Assembly (NCBI GenBank): GCA_964016885.1
Contig: OZ024765.1
Coordinates: 14,074,001 to 14,138,000 of the forward strand
Direction: 5' to 3'
Length of the DNA stretch: 64,000 nt
Source of the DNA: Eledone cirrhosa
Taxonomy: Eukaryota
Under the pieces are notes generated by a model, which saw only the letters and a list, made by a program, of their open reading frames with translations, was not told the DNA's origin and made no database searches. This document shows, piece after piece, positions 1 through 64,000 of the stretch (its first letter is position 1; each line of letters starts with the position of its first letter). Made by a program: the position numbers and the translations under genes.

Positions 1-87
1 ATCTATTGCAGTCATCCATGAATGTCTCTCCGACATTGTAGATATGTCCCTTGTGATGGCAGACAGTGGTTTCAGTTTGCTGGTCAT
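1..87 (-). CDS. Exon 2 (runs out of window) of a secreted Cys-rich protein with a pacifastin/VWC-like domain
   Basis: Minus-strand acceptor ctttcag at 94-88, phase 1. It reads (D)DQQTETTVCHHKGHIYNVGETFMDDCNR, i.e. a C-x-G-x-Y-x-G-E-x-F-x-DCN motif, and the phase matches the signal-peptide exon at 4414-4462. Confidence 0.75.
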   Translation of the reverse strand, partial: MTSKLKPLSAITRDISTMSERHSWMTAID

Positions 88-129
88 CTGAAAGATGGAG
101 GAGGAGGGATTGGTAGTAGGGAGGGAATA

Positions 130-510
130 TGGAAGGAAGGAAGAAAGAAAGGAGAAGTGAGTGAGTGTGAGAAAGGGAGGAAAGAAGGAGGAGATATGGA
201 AGGAAGGAAGAAAGAAGGAGGAGTGAGTGAGTGTGAGAAAGGGACGAAAAGAAGGAGGAGATATGGAAGGAAGGAAGAAAGAAGGAGGAGATGTGGAAGG
301 AAGGAAGAAAGAAGGAGGAGTGAGTGAGTGTGAGAAAGGGAGGAAAGAAGGAGGAGATATGGAAGGAAGGAAGAAAGAAGGAGGAGTGAGTGAGTGTGAG
401 AAAGGGAGGAAAGAAGGAGGAGATATGGAAGCAGGCAAGGAATATGGAGGGAAAGAAAAAAGAAGGAGGGAATATGGAAGGAAGAAAGAAAGCGGAGTGT
501 GAGAAAGAGA
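130..510. repeat. Purine-rich ~60-bp tandem repeat
   Basis: Repeated gagtgagtgtgagaaagggaggaaagaaggaggagatatggaagg units; they explain ORFs 22..327 and 227..502. Confidence 0.85.
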
Positions 511-569
511 GGAAGGAATTGATGGAAAGATGGGATGACGGAGGGAAAGAAATTAATGCGATAGGATAA

Positions 570-845
570 TTAATTTCATGTTGTATTTTAACTTTAATTT
601 TAATTTTATCCTCTTTTGATATGACTGTAATCTTTAAATGTATACTGCCACGCTAAATGTTATAATGGATGTCGACCCACCAAGCAACAATATATGCATA
701 TGTTTCTGTATGTCCCCTGGGTTGAAAAGGGGGTCATATATGTGATCATTCATTAATAAATTTCTCCGAAGAATCCAAACCTCGGTTTGGAGGAAACAAT
801 TGTAAGCATATAAATGATTTGAACAGAACTTTGATTCATATAACT
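570..845 (+). mobile_element. Penelope-like element 3' end/pLTR fragment
   Basis: Homologous to 2010-2270 and to the end of the GIY-YIG element at 30050-30225; ends in (TA)n. Confidence 0.7.
763..808 (+). ncRNA. Type-I hammerhead ribozyme motif (weakened stem I)
   Basis: CCGAAGA-a-TCCAAAC ctcg GTTTGGA-g-GAAA-CAATTG-TA; stem I carries a mismatch. Confidence 0.55.
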
Positions 846-872
<27 letters not shown>

Positions 873-877
<5 letters not shown>

Positions 878-1702
878 TTGTTTTTAGTAACCACACAGCT
901 CCTTTCATTTCATAACTGTTTGTATTTACCGCTGTGACCCTACCTGCTTTGGTCGACCTGTGTTCCCTCCACACTTTCGCATCGACCCTCCCTTCTCTCT
1001 TCCCTTCTCCTCCTCACTCGTTTTTTTTCTCCCTCCCTCTCTTTCTCACTATCCATCCGCTCGGTTTTGATTGTTGACATGTTTACACGATTGTTGACAT
1101 CTTTGCAGCACGTTTTTACCACCGTCATAAAAAACCCTTCTGGATTATCTCCCTTTCCCTTCTCCTCACTTTTGGTTGCCCATGTCACTCTCTCCCTTTC
1201 TCCTGTCTATGTTAGAGGCAGCACGATTATACCAGCTCTGAGTCGTAGCTGACCACCAGGCTAAAGTCTCCCAGGTTGGCCACAACTTACTTTCCCTATT
1301 TTTCCACGGTTACATTTTTGCATGTTTCTTTCACCTGTGTCTTCCCACTATGGGACCTGTACACTTTTTTTCTCCTATTCCTTTCCTATTTTTCCCGTTT
1401 TCCCTTCCCCCTTTCTTCCTCTCTCCTCATCTTTCCCCCCTTGTTCTTCCTCCTTTCCCTCGCTTTCCTTTTCTCTCTCCTTTTTTTTCTCTGTCCTTTT
1501 CCACCTGGCATTTTGATTAATAAAAGGCCTCGGGCGCACCCGAACTACACCGAAGTCCTGTAATTCAGTGCCGAAACATCGGTTCAGGAAACATTTACAG
1601 CTGACGATGGAAACTCCTTTCTTCCTTTCTCCTCCTGTTCCATCCTAACCACCATCTTAAACCTTGTTTTTAGTAACCACACAGCTCCTTTCGTTTCATA
1701 AC
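873..1702 (+). mobile_element. Element bounded by 44-bp direct repeats, probably a Penelope-like pLTR relic
   Basis: aaaccttgtttttagtaaccacacagctcctttc.tttcataact at 873-916 and 1659-1702, flanked on both sides by (TA)n. Confidence 0.45.
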
Positions 1703-1859
1703 TTTTTATATTTTTATATATATATATATATACATACATATACATATATATATACATATCATCGAAGTCCATATCATCGCTTCGCTGCGTATTTCCAATA
1801 TTTTTAATGCTTACACTATTTTTAATACTTATATTATTTCTCCACACACAGACTATAAG

Positions 1860-2270
1860 AATCATATAAAGAATTCGTCACCAGATCAACCAACCTAACA
1901 CTCTCGATTACCTGCTTAAGTGCTTCTACTACACGCGACTCTCTGCCACACTACATAAACAAGACGCACGTGCTTGCCACACGTATAACCTTTGCACTAT
2001 ATAATCGCTTAATTTCATGTTGTATTTTAACCTGTATTTTTGATTGTCTCTTTTAATATGAATGTAATCTCTAAGTGTGTACTGCCACTCTAAATGCTGT
2101 AATGAATGTTGACCCACAATATTTGCATATGTATCTGTATGTCTCTTGGGTGAAAAGGAGGTCATATAAGTGTTCATTCAATAATAAATTGCTCCGAAGA
2201 ATCCAAACCTCGGTTTGGAGGAAACAGTTGTAAGCACAAAAATGTTTTGAACAGTTCTTTGATTCTTATA
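1860..2270 (+). mobile_element. Penelope-like element 3' end/pLTR fragment
   Basis: Homologous to 570-845 and roughly 29780-30225; terminates in (TA)n. Confidence 0.7.
2190..2236 (+). ncRNA. Type-I hammerhead ribozyme motif
   Basis: TGCT-CCGAAGA-stem II (7 bp)-GAAA-CAGTTG-TA-AGCA. Confidence 0.65.
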
Positions 2271-2300
2271 ATTCATATATATACATATATATATATATAC

Positions 2301-3552
<1,252 letters not shown>

Positions 3553-3885
3553 GCGATAGAAATCTGAAAACTTTTACGACCTCAACTAAAGCTAATAGCA
3601 GTCGCCATGTCTCTGACTATCATCTCATTTCTACAGCTGAGTAAACTGGAGCAATGTGAAATAAAGTGTCTTGCTCAAGGAAACAACACATCACCCAGTC
3701 TGAGAATTGAACTCACAACATATATACATATATATACATATATATGTATATATATATATATTTATTAAAATAACAGATTAAAGTTTAAGCAAAGAATCGC
3801 TGCTTTCACCCTTAACGGGATCTTCTGAAACTAACCCTGGATTTTAGTCTTCAATTTTAGTCTTCAATTTTATTATTATTACTAT

Positions 3886-3927
<42 letters not shown>

Positions 3928-4029
3928 CTGCCTTTGTATGTTCACAGGCTGAAGCATACATCTAGTATACACCACTTAACCTCTATCCTCCCTCCTCCTT
4001 CCATACACTTCCCATGCCCTAACCCTCCA

Positions 4030-4388
4030 GCCACCCCCTTTCAATTCCATCCACCCCAGTCCACACTGTAAATGTGGTTTGAATCCAAAGTGGTGTGCAA
4101 GAGAGAAGACTGTGTTGGTATGGAGTATGAATATGTGATGCATATGGATGTTAGTTGCTGGGTGAAGAGGTGCCAGGAGATCCCAGTGGAGGGAAGTTGC
4201 AGTAAAGGTAAACCAAGAAAGATCTGGGCAGAGGTTGTGAAAGCTGATCTCAAATCGCTGAGACTCAAAGAGGAGATGACAAAAGAAAGTGACGAGTGGA
4301 GAGATGTTGTGCTGAAAAGGACCCATCCAACCCATGCAAGTGTGGAAAAAATAGACATAAAAATGAAGATGATGATGATGATGATGAA
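4030..4388 (+). mobile_element. RTE LINE 3' fragment
   Basis: WVKRC..IPVEGS..KGKPRKIWAEVVKADL followed by a (GAT)n tail. Confidence 0.75.
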
Positions 4389-4413
4389 GTAATATCATTC
4401 TGTTGTGTCTTAC

Positions 4414-4462
4414 CTGCAAAAGCAGCAACGAAGAAACAGCAGAGAACAGCCAACTTAAACAT
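4414..4462 (-). CDS. Exon 1 (signal peptide) of the secreted Cys-rich protein
   Basis: MFKLAVLCCFFVAAFA+G followed by donor G|GTAAGA. Classic signal-peptide pattern (basic residue, hydrophobic core, A-F-A end). Confidence 0.75.
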
Positions 4463-4516
4463 GATGTCCAGTTTACAATAACCAAAAATGGAAGACTTTT
4501 AATGTTACCCAACCAA

Positions 4517-4522
4517 TTTATA
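4517..4522 (-). promoter_or_regulatory. Candidate TATA box of the secreted-protein gene
   Basis: TATAAA on the minus strand about 55 bp upstream of the ATG at 4462. Confidence 0.4.
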
Positions 4523-4817
4523 AGAGTTTGCTTATCACTGAAATATTATTGCAGCGTGATTCAACAGACACAGTTAATAAGATTAGAGATAATTGTCTAA
4601 ATGTCAATAACAAACTGTCAAAACAAAGACGAGAAATGAAAATAAAAAATGAAAAATAAATTTATAAAAAAGTTACAATCAACCTTGAATCTTGACACAA
4701 ATAAATTTGTTTTGATAACACTGGGAACTTCAACATCTGTGAAAGAAGGTATAACTAATTTTAGGGTGAATTTTTTGATAATAAGTCATTGGTAAATGAT
4801 TGTAATAAAAAGGTGTA

Positions 4818-5149
4818 TCATCATCATTTTACGTCCACTTTTCCCTGCTTGCAAGGGTGGGATGGGAACTGATTCTGGCTTGATTTCTACAGCTGGATGC
4901 CCTTCCTAACACCAACCTCATTTACAGTGAGTGCTGGGTGCCTTTTTGCCGTAGCACCTCCACGACCACTTTGCAGTGGAATGATATGGACTCCAGTCCC
5001 TATTATCTCATTTCTACAGCTGAGTAAACTGGAGTAATGTGAAATAAAGTGTCTTGCTCAAGGAAACAACACATCACCCGGTCTGAGAATTGAACTCACA
5101 ACCTTTCGATTGCAAGGCCAATGCTCTAACCACTAAGCCATGTGCCTCC
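4818..5149 (-). mobile_element. tRNA-derived SINE (family A) with RTE-like 3' tail
   Basis: Head GGAGGCACATGGCTTAGTGG (A box)...GTTCAATTC (B box), a CCTTGAGCAAGACACTT core, and a tail shared with the RTE 3' end. Confidence 0.85.
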
Positions 5150-5174
5150 ATATGAACATATAAATAATATACTT

Positions 5175-5780
5175 ATGTAATAATTGTTTCTACTACTGGT
5201 ACTTTATTTTATCGACCCCGTAAGGATGAAAAGTAAAGTTAACCTCGGCAGGATTTGAACTCAGAATGTTTGTGATTTAGGCACAAGGTCAGCATTTTTG
5301 AAGGATGGGAAAGTTGATTAAACTACCCCAGTGCTTTACTTCTATCAACCCTTGTAAGGATGAAAGACAAAGCTAACCTCAATAATAATAATTGTTTCTA
5401 CTTTAGGCACAAGGCCAGCAATTACCCAGTGCATTACTGGTACTTTATTTTATCGACCCCGTAAGGATGAAAGGCAAAGTCAACCTCGGCGGGATTTGAA
5501 CTCAGATCATAAAGGGACGTAACTATGCTGGAAAGCATGGCGTCAAACCCTCTACCGATACTGCCAATCCACCGCCCTCCAACCTCAATAATAATAATGC
5601 TTTCTGCCAATCCACCGCCAATCCAACCTCAATAATAATAATGCTTTCTGGCACAAGGCCAACAATTTTTGAACAAGGGGAATGTCGATTAAATCTACCT
5701 CGGTGCATTACTGGTACTTTATTTTATCAACGTAGTAAGGATGAAAGGCAGAGCTAACCTCGGCGGGATTTGAACTCAAA
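5175..5780 (-). mobile_element. Cluster of SINE family B fragments
   Basis: Repeated GAGTTCAAATCCCGCCGAGGTT.ACTTTGCCTTTCATCCTTACGGGGTCGATAAAATAAAGTACCAG core. Further copies at about 6920-7300, 8505-8595, 11895-12080, 20450-20710, 24862-25048, 47225-47345, 51405-51480 and 59540-59726. Confidence 0.8.
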
Positions 5781-6109
5781 ACAAAGGGATATATTTCAAA
5801 GCTATAAAGCATGTTGTCTGAAGCTCTACCAAATTCTGCCACTCTACTGCCCTTGAGTATACTATAATAAACAACCCGTGGTTACAGTAGAAGCCACCTA
5901 CAGTGGGTCTGTCATGTTCTTGACACAGCTGAAAAATCCTCCTGACCCTTTGTTTGGCAGGTTTTCTATGGCTGGATCCCCTTCCTATCACGAATAGGTT
6001 TACAGAGTGTACTGGGTGTATTTTATTCTCTGTTAGTGATGGTCCCCAAACCACCTCCCTACTCACTGCTATCGAGATGGAGTTGGCCCAACACACTGGA
6101 GTGAACTCC

Positions 6110-6790
6110 ATAATGTGGACTGGCTTTTTGTAAAGCACATCTCTAAAATTGTGAAGAAGGCCAAGGGTGTCTTGGCATCACTCAGCAAGACCATTGTCAG
6201 CCGTTCTCAGGCAATCTATTTAAAGCTGTATATAGCTATGGTGTAGCCACACTTAGAATTTGCATCACCAGTCTGGAACCCTTATCTTGTTCAGAATATT
6301 GACCTCCTGGAAACTGTTCAGAGACGTGTAACCAAGCGAATACCGTCCATCAGGCATCTACCATACTCTGAATGCCTTGCATGAAAACATTGAAGCTCCG
6401 ACGTCTGGCAGCTGACTTGGTAAACACCCACAAAATTATTAACCAAGAACAACCCTGGGTACCTTTTTGATTTCCCTGTGTCTAACACACGTGAGCATGT
6501 GGACAAAGCCAGAAAAGAGCACAGCTCCCATGACTTTCGGAAACATTTTTTCACGCTCAGAGTTGCTGAAGCATGGAACAAACTACCTACAATAGTTGTT
6601 AGCTGCCAAGACACTGCATCCTTTAAAACCTCCATGGAACAAACTACCTGCATCAGTTATTAGCTGCCAAGACACTGCATCCTTTAAAACCTCCATGGAA
6701 CAAACTCCCTGCATCAGTTGTTAGCTGTTGGGGACACTGCATCCTTTAAAACCTCCATACTTTCTGAAATTCGCCAACACTACACCTGAT
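6110..6790 (+). mobile_element. CR1/L2-type LINE 3' fragment (degenerate)
   Basis: KLYIAMV*PHLEFASPVWNPY...LETVQRRVTK...RKHFFTLRVAEAWNKLP, with stops and frameshifts. Confidence 0.85.
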
Positions 6791-7454
6791 ATCCCACATG
6801 CACACATTTATCTGTGTTTATATCATGACTAATGCACTGTTCACTTTCCTGACATTTGTACATTATTCTATGTACTATACATGCACCTTTGATGAGTTGT
6901 AGTGCGCCTGAGCACTTTGCCGCATAGAGTTACGGCCCTTTATGATCTGAATTCAAATCCTGCCGAGGTTAACTTTGTCTTTCATTCTTACGGGGTCGAT
7001 AAAATAAAGTACCAGTAATGTACTGGGTAATTGCTGGCCTTGTGCCAAAAGTAGAAACAATTATTATTATTATTACATTATTTAAAAACCTCTAATAGTT
7101 TCTGATTTAGGTGCAAGGCCAACAATTTTGGGGATGGGAAAGTCGATTAAATCGACCCCAGTGCATTACTGGTGCTTTATTTTATCGACCCCGTAAGGAT
7201 GAAAGGCATAGTCAACCTCGGTGGGATTTGAACTCAGATCGTAAAGGGGAGTAACTCTAAGCTGCATAGCACGACATCCGACCCTCTACCTATACTACCT
7301 ATCCACATACAATAATACTATTACAAACACGCACACACTCACATAAAATAGCGACGACATACGCTTTTTCATAAAATCATACGCATACTCACGCACATAT
7401 ACATAGAAAACATAAACAACACGCACATGTATTCACGCAAGTACACACACAACT

Positions 7455-7514
7455 ACGTCATCATACCACGTGACAGTAATTTAACCAATCAGAACAGAGA
7501 ATTCCAATTTCAAA
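7455..7514 (+). promoter_or_regulatory. Proximal promoter of the CKAP2-like gene (CRE half-site, E-box, two CCAAT, CHR-like)
   Basis: ACGTCA 7455-7460, CACGTGAC 7467-7474, CCAAT at 7485 and 7504, TTCAAA (reverse of TTTGAA) 7509-7514, all just upstream of ATG 7546. Confidence 0.6.
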
Positions 7515-7545
7515 ATTTCTGCTCAAACTTCCTCGAATAAAAAGA

Positions 7546-7573
7546 ATGGAGGCGAAGCATAAGCGGTCCTCTG
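7546..7573 (+). CDS. CKAP2: CKAP2-like exon 1
   Basis: MEAKHKRSS+G then donor GTGAGT, phase 1. Confidence 0.75.
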
Positions 7574-7986
7574 GTGAGTTTTCAGTTATTTATTATTAGA
7601 GTTTTTAGTTATATATTTAAAACAAATAACCTGAAGAAAATGTAAATATCTCGTCTGTATTATGTATATATATATATATGTATACACACGTTTATGTTGT
7701 TAGGTTTAGCGACATATCTGCAGTGCAGTGCGCTTGTTGATATATATTTATATTTTTTAATGAAATCTTTTCAATGTTTATATAACAATTATGTTGATGA
7801 ACATTAAATATAATTGTAGTTCATAGTTGTAGAATTGCCATTGCGTTTCTGTATAAAATATAATATAATTTCATATACAAGCTTTCCTGCGTTAAGGGGC
7901 TTTTTGGCTGGGCTTAAGCCCTTAATGTGGAAACGAGCTGAATGATCTTAGTTTTTACTACACTGATTTCCTATTGACTCTAAATA

Positions 7987-8506
7987 TGTTAGTATGATCA
8001 TGTTTTTAATTCCTTGTTAGTCTGGTATGGGTATGTGGTTAGAATGTCTCGGGAAAGAATCGCTGGAAAGATTTTACGGGCGAAAACAATCGATAGGAGT
8101 CCCAGGGGTAGACCCTGAGCAAGATGGTTATATAACATCCATCAGCTTGGCTTGACTCGCTTGGAGACGGTTGCTTCTGCCAGGACCCACTGGAAGGAGA
8201 GTTTGAGGACTCTGTCAAAACGATCGTCTAAGGAATAAGAGGGTGAAGAAGAAGTCTCGCAATTGTGTTTATAAATATAAACCTTCTGAAAGAATTGTGA
8301 ACAGTTACATATTTGTAAAGTTCTGAACAAATTGCGAGCAATTTATAATGTTATTTACGCATTTGTAATGTTATTTATGTATATATTTAAAACATATTTG
8401 TAATGTTATTTATGTATATATTTAAACATATTTGTAATGTTATTTATATAACTGTGAATAAAGTTTATTAATATATCTCGTGTTTATGATAAAGCGTGAG
8501 CTAATA
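7987..8506 (+). mobile_element. Solo-LTR-like relic
   Basis: TGTTAG...CTAATA ends, internal TATATAA (about 8129) and AATAAA (about 8457); related fragments at about 14375-14420 and 48120-48210. No target-site duplication seen. Confidence 0.35.
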
Positions 8507-8729
8507 ATAATTGTTTCTACTTTTGGCATAAGGCCAGCAATACACCAGTGCATTACTGGTACTTTATTTTATCGACCCTGTAAGGATGAAAGGCAATACA
8601 CATATACAGTATATATATATTTAAGCCCCTCCAGTCCCAAGTACACTTTAAATAAGAGTACTAAGTTGAATAACGATTTTTCTCGACTTGTAACTTCTTC
8701 CCTTTATATCATCATCATCGTCATTTTCC

Positions 8730-8985
8730 TGCCACTGGTGCAGCCAGTCGTTGGGGTGTCACTCTAGATGTGCCACCGATAGAGCCAGTTGTTGGGGTGC
8801 CACCGATACATCCAGTTGTTGGGGTGCCACTGGTACAGCCAGTCGTTGGGGTGCCACTGGTACAGCCAGTCGTTGGGGTACCACTCTAGATGTGCCACCG
8901 ATACAGCCAGTCGTTGGGGTGCCACTCTAAATGTGCAATCAGTCATTGGGGTGCCACTGATACAAACAGTTGTTGGGGTGTCACA
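8730..8985. repeat. ~30-bp minisatellite
   Basis: gtgccactggtacagccagtcgttgggg-like units. Confidence 0.8.
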
Positions 8986-9287
8986 CAAGACACTTTCACA
9001 GGCAGCCGTTTCCACTAGTCTCTATTCACCATCATACGTAGAAGGGTCTCAGTGTTGTGACCAGTCCAGTCTTTGATGTTGTCAGAGCAGGATTTTCTTT
9101 GTCTGCCTCTCCGTCACCCTCCTCCTCAACTGGACCCTGAAGGATGGTTTTAGACAAGGAGTTGTGGCAGGATATATGACCATACCAAGCAAGCTTCCAT
9201 CTTTACACCATCACTAGGAGTAGTTTCTGTCTGCCTGACAAAGCTGTTTGTTTTCTGCTCCATATGGGATGGAGAGCAACCTTCTGA

Positions 9288-9542
9288 AGCAGTTGTGCTT
9301 GAATGACTGGATTCTTTGTTCCATGTTAGCTGTGAGAGTCCAACTCTCTCACCCATACAAAAGAATAAGCAGTTGTGCTTCCATGTCAGCTGTGACAGTC
9401 TAACTCTCTCACCCATACAAAAGAATAAGCAGTTGTGCTTCCATGTCAGCTGTGACAGTCTAACTCTCTCACCCATACAAAAGAATAAGCAGTTGTGCTT
9501 CCATGTCAGCTGTGACAGTCTAACTCTCTCACCCATACAAAA
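9288..9542. repeat. 60-bp tandem repeat, about 4 copies
   Basis: gcagttgtgcttccatgtcagctgtgacagtctaactctctcacccatacaaaagaataa. Confidence 0.9.
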
Positions 9543-9814
9543 GGATCGAAGTCACCAAGGACTTATATAGTTTGAGTTTTAGTGGAAAACTGATGGAGTT
9601 GCCTTTCCTTATGACATTCAGCTTTAACAAGGCAGAAGTGGCTAGGGCAAATCTTGTCAGTATTACTCTATATTTACTATTGTATTTTCATGGTAAAGGC
9701 TTTATCTATGAAATGTTGAGGTTATTTATTTTACGAACAATACCTAAACATTGGTATGAGTGGGTGGTTACAGCCGGTTTGAACAGAAGGTGGTGAGAGA
9801 ATTCTGGCCGGATA

Positions 9815-10165
9815 TCCATCATCCATATCCAGTTTTGGTCTTTAGGGTGCTGCGGTTGTCCTGGACTCCGCGGTAGGCAACACCAGGCCATGTCTCACAG
9901 CCGCTCTCCATGAATTACTGTCCATAATATTGACATCGGCCAAGTTGCATTTATACAAATCACACTTCGCGCACTCCAACCACGTCTTCCTTGGTCTGCC
10001 GCGATCTCTCGTGCCAGGGATTGCCAAGTGAGTGATGGAGTTGATGCATGACATGGCTCGCTGTACATCTCCATACCAACAGAGACGTGTGCTAAGGACA
10101 GCAGTGATCTCATCCACACCCAGCTTCTGGTGGAGCATGGTCGAAGGGGTCTCATCTTTCAATTT
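9815..10165 (-). mobile_element. RTE LINE 3' fragment (second subfamily) nested in a MITE
   Basis: RLCWYGDVQR...GTRDRGRPRKTWLEC; flanked by piggyBac-type MITE sequence. Confidence 0.8.
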
Positions 10166-10383
10166 GGCGCCACAGATTCACCAAATCATGGCACGATATG
10201 GCCGGTTTAAATGCTAATGGGTTGAAAAAGAACCCTTTACAAAGGGTGACTTTGTAGGACATAACAAAAGCCAGCTTTGAACAGGGTTCTATCAAAAGGA
10301 CTTAAACAGAAATTACCCTTTTATTTCTTCCTATTTTTTCCTCCATTTAATTCTGTTTACTTGTATTGTTTCCTTTTTCACAG

Positions 10384-10465
10384 TGAATCAGGAATATTTG
10401 AAACGCTGGCAAATATACAAATCTGAAAAAATACAGAAACAAGGAAAGGGAACAGTAAAACCATG
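10384..10465 (+). CDS. CKAP2: CKAP2-like exon 2
   Basis: Polypyrimidine-cag acceptor; (V)NQEYLKRWQIYKSEKIQKQGKGTVKP; donor GTAAGT, phase 2. Confidence 0.8.
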
Positions 10466-10626
10466 GTAAGTAGTCATCATCATCATCATCATCGATTAAC
10501 GTCTATCTTCCACGCTAGCATGGGTTAGACAGGTTTGTCCCATTTAGAGGTAAGTTGGGTCGAGTCACCGTGTCTCGCTCATATAGGAGTGTTACTGGCT
10601 GGATGCCCTTCCTAACACCAGCCACA

Positions 10627-11452
10627 TTTACAATGTGTGCTGGGTGCTTTTTGCCGTGTCTTTTACATGTCCACTTTACAGTGTGGGCTGGGTGCTTTTT
10701 GTCATGACATCTACACAACCACTTTACAGTGTGGGCTGGGTGCTTTTTGTCATGACATCTACACAACCACTTTACAGTGTGGGCTGGGTGCTTTTTGTCA
10801 TGACATCTACACAACCACTTTACAGTGTGGGCTGGGTGCTTTTTGTCATGACATCTACACAACCACTTTACAGTGTGGGCTGGGTGCTTTTTGTCATGAC
10901 ATCTACACAACCACTTTACAGTGTGGGCTGGGTGCTTTTTGTCATGACATCTACACGACCACTTTACAGTGTGGGCTGGGTGCTTTTTGTCATGACATCT
11001 ACACGACCACTTTACAGTGTGGGCTGGGTGCTTTTTGTCATGACATCTACACAACCACTTTACAGTGTGGGCTAAATGCTTTTTGTCATGACATCTACAT
11101 GATCACTTTACAGTGTGGGCTAAATGCTTTTTGTCATGACATCTACACAACCACTTTACAGTGTGGGCTGGGTGCTTTTTGTCATGACATCTACACAACC
11201 ACTTTACAGTGTGGGCTAAATGCTTTTTGTCATGACATCTACATGATCACTTTACAGTGTGGGCTAAATGCTTTTTGTCATGACATCTACACAACCACTT
11301 TACAGTGTGGGCTAAATGCTTTTTGTCATGACATCTACATGATCACTTTACAGTGTGGGCTAAATACTTTTTGTCATGACATCTACACAACCACTTTACA
11401 GTGTGGGCTAAATGCTTTTTGTCGTGACATCTACATGATCACTTTACAGTGT
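10627..11452. repeat. 48-bp minisatellite (about 17 copies) derived from the RTE/SINE 3' UTR
   Basis: tttacagtgtgggctgggtgctttttgtcatgacatctacacaaccac, continuous with the RTE tail at 10476-10630. Confidence 0.9.
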
Positions 11453-11493
11453 GGAAATACTTAAGGCCATGGTGGTGGGGTACAAAGTATTGC

Positions 11494-11779
11494 TTAACTC
11501 TTTAGCATTTACATTACTCTATATACCCTATTGTATTTTCACAGTAAAGGCTTTACCTCAGATAATATCTCACATAACATTTACATTACTCTATATATAC
11601 TATTATATTTTCATGGTAAAGGCTTTACCTCACATAATATCGAATCTGAGACTTTAAAATTATTTATTTTGAGAACAATATCACAACATCATTATGAGTG
11701 GCCGGTTATAGTGAGTTTGAACAGAAAGAGGTGAGAGAATTGTGGTCGGATATGTCTGGTTTAAATGCTAAAGGGTTAA
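11494..11779. mobile_element. piggyBac-type non-autonomous MITE
   Basis: TTAA-C(C/T)CTTTAGCATT...AATGCTAAAGGG-TTAA. Other copies at about 24765-25166, 31836-32040, 37780-38350, 38460-38679, 44100-45477, 46532-46759 and 62347-62541. Confidence 0.8.
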
Positions 11780-12129
11780 TACCTGTTTTTATGGCAAGTT
11801 TATGCTGGTGTTTATTCCCATTCCCTCCAACTTTTATTGAATGCAATTGCAACAAAAAAAAAAACCCAATTATTTACGGGATGACCATAGGTCTTGGCAG
11901 CATAGAGTTGCGGCCATTTACAGTCTGAGTTCAAATCCCGCCGAGGTTAGCTTACCCTTTCATACTGAGTAAGGTCGATAAAATAAAGTACCAGTAACGC
12001 ACTGGGATCGATTTAATCCACTTTCTCGCCTCTCCCCCCAAATTGTTGTTCTTGTGCGTGAATCAGAAACAATTATTATTGGTGTTGTTATTATTAAATA
12101 CTGGAATATCATATCCATAATATAAACCA

Positions 12130-13330
12130 GGGCCACATGGGTCACATGTGTGTTGTCTGAGGGCCACATGGGTCACATGTGTGTTGTCTGAGGGCCACAT
12201 GGGTCACATGTGTGTTGCCTGAGGGCCACATGGGTCACGTGTGTTGCCTGAGGGCTACATGGGTCACATGTCTGTTGTCTGAGGGTCATGTGTGTTGCCT
12301 GAGGGCCACATGCGTCACGTGTGTTGTCTGAGGGTCACATGTCTGTTGTCTGAGAGTCACGTGTGTTGTCTGAGGGCCACATGGGTCACGTGTGTTGTCT
12401 GAGGGTCACATGTATGTTGTCTGAGGGCCACATAGGTCAGATGTGTGTTGCCTGAGGGCCACATGGGTCACGTGTGTTGCCTGAGGGCTACATGGGTCAC
12501 ATGTCTGTTGTCTGAGGGCCACATGGGTCACGTGTGTTGCCTGAGGGCCACATGCGTCACGTGTGTTGTCTGAGAGTCACATGTGTGTTATCTGAGGGCC
12601 ACATGGGTCACGTGTGTTGTCTGAGGGTCACATGTGTGTTGCCTGAGGGCCACATGGGTCACATGTGTGTTGCCTGAGGGCTACATGGGTCACATGTCTG
12701 TTGCCTGAGGGCCACATGTGTCACGTGTGTTGTCTGAGGGTCACATGTCTGTTGTCTGAGAGTCACATGTGTGTTGTCTGAGGGTCACGTGTGTTGTCTG
12801 AGGGTCACATGTATGTTGTCTGAGGGCCACATAGGTCAGATGTGTGTTGCCTGAGGGTCACATGTGTGTTGCCTGAGGGCTACATGGGTCACATGTCTGT
12901 TGTCTGAGGGCCACATGGGTCACGTGTGTTGCCTGAGGGCCACATGGGTCACATGTATGTTGTCTGAGGGCCACATAGGTCAGATGTGTGTTGCCTGAGG
13001 GCCACATGGGTCACATGTGTGTTGCCTGAGGGCTACATGGGTCACATGTCTGTTGTCTGAGGGCCACATGGGTCACGTGTGTTGCCTGAGGGCCACATGC
13101 GTCACGTGTGTTGTCTGAGGGTCACATGTCTGTTGTCTGAGGGCCACATGGGTCACGTGTGTTGTCTGAGGGCCACATGGGTCACATGTATGTTGTCTGA
13201 GGGCCACATAGGTCAGATGTGTGTTGCCTGAGGGCTACATGGGTCACATGTCTGTTGTCTGAGGGCCACATGGGTCACGTGTGTTGTCTGAGGGCCACAT
13301 GGATCACATGTGTTGTCTGAGGGCCACACA
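12130..13330. repeat. ~31-bp minisatellite
   Basis: gagggccacatgggtcacatgtgtgttgtct variants. Confidence 0.9.
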
Positions 13331-13675
13331 TGCCAATTAATTGCGCACATTACAACTAATTTTTTTTTTATATTTTATATTACGAAGATAAAACATGCTC
13401 GTGCTGTAAAAACCTTTGTAAAGGGCCACATGTTTGACATGCCTGATATAAACAATACACACACATAAAGGGTGAACATGAAGTCTTTCCCTCATTATAA
13501 AATGCCATATCTCGGATACTATTTGAGATTTTACTTTTTCATTGTTTTAATTGGGGTTGATTTAATCGATTTTCCCCACAACCCCAAAATTGCTGGCCTT
13601 GTGCCTAAAATAAGAAACCATTATTTACGAGTTGACCCAATACATGTGTAATCATTTTTGAAAATTTCTCTACAG

Positions 13676-14218
13676 GCGATACACTATTTGTGGTGGAGAA
13701 AAAAAGCCGTCAATCCAGCAAGTCCAGTCAGAAGACGTGCCAGTCTCTGAATCTGTTGCAGAAAATGTCACTAAAGATTCCCCTGCCCAGCAGAAGGCTT
13801 CCTCTAACAAACGTCTCCGTTTCTCAACCAGTTCTTTCAAGGATACAAAACCTGATGGCGAAAGCAAAGCTAAAAAACGGCACAGTTTGGCGGCAAGGAG
13901 ACATTCTTACCACTATCGTTATGTTGCCAGCAGGACTGACTCGAATTTTGCAAAGATGAAAGAGGAAGCACGGAAGAAGCGCAAGAGCATGGCACCTGCC
14001 CCCAATGCTTGCGAGTACACTCTACAACCCCATTCGTCGACCGCTGTCAACTATGGCACGCCAAACACAGTGCGGGTACCGTCACTGGTTAAGAAGGCCC
14101 GTAAACGTTGCCTGACTGAGCAGAATGGCAGAACCCCAGTTCAAGAAATGTCAAAGGCATCTGAGAAAAGAAAGCCAGACCCAGCCCTCAGTGAAAAAAG
14201 GAAACATCTTTATAAAAG
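13676..14218 (+). CDS. CKAP2: CKAP2-like exon 3 (basic, low-complexity region)
   Basis: Acceptor ctctacag; in frame with ORF 13737..14276; donor AAAG|GTTTGC, phase 2. Confidence 0.8.
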
Positions 14219-15403
14219 GTTTGCAATCAAATTTTTGGAAACATTAAATTTCTTTTCACCTACGAAGGTCAGCTGAAAATTTCATAGGCTGATTAGGAAG
14301 GAGTGTTGCTAGAGCTGTGAAATCTTAATTTTAACTCTTATTAATAACTGTTGAAGTGCATGGCCTAGTGGTAATTGAGAGATCACAACTCCGATACTAT
14401 GAGCATGTGGTTAGAATGTTAGAAAGCCCTGGGCTTTCCTGATAATTTCTCCTGAATGAAACAGTTCTAGTCCTGTAGAAGCCATTTCTATATTAAATAT
14501 TTATACTCTGCTATGTATTGAGTACTTTACTTACTATGGTTACCCCCGATTGAACCCGGGATAAACATATCTATTTATATATATATATGTGTGTGTGTAT
14601 ATATATATATAGTAACATTTATATATGTTTGATATAATTATGTAGGGTAGTACTGAGTACTAGCCGGTTACCGGTATGACAAAAGGCTCAATGCAAATTT
14701 TCAAGTGTTTTACCGAGCCGGGATACAAAGTGTTAAAACGATCAAATTTTTAGTTTAGAACATTTATTTGCTGACAATTGTTTCTTCCAGAGGGAAGTCT
14801 GGAATCATCAGAGCATAGGGAATGTCGAAACATGTAACTAAAATCCCAGTCATTTAGAACATTTAGGGTACATAGTTGTTATTAGTGTCAAAGGCATCAT
14901 GTGGAGAGTCAGGAGTTAAAAAGATGTTATGCTTGAGAGAACACAATTACAGGCAGCACTGGTTGGAAGTGTAATAGGTATAAGTAAAAGTAAAAAGCAG
15001 AAGCAAAAAAAACGCAGGCAAAGAAGTTATAAGCAAGGACAATTGATGTACATGCAGGAGTCAATACAGTCAATAATGCATGTATGCAGTTGAAATAAAC
15101 ATATTTTGTGTGGGGGTGTTAAAGCAGGTTATATTTGTTATGAACATTTCAGATAGTGGGTAATTTGTTAGAGAGGCATGTGGTGATAATGTAGGTATTT
15201 GTTATGTAAGGTGTAATGTAAAGCACTAGATAGAGTTGGATATGTGATTTTCATTTAAGTGTTTTTGCCTCTAACAAATTGCATGTTCACTTAAAAATAA
15301 TTTTTAAATAATTAAAATATACAGACATGTATATAATGTGAAATGAAACCGGAAGGCCCATATATATATATACGTGTGTGTGTGTATATATATATATATA
15401 TAT

Positions 15404-15743
15404 GGAGGCACATGGCTTAGTGGTTAGAACATTGGCCTTGCAATCAAAAGGTTGTGAGTTCAGTTCTCAGACCAGGTGATGTGTTGTTTCCTTGAGCAAG
15501 ACACTTTATTTCACATTGCTCCAGTTTACTCAGCTGTAGAAATGAGATGATAGGGACTGGGGTCCATAGCATTCCACTGCAAAGTGGTCGTGGAGGTGCC
15601 ACGCCAAAAAAGCACCCAGCACTCACTGTAAATGAGGTTGGTGTTAGGAAGAGCATCCAGCTGTAGAAATCAAGCCAGAATCAGTTCCTGTCTCACCTTT
15701 GCAAGCAGGGAAAAAGCGGACGTAAAATGAAATGATGATGATG
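15404..15743 (+). mobile_element. SINE family A, full length
   Basis: tRNA-like head with A/B boxes through to the (GAT)n tail. Confidence 0.85.
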
Positions 15744-15781
15744 ATATGTGGCTGTCTGTGATCTATATGCACTGGTCATAG

Positions 15782-15816
<35 letters not shown>

Positions 15817-16382
15817 GATATAGATAGAACCAGATAAAACTGAGTAAACTGGAGCAATGTGAAATAAAGTGACTTGCTCAAGGAAACAACACATCCGGTC
15901 TGAGAATTGAACTCACAACCTTTCGATTGCAATGCTCTAACCACTAAGCCATGTGCCTCCATACATATACATACATACATACGAGGTGTGTCGTGTCAGA
16001 AAAGTTCCTGGACTGATGTCACAAAAGATTTATTTCAACAACACCACCAGCTCTCTTCCATTCTCCTTCTCTCTCTTCTCTCTCTCTCCCTCTCTATGTC
16101 TCTCTGATGCCACAAGATTTATTTCACCAACACCACCAGCTCTCTTCTATTGTCCTTCTCGCTCTTCTTTCTCTCTCCCTCTCTATATCTCTCTTTCAAT
16201 CTACTCAGTCAAGCAAGCAATCACAGACTTTTAGTATTATACAGATAGATAGATTACTCAGGTTATATTCAAGTCTGAAACATTAAGAGTCTTCTACTTT
16301 ATTAAGCGTAAAACTAATAATATATTTCTTCATTGTAGTGTGTTGTTTGCTTTGTTATTTTTGCATACATATATATATATAC

Positions 16383-16720
16383 ATCATCATCATCATCATT
16401 TTACGTCCACTTTTACCTGCTTGCAAGAGTGGGACGGAAACTGATTCTGGCTTGATTTCTACAGCTGGATGCCCTTCCTAACACCAACCTCATTTACAGT
16501 GAGAGCTGGGTGCTTTTTTACCGCGGCACCCCCACGACCACTTTGCAGTGGAATGATAGGTACCCCAGTCCCTATCATCTCATTTCTACAGCTGAGTAAA
16601 CTGGAGCAATGTCAAATAAAGTGTCTTGCTCAAGGAAACAACAAATCATCCGGTCTGAGAATTGAACTCACAACCTTTCAATTGCAAGGCCAATGCTCTA
16701 ACCACTAAGCCATGTGCCTC
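16383..16720 (-). mobile_element. SINE family A, full length
   Basis: Reverse complement of 15404-15743. Confidence 0.85.
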
Positions 16721-16748
16721 CATACATATACATACGTATACATACATA

Positions 16749-16913
16749 CGAGGTGAGTCAGAAAAGTTCCAGGACTGATGTCACAAAAGATTTATTTCAA
16801 ACCCAAACTTCACACTAAGAGTTGTCTCCTTCAAAGTAATCCCCCTGGAGTCTAATGCACTTTTCCATCCTTTTCTGCCACACTTGCATGCAGTCCTTTT
16901 CTGATGCACCTCG
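16749..16913. mobile_element. Mariner-derived MITE
   Basis: TA|CGAGGTG.GTCAGAAAAG...CTTTTCTGATGCACCTCG|TA; same family as 26654-27542. Confidence 0.8.
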
Positions 16914-16969
16914 TACATATATGCACCTTACAAACCTATGTACTAATGTTATATTTTTTGAAATTTCAG

Positions 16970-17000
16970 TAAAGACACTATCAGTTCACTGGCAAAGAAG
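16970..17000 (+). CDS. CKAP2: CKAP2-like exon 4 (31-nt microexon)
   Basis: tttcag|T AAA GAC ACT ATC AGT TCA CTG GCA AAG AAG|gtcagt; it converts phase 2 to the phase 0 needed by exon 5. Confidence 0.65.
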
Positions 17001-17049
17001 GTCAGTCAGTGTATTTTTATCTCTCTTAAATATATGTATGTGTGTGTGT

Positions 17050-17510
17050 CATCATCATCATTATCATTATCGTTTAACGTCCATCTTCTACGCTAGCATG
17101 GGTTAGACGGGAGTTGTCCCACTTGAGGCAAGATTGGTCAGGTGACCGTGTCTCACTCGTATAGGACTATCTGGCAGGTTTTCTACGGCTGGATGCCCTT
17201 CTTAACACCAACCATTGGATTGGGAACTTTTTACCGTGTTACCTACACGGCCACATTACAGCGTGGACTGTGTGTTTTGTTGTCGTGACACCTACACGAC
17301 CTCATTTATTTAGGACTGGATGTTGTGGCACCAACATAACTTTATAGTGAAAGGGTGGTGTTGGTGGGAATGGAAGGATGGAGTAGGGGTAGTGGGTTGG
17401 GGTGTGTTTGGTTTGGATGGGCCTACTGACTGTAGGTTAACTTTGCACATAGGGAAGGCGGGTCTTCTGTATTACTGCATGGCGCCAAAGATCTCGATCC
17501 AGTGACATTG
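17050..17510 (-). mobile_element. RTE LINE 3' UTR fragment
   Basis: Same 3' UTR as 2590-3030. Similar fragments at 21473-22145, 26015-26285, 32045-32645, 33530-33830(+), 36340-36725(+) and 45890-46805. Confidence 0.8.
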
Positions 17511-17574
17511 TGTGTGTATATATATATAAAGAACTATGTATGTTTAATTGGCCTCCCAGTGGGGGCGGGGCATA

Positions 17575-17619
<45 letters not shown>

Positions 17620-17800
17620 AGTGCCGGCGCCCGACACTTTATAATATAGCCACCCCAAGTATCGAGTACTCTGTTGGGTAATGGTCTTACTAGTTTTATC
17701 TGGTTCTATCCTGATATATGTATATTGCAGACTTGTTATAGTTGTATGTTTTGTTTTTTAATATATCAGTGCCTCTCAATTTTCCATTTTATTCTCACAG

Positions 17801-17929
17801 CGTAAGTCCATCTTGGTCAGTGTCAAATCAGAGACCCCAAAAGCTGCCCCTACTAAAGATACAGAGCAACAACAGAGTATAGCTCAGCTGAAATCTGTCA
17901 TTGACGAATGTACCATACTTTTGGAATCA
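17801..17929 (+). CDS. CKAP2: CKAP2-like exon 5
   Basis: RKSILVSVKSETPK...QLKSVIDECTILLES; cag acceptor, GTAAGA donor. Confidence 0.85.
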
Positions 17930-17994
17930 GTAAGAACTCCCTTAAGTTTACTATTTGTATGTTTGGGTATTTGACCCCTTTTTGATTAGACCTT

Positions 17995-18650
17995 AAGCAG
18001 ACATTCTTGAAAAGTATAAAATAGCACTGCACTATGACTACATCACATTGAGTAATAAGTCTTTACTCTAATAATACAAATTTCCAAAACAATCTGTCCA
18101 CCAGTAAAGTTACTGTAAACATTTGAATTAACAAACCACATTAGCAAGACATTCTTGAAAAGTACAAAACAACACTATGACTACATCACATTAAATATTA
18201 AAGTCTTTACTGTAATATTGTAAATTTTCACAACAATCTGTCCTCCAGTAAAGATACTATAAACATTTAGCACAAAACAACATTATGACTACATCACATT
18301 AAATATTAGTCTTTGCTGTAAATTGTCCCAACAATCTGTCTACCAGTAAAGATACTATAAACATTTAGTACAAAACAACACTGACTACATCACATTGAAT
18401 ATTAAAGTCTTTACTGTAATACTGTAAATTTTCACAATATGTCCACCAGTAAAGATACTATAAACATTTAGTACAAAACAACACTATGACTACATCACAT
18501 TAAATATTAAAGTCTTTACTGTAATACTGTAAATATTCAAAACAATCTGTCCACCAGTAAAGATACTATAAACATTTAGTACAAAACAACACTACGACTA
18601 CATCACATTAAATATTAGATATTGTAGATTTTCACAACAATCTGCCCGCT
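17995..18650. repeat. ~95-100-bp tandem repeat in CKAP2 intron 5
   Basis: acaaaacaacactatgactacatcacattaaatattaaagtctttactgtaat...ccagtaaagatactataaacattt units. Confidence 0.8.
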
Positions 18651-18753
18651 AATAAAAGTACCTCTAAACGTTTGAATTAACAAACCTACTTGTGGGTATT
18701 TTTCTGCCAAATCATTACAGGATGTTAAGTTTTAAATGTTCTATTTTCGCAAG

Positions 18754-18924
18754 GGTTGCCCTACTAGTCAGATTTTACCTTGGCTTGAAGAAATTCAGCA
18801 GAAAATACCCCTGAGCTTTCAGTCAGCAGATTTCTGGGTACTGAAGGCTCGGGTTCACTTGCAGTTGAAAGATGTCGACCAACTTTTTGAAGTGTTTGGC
18901 AATGCTATGAAGTACAAGGCAAAG
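18754..18924 (+). CDS. CKAP2: CKAP2-like exon 6 (CKAP2_C helical domain)
   Basis: GCPTSQILPWLEEIQQKIP...ADFWVLKARV...FEVFGNAMKYKAK resembles the CKAP2 EC..L..GCP...IP....YW...AR motif; donor GTGAGT. Confidence 0.85.
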
Positions 18925-19184
18925 GTGAGTGAATGTGTGTGTGTGTAAGGCTATAATTTTATGTGTGAGTGTGTAAGGCTATAATTTTATGTGTGTGTGT
19001 GTGTAAGGCTATAATTTTATGTGTGTGTATAAGGCTTTAATTTTTGCGTATGTATAAGGCTATACTTTTATGTGTGTGCATGTGTATAAAGCTATTTTAT
19101 GTGTGTGTGTATACGGCTATAATTTTAAGTATGTCCTTGTGTGTGTGTGCGTGTGTGAGAGAGAGAAAGAGACCATCACTGCAA

Positions 19185-19835
19185 TTATCATCACCATTTC
19201 CATCATTACTTCCATCGTCATCACTATCATCACCACCACCACCGTCCCCACCACCATCATCGTCATCGCCGCAACCATCGCTACTACCGTCCCCACCACC
19301 ATCATCGTCATCACCGCCACCATCGCTACCATAGTCATCATCGCTACCACTGTCCCCCACCATCATCGTCATCATCGCTACCACCGTCCCCACCACCATC
19401 ATCGTCATCATCGCTACCACCGTCCCCACCACCATCATCGTCATCGCCGCAACCATCGCTACTACCGTCCCCACCACCATCATCGTCATCACCGCCACCA
19501 TCGCTACCATAGTCATCATCGCTACCACTGTCCCCCACCATCATCGTCATCATCGCTACCACCGTCCCCACCACCATCATCGTCATCATCGCTACCACCG
19601 TCCCCACCACCATCATCGTCATCGCCGCCACCATCGCTACTACCGTCCCCACCACCATCATCGTCATCACCGCCACCATCGCTACCATAGTCATCATCGC
19701 TACCACTGTCCCCCACCATCATCGTCATCATCGCTACCACCGTCCCCACCACCATCATCGTCATCATCACCACCACCATCGCTACCACCGTCCCCACCAC
19801 CACCACCACCATCATCATCATCACCACCACCACCT
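19185..19835. repeat. (CAT/CAC)n-derived higher-order repeat
   Basis: ccaccatcatcgtcatcatcgctaccaccgtcc units; source of several spurious ORFs. Confidence 0.85.
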
Positions 19836-20012
19836 ACATTTCTTTTTAATTTATGTACTTATTGTTTTCCTTCTTTTTTTCCTTTCTTCTACCCTCAACC
19901 ACCCGTTACCTCTCCCCTCCCTCCACCTCACACTTCCCCGCCACCATCACCTCTCCCTTCCCTCCTACCTCACACTTCTCCGTCCGTCCGTCCGTCCGTC
20001 CGTCCACCACAG

Positions 20013-20374
20013 CCTGCCTCTGTAATCACCGACACGCTGCCCAACATGATCAAGGATCTGGTGTCGGCCAACAAGAAGGAAGAAGCTGCAGCCTGGCTGC
20101 TGCACTCCGCCGCTGCCACGACACCTCCACCTTACAGCGGCAACATCCCCTACACACCTTCACAGACCCCTTTCAATATGGGCTCCACTCGGCGGCTGGA
20201 CAACATCGTGTATGCCGACACACCCATGCCGGGCACCACCCCACGGGGTCACCGCTTGAGGTCAAATGCTGACACCCCGTTGCTGGATACCACCCCACAA
20301 GGTCTCCGCTTGAGATCAAGTAATTCAGTGAACATCAAATATTTGGTACAGAAGTCGACTCCATTCAAACAAAG
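20013..20374 (+). CDS. CKAP2: CKAP2-like exon 7
   Basis: PASVITDTLPNMIKDL...SVNIKYLVQKSTPFKQ, TP-rich; donor GTAAGT, phase 2. Confidence 0.85.
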
Positions 20375-22145
20375 GTAAGTTTGTCTTGATACTCTTCTCA
20401 TTGGCAGCAAAATCAGTAGAGCGTCGAACAACATGCTCTGTGGCATATAGTAACGGCCTTTTACTTTCTGAGTTCGAATATCGCCACGGTTAACTTTACC
20501 TTTCATCCTTACAGTTAGAACAGATATAATTGTTTCTACTTTTGGCACAAGGCCAGCAATTATCCCAGTGCATTACTGGTACTTTATTTTATCGACCCCG
20601 TAAGGATGAAAGGCAAAGTTAAGCTCGGCGGGATTTGAACTCAGAATGGCAAGGGCCGTAACTCTCTGTGTCAAGGCATGGCGTCCACCACTCTATCGAT
20701 ATTGCCAATGCAGTTGGGTCTATAGCAAAATACTAGTGTGTATGAATGTAACAAAGACGAAGTGGTTTGTGTGTATAATATTTAATAAACAATATGTGGA
20801 TATATAGAACAGTATAAGTGACAAGTCAATGAATAGATGAGAGAATGAAACAAAGTTATTAGTTACCGCTTGGTTGCCAGGGTGACACACGCCTGAGCGA
20901 AGACTCCTGGCGAAAGCCAGGAGGCGCCTGACCAAAAAGGCGAATGAGAGATAGAGAGCTTAACGTTGTTAGTTTTATAGGGTTCTGACCGGAAGTTACA
21001 GAAAGGGTTCTACCTCCTGTCTAGAGACCGTTAATCTATTGGGGTTGTGAGGTTCACAACAAGGGAGGCAACTCCTGCTACAGGTCATTTGGAGAGGTGA
21101 TAGGCGTCAAGAAATTTAGAACTAGGCAAATCAGAATGGGTGGATGGTAAATAGTTTATGCATTGCCCGTAAGTAAGAGATAGCGGACGACAGATAGACA
21201 TGATTCGAAATCCGTGATGCGTGAACACGTCTGTCTACAATGTGTGATATGTTGTGCTCAGTTCTCTTTCCCTCCTACCCAGGAAAATCTAGTGCAGAAA
21301 AAATGCAATTCCTGTGGTGCCTGCATGCCATGATGATGTCAGATTTGAGGTTAACTGAATTATTTTTTAATCTTACTATCTCCTTGGCTTCCGCCACACA
21401 TAGCTTGCATCACCCATCACCCATGGAATACACAACCGCACGTTGCACTATACTCCAGTGGAGCTTGTAGCCATCATCATCATCATCATCGTTTAACGTC
21501 TATCTTCCACGCTAACATGGGTTAGACGTGAATTGTCCCATTTTTGGCAAGGTTGGTCAAGTGACCGTGTCTCGCTCGTATAGGATTGTCTGGCAGGTTT
21601 TCTACGGCTGGATGCCCTTCCTAACACCAACCACGTTTACAGTGTGGACTGGGAGCTTTTTACCGTGTTACCTACATGACCACATTACAGCGTGGACTAT
21701 TTTTTTTTTCATTTTTTTTGTCATGACACCTACACAACCTCATTAGTTTGAACTGGATGTTGTGATACCAACATAACTTTATAGAGAAAGGGTGGTGTTG
21801 GCTGGAGTAGGGGTAGTGGGTTGGGGTGTATGTTTGGTTAACCTATTAACTGTGGGTTAACTTTGCACGTAGGGAAGGTGGGTCTTCTGTATTATTGCAT
21901 GGCGCCAAAGATCTCGATCCAGAGACATTGTCTTAGAGAGGTGCAAGTGTGCAAGGTCGGAATTTATCAAGTCCCAGGATTTCTGGGTATACCTACTCCG
22001 TCACTACCATAAATTTTGATCGCCCTGCAATTTTTTATTCAGTTGTCTTTCATGCGCATCATGTGACCATATTAACGTAATTTTCTCTCAAGTAAACAGC
22101 ATCTGATCCCTCTTATTCCTAATTTCTCATTTAGTTCATTTATGT

Positions 22146-22331
22146 TTAGCTATCTTTCAGTCCCCAGATTAAGTCCACCAGGGTAGTGGAGTCTTTCTTA
22201 GTCCGGTCCTTGAACGAATTTGTGTGGTTGTACATCCTCGATTTAAAGGTCGTGGATGTTGCACCGATGTAGTTGTGCCTTCTGTTACGTGTCTCAACCA
22301 CGCATTTGTACACAATGTTTTGAGGGCACAC
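22146..22331 (-). mobile_element. Penelope-like GIY-YIG endonuclease fragment
   Basis: NIVYKC...YIGATSTTFKSRMYNHTNSFK...STTL...IWGLK. Confidence 0.8.
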
Positions 22332-22846
22332 ACACCCACTGAAAATTTTCTCCCTTCGATTTATATGAAATTTAAACCATAGGTAAATAACAAGATATGA
22401 TGCCTATTCATAAAATTTCAGCAAATTTCAATAATTTTAAGACACCCTAATGGGGGTAAACCCTCTACAGTGAAAATTTTGGAAACCCGTAACTTGAGTA
22501 TTGGAACCTCTATTATCACAGAGTTTTTCTATTAATTAAACGTAAATCAACAAAAAAAAAGCACCTCTCTTTTATAGTAAAACTTGGTTAATTTGGACAT
22601 TTTATCTATGGCAAAACATCACTAGAATTATGACAACAAAAATTATTAGTTAATGCCTCTCCTTTTTTAACATTTTCCCTTTATTTTTTCTCCATTAATT
22701 ATATCACTGATTTAAAATCAATCATCATTTTCTTACCAGCAAGGCGCAGGTAATTCAGCTAGTATATATATATATATATATTATATTTCACTATCTCTGT
22801 CATACAACCATTACTTTATAAACTCTCTCTCTTTTCTCTTACTAAG

Positions 22847-23027
22847 GGCCAGCACACATGAAGAGGAATCCCTTCTTATAACCCCAGTACGAAGGACGAT
22901 TCGTAAAAGTGTCACCTCGGCAAGGAAGCTACAGCTGGACGTGATCATTGATTCTCTAGATGATCTCACAGTCAATGAGAAGAAGAATGCCTTGTATCGA
23001 GACAATCCGGCCATACTCTCTGACTGA
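22847..23027 (+). CDS. CKAP2: CKAP2-like exon 8 (terminal)
   Basis: ...LLITPVRRTIR...IDSLDDL...LYRDNPAILSD*, matching the CKAP2 C-terminal TPVRRS.R...SL..L...N.AL motif. Total CDS 1527 nt. Confidence 0.85.
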
Positions 23028-23079
23028 CCGACACATCGTCACTACAAATAATTTCTCTTTCTAGCTGTATCCTTTGACC

Positions 23080-23790
23080 ACCTCTCTTTGTCTTCCTGCT
23101 TCTTTAATTTGTTGAAGGGTGGTCAATGGCCACTGAATTTCTTTAACTGACCACATTGTCTCAGATTGTCTGTAGAATGGATGGTCACTGGATCTTGCTA
23201 AATGACCACTCATCCCAGTTTGTTTCTCCATCTCTCTGTCTACAGTTCCCTGTAAGACGGTCAATCCAAAGCCACTGAATCTCTTTAACTGACCACACCA
23301 TCTCAGATTGTCTATAGGACAGATGGTCATTGCAAGGTCACTGAATCTTAACTGACCACACCATCTCAGATTGTCTGTAGGACAGATGGTCATTGCAAGT
23401 CCACTGTATCTTAACTGACCACACCATCTCAGATTGTCTGTAGGACAGATGGTCATTGCAAGGTCACTGTATCTTAACTGACCACACCATCTCAGATTGT
23501 CTGTAAGACAGATGGTCATTGCAAGGCCACTGTATCTTAACTGACCATACCATCTCACCTTGTATGTCCACCTCTCTCCCTCTGTCCACAGTTGCCTGTA
23601 GGTTGGTCAATCCAAGGCCACTGAATCTTGTTAAATAACCACACTGTCTCAGATTGTATGTCCACCTCTTGCAAGACCACTGTATCTTGTTAAATGACAC
23701 CTCACCATATTTGTCTGTCCACAGTTCCCTGTAGAATGGATGGTCACTGCAAGACCACTGTATCTTGTTAAATGACACTTCACCATCTCT
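23080..23790 (-). repeat. ~66-bp tandem repeat derived from an RTE C-terminus, directly after the CKAP2 stop
   Basis: Units translate as LRWCGQL.R.SGLA.TI.QGTV, the RTE LRWFGH..R..GLAKTILQG motif. Confidence 0.7.
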
Positions 23791-24428
23791 GCTTTCTTTT
23801 CTTTACCTCGCTAAGATCTTCACGAAGGCCAGTGTGATATATTGATTTGTGGACCTACTTATATGTGATATGGTCTGTGTATGTATGTATGAGATACCCA
23901 GTGGTATGGTGGTATCATTTCCTTTCCAATATCTCTGTCTTCACAGTGAGGGTCTGTCTTATGTGATATAGTCTATGATCGACCCTCTAAAATCCCAAAC
24001 GGGGAGTACTATGAAAATAAGTGCCCCGAAATGAGGCAAAATAGAGATTTTACATAATAAAAGCTATACCTATTTTCACAAGCGTTCTGCTATGTGTAAG
24101 ATTTTGTGGTATCATCTCATTTCTAGTGCCTGTATCTTTATCTCTGTCTCTGCGGTGTTTCACCAAATCTCGTGTTTTCACATTCACACAAGCAATAAAA
24201 GTTGAGAAGAACAAACAACCCCAAAATCTTTCATATAAAAATCACCTGTTTTATTATTTAAAAAAAAATTAAATCTCCCCAAATCTCATGTTTTCATATA
24301 AATCACCTAATATATAGAATATATATAATAAATAAATATAATAAATAGAGGAATGTAAATGCTAAAGGGTTTAAGATACAAAAATAGGCAAGAATTGACT
24401 TTTGGCCCACTCTGTATGCGTATGTATG

Positions 24429-24465
<37 letters not shown>

Positions 24466-24645
24466 GGTTTCTATGGGACTAGAACTGTTTAATTCAGAGG
24501 AAATCATCAGGAAAGCCTTGATGATTTGCTTCGAATGAAACAGTTCTAGTCCTGTAGAAGCCATTTCTATATTAGATTTTGTATATACTCTACTAATATA
24601 TTGAGTACCCCTGATTGAACCTGGGACTCACATATATATGTAAAT

Positions 24646-24700
<55 letters not shown>

Positions 24701-24722
24701 CATACATATATACATACGCATG

Positions 24723-25268
24723 CAGAGTGGGCCAAAAGTCAATTCTTGCCTATTTTTGATTCTTAAACCCTTTAGCATTTACATTCCTCTATTTATATAC
24801 CATTGTATTTTAACGTTAAACACTTTATCTCACATAATAACGAATATGAAATTTTGATATTGTGAATTGGCAGTATCGGTAGAGGGTCGGACGCCATGCT
24901 TTGACGCATAGAGTTATGGCCCTTGCCATTCAGAGTTCAAATCCCGCCGAGGTTAACTTTGCCTTTCATCCTTACGGGGTCGATAAAATAAAGTACCAGT
25001 AATGTACTGGGTAATTGCTGGCCTTGTGCCAATAGTAGAAACAATTATTTATTTTGAGAACAATACCTTAACATCAGTATGAGTAGTTAGTTACAGCCAG
25101 TTTGAACAGCAAGAGATGAGGGGGATTCTGGCTGGATATGGCCGGTTTAAATGCTAAAGGGTTAAACTAAATTTCATAATGGGATCTTGTTTTTATTCGA
25201 CTTTAATCTGAAAGTTAAAAAAAAATATGAATTTTTTTTAATAGGAAGTGGCTTTTGGCCCACCCTCT
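24723..25268. mobile_element. Tc1/mariner-type MITE with nested piggyBac MITE and SINE B
   Basis: TIRs cagagtgggccaaaagtc / ggcttttggcccaccctc. Confidence 0.6.
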
Positions 25269-26494
25269 ATATTTCACCAAAATTGTTTTAACTTGTCTCG
25301 GTTTGCATGGCTTTCGATAAGGTCAACACTTGTCATATCTATTTCATGTTTCTGATGGCTAATTGTTGAAAACTGCTTCAAATTTTTTAATTTTTGCTGA
25401 ACAAATAATTCTTTCTTCCCCAGTTGTCTCGGTTACAAATCTTTTTTTTTTAAATTTTATTATTTAAAAAAAAATTTTTTATTCATTTTTGAAAACACTT
25501 TCACCCATGTTATCATTTAAAACTGAATGTTAAACTGTATATAATGTGTATTATCGTCACTTATCTTAGCCATTTTGTGTCATGTTTCTCCTCCACACTG
25601 GCCTGGATTTGACATTCGTGTGTACAGTGGAACTTAGGTTAATGAACCGCAATCCTTAAGGTTGAAGAAACTATTTTTCTCCATAAGAGATTTTGAAAGA
25701 GAAATACAGAGACAGAGAGACTGTGTGTGAAAGACAGGTAGATACCACTATAGTAAGTGATGCTGTCTTGTCAATTCTCCCAGTTTGTCTCCAACCGTTG
25801 TTGCCGGATTGCATGTTTGTTATTTGTGACACCATTCATCAACCATCGAGATGTTTTATGTTCAGAAAAATTGTTCATGAACCAAGGTTCTATGTATATA
25901 TATATATTTAAATAAATATTCAGTAAAAAATGAACTATGTTTTTGTTTTGTGTAATTTTTTTTTTAATTAAGATTTCCATCTTATATAATGATACAAACA
26001 TTTGTATATATGTATCATCATCATCATCGTTTAACATCTATCTTCCATGCTAGCATGGGTTAGATGGGAATTGTCCCACTTGAGGCAAGATTGGTTGGGT
26101 GTCTGGCAGGTTTTCTATGGCTGGATGCCCTTCCTAACACCAACCACATTTACAGTGTGGACTGGGAGGTTTTTACCGTGTTACCTACAGGGCCACATTA
26201 CAGCGTGGACTGGGTTCTTTTTGTAGTGACACCTACATGACCTCTTTAGTTTGGACTGGATGTTGTGGTACCAACATAACTTTATATATATATGTATATA
26301 TGCGTGTGTAGCCTGCTGAATATATTAGTGTATATATATATATATATATATGTGTGTATACTGCTGGATATATGAGTGTATGTATATATGTATGTGTGTG
26401 TGTATAGTGTTAGATATGTGTGTATATAGTGTTTTATATATATATATATATGTGTGTGTGTGTAGTGTTGGATAAATGTATAGATGTATAAGTG

Positions 26495-27542
<1,048 letters not shown>

Positions 27543-27593
27543 TATATATATACACACACTCATATATCCAGCAGTTTACACACAAACACATAG

Positions 27594-30224
27594 CTACAAC
27601 ATCATTTCACACAACATGTCCATGGGAAAATTTAATAATAGGAATAGCAACTGCACACACACTAATAGGGATTGTAACAACAAGAGTAACCCGCACCACA
27701 GAAATGACCATAGGAACATTAAAGGAAACAAATCACCAGACATAAAAAACAGAAATAGAAGAAGAAATAATACATTTTTCAACCCTCCTTTCAATTTAAA
27801 CGTCTCTACCAACCTTCCTAGGGCTTTCTTCTCACTACTAGATAAACACTTCCCATCCGGCCACAGGTACCACGGCCTTTTAAACAAAAACACTATTAAG
27901 ATCTCATACTCTACTACGCCTAACTTAGCATACCACATAGCTAGTACAAATAAATGAAAAATTAATTCTTACTTCCAACAAACTAAATCACAACGGTCGA
28001 TAAACCTTCAAAATAACAGTCAAAGTAACATTATAACAAATAACCGTAATATCAATGGAAATAATAGTAATAGCACTAGTGGAAACATTAACGCTGCGTA
28101 CCACAACCCGCATAACCATAACCCTATAGCTAACCTCCAAACTTCTACACAGCATAGTAACCGGCAGACTAGCACCCAGAGTATTTGTAACTGTAGATCA
28201 AGTAGAACCTGCCCTTTAGATAAAAAATGCTTAACCAAGGATATCATATACTCATGTACAGTCACAACTAACAGCTCTTCTGAAACCAACATAGGCTCCA
28301 CTTCTAACTGCTTCAAAACTAGATACAATTCGCACCTCCACTCTTTCAAAAAACACAGTCTAGCCAACTCCACTTCACTATCTAGCTACATACACTATCT
28401 AAAAACTAAAAATAAAATATATACACTTAAATGGGAAGTGGTAGGTAGTGCAACATCGTACAAACCTGATAAATTTTGTAACCTCTGTCTACTAGAGACC
28501 CATACTATCATCTTCTCTAAACATAATCTCCTTAATAAAAAATCAGAAGTGTTCGCAAATTGCCAACACCGCTTCCGACACTCGTTCCAAAACTTTAAAC
28601 CCTATATATAATAATGTCAGACTGGAACCGGCACCACCCCTAGCAATTAACATCAGTAGCACACCTTACACCTCACATCCACACCCATCTCTATACTCTA
28701 AAGATAATACTGACAGCATTTTAGTACCACCTACCCTGGGAATACCCCCTTGTACCTCTAATACTGATATCTCGACCGTGGACTACTTATTCTGCATTGC
28801 ACAAATATAAGATTAGTATAAATTGGGGACACGGTACTGGTTGCGATAGCATAGTCCTGTGCATGGATTACCACCAAGAGATAGATTGATGATTAGATAG
28901 ATAATCGTATTGTTAAGTGATTATATACTGTAAGCGATCAGTTCATTGAATTATGCACGTACTCATCTTGATGTGGACTCCTTTAATACCTATTAATAGA
29001 CTCCACTCTAGCTTGGAGATGTGATACATAATTGATTTATATTTGAGACGGGGGTTGTCTATTGCTTGATGGCCAGACTAGTGCATTTATATGAGAGATC
29101 GGATCTCCAGACCTTACTGGAGATGCAGGCAAGCAATGACCCGGAGCCTACCGGGTGGCATATATAATAGTGGGACCATACCAGGTCCTACTGTTATATT
29201 ACATCTGCATGGAGCAGTGACTTGAGAGTCTGACTCCTCTTATGGAACGTTCAGATATGACACCCCTTAATTAATGGATGGTAATCATCCTAATATATAC
29301 ACCCTTGTACTTCTTAATGGACAACTCTCTAACCTATAAATGGGTAACATACTCTAGATATTAGTTATAACTTCACATGATAGGCACGTATTTGAATCAC
29401 CATTAATGTAGTTTAGCATAGTAATGTAACTAAGATAACTAGCTAGTTACCTCCCCTTACGCATTAATTCCCCTTAGTCATTCAGGCAATTCCGGAATCT
29501 GGACAGCATGATATATTAATTAAGAACCGACTGGATACGGTTTATAGCTTGACTATATGGCGAACCACTGCGAATTATACGATAGACGCGTGTTCTCTAT
29601 ATATATATTGCGTCTCATGGATTATGTGAGTGGTGGTGTGAGCAAGGACAGTGATACGACCTTGCCTACGATACAATAAGGTTTATAGTATGTTGAAGGT
29701 TTTTGATATTTTGCCGTTTCCCCGCATCCGAGACTGTATATCATACAGATGTATGACAATAAATGACTTAATAATTCAGCCTATATAATAAGATCGATTG
29801 CCTGCTTCAGCTGCCTGACCCTGCAAATATCATTCTGACGCACTCTAATCATGTATAGATAAGACACGCGTGCATGCTACACGGGAGATTGTTTCATACA
29901 CTGACTACTCTAAGCTTTCCTCTTGCTTTATCTACATAGACTGCCAACGCTTCATGTTTATCTTTATTTTCACTCTTATTTTCACTCTTGTTTTTATTTT
30001 ATTTTATTTTTATCCTGTAACCTTTATATGTAAATTGCCATGCTATATCATTTGATGAATGTCACCCCACTGTTGATCAATATGCGCATATGTTTTATGT
30101 GTCTCTTGGGTTGAAAAGGAGGTCAAGTATGTTATAAATAGTTGCTCCGAAGAATCCAAACCTCGGTTTGGAGGAAACAATTGTAAGCAAATAAATGACT
30201 TAAACTGAACTTTGATTACTGTAA

Positions 30225-30225
<1 letters not shown>
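27594..30225 (+). mobile_element. 5'-truncated Penelope-like retroelement: linker, GIY-YIG endonuclease, long 3' UTR, pLTR end
   Basis: FFNPPFNLNVSTN...LLDKHFP...NKNTIKISYS; CNC...CPLDKKCLTKDIIYSC...NIGSTSNCFKTRYNSHLHSF...KWEVV...CNLCLLE...LLNKKSE. One in-frame stop at 27955-27957; coding similarity ends about 28612. Confidence 0.9.
30142..30190 (+). ncRNA. Type-I hammerhead ribozyme at the PLE 3' end
   Basis: Stem I TTGCT/AGCAA, core CCGAAGA, stem II TCCAAAC/GTTTGGA, GAAA, palindromic stem III ACAATTGT, predicted GUA cleavage after 30185. Confidence 0.75.
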
Positions 30226-30255
<30 letters not shown>

Positions 30256-30256
<1 letters not shown>

Positions 30257-30900
30257 CTAGTCGAATTATCCGCGCCTTGCTGCCTTTCACACTTAAAATG
30301 ATTGATTTTAAATCAGTGATATAATTTATGAAGAAAAACTCTGCATTTCAATATTACTCAATGTAAAATGTAATGCATGAAAATAGGAAAATATTATTTT
30401 TTATAATATATCAAATCAAAATTATATTATTAAATCTTATTCTTATTTTGTTTCTTGTAAATAATTTTTTTTCAAAATATCAGTTCAAAATTTTTGTGAA
30501 TAGGCTTCATATCTCGTCATTTACCTATGGTTTAAATTTCATATAAATCGAAGGGAAACAGTTTTCAGCAGGGGTTTGTACCTCCGGAGAACCCTAATAG
30601 AGGGTTTAACCCCATTAGGGAGTCTTAATATAATTGAAATTTGCTGAATTTTTGTGAATAGGCATCATATCTTGTCATTTACCTATGGTTTAAATTTCAT
30701 ATAAATTGAAGAGAAAATATTTTCAGCGGGGTTTTGTGCTCCCGGGGAACCCTTTGATTAAAATGAAATATACTTATCCAAGTACCCTGGGCAATGTAGT
30801 TTCAGAATATATATGGTTATGGGGCGGGGGAGGGGGGGTCTATCTCCAAAACTATAGGAGGAGTTCGTAAACAAAGAAACAGACAGGAATACAATTTTAT
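30256..30900 (+). mobile_element. Non-autonomous Helitron-like element
   Basis: Starts ACTAG...CCGCGCCTTGCTGC and ends GGAGGAGTT...ACAGACAG...TTTTATATA, with an internal direct repeat; related reverse fragment at about 22335-22720. Confidence 0.5.
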
Positions 30901-30909
30901 ATATATATA

Positions 30910-31249
30910 TACACGCTCATATATCCAGCAGTCTACACACACATATATATACATACACACACTCATATACCCACCAGCACACACGCACACACACACATAT
31001 ATATATACATACACACACTCATATACCCAGCAGTCTACACACACCCACCCACATATACATGCACACATTCATATATCCAGCAGTCTACACACACATATAT
31101 ACATACACACACTCATATACCCACCAGCACACACGCACACACACACATATATATATATATACATACACACACTCATATACCCAGCAGCAGCACACACACA
31201 CACACCTATATATATATATATACACACACATTCATATATCCTGCAGTCT

Positions 31250-31280
<31 letters not shown>

Positions 31281-31308
31281 CATACACACACTCATATACT
31301 CAGCAGCG

Positions 31309-31340
<32 letters not shown>

Positions 31341-31382
31341 CATACACACACTCATATACCCAGCAGCACACACACACACACA

Positions 31383-31419
<37 letters not shown>

Positions 31420-31540
31420 TCATATATCCTGCAGTCTACACACACACATATATACATACACACACTCATATACTCAGCAGCGCACACACACACACACGCA
31501 CATATATATATATATATATATACGCATATCCAGCAGTCTC
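30910..31540. repeat. (TA/CA)-rich minisatellite with catatatccagcag core upstream of the AKR start
   Basis: Repeated cactcatatacccagcagcacac units; reverse-orientation copies at 26285-26480. Confidence 0.8.
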
Positions 31541-31558
31541 CATACCATATATGAAGTC

Positions 31559-31651
31559 ATGGCTGTAAGTGTTGACTACAACTACCTCGGTAACAGTGGC
31601 CTAAAAGTGTCCAATCTATGTTTTGGTGCTTTGACTGTTGGTTCTCCTAAA
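31559..31651 (+). CDS. Aldo-keto reductase (YajO/bacterial-type) exon 1
   Basis: MAVSVDYNYLGNSGLKVSNLCFGALTVGSPK then donor GTAAGT. Confidence 0.9.
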
Positions 31652-31694
31652 GTAAGTATTAAAACCCTTTTTTTACCTTATTTCTAATTATATA

Positions 31695-31760
31695 TTGGGT
31701 CGTCAAGGATGAAATTTGTAGGGAAAAAAAACATCTCTACAAATTTCATACTTGACCCAA
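31695..31760. mobile_element. Tiny mariner-type MITE/hairpin
   Basis: TA|TTGGGTC...ATGAAATTTGTAG / CTACAAATTTCAT...GACCCAA|TA. Confidence 0.6.
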
Positions 31761-32645
31761 TATAACAAGAGCGCAACATATTCCATTGGCAGGCCACTTT
31801 GAACATTGGAACACTATTAGAGCCATTAATATTTATTAACCCTTTAGCATTTACATTACTTTATATTTATTATTGTATTTTCACAGTAAAGGCTTTACCT
31901 CACATAATATCTCACATAACATTTACATTACTCTATATATACTATTGTATTGTCACAGTAAAGGCTTTACCTCACATAATATCTCACATAACATTTACAT
32001 TACTCTATATATACTATTGTATTGTCACAGTAAAGGCTTTACCCCACATCATCATCATCATCGTTTAACGTCCATCTTCCACGCTAGCAGGGGTTAGACG
32101 GGAGTTGTCCCACTTGAGGCAAGGTTGGTAGGGTGACCGTGTCTTTCTCGTATAGGACTGTCTGGCAGGTTTTCTACGGCTGGATGCCCTTCCTAACGCC
32201 AACCACATTTACAGTGTGGAACTGGGAACGTTTTACCGTGTTACCTACACGGCCACATTACAGCGTGGACTGTGTTTTTTTTGTCGTGACACCTACACGA
32301 TCTTGATCTCATTATCTCATTTATTTGGACTGGATGTGGTACCAACTTCATAGAGAGAGGGTGGTGTTAATGGGAGGATAGGGTAGGGGTAGTGGATTGG
32401 GGTGTATATTTGGTTAAGAGGTGCCTACTGACTAGGTTTCGCATTGTACATAGGCAAGGCGCGTCTTCTGTATTACTGCGTAGCACCAAAGATCTCGGTC
32501 CAGTGACATTGTCTTAGAAAGGTGCAAGTGTGTAAGGTCGGAATTTATCAGATCGTCCCAGGTTTTTCTGGGTCTACCTACTCTGTAACTACCATCAATT
32601 TTGATCGCCCTGCAATTTTTTATTCAGCTGTCGTCTTTCATGCGC

Positions 32646-32679
<34 letters not shown>

Positions 32680-33882
32680 ATATAATACATATACATACAT
32701 GTATAATTCATACATACATACATGCACCTCTCTAAGACAATGTCACTGGATTGAGATCTTTAGTGCCATGCAGTATTACAGAATACCCGCCTTCCCTACG
32801 TGCAAAGTTAACCTAACAGTAAGTGTGTTCTGTTATTATTTCTGGCAATATTATAACAATATGACCCTCCCCAAGTATAACAATATTTGTTTTGACACAC
32901 GATTTCATAATGGCACCAGTTTCAGCATTATATTCTTTTTTAACTGCAGATATGCATAATGTAGTTATGTTGCATATAATAAAATCGATTTATACGAATA
33001 ATAGAATCGATGAAATCCCTTTTCTCCATTCCCCTGAATCTGGAAGTTTGTGCTGAAGATAGAATTAGTATTTCAGTAACTCTGAATCTTTTTTGTCGCA
33101 AAATTATAAAGTCAACGTTGATTTTTTTTTCAAGACAGTAATACCTCTCAGGAATACCTCTCCTCCCCTCTCCCCCTTACTAATCCCAGTCAAAACCCCA
33201 AAAATTTAAACTACTACTTCTGTCAGCCAACTAACAAAGAACAAATGACAAGCGCAGACAGAGATATGTACTCTCCTCTCTAAATATGTATGTAAAAACT
33301 AATAATTTTTCTTCCCCCTTTTTATTATTCGTATAAATATGCATAAATATGCAGTTGAAAAAGCATATAATCCTGAAACCGGTGCCTAATGTACTGGGTA
33401 ATTGCTGGCCTTGTGCCAAAAGTAGAAACAATTATTAAATGCAGAAATATCCACTTTATAAATAAATGTTTTCATATTATACTGAAAGAATCTCTTCAGC
33501 ATTTTCTACTGAAAAAATCTTTTACCTCTCTACTATATGTAAAGTTATGTTGGTGCCGCGCCATCCAGGCCGAAACAAATGAGATCGTGTAGGTGTCACG
33601 ACAAAAAAACACACAGTCCACGCTGTAATGTGGCCGTGTAGGCAACACGGTAAAAACCTCCCAGCCCCACACTGTAAATGTGGTTGGTGTTAGGAAAGGC
33701 ATCCAACTGTAGAAAACCTGCCAGACAGTCCTATGCGAGCAAGACAATCACTCTTGCCTCAAGTGGGACTACCCCCGTCCAAACCCATGCAAGCGTGGAA
33801 CACGGACGTTAAACGTTGATGATGATGATGATATGTTATGGAATACTGTTAGCTTCTCGCTACAACAATTTCTATACTTTTC

Positions 33883-33938
<56 letters not shown>

Positions 33939-34464
33939 AACGCCAATAAATACACCAGGATTTTTTCATTCTGATGATTGAAAGCAAAATTTTTTTGCTT
34001 CTAAGATACCACTGGTAAATGAAATAATTGCCTTATGTTGTTTATTACATAACTATATATATATATATATGAATATGTGTGTGTGTGAGTGTCCACATAT
34101 ACAAGTGTGTGTATGTGTTTATCTGTATATATAATATATATATATATATATAGTGGTAGAACACTGGAAGGTAATATCTGTAGTGGTAGAGCACTCAGTC
34201 CATGGGACGAGTTAGGTATTACGAGGTGAGAATCCGCTAAGGTGAAACAATTGTTCTCGGTATGGTGAACTAACTGTTGTGTAACCACTTCTATATATAT
34301 ATATATGTAGGAGGTGAGTTTTATTGTCGTACAATAAAGCAATGCAGATATCGGATAAGAAGCACTCTACAGTTTGTAGGACTGGAGTATACATAATATA
34401 TAAGATCAAAAGATGGTTAAAAGAGTTCCATGTATTTTATTATGCACATTTCAAATATATATAT

Positions 34465-35490
34465 ATCATCATCACCGTTTTACGTCCGTTCTTCCACGCT
34501 AGCATGGGTTAGACGGGTTGTCCTGTTGTGGGCAGTGTCTGGTCGGCTGACCATGCCTTGCTCATACAGGAACTGATCTGGCTTGATTTCTACAGCTGGA
34601 TGCCCTTCCTAACACCAACCTCATTTACAGTGAGTGCTGGGTGCTTTTTCGTGGCGCCTACACGTCCACTTTACAGTGTGGGCTGGGTGCTTTTTTGCCG
34701 TGGCACCTCCACGACCACCTTGCGGTGGGGGGGGGGGGCATATTGTTTATATGCTTCAGCATGTACCCATGGGAGGTCGGGTACCCTGTATTACTGCGTG
34801 ACGCCAGAAGTCACGGTCGTGTGTCATTGACTTTGAGAGGTGTAGTTGGGTAAGGTCGGCTTTTATCACCTCATCCCAAGTCATCTTGGGTCTCCCCACT
34901 CCGCGGTTTCTATCAACTTCTAGTGCTCTGCACCTTTTTATGCAGCTGTCATCCTTCATACGCATCACATGTCCATACCAGCGTAACCGCCTCTCCTGCA
35001 CGCAGCATTTGATTCCTCTTATGCTCAGTCTCTCTCTCAATTCCTTTATGCTTTGTCGTTCACGTATATTACTGTTACACATCCATCGGAGCATGCAGGC
35101 TTCGTTTCTCTCTAATCTACGTAAGTCTTCCACCTTCAGCGCCCAGGTCTCACTACCATGCAACATCGCTGTTCGGATACACGCATCATACAGTCTGCCT
35201 TTCATTCTGAGGGAGAAGCATTTTGCAGCTAGCAGTGGTAGTAGTTCCCTAAACTTCTTCCATCCCGTTCTTACCCTAGTTATTGTACTTTCTGAGATCC
35301 CGCTACATCTCTTGTGTACCCATTGTTTGCATTTGGGGCAGAGAATGGAGTTCCTACCTACACCTTTCCTACATACTGAGCAAGGCCATTTCCCTGAGGG
35401 GATCTGGGTTCTGTTTTCTCGTCTACTTATAAGGACCTTAGTCTTTGTCATGTTGACTTTGAGGCCCTTTCTCTCTAGTCCCTGCTTCCA
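34465..35490 (-). mobile_element. RTE LINE 3' portion with PHD-like Cys motif
   Basis: ORF 34756-35451: KTKVL...WPCSVCRKGVGRNSILCPKCKQWVHKRCSG...LHGSETW...RLRWYGHV...GRPKMTW. Other fragments of the family at 36860-37130(-). Confidence 0.9.
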
Positions 35491-37260
35491 GGTATATATA
35501 TATATATATAAACCTGCAGCTTCGGAAGCATCCGATGATGTTGACCAGTTCTCCTTTTCGGGTAGTGTTTTTGATGCTCAGAGTGGAATTGGTCAAGTCC
35601 AAGCCCTTTCCCCACTTAAAAAACTTCAAAGCACAGGCATTGTTTGTTCAGGATCTGTTAGGGATTCGTGTGGCTGGCCGTAGCCTAAAAATGCAACAAA
35701 CTCTCTAATCTGACAAGCGATTGCAATATTCTTTGCAGAGAGTTTGCAGCCATGATGTGTGTGTCTAGGTATTGTAAATATTATAAACCAGATATACACA
35801 CAGGAAAGTATTTAATCTTGACATTGATAAATACTCATAAAATACTAAGATGGACTACTTTAAACAAAAGCTGGTGGTGTTGTAAGTTTGGGGTCTCAAA
35901 CTCTCATCAAATTTTATCTCTATTTCTCTCTATGTATTCACTTAATAGTTGACCTAAATCTTTATCTTGGTTTCTGAGAGTCTATTATCAGATATTTATT
36001 TCAAGGATCAGCTGAAGTATGCTGCTAGGACACCGGCCAAGGTTACATGTCTATATGATCCCCTCCCTACCTCTTCTTTTTCTTATATTTCATTGTATTT
36101 TGAATGTACGTGCATGTGTACATATATGTATGTGTGTATGTATAGATGGATGTATGCATGTATATATGTATGAATGTATGTATGTACATGTGTTTATAGA
36201 TATGTATGTATGTATGTATGTATGTATGTGTATATTTATATGTATGTATGTATGTACATGTGTATATAGATATGTATGTACATATGGGTGGATGAAAATA
36301 TGTATTTGTAACCCACTTTCCCTATGTGCAAAGTTTACCTACAGTCAGTAGGCACCTCTTAACCAAATATACACCTCAACGCACCACCCCTACTCCATCC
36401 TCCTACTCCCGTCAATACCGCCCTTTCTCTGTAAAGTTATGTTGGTACCACAACATCCAGTCCAAACTAAAGAGGTCATGTAGGTGTCACGACAAAAAGA
36501 ACCCAGTCCACGCTGTAATGTGGTCATGTAGGAGACACGGTAAAAAGGCTCCCAGTCCACACTGTAAATGTGGTTGGTGTTAGGAAGGGCATCCCGCCAT
36601 AGAAAACCTGCCAGATAGTCCTATACGAGCGAGACACGGTCACCCGACCAATCTTACCTCAAATGGTACAATTCCCGTCTAACCCATGCTAGCGTGGAAG
36701 ATAGACGTTAAACAATGATGATGATGTGTGTATGGATATATGTATGTAGGGTTTTAATATAAAGAGAAACCCTTTAAAATGTGTGGTTTGGTTTCTTATA
36801 ACCAGAGTTGGTATGAAAGGGGTTTTAATCATCATCATCATCATTTTACGTCCACTTTTCCCTCTTATACACAGTTTCTCTCTCAACTCATCTATGCTTG
36901 GTCGTTTATGCACATTGACATTGCACATCTAACAGAGCATGCTTGCTTCATTTCTCTCCAGCCGTCGCATATCCTCTGCTGTTGCTGCCCATGTCTCACT
37001 AATATGCAGCATCGCGCATCTCACACAGGCATCATATAACCGGCCTTTCGTACGCAGGGAGAAACCCTTCTTTGTCAACAGAGGAAGCAGCTCCCTAAAC
37101 TTCTTCCAGCCCGTCCTTATTCTAGATACTATAAATATAAGCCCTTTAAAATGGGTGATTTTGTTTCATAGAACCAGGTCCAGTTTGGCCAGGCTGGTAT
37201 GGAAAGGGTTAACAATTTCTGAGTTCAAATCTTGCTAAAGATTATTTGATTTTCTTGTAG

Positions 37261-37412
37261 GTTGGGAACATTATCCGTCCTGGTCAGTTAGATGATGCAA
37301 GTTCATTCCAGCTCCTTGACCGTTTTGCTGAATATGGCGGCAACTTTATTGACACAGCAGATACGTATTCATATCGAGAATCAGAAAGAATTGTTGGAAG
37401 TTGGCTTAGCAG
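37261..37412 (+). CDS. Aldo-keto reductase exon 2
   Basis: ...[32 protein letters not shown]; carries the catalytic Asp and Tyr. Confidence 0.92.
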
Positions 37413-37502
37413 GTAGGAATATGATCTTTAAACCTTTTCACACAAAACCACCCCTAAATTACCCCTGGTTCTATCAGACAAAACTCTTTGTTTTAAAGTA
37501 TA

Positions 37503-37674
37503 CAGGTAAAATTCCATTATAACAAATTTTTCGGTATAACGAAATTCTTTTCAATCCCCGAAGTAATAACAAACAAACACTCGATTTGTTTTACTTGATC
37601 TCGTTATAAAGAATTTTTCATTTCAATTTATTTTTTTATACCTAGTGAATTTTGTTATAATGGAATTTCACTGT
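37503..37674. mobile_element. pogo/Tigger-type MITE
   Basis: TA|CAGGTAAAATTCCATTATAAC...GTTATAATGGAATTTCACTG|TA. Confidence 0.65.
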
Positions 37675-37807
37675 ATATTTATTTATTTAAAAATTTTCCA
37701 TCATAATTATCTGTAAGAACTTTTGTTAACCATTTTCATATAAAACCACCTGAAACTGATCCTAGTTACTGTTTGTTTTAACCATTTAGCATTTAAACCA
37801 GCCATAT

Positions 37808-38148
37808 GGAGGCACATGGCTTAGTGGTTAGAGCATTGGCCTTGCAATCGAAAGGTTGTGAGTTCAATTCTCAGACCAGGTGATGTGTTGTTTCCTTGAG
37901 CAAGACACTTTATTTCACATTGCTCCAGTTTACTCAGCTATAGAAATGAGATGATAGGGACTGGGGTCCCTATCATTCCACTGCAAAGTGGTCGTGGAGG
38001 TGCCACGCCAAAAAAGCACCCAGCACTCACTGTAAATGAGGTTGGTGTTAGGAAGGGCATCCAGCTGTAGAAATCAAGCCAGAATCAGTTCCCGTCCCAC
38101 CCTTGCAAGCAGGGAAAAAGCGGACGTAAAATGAAATGATGAAATGAA
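37808..38148 (+). mobile_element. SINE family A inserted in a piggyBac MITE
   Basis: Full head-to-tail copy; partial copies at 3618-3720, 53076-53345 and 61456-61617. Confidence 0.85.
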
Positions 38149-38799
38149 ATATCCGGCCAGAATTCTCTCAAATTTTTCAGTTCAAACCAGCTGTAACCAG
38201 CTGCTCATACTGATGTTAAGGTATTGTTATCAAAATAAATAACATCAACATCTCATAGATTCAATATTATGTGAGACAATTATATGAGGTAAAGCCTTTA
38301 CCGTGAAAATATAATAGTAAATATAGAGTAATGTAAATGATAAAGGATTAAAGTATATATTTATTTATTTAAAAACTTTCCATCATAATTTTCTGTCAGA
38401 AGCTTTGTTAATCTTGTTAATAATAATAATAATAATAATAATATAATATTAATTTATGTTTAACCCTTTAGCATTCACATTAATTCTATATTTACTATTG
38501 TATTATATTTTCATGTTAAAAGCTTTATCTCGCATAAATATCTCACTTAATATCGAATCTATGAGATTTTGAAAATAATACCATAACATCTGTATGAGCA
38601 GCCAGTTACAGCTGGTTTGAACAGGAAGAGGTGAGAGAATTCTGGCCAGATACAGTCAGTTTAACGGCTAAAGGGTTAACAACAGTATGAGTGGCTGGTT
38701 ACACCTGGTTTGAACAGGAAGAGGTGAAAGAATTCTGGCCAGATACAGCCAGTTTAAATGCTTAAGGGTTAACATCAGTATGAGTGGTTGGTTACACGT

Positions 38800-41625
38800 G
38801 GTTTGAACAGGAAGAGGTGAATGAATTCTGGCCAGATACAGCCAGTTTGAATAGGAAGAGGTGAGAGAATTCTGGCCAGATACAGCCAGTTTGAATAGGA
38901 AGAGGTGAGAGAATTCTGGCCAGATACAGCCAGTTTGAATAGGAAGAGGTGAGAGAATTCTGGCCAGATACAGCCAGTTTGAACAGGATGAGGTGAGAGA
39001 ATTCTGGCCAGATACAGCCAGTTTGAACAGGAAGAGATGAGAGAATTCTGGCCAGATACAGCCAGTTTGAATAGGAAGAGGTGAGAGAATTCTGGCCAGA
39101 TACAGCCAGTTTGAACAGGAAGAGGTGAGAGAATTCTGGCCAGATACAGCCAGTTTGAACAGGAAGAGGTGAGAGAATTCTGGCCAGATACAGCCAGTTT
39201 GAACAGGAAGAGGTGAGAGAATTCTGGCCAGATACAGCCAGTTTGAACAGGAAGAGGTGAGAGAATTCTGGCCAGATACAGCCAGTTTGAACAGAAAGAG
39301 GTGAGAGAATTCTGGCCAGATACAGCCAGTTTGAACAGGAAGAGGTGAGAGAATTCTGGCCAGATACAGCCAGTTTAAAGGCTAAAGGGTTAACATCAGT
39401 ATGAGTGGCTGGTTACACCTGGTTTGAACAGGAAGAGGTGAAAGAATTCTGGCCAGATACAGCCAGTTTGAATAGGAAGATGTGAGAGAATTCTGGCCAG
39501 ATACAGCCAGTTTAAACAAAGAGGTGAGAGAATTCTGGCCAGATACAGGCAGTTTGAACAGGATGAGGTGAGAGAATTCTGACCAGATACAGCCAGTTTG
39601 AACAGGAAGAGATGAGAGAATTCTGGCCAGATACAGGCAGTTTGAACAGGAAGAGGTGAGAGAATTCTGGCCAGATACAGCCAGTTTAAACAGAAAGAGG
39701 TGAGAGAATTCTGGCCAGATACAGCCAGTTTGAACAGGAAGAGATGAGAGAATTCTGACCAGATACAGCCAGTTTGAACAGGAAGAGATGAGAGAATTCT
39801 GGCCAGATACAGGCAGTTTGAACAGGAAGAGATGAGAGAATTCTGGCCAGATACAGCCAGTTTGAACAGGAAGATGTGAGAGAATTCTGGCCAGATACAG
39901 CCAGTTTAAACATAAAGAGGTGAGAGAATTCTGACCAGATCAGCCAGTTTGAACAGGAAGAGGTGAGAGAATTCTGGCCAGCTACAGCCAGTTTGAACAG
40001 GAAGAGGTGAGAGAATTCTGACCAGATACAGCCAGTTTGAACAGAAAGAAGTGAGAGAATTCTGGCCAGATACAGCCAGTTTGAATAGGAAGAGATGAGA
40101 GAATTCTGGCCAGATACAGCCAGTTTGAACAGGAAGATGTGAGAGAATTCTGGCCAGATACAGCCAATTTAAACAGAAAGAGGTGAGAGAATTCTGACCA
40201 GATCAGCCAGTTTGAACAGGAAGAGGTGAGAGAATTCTGGCCAGATACAGCCAGTTTGAACAGGAAGAGGTGAGAGAATTCTGACCAGATACAGCCAGTT
40301 TGAACAGAAAGAAGTGAGAGAATTCTGGCCAGATACAGCCCGTTTGAATAGGAAGAGGTGAGAGAATTCTGACCAGATACAGCCAGTTTGAACAGCAAAA
40401 GGTGAGAGAATTCTGGCCAGATACAGCCAGTTTGAACAGGAAGAGGTGAGAGAATTCTGACCAGATACAGGCAGTTTGAACAGGAAAAGGTGAGAGAATT
40501 CTGGCCAGATACAGGCAGTTTGAACAGGAAAAGGTGAGAGAATTCTGGCCAGATACAGGCAGTTTGAACAGGAAGAGGTGAGAGAATTCTGGCCAGATAC
40601 AGCCAGTTTGAACAGGAAGAGGTGAGAGAATTCTGACCAGATACAGCCAGTTTGAACAGAAAGAGGTGAGAGAATTCTGGCCAGATACAGCCAGTTTGAA
40701 CAGAAAGAGGTGAGAGAATTCTGACCAGATACAGCCAGTTTGAACAGGAAGAGATGAGAGAATTCTGGCCAGATACAGGCAGTTTGAACAGGAAGAAATG
40801 AGAGAATTCTGGCCAGATACAGCCAGTTTGAACAGGAAGATGTGAGAGAATTCTGGCCAGATACAGCCAGTTTAAACATAAAGAGGTGAGAGAATTCTGA
40901 CCAGATCAGCCAGTTTGAACAGGAAGAGGTGAGAGAATTCTGGCCAGATACAGCCAGTTTGAACAGGAAGAGGTGAGAGAATTCTGACCAGATACAGCCA
41001 GTTTGAACAGAAAGAAGTGAGAGAATTCTGGCCAGATACAGCCAGTTTGAATAGGAAGAGATGAGAGAATTCTGGCCAGATACAGCCAGTTTGAACAGGA
41101 AGATGTGAGAGAATTCTGGCCAGATACAGCCAGTTTAAACAGAAAGAGGTGAGAGAATTCTGACCAGATCAGCCAGTTTGAACAGGAAGAGGTGAGAGAA
41201 TTCTGGCCAGATACAGCCAGTTTGAACAGAAAGATGTGAGAGAATTCTGACCAGATACAGCCAGTTTGAACAGGAAGAGGTGAGCGAATTCTGGCCAGAT
41301 ACAGCCAGTTTGAACAGGAAGAGGTGAGAGAATTCTGGCCAGATACAGCCAGTTTAAACAGAAAGATGTGAGAGAATTCTGACCAGATACAGCCAGTTTG
41401 AACAGAAAGAGGTGAGAGAATTCTGACCAGATACAGCCAGTTTGAACAGGAAAAGGTGAGAGAATTCTGGCCAGATACAGGCAGTTTGAACAGAAAGAGG
41501 TGAGAGAATTCTGGCCAGATACAGCCAGTTTGAACAGAAAGATGTGAGAGAATTCTGGCCAGATACAGCCAGTTTGAACAGGAAAAGGTGAGAGAATTCT
41601 GGCCAGATACAGCCAGTTTAAATGC
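38800..41625. repeat. 44-bp satellite (roughly 60 copies) derived from the right arm of the piggyBac MITE
   Basis: gtttgaacaggaagaggtgagagaattctggccagatacagcca. Confidence 0.95.
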
Positions 41626-41673
41626 TAAAGCATTAATATATATTTACATATTTTTCTTTCCTTATTCGTCTAG

Positions 41674-41836
41674 TAAAGAGAGGAGCAGATATGTTATTGC
41701 TACGAAGGTTCGTTGCAACATGAACCCTAATGACCCGACAGATGTCAACAATATTGGACTGAGTCGTAAACATATTATAGCTGGCCTTGAGGAGAGCTTG
41801 AGGTGCCTACAGACAGACTATGTGGATTTATACCAG
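41674..41836 (+). CDS. Aldo-keto reductase exon 3
   Basis: KERSRYVIATKVR...GLSRKHIIAGLEESLRCLQTDYVDLYQ; carries the catalytic Lys. Confidence 0.92.
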
Positions 41837-43535
41837 GTATGGTCTGTTGATGTCACACATATATATATATATACACACTCTCATACATACATATACCAGG
41901 TAGGGTCTGTTGATGTCACACATATATATATATACACACTCTCATACATATACCAAGTACGGTCTGTTGATGTAACACATATATATATATACACACTCTC
42001 TCATACATACATATACCAGGTAGGGTCTGTTGGTGTCACATATATATATATATATACACTCTCATACATACATATACCAGGTAGGGTCTGTTGGTGTCAC
42101 ATATATATATATATATACACTCTCATACATACATATACCAGGTAGGGTCTGTTGATGTCACACATATATATATACACACTCTCATACATATACCAGGTAG
42201 GGTCTGTTGATGTCACACATATATATATATACACTCATACATACACATACCAGGTAGGGTCTGTTGATGTCACACATATATATATATACACACACTCATA
42301 CATACACATACCAAGTAGAGTCTGTTGATGTCACACATATATATATATACACACTCATACATACATATACCAGGTAGAGTCTGTTGATGTCACACATATA
42401 TATATATACACACACTCATACATACACATACCAAGTAGAGTCTGTTGATGTCACACATATATATATATACACACTCATACATACATATACCAGGTAGGGT
42501 CTGTTGATGTCACACATATATATATATACACACTCATACATACATATACCAGGTAGAGTCTGTTGATGTCACACATATATATATATATACACTCATACAT
42601 ACATATACCAAGTAGGGTCTGTTGATGTCACACATATATATATATACACACTCTCATACATATACCAGGTAGGGTCTGTTGATGTCACACATATATATAT
42701 ATACACACTCTCATACATATACCAGGTAGGGTCTGTTGATGTCACACATATATATATATATACACACTCATACATACATATACCAGGTAGAGTCTATTGG
42801 TATCGCACATATATATATATACACACTCATACATACATATACCAGATAGGGTCTGTTGATGTAACACATATATATATATACACTCATACATACATATACC
42901 AGATAGGGTCTGTTGATGTCACACATATATATATATACTCATACATACATATACCAGATAGGGTCTGTTGATGTCACACATATATATATATACACACTCA
43001 TACATATACCAGGTAGGGTCTGTTGATGTCACACATATATATATACACACTCTCATACATACATATACCAGGTAGAGTCTGTTGATGTCACACATATATA
43101 TATATATACACTCATACATACATATACCAGGTAGGGTCTGTTGATGTCACACATATATATATACACACTCTCATACATACATATACCAGGTAGGGTCTGT
43201 TGATGTCACACATATATATATACACACTCTCATACATATACCAGGTAGGGTCTGTTGGTGTCACACATACATACACACACTCTCATACATACACATATAC
43301 ATATATACACACACTCTCATACATACACACATACACTGACACATACATACACATATACATAGATACACACATACACCAGGTAGAGTCTGTTGGTGTAACA
43401 CACATACACTCACTCTCATACATACATACATACACATATATATACACTAACACGTACATACACATATACATAGATATACACATATACACACACTCTCATA
43501 CACACATACACCAGGTAGGATCTGTTGGTGTAACA
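41829..43535 (+). repeat. ~60-bp minisatellite containing the exon-3 splice donor
   Basis: taccag|gtagggtctgttgatgtcacaca(ta)ncacactctcatacatacata units. Confidence 0.9.
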
Positions 43536-43878
43536 CACATATACACACACTTGCATACATACATACACACACACATGCATACATACACACTAACACAGAC
43601 ATACACACACTCATTCACTCATACACTTCCCCACATACACACACTAACACATATACATACATACATACATATATACACACACATACATACATGCATACAC
43701 AATCTCACACACACACATACATACACACACATACCACATGCACACTCACACATACATATACAATCTCACACACATACATATACACAAAACCTCACAATTA
43801 TGAAACCACCTCCCTAACCACCAAACCATACACCTTCACATTCATTTGACCCCTATTTTATCTTTTCTCAATCCCCAG

Positions 43879-44052
43879 GCTCATTGTTGGGACCGAGGTA
43901 CCCCAATCAAGGAAACCCTTCTCACTCTTCATGATTTACAAAGATCTGGCAAGATCCATTATGTTGGTTTGAGCAATTTCTGTGGTTGGCAGCTCCAGAA
44001 AACAGTTGATACGGCTAACGAGATAGGTATGCAATCGATAATTAGTCTCCAG
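43879..44052 (+). CDS. Aldo-keto reductase exon 4
   Basis: AHCWDRGTPIKETL...SGKIHYVGLSNFCGWQLQK...SLQ; carries the catalytic His. Confidence 0.92.
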
Positions 44053-44109
44053 GTAAGTTTAGGTATCATGTCTCTTTATATCACCAACATCATCATCGTT
44101 TAACCCTTT

Positions 44110-45320
44110 AGTATTTACATTACTCTATATGTACTATTGTATTTTCACAGTAAAGCTTTATCTCACATAATATCTCACATAACATTTACATTACTCTATA
44201 TATACTATTATATTTTCACAGTAAATGCTTTACCTCACATAATATCTCACATAACATTTACATTACTCTATATATACTATTGTATTTTCACAGTAAATGC
44301 TTTACCTCACATAATATCTCACATAACATTTACATTACTCTATATATACTATTGTATTTTCACAGTAAAGGCTTTACCTCACATAATATCTCACATAACA
44401 TTTACATTACTCTATATATACTATTATATTTTCACAGTAAAGGCTTTACCTCACATAATATCTCACATAACATTTACATTACTCTATATATACTATTATA
44501 TTTTCACAGTAAAGGCTTTACCTCACATAATATCTCACATAACATTTACATTACTCTATATATACTATTATATTTTCACAGTAAAGGCTTTACCTAACAT
44601 AATATCTCACATAACATTTACATTACTCTATATATACTATTATATTTTCACAGTAAAGGCTTTACCTCACATAATATCTCACATAACATTTACATTACTC
44701 TATATATACTATTGTATTTTCACAGTAAAGGCTTTACCTCACATAATATCTCACATAACATTTACATTACTCTATATATACTATTGTATTTTCATGGTAA
44801 AGGCTTTACCTCACATAATATCTCACATGACATTTACATTACTCTATATATACTATTATATTTTCACAGTAAAGGCTTTACCTCACATAATATCTCACAT
44901 GACATTTACATTACTCTATATATACTATTATATTTTCACAGTAAAGGCTTTACCTCACATAATATCTCACATGACATTTATATTACTCTATATATACTAT
45001 TATATTTTCACAGTAAAGGCTTTACCTCACATAATATCTCACATAACATTTACATTACTCTATATATACTATTATATTTTCACAGTAAAGGCTTTATCTC
45101 ACATAATATCTCACATAACATTTACATTACTCTATATATACTATGGTATTTTCACAGTAAATGCTTTACCTCACATAATATCTCACATAACATTTACATT
45201 ACTCTATATATACTATTGTATTTTCATGGTAAAGGCTTTACCTCACATAATATCTCATATAACATTTACATTATTCTATATATACTATTGTATTTTCATG
45301 GTAAAGGCTTTATCTCGCAT
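44110..45320. repeat. 72-bp satellite (about 17 copies) inside a piggyBac MITE
   Basis: acatttacattactctatatatactattatattttcacagtaaaggctttacctcacataatatctcacata, bounded by the MITE TIRs at 44100 and 45477. Confidence 0.95.
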
Positions 45321-46971
45321 AACTATCTCATAATATTGAATCTATGAGATTTTGATATTATTTATTTTGAGAACAATACCTTAACATAAGTATAAGCAGC
45401 TGGTTGCAGCCAATTTGAACAGAAAGAGGTGTGAGAACACTGGTCGGATACAGCTAGTTTAAATGCTAAAGGGTTAATGTCCATTTTCCACACTAGCATG
45501 GGTTAGACGAGCTGTCCTGTAGTGAGACAAGACAGGTCACACGACCGGGTTTAACTCACACAGAACTGTTTTGTGGCCTGGTTTCTATAGCTGGATGCCA
45601 TTCACTTTACTGTGTGGACTGGGTACTTTTTGTCATGTTACCTACACAACCATTTTACAGTGTGGGCTGGGCACTTTTTGTCATGACACCTAGATGACCA
45701 CTTTACAGTAGGTGTCACAACAACAAGTACCCAGCACACACTGTAAATGTGGTTGGAGTTAAGAAGGGCATCCAGCTGTAGAAACCAAGCCAAAATCAGT
45801 TTTTTGTGAGCAAAACACTGTCCTCCAACTTGATCTCTCACAAAGGGACAGTCCATCCTACACATGCTTGCGTGGAAATGGATGTTAAACAATCATCATC
45901 ATCATTTAACGTCTATCTTCAACGCTAGCATGGGTTAGACGGGAGTTGTCCCACTTGAGCCAAGATTGGTTGGGTGACCGTGTCTTGCTTGTATAGGACT
46001 GTCTGGCAGGTTTTCTATGACTGGATGCCCTTCCTAACACCAACCACATTTACAGTGTGGACTGGGAGCTTTTTACCGTGTGACCTACACAACCACATTA
46101 CAGCGTGGACTGTATTTTTTTTCACTTTTTTTGTCATGACACCTACACAACCTCATTAGTTTGGACTGGATGTTGTGGTACCAACATAACTTTATAAAGA
46201 AAGGGTGGTGTTGGTGGGAGTAGAAGGATGGAGTAGGGGTAGTGGGTTGGGGGTGTATGTTTGATTTAGAGGGGCCTACTGACTGTAGGTTAACTTTACA
46301 CGTAGGGAAGGCTGGTCTTCTGTATTACTGCGTAGTGCCAAAGATTTTGATCCAGAGACATTGTCTTAGAGAGGTGCAAGTGTGCAAAGTCGGAATTTAT
46401 CAAGTTGTCCCAGGTTTTTCTTGGTCTACCTACTCAGTAACTTCCATCAATTTTGATCATCATGCAATTTTTTATACAGTTGTCATCTTTCATGCACATC
46501 ACATGACCATACCAACGTAGTCTTCTCTCAATTAACCCTTTAATGTTCAAACTTGCCAAAACCGGCCAGAATTCTCTACCTCTTTCTGTTGAAACTGGTT
46601 GTAACTGGTCGTTCAAACTGATGTTAAGGTATTGTTCTCAAAATAAATACTTTCAAAATCTCATAGATTCGATATTATGTGAGATATTTATGCGAGGTAA
46701 AGCCTTTACCATGAAAATATAATAGTTTATATAGAGTAATGTGAATGCTAAAGGGTTAAACAGCATCTGATCCCTATTACTCCTAATTTCTCACTTAGTT
46801 CATTTATATATATACACACACTGATCTCTCACAAAGGGACAGCCTGTCCTACCATGCTAGCGTGGAAAATGGATGTTAAAGGATGATGATGATGACACAT
46901 CCACATAAACCAAATCATTTGCCAGACCTGTACAACTCCAGAATTATTATTTTTATGTTTTATTCCTAAAG

Positions 46972-47069
46972 CAACAGTACAGTCTGATGGAAAGAAACTC
47001 TGAGTTTGAGGAATTCCAAGTATGTCAGAATGAAGGGATTTCCATTTTGCCCTGGGGTGCTCTGAAATG
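46972..47069 (+). CDS. Aldo-keto reductase exon 5
   Basis: QQYSLMERNSEFEEFQVCQNEGISILPWGALK; donor GTAAGC. Confidence 0.9.
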
Positions 47070-47512
47070 GTAAGCGGAACCACTTTTTATAAAATATTTC
47101 TCACCATGGAAACAACGAGGGAGCCTCTATATGGTTGGCAGATATGCTAGAAATAGTAGTGAGGCCCTTCAAATCACACGCACATTAATGAGTGGGATGG
47201 AATTCTTCATTATTAGAATGTTCCATTCTGAGTTCAAATCCCGCCAAGGTTAACTTCGCCTTTCATCCTTACGGAGTCGATAAAATAAAGTACCAGTAAT
47301 GCACTGGGATAATTGCTGGCCTTGTGCCAAAAGTAGAAACAATTAATAGAATGTTTTAAGGTTTTTTTTCTATCATTGTTCAATATCAACAACAGGGTAA
47401 TCTATTGTGATAGTCATGGAAACCGCAGTTTGGGAACTTAAGGGAAAAATGCTTGTGATTATGGTGGTGATGGAGGGGATGATAAAAGTAAACTTATCTC
47501 TTTTTCTTACAG

Positions 47513-47694
47513 TGGTTTCCTCTCTGGAAAATTCAAGAGATGTGAAACCCCTTCTGCAGCAACAAGGATAGGGTTCACAACTCAGGATAAGAAATTACAG
47601 ACTTTTCTCTCGCAACCCTCTTGGTCCATGTTAGAGTCAAGCGATGATGTGTGGCTTCTACTTGATACTATGAAAAAAATTGCTCAAGATCACA
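47513..47694 (+). CDS. Aldo-keto reductase exon 6
   Basis: (C)GFLSGKFKR...VWLLLDTMKKIAQDH; donor GTAAGA. Confidence 0.9.
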
Positions 47695-48506
47695 GTAAGA
47701 TTAGTATTTTGTCCTTCCTTCTAAAACCCTTTTGTTACCATACAGGTTGAGTCATAAGTAACCAGGCAGTTGAATATTTATATTCCAAATGATAATATTT
47801 ACTAAAATTCTGGTCACAACTTATAAATACATGAAATTATAAATACATGAAACAAGAAGTGTTTTAAAATTAAAACAATGTTGTCTCTGATCAAGACGAA
47901 GTGAGAGTGTATTTGATTGAATAAATATGAAAATGAGAAAACTCATCGCTAGAACAGTCGTTAAAACAGCTATATGCTGTCAAAGACAGCGATAGGCATA
48001 ATGCCCCATAGGACAGAGAGCAGCAGCCTCTGTGGAAAGGTCTTTGGAAGAACATTACTCAATAGAGTACGGAGCTTGGAGATCAGAGAGTCACTCCAGG
48101 TAGAGCTGCTACTTCTCTGAATTGAGAGATCACAGCTCTGATACTATGGACATGTGGTTAGAATGTCTCAGGAAAGAATCACTGGACAGTTTTTATGGGA
48201 AAAACTATTCGCGATCATATTCTTTCAGTCATTACCCAAGATTCATGACCATAGGTAAGGGTGGGCATAAATACTGAATTGAAGATATTAGTTGCATATT
48301 TCATTGATATTTTAAAAACCCTATATTTTTTATTGTTATATTTGGGAAGGTCCTGTTATAATATTGTCAGAAAAATATAGTAAAACACACTCCCTGTTTG
48401 GTTTGGGTTGATTTTCGCTTCAGCATATTTTTTTTCTATATTTTTATAATTAATTCAACTGGCAATCAATGTTTATCCTATATTTTGACTCTTCTTATTT
48501 TATCAG

Positions 48507-48646
48507 ATAAAAGTGTGGCACAAGTTGCCATTCGGTGGCTCCTGCAGAGAAAGATGGTTGCCTCGGTTATATTTGGTGCGAAGACAATGGAACAACTTGA
48601 TGACAATATTGGGGCTTCATCTGGATGGGAGCTGACCCCTAAAGAG
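48507..48646 (+). CDS. Aldo-keto reductase exon 7
   Basis: (N)KSVAQVAIRWLLQRKMVASVIFGAKTMEQLDDNIGASSGWELTPKE. Confidence 0.92.
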
Positions 48647-48950
48647 GTATAGCACACTTAGGGACTATTGTAAAGTTACAGGGGAATAATAGACATTATA
48701 TGATTTCATCTGGCTGGGAGCTGACCCCTAAAGAATAGTACACATTGGGGCTATTGTGAAGTTCCTGGAGGATAATAGTCATGATATGACTTAATCTAGC
48801 TGGGAGCTGACTCCTAAATATATATGGCACATTTGGGGACTATTGTAAAGTTACAGCAGAAATAGTAGTCATTGAATGACTTCATCTGGCTGGGAGCTGA
48901 CCCCATAAAGAGGTATAGCACATTTGGAGACTCTTCTGAAGTTACAGGCA
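48617..48950 (+). repeat. ~90-bp tandem repeat (4 copies) spanning the AKR exon-7 donor
   Basis: catctgg.tgggagctgacccctaaagaggtatagcaca...gactattgtaaagttaca. Confidence 0.8.
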
Positions 48951-49189
48951 TTAAATAATCATGATCATGATCATGATTATCATAATGGTACTGATTTTGA
49001 TGATGATGATGATGATAACAGTGTGCAGGATTGTTAGAGATTTCACTGTTTGGGACTGGATGGTCTTTTGTGGCGTGCCCGTGTCTGTTTAACATGCCAC
49101 TCAATGAACTGATGACTCTCAATATATGTTCATTCAAGCTGAGCGCCTAGCCTCAGTTTGAAGACTGACCTGCATGGTGAAAAGACACA

Positions 49190-51240
49190 TCCTAGATAAA
49201 GTGCCTCTGATATGGCTATCATAGGATAGTCTAGCAGAACAGGTCAGATCTAGAGTCTCAGATATGGCTATCATAGGATAGTCTAGCAGAACAGGTCACA
49301 TCTAGAGTCTCTGATGTAGCTATCATAGGATAGTCTAGCAGAACAGGTCACATCTAGAGTCTCAGATATGGCTATCATAGGATAGTCTAGCAGAACAGGT
49401 CAGATCTAGAGTCTCAGATATGGCTATCATAGGATAGTCTAGCAGAACAGGTCACATCTAGAGTCACTGATATGGCTATCATAGGATAGTCTAGCAGAAC
49501 AGGTCAGATCTAGAGTCTCTGATGTAGCTATCATAGGATAGTCTAGCAGAACAGGTCAGATCTAGAGTCTCAGATATGGCTGTCATAGGATAGTCTAGCA
49601 GAACAGGTCAGATCTAGAGTCTCTGATGTAGCTATCATAGGATAGTCTAGCAGAACAGGTCAGATCTAGAGTCTCTGATGTAGCTACCATAGGATAGTCT
49701 AGCAGAACAGGTCACATCTAGAGTCTCAGATATGGCTATCATAGGATAGTCTAGCAGAACAGGTCAGATCTAGAGTCTCTGATGTAGCTATCATAGGATA
49801 GTCTAGCAGAACAGGTCAGATCTAGAGTCTCTGATGTAGCTACCATAGGATAGTCTAGCAGAACAGGTCAGATCTAGAGTCTCAGATATGGCTATCATAG
49901 GATAGTCTAGCAGAACAGGTCAGATCTAGAGTCTCTGATGTAGCTATCATAGGATAGTCTAGCACAATAGGTCAGATCTAGAGTCTCTGGTATGGCTATC
50001 ATAGGATAGTCTAGCAGAACAGGTCAGATCTAGAGTCTCTGATGTAGCTATCATAGGATAGTCTAGCAGAACAGGTCAGATCTAGAGTCTCTGATGTAGC
50101 TATCATAGGATAGTCTAGCAGAACAGGTCACATCTAGAGTCTCTCATGTAACTATCATAGGATAGTCTAGCAGAACAGGTCAGATCTAGAGTCTCTGATG
50201 TAGCTATCATAGGATAGTCTAGCAGAACAGGTCAGATCTAGAGTCTCTGATGTAGCTATCATAGGATAGTCTAGCAGAACAGGTCAGATCTAGAGTCTCT
50301 GATGTAGCTACCATAGGATAGTCTAGCAGAACAGGTCAGATCTAGAGTCTCAGATATGGCTATCATAGGATAGTCTAGCAGAACAGGTCAGATCTAGAGT
50401 CTCTGATGTAGCTATCATAGGATAGTCTAGCACAATAGGTCAGATCTAGAGTCTCTGGTATGGCTATCATAGGATAGTCTAGCAGAACAGGTCAGATCTA
50501 GAGTCTCTGATGTAGCTATCATAGGATAGTCTAGCAGAACAGGTCAGATCTAGAGTCTCTGATGTAGCTATCATAGGATAGTCTAGCAGAACAGGTCACA
50601 TCTAGAGTCTCTCATGTAACTATCATAGGATAGTCTAGCAGAACAGGTCAGATCTAGAGTCTCTGATGTAGCTATCATAGGATAGTCTAGCAGAACAGGT
50701 CAGATCTAGAGTCTCTGATGTAGCTGTCATAGGATAGTCTAGCAGAACAGGTCAGATCTAGAGTCTCTGATGTAGCTATCATAGGATAGTCTAGCAGAAC
50801 AGGTCAGATCTAGAGTCTCTGATGTAGCTGTCATAGGATAGTCTAGCAGAACAGGTCAGATCTAGAGTCTCTGATGTAGCTATCATAGGATAGTCTAGCA
50901 GAACAGGTCAGATCTAGAGTCTCTGATGTAGCTGTCATAGGATAGTCTAGCAGAACAGGTCAGATCTAGAGTCTCTGATGTAGCTATCATAAGATAGTCT
51001 AGCAGAACAGGTCACATCTAGAGTCTCTGATGTAGCTATCATAGGATAGTCTAGCAGAACAGGTCAGATCTAGAGTCTCTGATGTAGCTGTCATAGGATA
51101 GTCTAGCAGAACAGGTCAGATCTAGAGTCTCTGATGTAGCTATCATAGGATAGTCTAGCAGAACAGGTCAGATCTAGAGTCTCTGATGTAGCTATCATAG
51201 GATAGTCTAGCAGAACAGGTCAGATCTAGAGTCACTGATG
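49190..51240. repeat. 52-bp satellite (about 39 copies)
   Basis: ctatcataggatagtctagcagaacaggtcagatctagagtctctgatgtag. Confidence 0.95.
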
Positions 51241-51559
51241 CTGGAGATGCCGTAGTCTGAGCGCATAATCAGCTACGGCATGCCCAGCCCTCCATGTAGC
51301 GGGTGTTGACAGCAGATGGATTGCCTGACCATCAGAGCACATCCCTTCCTCAAAAAGCGAAAGAGAAAATGCTCCAGTGCAGTCGGGCGGTAGTACTGCA
51401 TGACTGCTACTTTATTTTAACAACCTCGTAAGGATGAAAGGCAAAGCTAACCTCGGTGGGATTTGAACTCAGAACTTAAAGACATGTAATGATAATAATG
51501 ATAATGATGATGATGATGATGATGATGAAATGTCTAATACTTCCTATTAACTCTTCCAG

Positions 51560-51640
51560 ATGGAGATCCTCAATGATCTAACAGCCCCTACAGAACGATA
51601 TCCATTTAACATAATTGAAAAGATTAATCTTGACCGCTAG
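51560..51640 (+). CDS. Aldo-keto reductase exon 8 (terminal)
   Basis: ttccag|MEILNDLTAPTERYPFNIIEKINLDR*; total CDS 1083 nt. Confidence 0.8.
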   Translation: MEILNDLTAPTERYPFNIIEKINLDR

Positions 51641-51667
51641 ATATAGGGAAATGTTGAGATGGTGATG

Positions 51668-52058
51668 TGAAGATACTTTACTACAATACTAGTTCCAGAG
51701 ATCTGAAGATACTTTACTACAATACTAGTTCCAGAGATCTGAAGATACTTTACTACAATACTAGTTCCAGAGATCTGAAGATACTTTACTACAATACTAG
51801 TTCCAGAGATCTGAAGATACTTTACTACAATACTAGTTCCAGAGATCTGAAGATACTTTACTACAATACTAGTTCCAGAGATCTGAAGATACTTTACTAC
51901 AATACTAGTTCCAGAGATCTGAAGATACTTTACTACAATACTAGTTCCAGAGATCTGAAGATACTTTACTTCAATACTAGTTCCAGAGATCTGAAGATAC
52001 TTTACTACAATACTAGTTCCAGAGATCTGAAGATACTTTACTACAATACTAGTTCCAG
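51668..52058. repeat. 36-bp tandem repeat (about 11 copies) in the AKR 3' UTR region
   Basis: gaagatactttactacaatactagttccagagatct, near-identical copies with no spacers. Confidence 0.95.
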
Positions 52059-52142
52059 TCGTAATCTTTCAGCGATTAAACAATTATCGGATGTTCTTGT
52101 TACTTATTTTTCTTAATTTTTAGCAAAGGATAAAGCATTTTA

Positions 52143-52545
52143 TTTCCTTCTTCTTCTTCTTCTTCTTCTTCTTTACCTTCTTCTTCTTCTTTGCCTTCTT
52201 CTTCTTCTTCTTCTTCTTTACCTTCTTCTTCTTCTTTGCCTTCTTCTTCTTCTTCTTCTTCTTCTTCTTCTTCTTCTTTACCTTCTTCTTCTTCTTTGCC
52301 TTCTTCTTCTTTGCCTTCTTCTTCTTCTTTGCCTTCTTCTTCTTCTTCTTCTTCTTTGCCTTCTTCTTCTTTGCCTTCTTCTTCTTCTTTGCCTTCTTCT
52401 TTTTCTTCTTTTTCTTCTTTTTCTTCTTCTTCTTCTTCTTCTTCTTCTTTGCCTTCTTCTTCTTCTTCTTCTTCTTCTTCTTCTTTGCCTCCTTCTTCTT
52501 CTTCTTCTTCTTCTTTGCCTTCTTCTTCTTCTTCTTTGCCTTCTT
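52143..52545. repeat. (TTC)n compound microsatellite
   Basis: ttc repeats interrupted by tttgcc/tttacc. Confidence 0.95.
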
Positions 52546-52756
52546 TATGAGTTGGTCTCAAGTTGATGCTCACTTGATCAAGATCAGAGATCAGGGATCA
52601 GTTTCCAGCTCCCTCCCACACAGTGATGATGTCAACAAACTTGGGTCTCTGTGGTGTTTTATATCGAAATTTATCAGCTGTATAAATAATTTATAAGAGA
52701 AATTGAATTAAATAAATTGTTTAGAATCATATTCTTACTGTTTGTATTTATTTGAA

Positions 52757-53030
52757 GGTGTGTGGCTTTCTGGTTAGGGTGTTGGACTTACAATCATAAT
52801 GCTGTGGGTTTGATTCCTGGATTTGGTTGTGTGTGGTGTACTTCAGCAAAAGATTTTGTTTCACATTGTTACTGTCTTTTCAGCTGAAAATGAGTACCAA
52901 CAGTAGCTGGGAGTTAACTCTGCAATGGACTAGTATCCTGTCCAGGGGGAAGTCTAGGTTGAAGACTTGTGAAACTGGGATAATTTACCAGCCTGATGAG
53001 CCACTGGACTTGAGACAGACCTATACCTGG
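52757..53030 (+). mobile_element. Older tRNA-derived SINE (V-SINE-like core)
   Basis: Degenerate A/B boxes, ctgcaatggactagtatcctgtccagggg core, cctgatgagcc tail. Confidence 0.55.
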
Positions 53031-53037
53031 GATGGAC

Positions 53038-53073
<36 letters not shown>

Positions 53074-53508
53074 CCTCAGACCGGGCGATGTGTTGTTTCC
53101 TTGAGCAAGACACTTTATTTCACATTGCTCCAGTTTACTCAGCTGTAGAAATGACTGGGGTCCCTATCATTCCACTGCAAAGTGGTCGTGGAGGTGCCAC
53201 GGCAAAAAAGCACCCAGCACTCCCTGTAAATGAGGTTGGTGTTAGGAAGGGCATCCAGCTGTAGAAATCAAGCCAGAATCAGTTCCCGTCCCACCCTTGC
53301 AAGCAGGGAAAAAGTGGACGTAAAATGAAATGAATGAATGAATGAATATATATAGTATAGGAAGTTTTGGTACCAAATCAAACACTCTATCCACAGGCAG
53401 AGTGTATATAATAGAAAAAAAACGAGGAAGTTTCGTTTACATATGTAAAATATTTATTGTGTAGAACATATATTGAAACGATTGTAATATGTCAATAAAA
53501 TTTATATA

Positions 53509-53586
53509 CAGGGTGTCCCCAAAAATGTATACATACTTTGATTAGAACGTTGTTGAAGTAGGTATACATTTTTTGAGGACACCTTG
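53509..53586. mobile_element. Tiny Tc1-type MITE
   Basis: TA|CAGGGTGTCCCCAAAAAATGTATAC...GTATACATTTTTTGAGGACACCTTG|TA. Confidence 0.7.
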
Positions 53587-55164
53587 TATATGCTGCACCT
53601 GTAACTTCGATATATATATATATATCATATGTCTATATATATATTGTATGTATATATATATATTATATATGTACTTATCATATGTCTATATATTATATAT
53701 ATATATATTATATATATATATTATATATATATATATTATATATGTATATTATATATGTATATTATATATGTATATTATATATATATATATTATATATATA
53801 TTATATTTATATATATATTATATTTATATATATATTATATATATATATATATAATGGATATGAATCGAAGCTTTAGCTGCTATACAGCAGGTACTAATTG
53901 AGTTGTTTGAGGCAATCACAAATCACTCAATGGATCGATAAGCTTTTTACAACGAATTAAAGTTATAACTATAAATACGACTACTTTACTCAGTAGAATT
54001 GCCGTGACTATGTCCATAGAATTTAATTTATTTTATTGATATTCAAGTTATCGGGAGTTAAGATAGACAGGTAATATGAAATTGCTACACGGTGACATAA
54101 TTAGTTTTACACCGGTATTTTGAAAGCCATTTTAGATATGCTTATGAAAAAGGTATGTAAAGTTTTGTTGACATGTTAGGATACCTTGGCTTTTTTTAAT
54201 TCGTAGAACTCTTCATAAATATGTTATCTATGTTAAGAATATATATAACAAAGATCGTATCACGATTATTGGTTTGTCTCTTTACAACCAAAAAATACTT
54301 CATATGTCTCCCAGGCACTCCAAATATGGTCCTTCTTGTCATTGTATATCTAGTATATTTCTAAATATGAATTAATGTAGAAATATATACACTCCTGAAA
54401 TATCTTTCAACAGCAATACAACTCAACATCGCTACCCCACTGGTGCTGTCAGCCTCATTGTCTTCGTACACCTCACAGACATTCCACATACATTGTATAT
54501 CTAGTATATTTGTACATGTACATGTTAGCCTCTTCATACACAGATAAAACATGTTAAATAACAGTTATATGTAATTAATAGTTTCTCTCTAAATATAAGA
54601 TTTGTCAATTAATTGGCATTTGATTCGACAATTTAAAGTTACCGGGGAAGAGTCGGTAAAATAAACAAAAGGTAATATGAAATCCTTACACCGGTGACGT
54701 AAATATGCTTTACACCGGCATTTTGAAAACCATCTTGGGCATTGCGTTTATTTTAAAGAGGTATATAAAGTTTTATTTGTCGTGTAGGGTAGGATATGTC
54801 TGTACATTGATGTATATAATTCATAGAGCCCTTCCTTGTTAAATATTCTTAATATACGTAACACCGCATCAGAATAACTGAATTGTCTCTCTACAATATC
54901 TGAAAATACTTCGTTCCCAGACATATGTAGTTTGTTCTCTTCCAAATCTCTATTTGAGGTCTTATCACAAGACCCCAGCCCCTGTCAGTTTAAAGGTTGT
55001 CCCTGTTCAACAGCGGACCATACGTGTATATGTTTGGTAAGTCTGAGGAAAACGCACATAGCCTCCAAAAGTACTTTCAGATGAAAGATATCGAAGTTGT
55101 TAATGTTTCTCTTAAACCGGTGTGTGGTCTTTCTCTCCGCCACATTTTAAAACAACGAAGGACA

Positions 55165-55254
55165 CATGTATATATATATATGTGTGTATGTATATATATA
55201 GGTGTAAGTATATATATATATGTACGTATATATATGTAGGTATACATATATGTG

Positions 55255-55342
<88 letters not shown>

Positions 55343-55493
55343 TATATATATGTATGTACGTATATATATGTATATATATGTATGTATATATCATCATCGT
55401 TTAAACGTCTATCTTCCATGCTATGTATGTATATATATGTATGTATATATGTGTATATATATGTATGTGTAAATATATGTATGTATATATATG

Positions 55494-55525
<32 letters not shown>

Positions 55526-55596
55526 CATATATATATATGTATATATATACATATATATATATGTATATATATACATATATATATGTATATATATAC

Positions 55597-55639
<43 letters not shown>

Positions 55640-55705
55640 TGTGTATATATATATATATATACATACATATGCTTATACATGTGCATATATATGTATGTGT
55701 ATATA

Positions 55706-55736
<31 letters not shown>

Positions 55737-55830
55737 GTATATATATATATATATGTGTATATACATATATATATATATGTATATATATATATATGTATGT
55801 ATATACATATTTATGTACATAAATATATTT
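55165..55830. repeat. (TA)n/(TATG)n microsatellite block
   Basis: Long alternating TA/TG tract; similar blocks at 53607-53852 and 57608-57816. Confidence 0.95.
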
Positions 55831-56062
55831 GTTTTTTTGGGGCAAATGCATTCGATGTTCGAGAGTAGGATTGACTCCGTGCAAAGCCTTTCCTCACTTA
55901 AAAAAGCTTCGAGCACAGGTATCGCTTGATATGTGACATTTTTTGCGATGCATGGTATTGCTGGCCATAGGCAAGACCATAGTAGGACGAAAAAGCCATG
56001 TCCATGATGCTCATGCTTAAGTATAAAGCGATATCATTACTCGAAATCAAGTTACAGCCATC

Positions 56063-56096
<34 letters not shown>

Positions 56097-56387
56097 CTCC
56101 TTCGTTATATATATATATATATATATATATAACGAAGGAGTTGTGGTAGCGACCAGATGGACCATAAAGCACCAGAGTACTCAATACTTAGGGTAGTAGA
56201 GTGGGTAATATGAAAATGTATGACCCCGACGGCAGAGGTCAAGCCGTTTTGACGGCTATTTCTGGACTAAATTAGAATCTTTAGTGTGGTAAACAAATCA
56301 GATTTATTTACCAGGCTAAAAATTATAATTTAGTCCAAAAATAGCCGTCGAAACGGCTTGATCTCTGCCGTCGGGGTCATACATTTT

Positions 56388-56426
<39 letters not shown>

Positions 56427-56564
56427 GTATATATATACTAATTTCAACTAGTAAGACCGTAATTCAGCAAAGTACTCAATACTTGGGATAGTAGAGTGTA
56501 AATATAGCAGAGAGTCAGGAATTTGGTGTCGAAACTACTTGAGCTCAGCCGTCAGGTCCTGTTG

Positions 56565-56595
<31 letters not shown>

Positions 56596-57814
56596 GTGTC
56601 GGGACCTCGACAGCTGAGCTCTTGCCGTTCCAACAGCTAGTCCCAGACTCTTGAAACAGCAAGACCTCAGCTGTCGGGGGGTCCCGACCCTTTCATATAA
56701 CCATACTCTCTTACCCCAAGTATCGAGTATTCTGGTGAGTAATGGTCTAAACAGGTTTTTACTGTATCCATATCCATCTATCTATATATATGCATGTATG
56801 TGTGTGTATGTACGTATGTGTATGTATGTATATGTGTATATATATATGTATATATATCCTGCAGGAGTAAAAACAAAACCTGTTAAAAGGCAAAGGGGCT
56901 CTTAAGAGTCAATGGCCATCCAAAATCACCGGGAGAGATGACCCCTTAGCCTTTGTCAAGGCAGAATTCTAGGAGAAGGAAAACTCTGATATAACACCTG
57001 CAACCCTGATGGTATCCAATGATGTTAACTTGTCCTTTTTGGTAAATATCATCTTGGTTAAGAGAGTGGGACTGGCTTTGTGCAGTGCCTTTGCTCACTA
57101 TAAAAGCTTCACGGCACAGGCATTGCTTTATATCTGGAGATCTCTCTGCACTTGTCATCACATGGTACTATGGGCCCAGCACTATGTGTCAATAATTGTC
57201 ACAAGTGTAGTGTAGTACCAGAGTTTTCAAGTCGCTGGCTGGACTAAAAAGTCACACTCGTTCAGTGCATCGGTAGGGGTTCTCCTACATGGATATAAAG
57301 TAGTGGCCGTACTCGAAAACGAGTTGGCAGCCACCATATATATATGTATGTGTGTGTATATATATACATAGTAGTGAAAGAGTGAAGAATAACATGGTCA
57401 GCTGTACAAAAGGGTTTTATTTACATGTTATTCTTCACTCTTTCACTACTATTACTCGAAGAATAACCTACATGAGAATTCTCGCAAACTCGCTACCTAA
57501 CTAAGGAAACCCCTTGTTGAGGTCAAACAACGCCATACGTTAAAACTATCCATAGTACAGAGTACTCACTACCTCTAACTGGATTACCTAAAATGATAAC
57601 TTATCCCATATATATATATATGTGTATGCATATATATATATGTTTGTATGTATATATGTATATGCATCTATATTTATGTGTGTATATGTATGTATATGTA
57701 TGTATATGCATATATATATATATATATGTGTATATGTATGTATATGCATATATATGTATATATCTATGTGTATATATATATATATATATATATCTATGTG
57801 TATATATATATATA

Positions 57815-58517
57815 TATGCTCCGTTGGATGTGTAATAGTAATATACGTGAACAGCAAAGCATAAATGAACTAAGTGAGAAATTAGGTATAAGAGGGATCA
57901 GATGTTGTTTACTCGAGAGAAGACTACATTGGTATGGTCATGTGATGCACATGAAAGACGACAGCTGTAGAAAAAAGTGCAGGGCGATCAAAATTGATGG
58001 AAGCTACGGAGTAGGCAGATCCATAAAAACCTGGGACGGTTTGATAAATTTCGACTTTACACACTTACACCTCTCCAAGACAATGTCACTGGACCGAGAA
58101 CTTTGGTGCTACGCAGTAATACAGAAGACCCGCTTTGCCTAAGTACAAAGCAAAACCTACAATCGGTAGGCACCTCTTAACCAAAAATACACCCATCCCA
58201 CTACTCCTACCACCACCCCTTTCTCTGTAAAGTTATGTTGGTACCACACCATCCTGTCCTAAATAAATGAGGTCGTGTAGGTGTCACTACAAAAAAAAAA
58301 CACACAGTCCATGCTGTAATGTGGCCGTGTAGGTAACATGGTAAAAACCTCCCAGTCCACACTGTAAACGTGTTTGGTGTTAGGAAGGGCATCCAGCCGC
58401 AGAAAACCTGCCAGAAAGTCCTACACGAGCAAGACAACCAATCTTGCCTCAAGTGGGACAATTCCCATCTAAACCCATGCTAGCATGGCAGATAGACGTT
58501 AAACGATAATGATGATG
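57815..58517 (+). mobile_element. RTE LINE 3' fragment
   Basis: [12 protein letters not shown]...RRLHWYGHVM...KTWDGLI followed by the 3' UTR and a GAT tail. Confidence 0.9.
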
Positions 58518-58620
58518 TATGTATATACATTTATATATGTGTGTGTATGTATATATATATATATATCTAGATCCGAACTGGCTGTTGAAATAGCAGGAGC
58601 TCAGCTATCGGATCACAAAT

Positions 58621-58664
<44 letters not shown>

Positions 58665-58710
58665 GAAATGACAGGAGGCTGGATTTGTGTAAATCCTTGA
58701 AAGGTTTATT

Positions 58711-58768
58711 ATACTATGATCATTTCAATGACCGGGTTCCGTATGAATCCGGTGATATCATCAGGTAT
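58711..58768 (-). ncRNA. Type-I hammerhead ribozyme with canonical core
   Basis: Minus strand: ATAC-CTGATGA-stem II (ACCGG.TTC/GAA.CCGGT)-GAAA-TGATCA-TA-GTAT; stem III ATGATCAT is palindromic. Confidence 0.7.
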
Positions 58769-60285
58769 TCGAAATATAATACGTGAATGTAATAGGTAAA
58801 ATCCATGGGGCTGAAAATCGAGCCCCGAGGGCGTACGGAATAGACCAGCTCTATACAGTGGTGAACCTCAAACCTGAATAAATATATATATATATATATC
58901 TATATATATATATCTATATATATATATCTATATATATATATCCAAAATTAAGATAAATCAAAGTGAATTTAATCTAAATAAAAATTATGGGTGTCATGCC
59001 AGACCAAAACTCTGTTGAAAGGACTTGACTGCTGTTTCTAGTTGTCGATAACCCTATTCACACGAAGCTGGTATGATGTGTGTATTTTTAGTAGATACAG
59101 CATGTGTTACTGGCCAGTCGCTGATTTGAACTTAATGTGTAAACACAGATGGCTGGACTTCTTCCTTGTTGATAATCCAAGTATCGGCCTCCGTGATTTA
59201 CCATTCGATTAATTGGTGAAATATATTTCTTTAATGGAATAAATACAGGGAAGATTAATCATATTATAAGGTATCTATTTTTGAAGTTCTAGTTAACTTT
59301 ATTTAGTTACCTACCTAGCTATGTGTGCTTACACACTTGTAAAAATTATCCCCTGTGATTGTTTCATATGTTTATTTATATGTTAATCAATTTCTAGTTG
59401 TTATATATATATAAATTTCTCATTCTATCTTCTGATGATTTTTTTTACTACTATATCAAGTGTAAAACTAATAATATATTTCTTCATTGTACTGTGTTGT
59501 TTGCTTTATTATTTCTGTTTGCCTTGTGTATATATATATAATTGTTTCTACTTTTGGCACAAGGCCAGCAATTATCTCAGTTTATTACTGGTACTTTATT
59601 TTATCGACCCCGCAAGGATGAAAGGCAAAGTTAACCTCGGTGGGATATGAACTCAGATCATAAAGGGCTGTAACTCTTTGTGTCAAAGCGTGGCGTCCAA
59701 CCGTCTAGCGATACTGCCAATCCACCATATATATAATGTTACACAATATGATGGTGTAGCTGTAGTCTACAAATATATTGACTTCACACAAGGTTCTATG
59801 ATGTAAATTTAATAATAAATTTGAAATTCATATTCAATTCACCCGTTAAATATTTATATTTACAGTTTACCAATATAGAAATATCAAATTTTCTATATAT
59901 CTTTACTTTTTAAATATTCTCTATTATCTCTCATACTGTTTCTTTATTATTTCAGAGTATCAGATGACATTGACCTAAAGGAATATTATACATCAGCTAT
60001 ATCATCAATACTAAAGTGTACAGTTATACAGAAACAATATATAATCCTGTTTATATAACTCTATGGTGGAATTACTGTGAAATATTTCCTTACAACTGAG
60101 ATTAATAACATTTCTCTTCTTCATTGTCTGGCATATTTTGTATTGTAATTCAACTTGGATAAATTTTACAAAGAAAATATTTGCAGCATCTTCAGGTATT
60201 AACAAAGATCCCAGTCGATGGAAACAGCTGAACTGATATATCAGTATATTCTGAGAAAAGGAAAATTGTGGAAAAAAATTATTAT

Positions 60286-61260
60286 ATGAAAGGTTTACAT
60301 ATTCAAGAAGAGAAATCAAAAGAGATGGAGAAATCATCTTACCAGTGTGATATCTGTGGCAAATCATTCGCTGAAGATAGTAGTTTAACTACTCACAAAC
60401 ACATTCATACAGGAGAGAAACGATACTGCTGTGAGATCTGTGGTAAATCATTCTCTAAATGTGATAATTTAACTAAACACATACGTATTCATACAGGAGA
60501 GAAACCATATCACTGCGACATATGTGGTAAATCATTCTCTGAATGCAGTCCCTTAACTATGCATAAACGTATTCATACAGGAGAGAAAAAGCATCACTGT
60601 GATATCTGTGGTAAACCATTCTGTAGAAATGGTGACTTAATTAAACACAAACGTATTCATACAGGAGAGAAACCGTATCACTGCGACATCTGTGAGAAAT
60701 CATTCACTGAAGGTAGTAGCTTAATTGTACACAAACGCATTCATACAGGAGAGAAACCATATCACTGCGATATCTGTGGTAGATCATTCGCTGGAGGTAG
60801 TAGTTTAACTACTCACAAACGCACTCATACAGGAGAGAAACCATATCACTGTGATATCTGTAGTAAATCTTTCTCTCGAGGCAGTGACTTAACTAGTCAC
60901 AAACGCATTCATACAGGAGAGAAACCATATCACTGTGATATCTGTGGTAAATCATTGTCTAAAAGTAGTGACTTAACTACTCACAGACGCATTCATACAG
61001 GAGAGAAAGAACATCACTGTGACATCTGTGGTAAATCATTCTCTAGAAATGATCAATTAACTAGACACAAACGCGTTCATACAGGAGAGAAACCTTATCA
61101 TTGCGACATCTGTGAGAAATCATTCTCTCGAAAGGATAAATTAACGACTCACAAACTCATTCACAGAGGAGAGAAACCTTATCACTGTGATAACTGTGGT
61201 AAATCATTCTCTCGAAAAGATAGTTTATCAAAACATGTAGGTCTTCATATAGAAACCTAA
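60286..61260 (+). CDS. C2H2 zinc-finger protein with 11 tandem fingers, single coding exon
   Basis: Eleven C-x2-C-x12-H-x3-H fingers with TGEKP-type linkers. First in-frame ATG at 60286; candidate upstream acceptor tttcag at about 59956. Confidence 0.93.
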   Translation: MKGLHIQEEKSKEMEKSSYQCDICGKSFAEDSSLTTHKHIHTGEKRYCCEICGKSFSKCDNLTKHIRIHTGEKPYHCDICGKSFSECSPLTMHKRIHTGEKKHHCDICGKPFCRNGDLIKHKRIHTGEKPYHCDICEKSFTEGSSLIVHKRIHTGEKPYHCDICGRSFAGGSSLTTHKRTHTGEKPYHCDICSKSFSRGSDLTSHKRIHTGEKPYHCDICGKSLSKSSDLTTHRRIHTGEKEHHCDICGKSFSRNDQLTRHKRVHTGEKPYHCDICEKSFSRKDKLTTHKLIHRGEKPYHCDNCGKSFSRKDSLSKHVGLHIET

Positions 61261-64000
61261 TCCTATATATATATCAAACTTCGTTACATAAGAACATCAT
61301 GGGAGTTAGCCATGTGGTCTTTGGTCATCATCATTACTGAATGCTCGCGTTCCCTGCTAGCAAGAGTGTGTGTGTGACAGCTCACACCTATGCAGGTTTA
61401 GCTGGCCTCCTCCAAGGTATATTTTGTTGGAGGTGTCTTGGTTAATTTAATGATAGGGACCCCAGCCCTATCATCTCATTTCTACAGCTGAGTAAACTGG
61501 AGCAATGTGAAATAAAGTGTCTTGCTTAAGGAAGCAACACATCACCTGGTCTGAGAATTGAACTCACAACCTTTCGATTGCAAGCCCAATGCTCTAATCA
61601 CTAAGCCATGTGCCTTCACAGCAAGGGTTGGACAGGTCAGTACTGAAATGGGGCTACTGACCTTCCAGACAGGCCAGGGAGAGTCTGCATCTTGCTTCTG
61701 TATTGTCTCACATTCTGCACCAGATAGGTTGTCATGTCTTTGACACAACTGAAGGGTCCTCCTAACCTTTTGGGCACCAGATAGGTTGTTATGTCTTTGA
61801 CACAACTGAAAGCTCCTCCCAACCCTTTGATTCATAATGTTTCCCTTTTTTAAATTATATAACAGTGTCTTACAAATTTCTGAGTGCAGTCTCTTTCTTC
61901 ACATCTAAGCACCTACAAGGTTACAGAGAGGAGTAGTATGAGGTAGTGAAACTACTACTCTCTCTTTACATGTTGTGACATAATGGCAGAAATTTATACA
62001 TAGATATATATAGATCCTCTTCCTTCCTTTTACACACACATACATCCATGAAGGCAGCAGATGTAAAGAGAGAGGAGTAGTATGAGGTAGTAAAACTACT
62101 CTCTCTCTTTACATGTTGTGACAGAATCGCAGAAATTTATACATAGATGACTGTCATTCACAGTATTTGGCTGTTTTCACCTTTTCAGTGCCATAGACGA
62201 GATAACTCGTTTCCAACAGTTCATAACTTCATTTTACTGGAAAAAACCCAGCACAGCAACTGTAGCTGTGTAAAATATACACAGCAGTTAACAGGTTACA
62301 GGACTCCTACAACTGGCGTCCTGTCCAGTTTTGTACTCTCAGACACTTAACCCTTTAGTGTTCAAACCAACCAGAATTCTCTACCTCTTTCTGTTGAAAC
62401 TGGTCACTCAAACTGATGTTAAGGTATTGTTCTCAAAATAAATACTTTCAAAATCTCATAGATTCGATATTATGTGAGATAAAGCCTTTATCATGAAAAT
62501 ATAATAGTATATATAGAGTAATGTGAATGCTAAAGGGTTAATGTCAAGGAAACCGGTGATAAGCTTAGAACAGACGTTATGTATTATACTAAATTCAAGT
62601 TTAATCAACTCACATATTGATGAAGGAAATCATGGTCTTAGATGCTTATAATCAAAATCGATAATTGGTGACTGATACTAATTACTAAGATCGATGGTTT
62701 GCATCTTTTTTTTTTTGTGTCTCTAACATAAATGTTACTATCTTTAAGTAATACTTATATATTGATTGTTCTGTATTAAATACTAGTAGTTTCTCAATTG
62801 ATATATAGAAACGGAATGAAAGTGAGGTAACGGGCGTGAAAAAAAATTTTCTTTCTGAATATATTTCGGAGACGAAGTTTAATATTGATAATCATTTGGT
62901 AGATATATATATATAATTTTTTTCAATGAATAAAATTTTACCTATAAGTATGACTAATTTACTTAGTAGAATGGCGCTGCGCTGCACTGCACGTAACGTT
63001 TCGGGCTTCGCTATTGTACTTATGTATGGCATTACCATTCTATATATCTGAAGATCGAATCGTTGCGAGGGCAGTCGGAGTATTTGCAGACTGGCTTTAT
63101 GTTGGCTTGTGTTCCGTCACAGATTTTTTTAAAATTTAAAATGTTTATTAGAGTTATCTCCCTTTTATCTGGAATTACCCCCACTTTAATGAAACTCTTC
63201 TCTTTTTATTCTGGATATTCATGGAAAAAGGTATGTAATGTTTTATTTGTTGCGTATACTTTAATTCGTTGCTAAACACTCCCAGATATTCTTGAGACAC
63301 GAAAATAAACTTTACTATCTTTTATACTGGAAGAAACCTTTTCGTTTTTAGAGATATATACACACACATAAAGCCACATTTATATATAATCGTTTTCACT
63401 AGACACACGCGCTCGTCTATATACAGCCATAACTAAGTCCCCTTTTCGTCTAAGAAATAAAACAAAACTCTCTATTTATACACATGTACTAACATACCAG
63501 TTCTCACAAACAAAACATATCCATACACACATTTTATTATCTTCTCTATACCTTTCACACCCAATGAAGCATGTTAGTTTCTTTCTCTCCTACCATCGGA
63601 CCTAGGCGTCCTTTTGTACGTAAATAAACCTTCTTGTCAACAGTGGGTGTAGCTCTCAACCACTTTTATTATCCTTGTGCACACAGTCTTTCCATTACAT
63701 CGCATAGAGTTTATGCCTTATCCGTTACATATTAAGCAGGATCCTATCCTATCCTTCCTGACTCTGAGCCCCTTTTGATTCCGTAGTCGGAACTTATATT
63801 TTGCATAGAGATGCTACCACATTTATATAAAGCTACCTCTTCTAAGTGACAAAACTAAATCTTCTTTCTAACAAACTAAGCCTTCTCTCTTTTCAATAAA
63901 ATATAACCAAACCTTCCCCCTATACACACACAGCTACATTCTATAACTTTATTCTCTAGACACTGTATCATCTTTCTTACATCAAGTTGTTTCATCTCTG

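Follow-up and report, generated by a model that had tools for sequence, protein, structure and literature searches.

The hammerhead motif in the terminal repeat of a large lineage of Penelope-like elements (PLEs) of Eledone cirrhosa carries a C at core position 4, where U is canonical. The core CCGANGA is seen in ~95% of the copies, corresponding to ~4,200 copies, and the terminal-repeat hammerhead appears to have had C4 since the lineage arose. The canonical core re-arises in 2–13% of copies, yet C4 seems to have stayed the master state. With slightly better than even confidence, the C4 motif is considered to be a slowed ribozyme, dependent on dimerization and probably on protein, for which cutting is predicted from sequence, folding models, and analogy.

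In the window, which is the whole analyzed stretch of 64,000 nucleotides, the motif CCGAAGA-A-TCCAAAC-CTCG-GTTTGGA-G-GAAA-CAATTG-TA-AGCA is found on the plus strand with C3 at 766, 2194, and 30147. These are the three sites at which a variant-core type I hammerhead had been noticed, and the motif is present at all of them. The copy at 30142–30190 is composed of stem I (30142–30146 and 30186–30190), the core (30147–30153), stem II (30155–30161 and 30166–30172), GAAA (30174–30177), and the palindrome ACAATTGT (30177–30184). The cut is predicted after A30185, which corresponds to position 17, and a microsatellite starts ~40 nt further on. The three copies had been described as keeping the core change and an identical stem II. 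Their core and stem II are indeed identical. In stem I, the copy at 766 contains a mismatch, and the copy at 2194 departs from the perfect palindrome with ACAGTTGT. The motif at 766 belongs to a short pLTR-only copy of a related subfamily (584–853, plus strand; 74% identical to the locus L061). The motif at 2194 belongs to another short pLTR-only copy (2117–2281, plus strand), in which ACAGTTGT is a G-U variant at the level of the subfamily.

A fourth relative, missed at first reading, lies on the minus strand at 14773–14811. It belongs to a copy of an older subfamily (14658–15100) with a GUC site and a different stem II, and its core is the canonical CTGATGA. This copy was considered as a canonical ancestor and rejected. 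When loci were retrieved with its upstream flank only, 29 of 30 had C4, and the single exception was this minus-strand copy itself, in which C4 has gone back to U4 (14810).

The motif has the type I layout, a three-way junction of stems I–III that ends in stem I, and competing folds are predicted. All eight subfamily consensuses contain the type I core nucleotides C3, G5, A6, G8, A9, G12, A13, A14, A15.1-U16.1, and H17. The canonical U4 is replaced by C4. In most subfamilies, a single unpaired base stands on either side where the pair 10.1-11.1, usually G-C, is expected; the foot of stem II is likewise unpaired in many canonical motifs of the Hydra clade. The Rfam hammerhead models, suggested as a check of the motif, gave no support: there is no hammerhead among the best 150 of 199 matches of the window, and no hammerhead match at E up to 10 when the C4 motif and a U4 revertant were searched alone. 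The U4 revertant is also missed, indicating that Rfam models do not cover such architecture. In most subfamilies and several outside relatives, AATAAA or ATTAAA is present within a few bases of stem I (30190–30195 in the window and equivalent sites elsewhere). This could possibly be a polyadenylation signal beside the cut.

By the clade motifs described in the available text of Craig et al. 2021 (PMC8557442), the element is a Penelope-like element of the Hydra clade. With the endonuclease part as query, 150 genome matches were scored at 92–100% identity, several of them inside 830-codon frames. An open frame of 829–830 codons is seen in nine of 12 fetched loci (829 in one of them), and a hammerhead is present on both sides of the ORF in nine of the 12. 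In 11 two-hammerhead loci the spacing from hammerhead to hammerhead is 4,215–4,918 nt, and all 11 have direct repeats (pLTRs) of 142–1,216 nt with 96–99.7% identity. The intact protein contains RWR at 38, DKT at 123, YRDD at 354, CNCRSSRTC (CxCx5C) at 686, IIY..YIG at 705, CNLCLLE (CxxC-E) at 784, and N..CQH (N-CxH) at 800, and no CCHH motif was found in it by eye. Inverted 5' copies are seen, and there are two 3' end points, that is, an optional tail, as in Penelope-like elements. Among tail-less copies, 108 of 111 end at a TA/TC-type microsatellite, most of them 38–51 nt past the cut. The Penelope-like identity originally proposed is thus borne out by intact 830-codon relatives with RT and C-terminal GIY-YIG, by pLTRs, and by (TA)n insertion. 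Pfam gave no match for pieces of the PLE ORF or for the full ORF, and a PDB sequence search with it gave nothing meaningful.

The copy in the window (27580–30229, plus strand) is a 5'-truncated member of this young family. It is 96.2% identical over 2,686 nt to the full-length locus L062, and 96.5% to L061. The remnant of its ORF (27580–28611) covers the RT thumb/linker, the CxCx5C finger, and the GIY-YIG endonuclease (residues 480–827; 333 of 348 residues identical to the intact protein by tblastn). It is followed by the 3' UTR or pseudo-LTR (28612–30229), whose 3' end is repeated 5' of the ORF in full-length copies. A GIY-YIG ORF had been noticed here. Its endonuclease part is present, but only as a broken 3' fragment: it starts at residue 480 of 827, lacks RT, has a stop at 27955–27957, and has NIG in place of YIG. 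The window copy is therefore unable to move autonomously. Its 3' junction in (TC)n(TA)n (30225–30256, plus strand) corresponds to the first fixed end point of the family, 43–50 nt past the predicted cut.

A pattern with position 4 left free has 4,419 matches in the genome, and its reversed control has none, a contrast well outside what chance would give. T4, the canonical U4, is seen in 216 of the 4,419 matches, and position 4 is only C (97) or T (3) among the 100 matches listed. This pattern fixes the rest of the core; hence, two further retrievals left the core free. One is the flank retrieval described above, and the other is a stem-anchored search with 4,098 matches, in which C4 is present in 97 of the 100 listed. 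U4C had been proposed to be ancestral to the family rather than a decay product. The dominance of C4 in core-free retrievals and the single clade formed by C4 copies in the protein tree agree with this. In contigs from public runs, which are of undefined kind, come from one study, and may be from the same species, C makes up ~98% of the coverage at 14810 in two runs from a single sample, and no T exceeds 5% at 30148. Covariation of C4 with A7 was considered and rejected, as C4 is found with A7, U7, and G7.

A loose search for other families with C4 gave 1,492 matches versus 1,291 for the control, which means that these C4 matches are mostly due to chance. C4 is sporadic in the other hammerhead families of the genome seen in this search. 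Two of them, F3 and F4, have U4 in copies met by chance. F3 (L336:1647-4555; L341–L344; L350) consists of ~470-nt tandem repeats with a canonical hammerhead, and is retrozyme-like and very common. The family F2 (L331–L340, L348, L349; motif near 4,900–5,000) has a GGGC/GCCC stem II and a minimal ACGT stem III, and in several loci its hammerhead adjoins fragments of another PLE-type ORF. In F2, ~17 of 100 loose-search rows have C4, and two copies met by chance have T4. A second C4 sublineage of independent origin may exist within F2.

The C4 copies form one clade in the protein tree (SH-aLRT 97), down to ~56–70% protein identity; this tree was made by a quick method without bootstrap from 40 rows, leaving out fragments below 330 residues for the genome and below 450 for the metagenome, as well as 64 of the 78 metagenome loci. 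Its relatives were taken from genome, metagenome, and database sequences, with the Hydra-clade label based on the motif criteria. The sister family L345, from the same genome, has CTGATGA at the 3' repeat and C at the 5' repeat, by which it was found. A second Hydra-clade family of the genome (L136–L161, L361, L362) has frames of 714–715 codons and a canonical CTGA core; its stem II is T-rich and decaying in many copies. When the 78 metagenome relatives, many of them redundant contigs, were scanned with position 4 unconstrained, 70 sense matches were obtained: 69 CUGA, one U3-A8, and no CCGA. The same scan recovers two of the three C4 copies of the window, and the reversed sequence gave no match. 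The U3-A8 variant is at L189:2400, a Hydra-clade relative. In the published rows of the Hydra clade (File S2, PMC8557442), the core is CUGANGA in 26 of 26 and CCGA in none, in contrast to CCGANGA here. Based on the phylogeny, C4 is judged to have arisen once, at the base of the lineage.

In the reading considered the best, cutting would occur only when two copies pair via the palindromic stem III, probably helped by the protein of the element. Selection would keep a catalytically competent core at a low rate. Most of the RNA would stay whole as template, and a fraction would be trimmed or circularized. This reading is drawn from the match with Poseidon_Ac, the lowered activity of U4C, and the low activity of CUGA-turn mutants, which are described below. 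Against it, efficient cutting with subsequent circularization by ligation would leave the template just as intact. It can be further speculated, with confidence somewhat below even, that selection holds the non-canonical core against reversion, and that the element requires the low rate of such a tuned ribozyme, be it slowed or switched by protein.

The motif is conserved across subfamilies. From 195 distinct copies, eight flank clusters of at least three copies were obtained, which are 0.17–0.48 apart. C3, G5, A6, G8, A9, GAAA, and U16.1 are kept in all eight. The variable sites among the clusters are position 7 (A or U, with G7 also seen genome-wide), position 17 (A or C), loop II, and the unpaired foot of stem II. 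C4 is in the majority in seven of the eight clusters; one small cluster has T in four of five copies, in a sample enriched for T4. Two subfamilies alter the palindrome of stem III, both to G-U-compatible forms, as expected if stem III pairs between two copies.

Covariation of the stems had been proposed as a check, and it is seen in part. Among 41 sequences, 92.8% of the stem cells pair, versus 25–43% in slid controls, and at the stem II pair 21:30, A-U is seen in 22 and G-C in 14 of them. Changes on both sides are seen in 2 of 15 pairs, which is not above shuffles (329/500) and reflects few independent events. Stems I and III are almost invariant among the 41 sequences, most of which were fetched with patterns fixing those stems.

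The ends of insertions lie away from the cut. Among 127 3' ends of the young family, 65 are 43–50 nt past the cut, 32 are at 213–218 nt, 22 run into the ORF, and one is at the cut. None of the 34 5' ends of long copies (counted from 61 regions after excluding 27 that do not reach the ORF start) is at the cut, and 18 extend upstream beyond the 5' hammerhead. A genomic trace of cleavage, in the form of insertions that regularly end at the cut, was looked for and is not seen in these counts. A bulged hairpin is seen at L062:4130–4200, just past the first fixed end point, and none is predicted near the other end point. The ends on both sides of the cut, but not at it, indicate that the copied RNA spans the site intact, either uncut or cut and religated.

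G8 is changed in 150 copies, ~3% of copies. In some insertions the change is present in both or all repeats (L290/L291, L298/L299, and all three in L061), which indicates copying from templates whose core was probably dead. One round can thus probably proceed with no functional core in cis, and the two observations together, ends away from the cut and copied G8-mutant templates, suggest that cutting is either slow or, in cis, dispensable. For a transversion, G8C is more common than expected, and it is found on several flank haplotypes. That the G8C copies represent one amplified clade is not supported, as their flanks differ.

The same observations would fit a motif that does not cut, serves as a binding or folding platform for the RT-endonuclease, and has C4 as a mark of lost catalysis. 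Such a platform would also be in line with the predicted off-fold in the youngest subfamily, and with the hammerhead mutants that had no effect on insertion in vitro, according to the available text of PMC11167929. However, the variation obeys catalytic rules. At position 17, the eight consensuses have A or C but never G, position 7 is free, and C3, G5, G8, G12, and U16.1 are fixed in all eight. The G8 mutants remain a small minority and share no common flank haplotype. Loss of catalysis is thus regarded as unlikely.

Predicted folding depends on the flank and on the subfamily. In the cofold of the bare 49-nt motif, the dimeric hammerhead is the MFE structure. With 6 nt of flank, the window subfamily is mainly non-hammerhead, the probability of stem I being 0.09 in the monomer and 0.19 in the dimer; in the predicted off-fold, C3-C4 pair with GG before AAA, sequestering the core. 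The dimer-type use of stem III had been proposed from the palindrome. The palindrome is kept and the 49-nt dimer is favored, but dimeric stem III exceeds 0.5 in only one of the eight C4 consensuses with flank. Compared with U4, C4 raises predicted stem I in four of five GUC subfamilies (0.34 to 0.99, 0.34 to 0.99, 0.09 to 0.68, and 0.61 to 0.99). The models suggest that C4 initially did away with a faulty pairing, in the older GUC subfamilies, between CUGA and the UCAG that surrounds the cut. Together with G before GAAA in the youngest subfamily, it may favor an "off" fold.

If the gain in stem I is taken at face value, the ribozyme could be fully active in vivo, with C4 being a folding fix or compensated by protein, both repeats being cut, and the unit being circularized as template. 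More than half of the long copies (18 of 34) exceed one unit, both repeats of an insertion share private changes, and a circle model has been proposed (PMC4209133, available text). Nevertheless, published changes of U4 lower activity (PMC3088659 and PMC9901934, available text), C4 lowers predicted hammerhead folding in both subfamilies with G before GAAA, and the shared changes are also explained by template switching. Full activity in vivo is therefore improbable, and a slowed ribozyme is preferred.

C4 and G5 constitute a CpG, and U4 arises in 2–13% of genomic copies. On the copy tree, from which three deleted cores were left out, T4 copies are interspersed with C4 copies. Within one insertion, T4 can be found beside a C4 partner, as in L085, L096, and L104. 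Copies were sorted by position 7 by eye, on 100 rows listed each. The A7 subfamilies have ~86 T4 and ~75 A5 copies (scaled from 40/100 and 71/100 rows listed), and the U7 subfamilies have ~115 T4 versus 800 C4 copies, four times the number of A5. A control CpG that lies, like this one, in a CGAT context has decayed in 11 of 92 listed copies, and is fixed as TG in a sister subfamily. U4 masters are not needed behind the 4:1 excess of T4 over A5, as the control CpG decays equally one-sidedly. At the control site, taken genome-wide, CpG decay is strongly one-sided in the CGAT context (C to T; 11 vs 0) but balanced in the CGAA context. The scattered U4 copies, arising at a rate equal to the local CpG decay, indicate that C4 is kept at a site where back-mutation is easy.

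A neutral U4C, a founder hitchhiker that was never selected, would have needed just a single origin on one branch to spread. The sporadic C4 in other hammerhead families of the genome is compatible with it. It is highly unlikely, considering that this CpG reverts so often and a neighboring CpG has been fixed as TG in a sister subfamily, while C4 is still in the majority in unbiased subfamily samples whose flanks are 40–48% apart. One small subfamily may have a higher share of U4 (4/5 in the T4-enriched sample).

The element in the window lies in sense orientation upstream of an AKR gene, whose start codon at 31559 is 1,374 nt downstream of A30185, consistent with the ~1.4 kb initially given; a later exon matches Pfam PF00248. 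Another repeat and a minisatellite lie between the element and the gene. A high-copy repeat at 30257–30900 abuts the (TA)n tract and has deep contig cover; on visual inspection it is Helitron-like, with a short hairpin and a CTAG end. Immediately upstream of the PLE copy, a remnant of a Mariner-type transposon with inverted ends and an HTH_48 match is found at 26653–27545. Exon-like ORFs of an upstream gene are present at 13662–14276, for which Pfam gave no match, and at 19335–20378. A C2H2 zinc-finger array ORF of 342 codons is at 60232–61260. At least 29 other loci (40 scored among 1,414 candidates) match the last 206 nt of the window copy at 100% identity, and thus the insertion is recent and unremarkable. 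As the genome of 3 Gb contains ~4,200 copies, dozens of which share this very end, proximity to AKR is uninformative; nothing but position links the motif to the gene, and there is no evidence for a role. Despite the orientation and the short distance, co-option of the window copy to process or regulate the AKR transcript is scarcely credible for an unremarkable insertion that is separated from the gene by other repeats and has a single hammerhead with no partner within 15 kb.

The hammerheads of PLEs are near-universal, poor cutters in vitro, and dispensable for insertion in the one reconstituted system (PMC11167929, available text). The lineage described here represents a natural experiment, with a young family, intact ORFs, U4 revertants, G8 mutants, and a canonical sister in the same genome. 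Comparison within the lineage would show whether selection favors fast cutting, slow cutting, or the fold alone. Searches with a fixed core miss thousands of copies. If the lineage does keep a tuned, non-canonical core, which the CUGANGA descriptors in use cannot see, other retroelements scored as ribozyme-less may carry such cores.

A viroid hammerhead with U4C was reportedly described by Ambros and Flores in 1998. The viroid U4C motif has a stable monomeric fold. As far as the available text of PMC3088659 goes, its activity is lower in vitro and enough in vivo, and this active natural case implies that the missing U4 alone does not exclude activity. It is a rare variant of one viroid, whereas the same change is fixed in ~4,200 copies here. 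In pairwise mutagenesis, all mutants of the CUGA turn had low activity except the C3/G8 swap (PMC9901934, available text). In the available parts of the literature searched, no report of U4C fixed in a retroelement was found. C4 in PLEs is likewise not reported in the available parts of PMC6765202, PMC6155905, PMC3907566, and bioRxiv 10.64898/2026.07.22.740005. The base change thus has a viroid precedent, and its fixation across a large lineage of animal retrotransposons, at a site prone to reversion, was not found described in the text covered.

The minimal PLE hammerheads, as presented in the available text of Cervera and de la Pena 2014 (PMC4209133), share with the C4 motif the type I layout, a long stem II, a short stem I, an extra base after A9, and a palindromic stem III. 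A dimer is predicted for them, as it is for the bare 49-nt motif here, and their activity in vitro is low. They include the core variant U3-A8, and have a conserved G10.1-C11.1 pair that is absent here. The C4 core was not found in two of the three supplementary files of that paper.

The closest resemblance in protein and architecture is to the Hydra clade, including Hydra-1_Obim of Octopus bimaculoides (PMC8557442, available text). The shared characters are RWR in place of RWK, DKT, a CxCx5C linker, CxxC before E, CxH after N, the lack of CCHH, a C-terminal GIY-YIG, and (TA)n insertion. The hammerhead near the 3' end, the palindromic stem III, and the often unpaired foot of stem II are common as well. 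Besides the core, the length is different: the unit is 4.2–4.9 kb with a 3' UTR of at least 1.5 kb here, versus <3 kb in the Hydra clade. Hydra-1_Obim also has another stem II and another stem III (ACCAATGGT) than the C4 family. A stem III of the ACCAATGGT type is present in the second, canonical family of the genome.

Poseidon_Ac of Anolis (Frangieh et al. 2024, PMC11167929, available text) belongs to another clade, has a canonical core within the start of its ORF, and has a tail of 30–40 nt versus ~170 nt here. Its hammerhead cuts only with its protein. No RNA ends at the cut, and uncut RNA is the template. As in the C4 lineage, there are two RT start sites downstream of the hammerhead and an optional tail.

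What the first reader, a model, noticed from the sequence alone, without database searches (positions are those of the whole stretch)
56095..56785. Recurring architecture: conserved AGTACTCAATAC module plus a variable foldback hairpin, always within (TA)n
Seen: a ~60-bp module (ACCAT...AG(A/T)ACTC(A/G)ATAC...G(T/C)AGAGT) abuts mutually unrelated inverted repeats. These are a ~180-bp hairpin at 56212-56389, a ~105-bp hairpin at 56591-56695, a 34-bp hairpin at 17613-17646 and a ~97-bp hairpin at 24467-24563. The module alone occurs at about 14500 and 56470, and further foldbacks at 56095-56142 (perfect, TA-centred) and 57370-57452. Several arms contain GAAAC/GTC hammerhead-like remnants. Inference: 3' tails of several TA-targeting Penelope-like families whose integration leaves an inverted 5' copy, or an undescribed non-autonomous hairpin element. 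Either would seed dsRNA substrates for ADAR or Dicer.
Basis: partly seen in the sequence, partly recalled or inferred. Interest (0 to 1): 0.7.

Follow-up and report, generated by a model that had tools for sequence, protein, structure and literature searches.

The report
Twin hairpins at Penelope retrotransposon ends
These mirror-shaped repeats are cut-short ends of Penelope-like jumping genes lodged in TA repeats, and their shared module is a small predicted RNA hairpin, kept by very distant relatives, that likely tells the enzyme where to start copying, which would explain why each mirror copy has a tail on one arm only.

Summary
Each unit is the 3' end of a Hydra-clade Penelope-like element (PLE) in (TA)n: hammerhead ribozyme plus tail, joined head-to-head to a second 5'-truncated copy. 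Long copies run into an RT/GIY-YIG ORF, and one sister subfamily is young (ORFs ≥99% identical). Module density gives about 185,000 copies; 18 of 37 random copies have a foldback, against 9 of 600 controls. That architecture is published. Not found in my literature searches: the module's core is a covarying bulged hairpin, present twice between ribozyme and start codon in Hydra elements from other organisms (about 36-43% protein identity). The two fixed insertion ends (+20, about +100) each lie about 3-5 nt before one hairpin. All 8 complete young inverted insertions have one end of each kind, and either arm can be kilobases longer. This favours twin priming at two hairpin-marked sites over self-priming. 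ADAR/Dicer action is untested. The scan noted this hairpin before on other DNA of this genome (e1-8664228, e1-8665533); I saw those notes only after my own tests.

The parts
56096..56107 (+). 12-nt inverted stub of the family-A tail end on the far side of the (TA)n tract (the perfect TA-centred foldback)
   Evidence: matches the tail end seen
56130..56298 (-). Family A tail-bearing arm: hammerhead 3' half, hairpin HP1, tail to the fixed end near +100, then (TA)n
   Evidence: (row L208)
56179..56202 (-). HP1, the bulged hairpin at the core of the module (4-bp outer stem, TT bulge, 4-bp inner stem)
   Evidence: covariation
56301..56392 (+). Family A tail-less arm, ending at +20 after the cleavage triplet into (TA)n; GAAAC-stem III-GTC at 56350-56372
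56440..56515 (-). Family E tail-bearing arm (short, tail end eroded); HP1 at 56474-56497
56516..56562 (+). Family E tail-less arm, longer than its partner; hammerhead 3' half at 56531-56553
56591..56776 (+). Family B unit: inverted tail-less arm (about 56591-56635, minus strand), tail arm with hammerhead 3' half 56653-56675 and degenerate HP1 56705-56728
57368..57609 (+). Family F, a separate Hydra-type family: inverted tail-less arm plus an arm with a longer tail; the canonical HP1 is not matched
   Evidence: RT pieces 32-45% identical to family A in L191, L194, L206
17611..17715 (+). Family C unit (B-like): very short foldback, HP1 with its 5' half deleted, tail into TA-rich DNA
24465..24630 (+). 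Family D unit: foldback turning at the start of the hammerhead, HP1, tail with an internal deletion
14422..14570 (+). Family D 5'-truncated copy: 8-bp micro-foldback, whole hammerhead with mutated core, HP1 from 14505, tail
58565..58625 (+). B/E-type tail-less arm alone in (TA)n

Best explanation
Each unit is the 3' end of a Hydra-clade Penelope-like retrotransposon inserted in (TA)n, and the head-to-head foldback with one tail is likely made by twin priming, in which two nicks in the TA tract likely prime reverse transcription at two fixed RNA sites, each likely positioned by a predicted bulged RNA hairpin just downstream. SHOWN: link to RT/GIY-YIG ORFs; two fixed ends (+20 and about +100 from the hammerhead cleavage triplet); one end of each kind per inverted insertion; independent arm lengths; two hairpins, HP1 (+25) and HP2 (+103), between ribozyme and ATG (+190); their conservation and covariation. 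INFERRED: the hairpins act as RNA and bind the RT-EN protein. The UA-rich site 5' of each hairpin pairs with the nicked (TA)n 3' end. The two cDNAs are joined at their truncated ends by microhomology. The tail, which holds HP1, is simply the stretch between the two starts, and HP2 is not copied at a terminus. Multi-unit arms come from multimeric or circular RNA. Confidence is about 0.97 for the identity as PLE ends, about 0.75 for twin priming, and about 0.6 for hairpins as the positioning signal.
For: Long family-A copies enter RT and EN coding sequence. 88 scored ORF matches of 60,306 candidates, about 40 with 784-807-codon open frames (my count of rows). The 717-aa ORF has copies 99.0-99.8% identical and seamless tandems of 3528/3531 bp. 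Family D joins a 50-55% identical ORF (L367); family E joins an ORF C-terminus (L379, L382). Of 175 A-type ends followed by TA, 75 lie at +20 and 94 at +94 to +103. Head-to-head pairs: 59 of 74 have one end of each kind, 4 have two tails, 0 have two tail-less ends, 11 unclassified; random sample 9 of 10. All 8 young inverted insertions with both ends visible have +20 and +103; in the 7 large ones the tail-less arm is longer in 4 and the tail arm in 3, by up to several kb. Arms match in subfamily in 37 of 40 against a permutation mean of 7.7; rare variants are shared in 1 of 103, so arms are not homogenised later. Hairpin: in 20 instances anchored by position and 3' sequence only (18 from other organisms), 36 of 40 first-two inner pairs pair with a 2-nt bulge against 10, 10, 13, 17 of 40 for other registers; outer stems GCTC/GAGC 15, GCAC/GTGC 2, ACTC/GAGT 1; G-U 4 against A-C 1 on the sense strand. 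Twin hairpins precede the ATG in L298, L308, L309, L310, L311, L316 and L132. 30 of 35 inverted arms stop 3-12 nt before a hairpin, mode 5. PMC11167929 showed in vitro, for a Poseidon-clade PLE, both-strand cleavage and extension, two internal start sites bounding the tail, and a predicted dimer.
Against: No biochemistry or RNA data here. Single hairpins are weak folds (z -0.5 to -2.4). The descriptor was designed after I saw the published Hydra consensi, and I picked the 20 anchors after viewing; L302, L309 (3' copy), L312, L318, L321 and L322 show no HP1 after the ribozyme, L312, L318 and L322 because they end in TA/ATT first. G-U asymmetry (4 against 1) is thin. Short foldbacks often turn at near-symmetric points around -35 to -45, which self-priming or snap-back also predicts. 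4 of 74 pairs carry two tails. Family F lacks a clear HP1, and family D's HP2 is reduced and seen in one copy. Subfamily concordance is inflated if subfamilies were active at different times. In the Anolis element the start site is not homologous to the cut DNA, so primer pairing is not established. The pairs include query-selected loci.
Confidence: 0.68

Rival explanations
1. Endonuclease resolution on DNA: one long or folded-back cDNA is made, and the GIY-YIG domain recognises the module as DNA (or as a cruciform) and cuts TA-like sites beside it, giving the two fixed ends.
For: PMC8557442 ascribes the tail to EN-mediated resolution. PMC11167929 cites D. virilis work in which the tail was needed for EN recognition of plasmid DNA. 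Both ends sit at TA-like motifs next to a conserved sequence.
Against: It does not by itself give one end of each kind in 59 of 74 pairs and two tail-less ends in none. Genomic targets are plain (TA)n without the motif. Stems covary and tolerate G-U on the sense strand. In vitro starts bound the tail in a related PLE.
Confidence: 0.15
2. Self-priming (snap-back), on an antisense template as proposed in PMC3846280 or on the first cDNA, makes the inverted arm as a copy of its neighbour.
For: Short units turn near-symmetrically at self-complementary spots. Arms share subfamily. Passages of PMC3846280 argue this from junction palindromes.
Against: In young insertions the two 5' truncation points are unrelated and either arm may be kilobases longer, for example a 129-bp tail arm against an arm of about 10 kb in L133/L134. 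A tail cannot be copied from a tail-less arm, nor a long arm from a short one.
Confidence: 0.12
3. A self-contained non-autonomous hairpin element or MITE with fixed TIRs and a TA target duplication.
For: Most copies are 150-270 bp, non-coding and very abundant.
Against: Loop and arm length vary per copy; copies grade into RT/EN ORFs; about half lack any foldback.
Confidence: 0.04

Closest known systems
Hydra clade of C-terminal EN+ Penelope-like elements (Craig et al. 2021, PMC8557442), including Hydra-1_Obim
   Same: Single RT + C-terminal GIY-YIG ORF, DKT, CxCX5C linker, CxxC and CxH in the EN, (TA)n target, hammerhead, partial tandems, inverted 5'-truncated copy, tail on one end.
   Different: Unit of 3.53 kb with a 3' UTR of about 1.2 kb; RWR for RWK; tail about 80 nt, not 30-40; U3-A8 core with a long stem II in family A. 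By eye a different family from Hydra-1_Obim. The twin hairpins are visible by eye in that paper's File S7 consensi (Amil-2, Ajap-1, Ajap-2, Crog) but are not mentioned in the sections I read.
Poseidon element PAc of Anolis carolinensis (Frangieh et al. 2024, PMC11167929)
   Same: Two internal RT start sites bound the tail; both strands are cut and extended; AT-rich targets.
   Different: PAc starts inside the ORF in an AC-rich stem-loop not homologous to the target. Here both ends lie in the 5' UTR at UA-rich sites, each just 5' of a repeated bulged hairpin. The inverted structure is not discussed in its main text; its supplementary figures were not seen.
PLE hammerheads with U3-A8 core, Schistosoma Cercyon (Cervera and de la Peña 2014, PMC4209133)
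   Same: Type I hammerhead in the pLTR, palindromic loop III, U3-A8 covariation, opposite-strand pairs 100-700 bp apart.
   Different: Here sister families in one genome carry U3-A8 (family A) and C3-G8 (family E) with similar stems II and III, and a 5-bp stem III.
L1 twin priming (recalled, not from a call)
   Same: Two target nicks prime two cDNAs that join by microhomology, giving an inversion.
   Different: Here the second site is fixed and structure-marked, and the two cDNAs copy overlapping sequence, giving a foldback.

Membership tests
Hydra-clade PLE | Single ORF, RT followed by C-terminal GIY-YIG-type EN | tested here: met
   717-aa ORF with YRDD and C-terminal IYQC/AYIG motifs. Pfam found nothing on the partial ORFs tested, so the assignment rests on motifs and on by-eye likeness to File S7 proteins.
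Hydra-clade PLE | DKG modified to DKT | tested here: met
   SDKTGN; SDKTKN in family D
Hydra-clade PLE | RWK motif | tested here: inconclusive
   RWR in families A and D; published non-octopus Hydra DNA was not checked for this variant
Hydra-clade PLE | CxCX5C linker; CxxC and CxH around the EN's E and N | tested here: met
   CNCPDRSIC, CNLC, CKH
Hydra-clade PLE | CCHH motif absent from EN | tested here: inconclusive
   Not evident by eye; no alignment to CCHH-bearing ENs was made
Hydra-clade PLE | Insertion into (TA)n | tested here: met
   29 of 35 against 115 of 600; every young 3' end seen runs into TA
Hydra-clade PLE | Hammerhead ribozyme in the pLTR | tested here: met
   Canonical core in D and E. 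Family A has a U3-A8 core in 55 of 59 copies with N7 free to vary, and the MFE fold gives the three-way junction. Rfam did not list it among the 150 of 152 rows shown. Cleavage not tested.
Hydra-clade PLE | Generally shorter than 3 kb | tested here: not met
   Unit 3528-3542 bp; a tendency in the paper ('generally'), not a diagnostic
Hydra-clade PLE | Placement in the Hydra clade on an RT tree | not tested
   Labelled reference proteins were only readable in a supplement and could not be passed to tools
PLE (general) | Partial tandems forming pLTRs, inverted truncated copy, tail at one end | tested here: met
MITE / fixed-TIR transposon | Fixed terminal inverted repeats and uniform length | tested here: not met
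   Arm lengths from about 10 bp to about 10 kb, one arm always with a tail
Non-LTR retrozyme | Non-coding tandem repeats each with a whole type I hammerhead | tested here: not met
   Short units are head-to-head and mostly lack the 5' core; the tandems seen encode the ORF; definition

The most novel reading that the evidence does not exclude
Hydra-clade PLEs carry a clade-wide, undescribed cis-acting RNA motif, a bulged hairpin repeated twice, that loads two RT-EN protomers at two fixed priming sites on one RNA. Twin priming is then the built-in integration mechanism, explaining the head-to-head structure and single tail of PLE insertions and, as a by-product, about 90,000 foldbacks in this genome.
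Probability: 0.5. Interest if true: 0.72.

Novelty: new member of a known kind. Interest (0 to 1): 0.5.

Why it matters
How PLEs form head-to-head inverted copies with a single tail is named as an open problem in PMC8557442. The young copies here argue against the published self-priming model for long insertions and give a concrete alternative. The twin hairpins give a defined RNA element to mutate, and a family with many intact, ≥99% identical ORFs gives a candidate enzyme. PLE RTs are the sister group of telomerase RT, so a conserved RNA element that sets the template start is of wider interest. Practically, such short units are easily mislabelled as MITEs, SINEs or miRNA-like hairpins; the descriptor found further families in the random sample. 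The element class and its gross architecture are known.

Tried and rejected
Rfam scan of 7 loci: only below-threshold miRNA and snoRNA chance hits, no hammerhead among the 150 of 152 rows shown. Pfam: nothing on three partial Hydra-type ORFs; a neighbouring unrelated PLE ORF in L035 gave RVT_1 and GIY-YIG. Viral contigs: no relative. MAFFT alignment of 25 hairpins misaligned the 5' stems and was not used for pair counts. One search chose a wrong 5' partner in 5 of 20 instances (still 30 of 40 pairs at bulge 2) and was redone without using inner pairs. end counts were spoiled by TA left in a reference and were redone. One search used wrong coordinates, fetched a different (ATC)n-tailed repeat and was repeated correctly. 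Families B and C were not linked directly to an ORF; they are assigned by their shared hammerhead half. Sequencing runs: no RNA holder listed. A-to-G burst search: 0 of 307 family-A alignments, so the scan's ADAR-scar notes were not reproduced on my loci. Arm homogenisation by gene conversion rejected (1 shared against 102 private rare variants). Literature searches for the hairpin or for twin priming in PLEs listed nothing describing it; the library lacks most subscription papers, and Repbase and Dfam could not be searched.

Full report
Observation. The window lies in a 3.0-Gb animal genome; 'octopus-type' is my inference from its repeats and a C2H2 array. The motif and all listed foldbacks are present. 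In 60 stretches of 10 kb taken at round coordinates, an HMM of the module found 37 copies against 0 in reversed sequence, which gives about 185,000 genome-wide (Poisson 130,000-255,000). 18 of 37 have an adjacent foldback, against 9 of 600 random and 30 of 1059 TA-adjacent positions, and 29 of 35 run into (TA)n.

What it is. Copies of the 56132-56392 unit share both outer ends but differ at the turn-around. Longer copies continue into RT and GIY-YIG-type coding sequence. A protein search gave 88 scored matches, about 40 with 784-807-codon open frames. The 717-aa ORF has DKT, a CxCX5C linker, CNLC and CKH, the marks of the Hydra clade described in section 11 of PMC8557442, which lists a (TA)n-targeting octopus member. 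Young copies are 99.0-99.8% identical and form seamless tandems of about 3.53 kb. In tandems the module is not a terminus: it follows the ribozyme and leads into the 5' UTR and ATG. Family D (24467, 14500) and family E (56470) also join Hydra-type ORFs. Families B and C are assigned by their shared ribozyme half only.

Ribozyme. The GAAAC/GTC pieces are 3' halves of type I hammerheads. D and E have the canonical C3-G8 core. Family A has U3-A8 in 55 of 59 copies with only N7 varying, and folds into the three-way junction (z -0.8). This covariation is already reported for Schistosoma PLEs (PMC4209133, passages). Cleavage was not tested.

Two fixed ends. Of 175 family-A ends followed by TA, 75 lie at +20 and 94 at +94 to +103 from the cleavage triplet (the spread reflects alignment into TA). 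Of 74 head-to-head pairs, 59 have one end of each kind, 4 have two tails, none has two tail-less ends and 11 could not be classed; the random sample gave 9 of 10. Among 17 young insertion sites, all 8 inverted structures with both ends visible have +20 and +103, 5 inverted ones run out of the fetched DNA, 3 are not inverted and the 5' ends of the rest were not resolved. In the 7 large complete ones the tail-less arm is longer in 4 and the tail arm in 3; the extreme is a 129-bp tail arm against about 10 kb. Arms agree in subfamily (37 of 40; permutation mean 7.7) but share 1 of 103 rare variants. Two independently truncated cDNAs from one RNA or RNP fit this. A snap-back copy, or the antisense self-priming proposed in PMC3846280 (passages), does not fit the long cases, although short units often turn near-symmetrically around -40, where either model works. 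PMC11167929 (parts 1-2 of 4 read; supplements not seen) showed two internal start sites bounding the tail and both-strand extension for an Anolis element, which supports two priming events.

The module's core. It folds as a 4-bp outer stem, 2-nt 3' bulge and inner stem, followed by ACT. By eye the same form follows the ribozyme in four published Hydra consensi from coral, sea cucumber and copepod (File S7). A descriptor built after that reading gave 36 hits in the 600 kb against 2 reversed, including further foldback-plus-tail families. In Hydra-type loci from other organisms (about 36-43% protein identity) the motif appears after the ribozyme, and twice before the ATG wherever that region is present (L298, L308, L309, L310, L311, L316). 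Six loci with a ribozyme show no HP1 after it, three because they end in TA/ATT first. In 20 instances anchored without using the inner stem, 36 of 40 first inner pairs pair at bulge length 2, against 10-17 of 40 in other registers, with compensatory outer stems. Single hairpins are weak, so the evidence is covariation, not stability. In family A, HP1 starts at +25 and HP2 at +103, 5 and about 3 nt after the two ends. Across families, 30 of 35 inverted arms stop 3-12 nt before a hairpin.

Mechanism. Most likely the RT-EN nicks both strands of (TA)n. The ends, arm lengths and hairpins are shown; protein binding, RNA-level action, primer pairing and the RNA form are inferred. The main rival is endonuclease resolution next to a DNA motif.

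Novelty. The class, (TA)n targeting, inverted copy and tail are published, so these are new members of a known kind. Searches listed no description of the twin hairpin or of twin priming in PLEs; Repbase, Dfam and most subscription papers could not be checked. PMC13282606 (part 1 of 3 and passages) reports active Penelope families in O. vulgaris with no mention of Hydra or hairpins. Earlier scan notes on other pieces of this genome reached the same hairpin reading; I saw them after and they are not independent support. The ADAR/Dicer suggestion is untested: no RNA run was listed and no A-to-G bursts were found in 307 alignments, although other scan notes report such copies.

Noticed in passing
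L136:8671-9884 (G000 C1, about 91.489 Mb): The 5' end of a young multi-unit insertion continues as at least 22 near-identical head-to-tail copies of a 55-nt piece of the ORF; looks like reiterative template jumping by the RT.
   Followed up: no
window 24341-24465 and 24672-24796: 125-bp, 94% inverted duplication of flanking DNA around the TA tracts holding the family D unit. L275 and L291 show perfect 400-550-bp palindromes of whole units with flanks. Could be fold-back repair at nicked (TA)n or assembly artefact.
   Followed up: no
L242, L252, L270, L286, L287, L289: Further families with the same bulged hairpin, foldback and TA flanks but unrelated arms; L270 has a 612-bp partial tandem next to a Hydra-type ORF end.
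   Followed up: partly
window 27772-28605 and 22149-22331: Decayed Hydra-type ORF fragments, about 36% identical to family A.
   Followed up: partly
window 60232-61260: 342-codon C2H2 zinc-finger frame on the + strand, 3.5 kb downstream; the foldbacks may lie in its transcription unit, not tested.
   Followed up: no
window 31691-31764; 53504-53591; 6915-7269: Other foldbacks: a TA-flanked hairpin family also seen in L014 and L289; a Tc1/mariner-like MITE (label recalled); two SINE-like copies head-to-head.
   Followed up: no
L035:365-2359: 665-codon open PLE ORF of another clade (RVT_1 + GIY-YIG) near a family-A insertion; no hairpin motif seen by eye in the roughly 200 nt printed at either end.
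   Followed up: partly
L306-L322: Animal-type Hydra PLEs sit in contigs filed under bacterial genomes, probably host contamination of those assemblies.
   Followed up: no
L376-L392 (G000 C5, 30.06-30.44 Mb): A cluster of at least 11 near-identical family-E ends with shared flanks, that is, copies spread by segmental duplication rather than by insertion.
   Followed up: no
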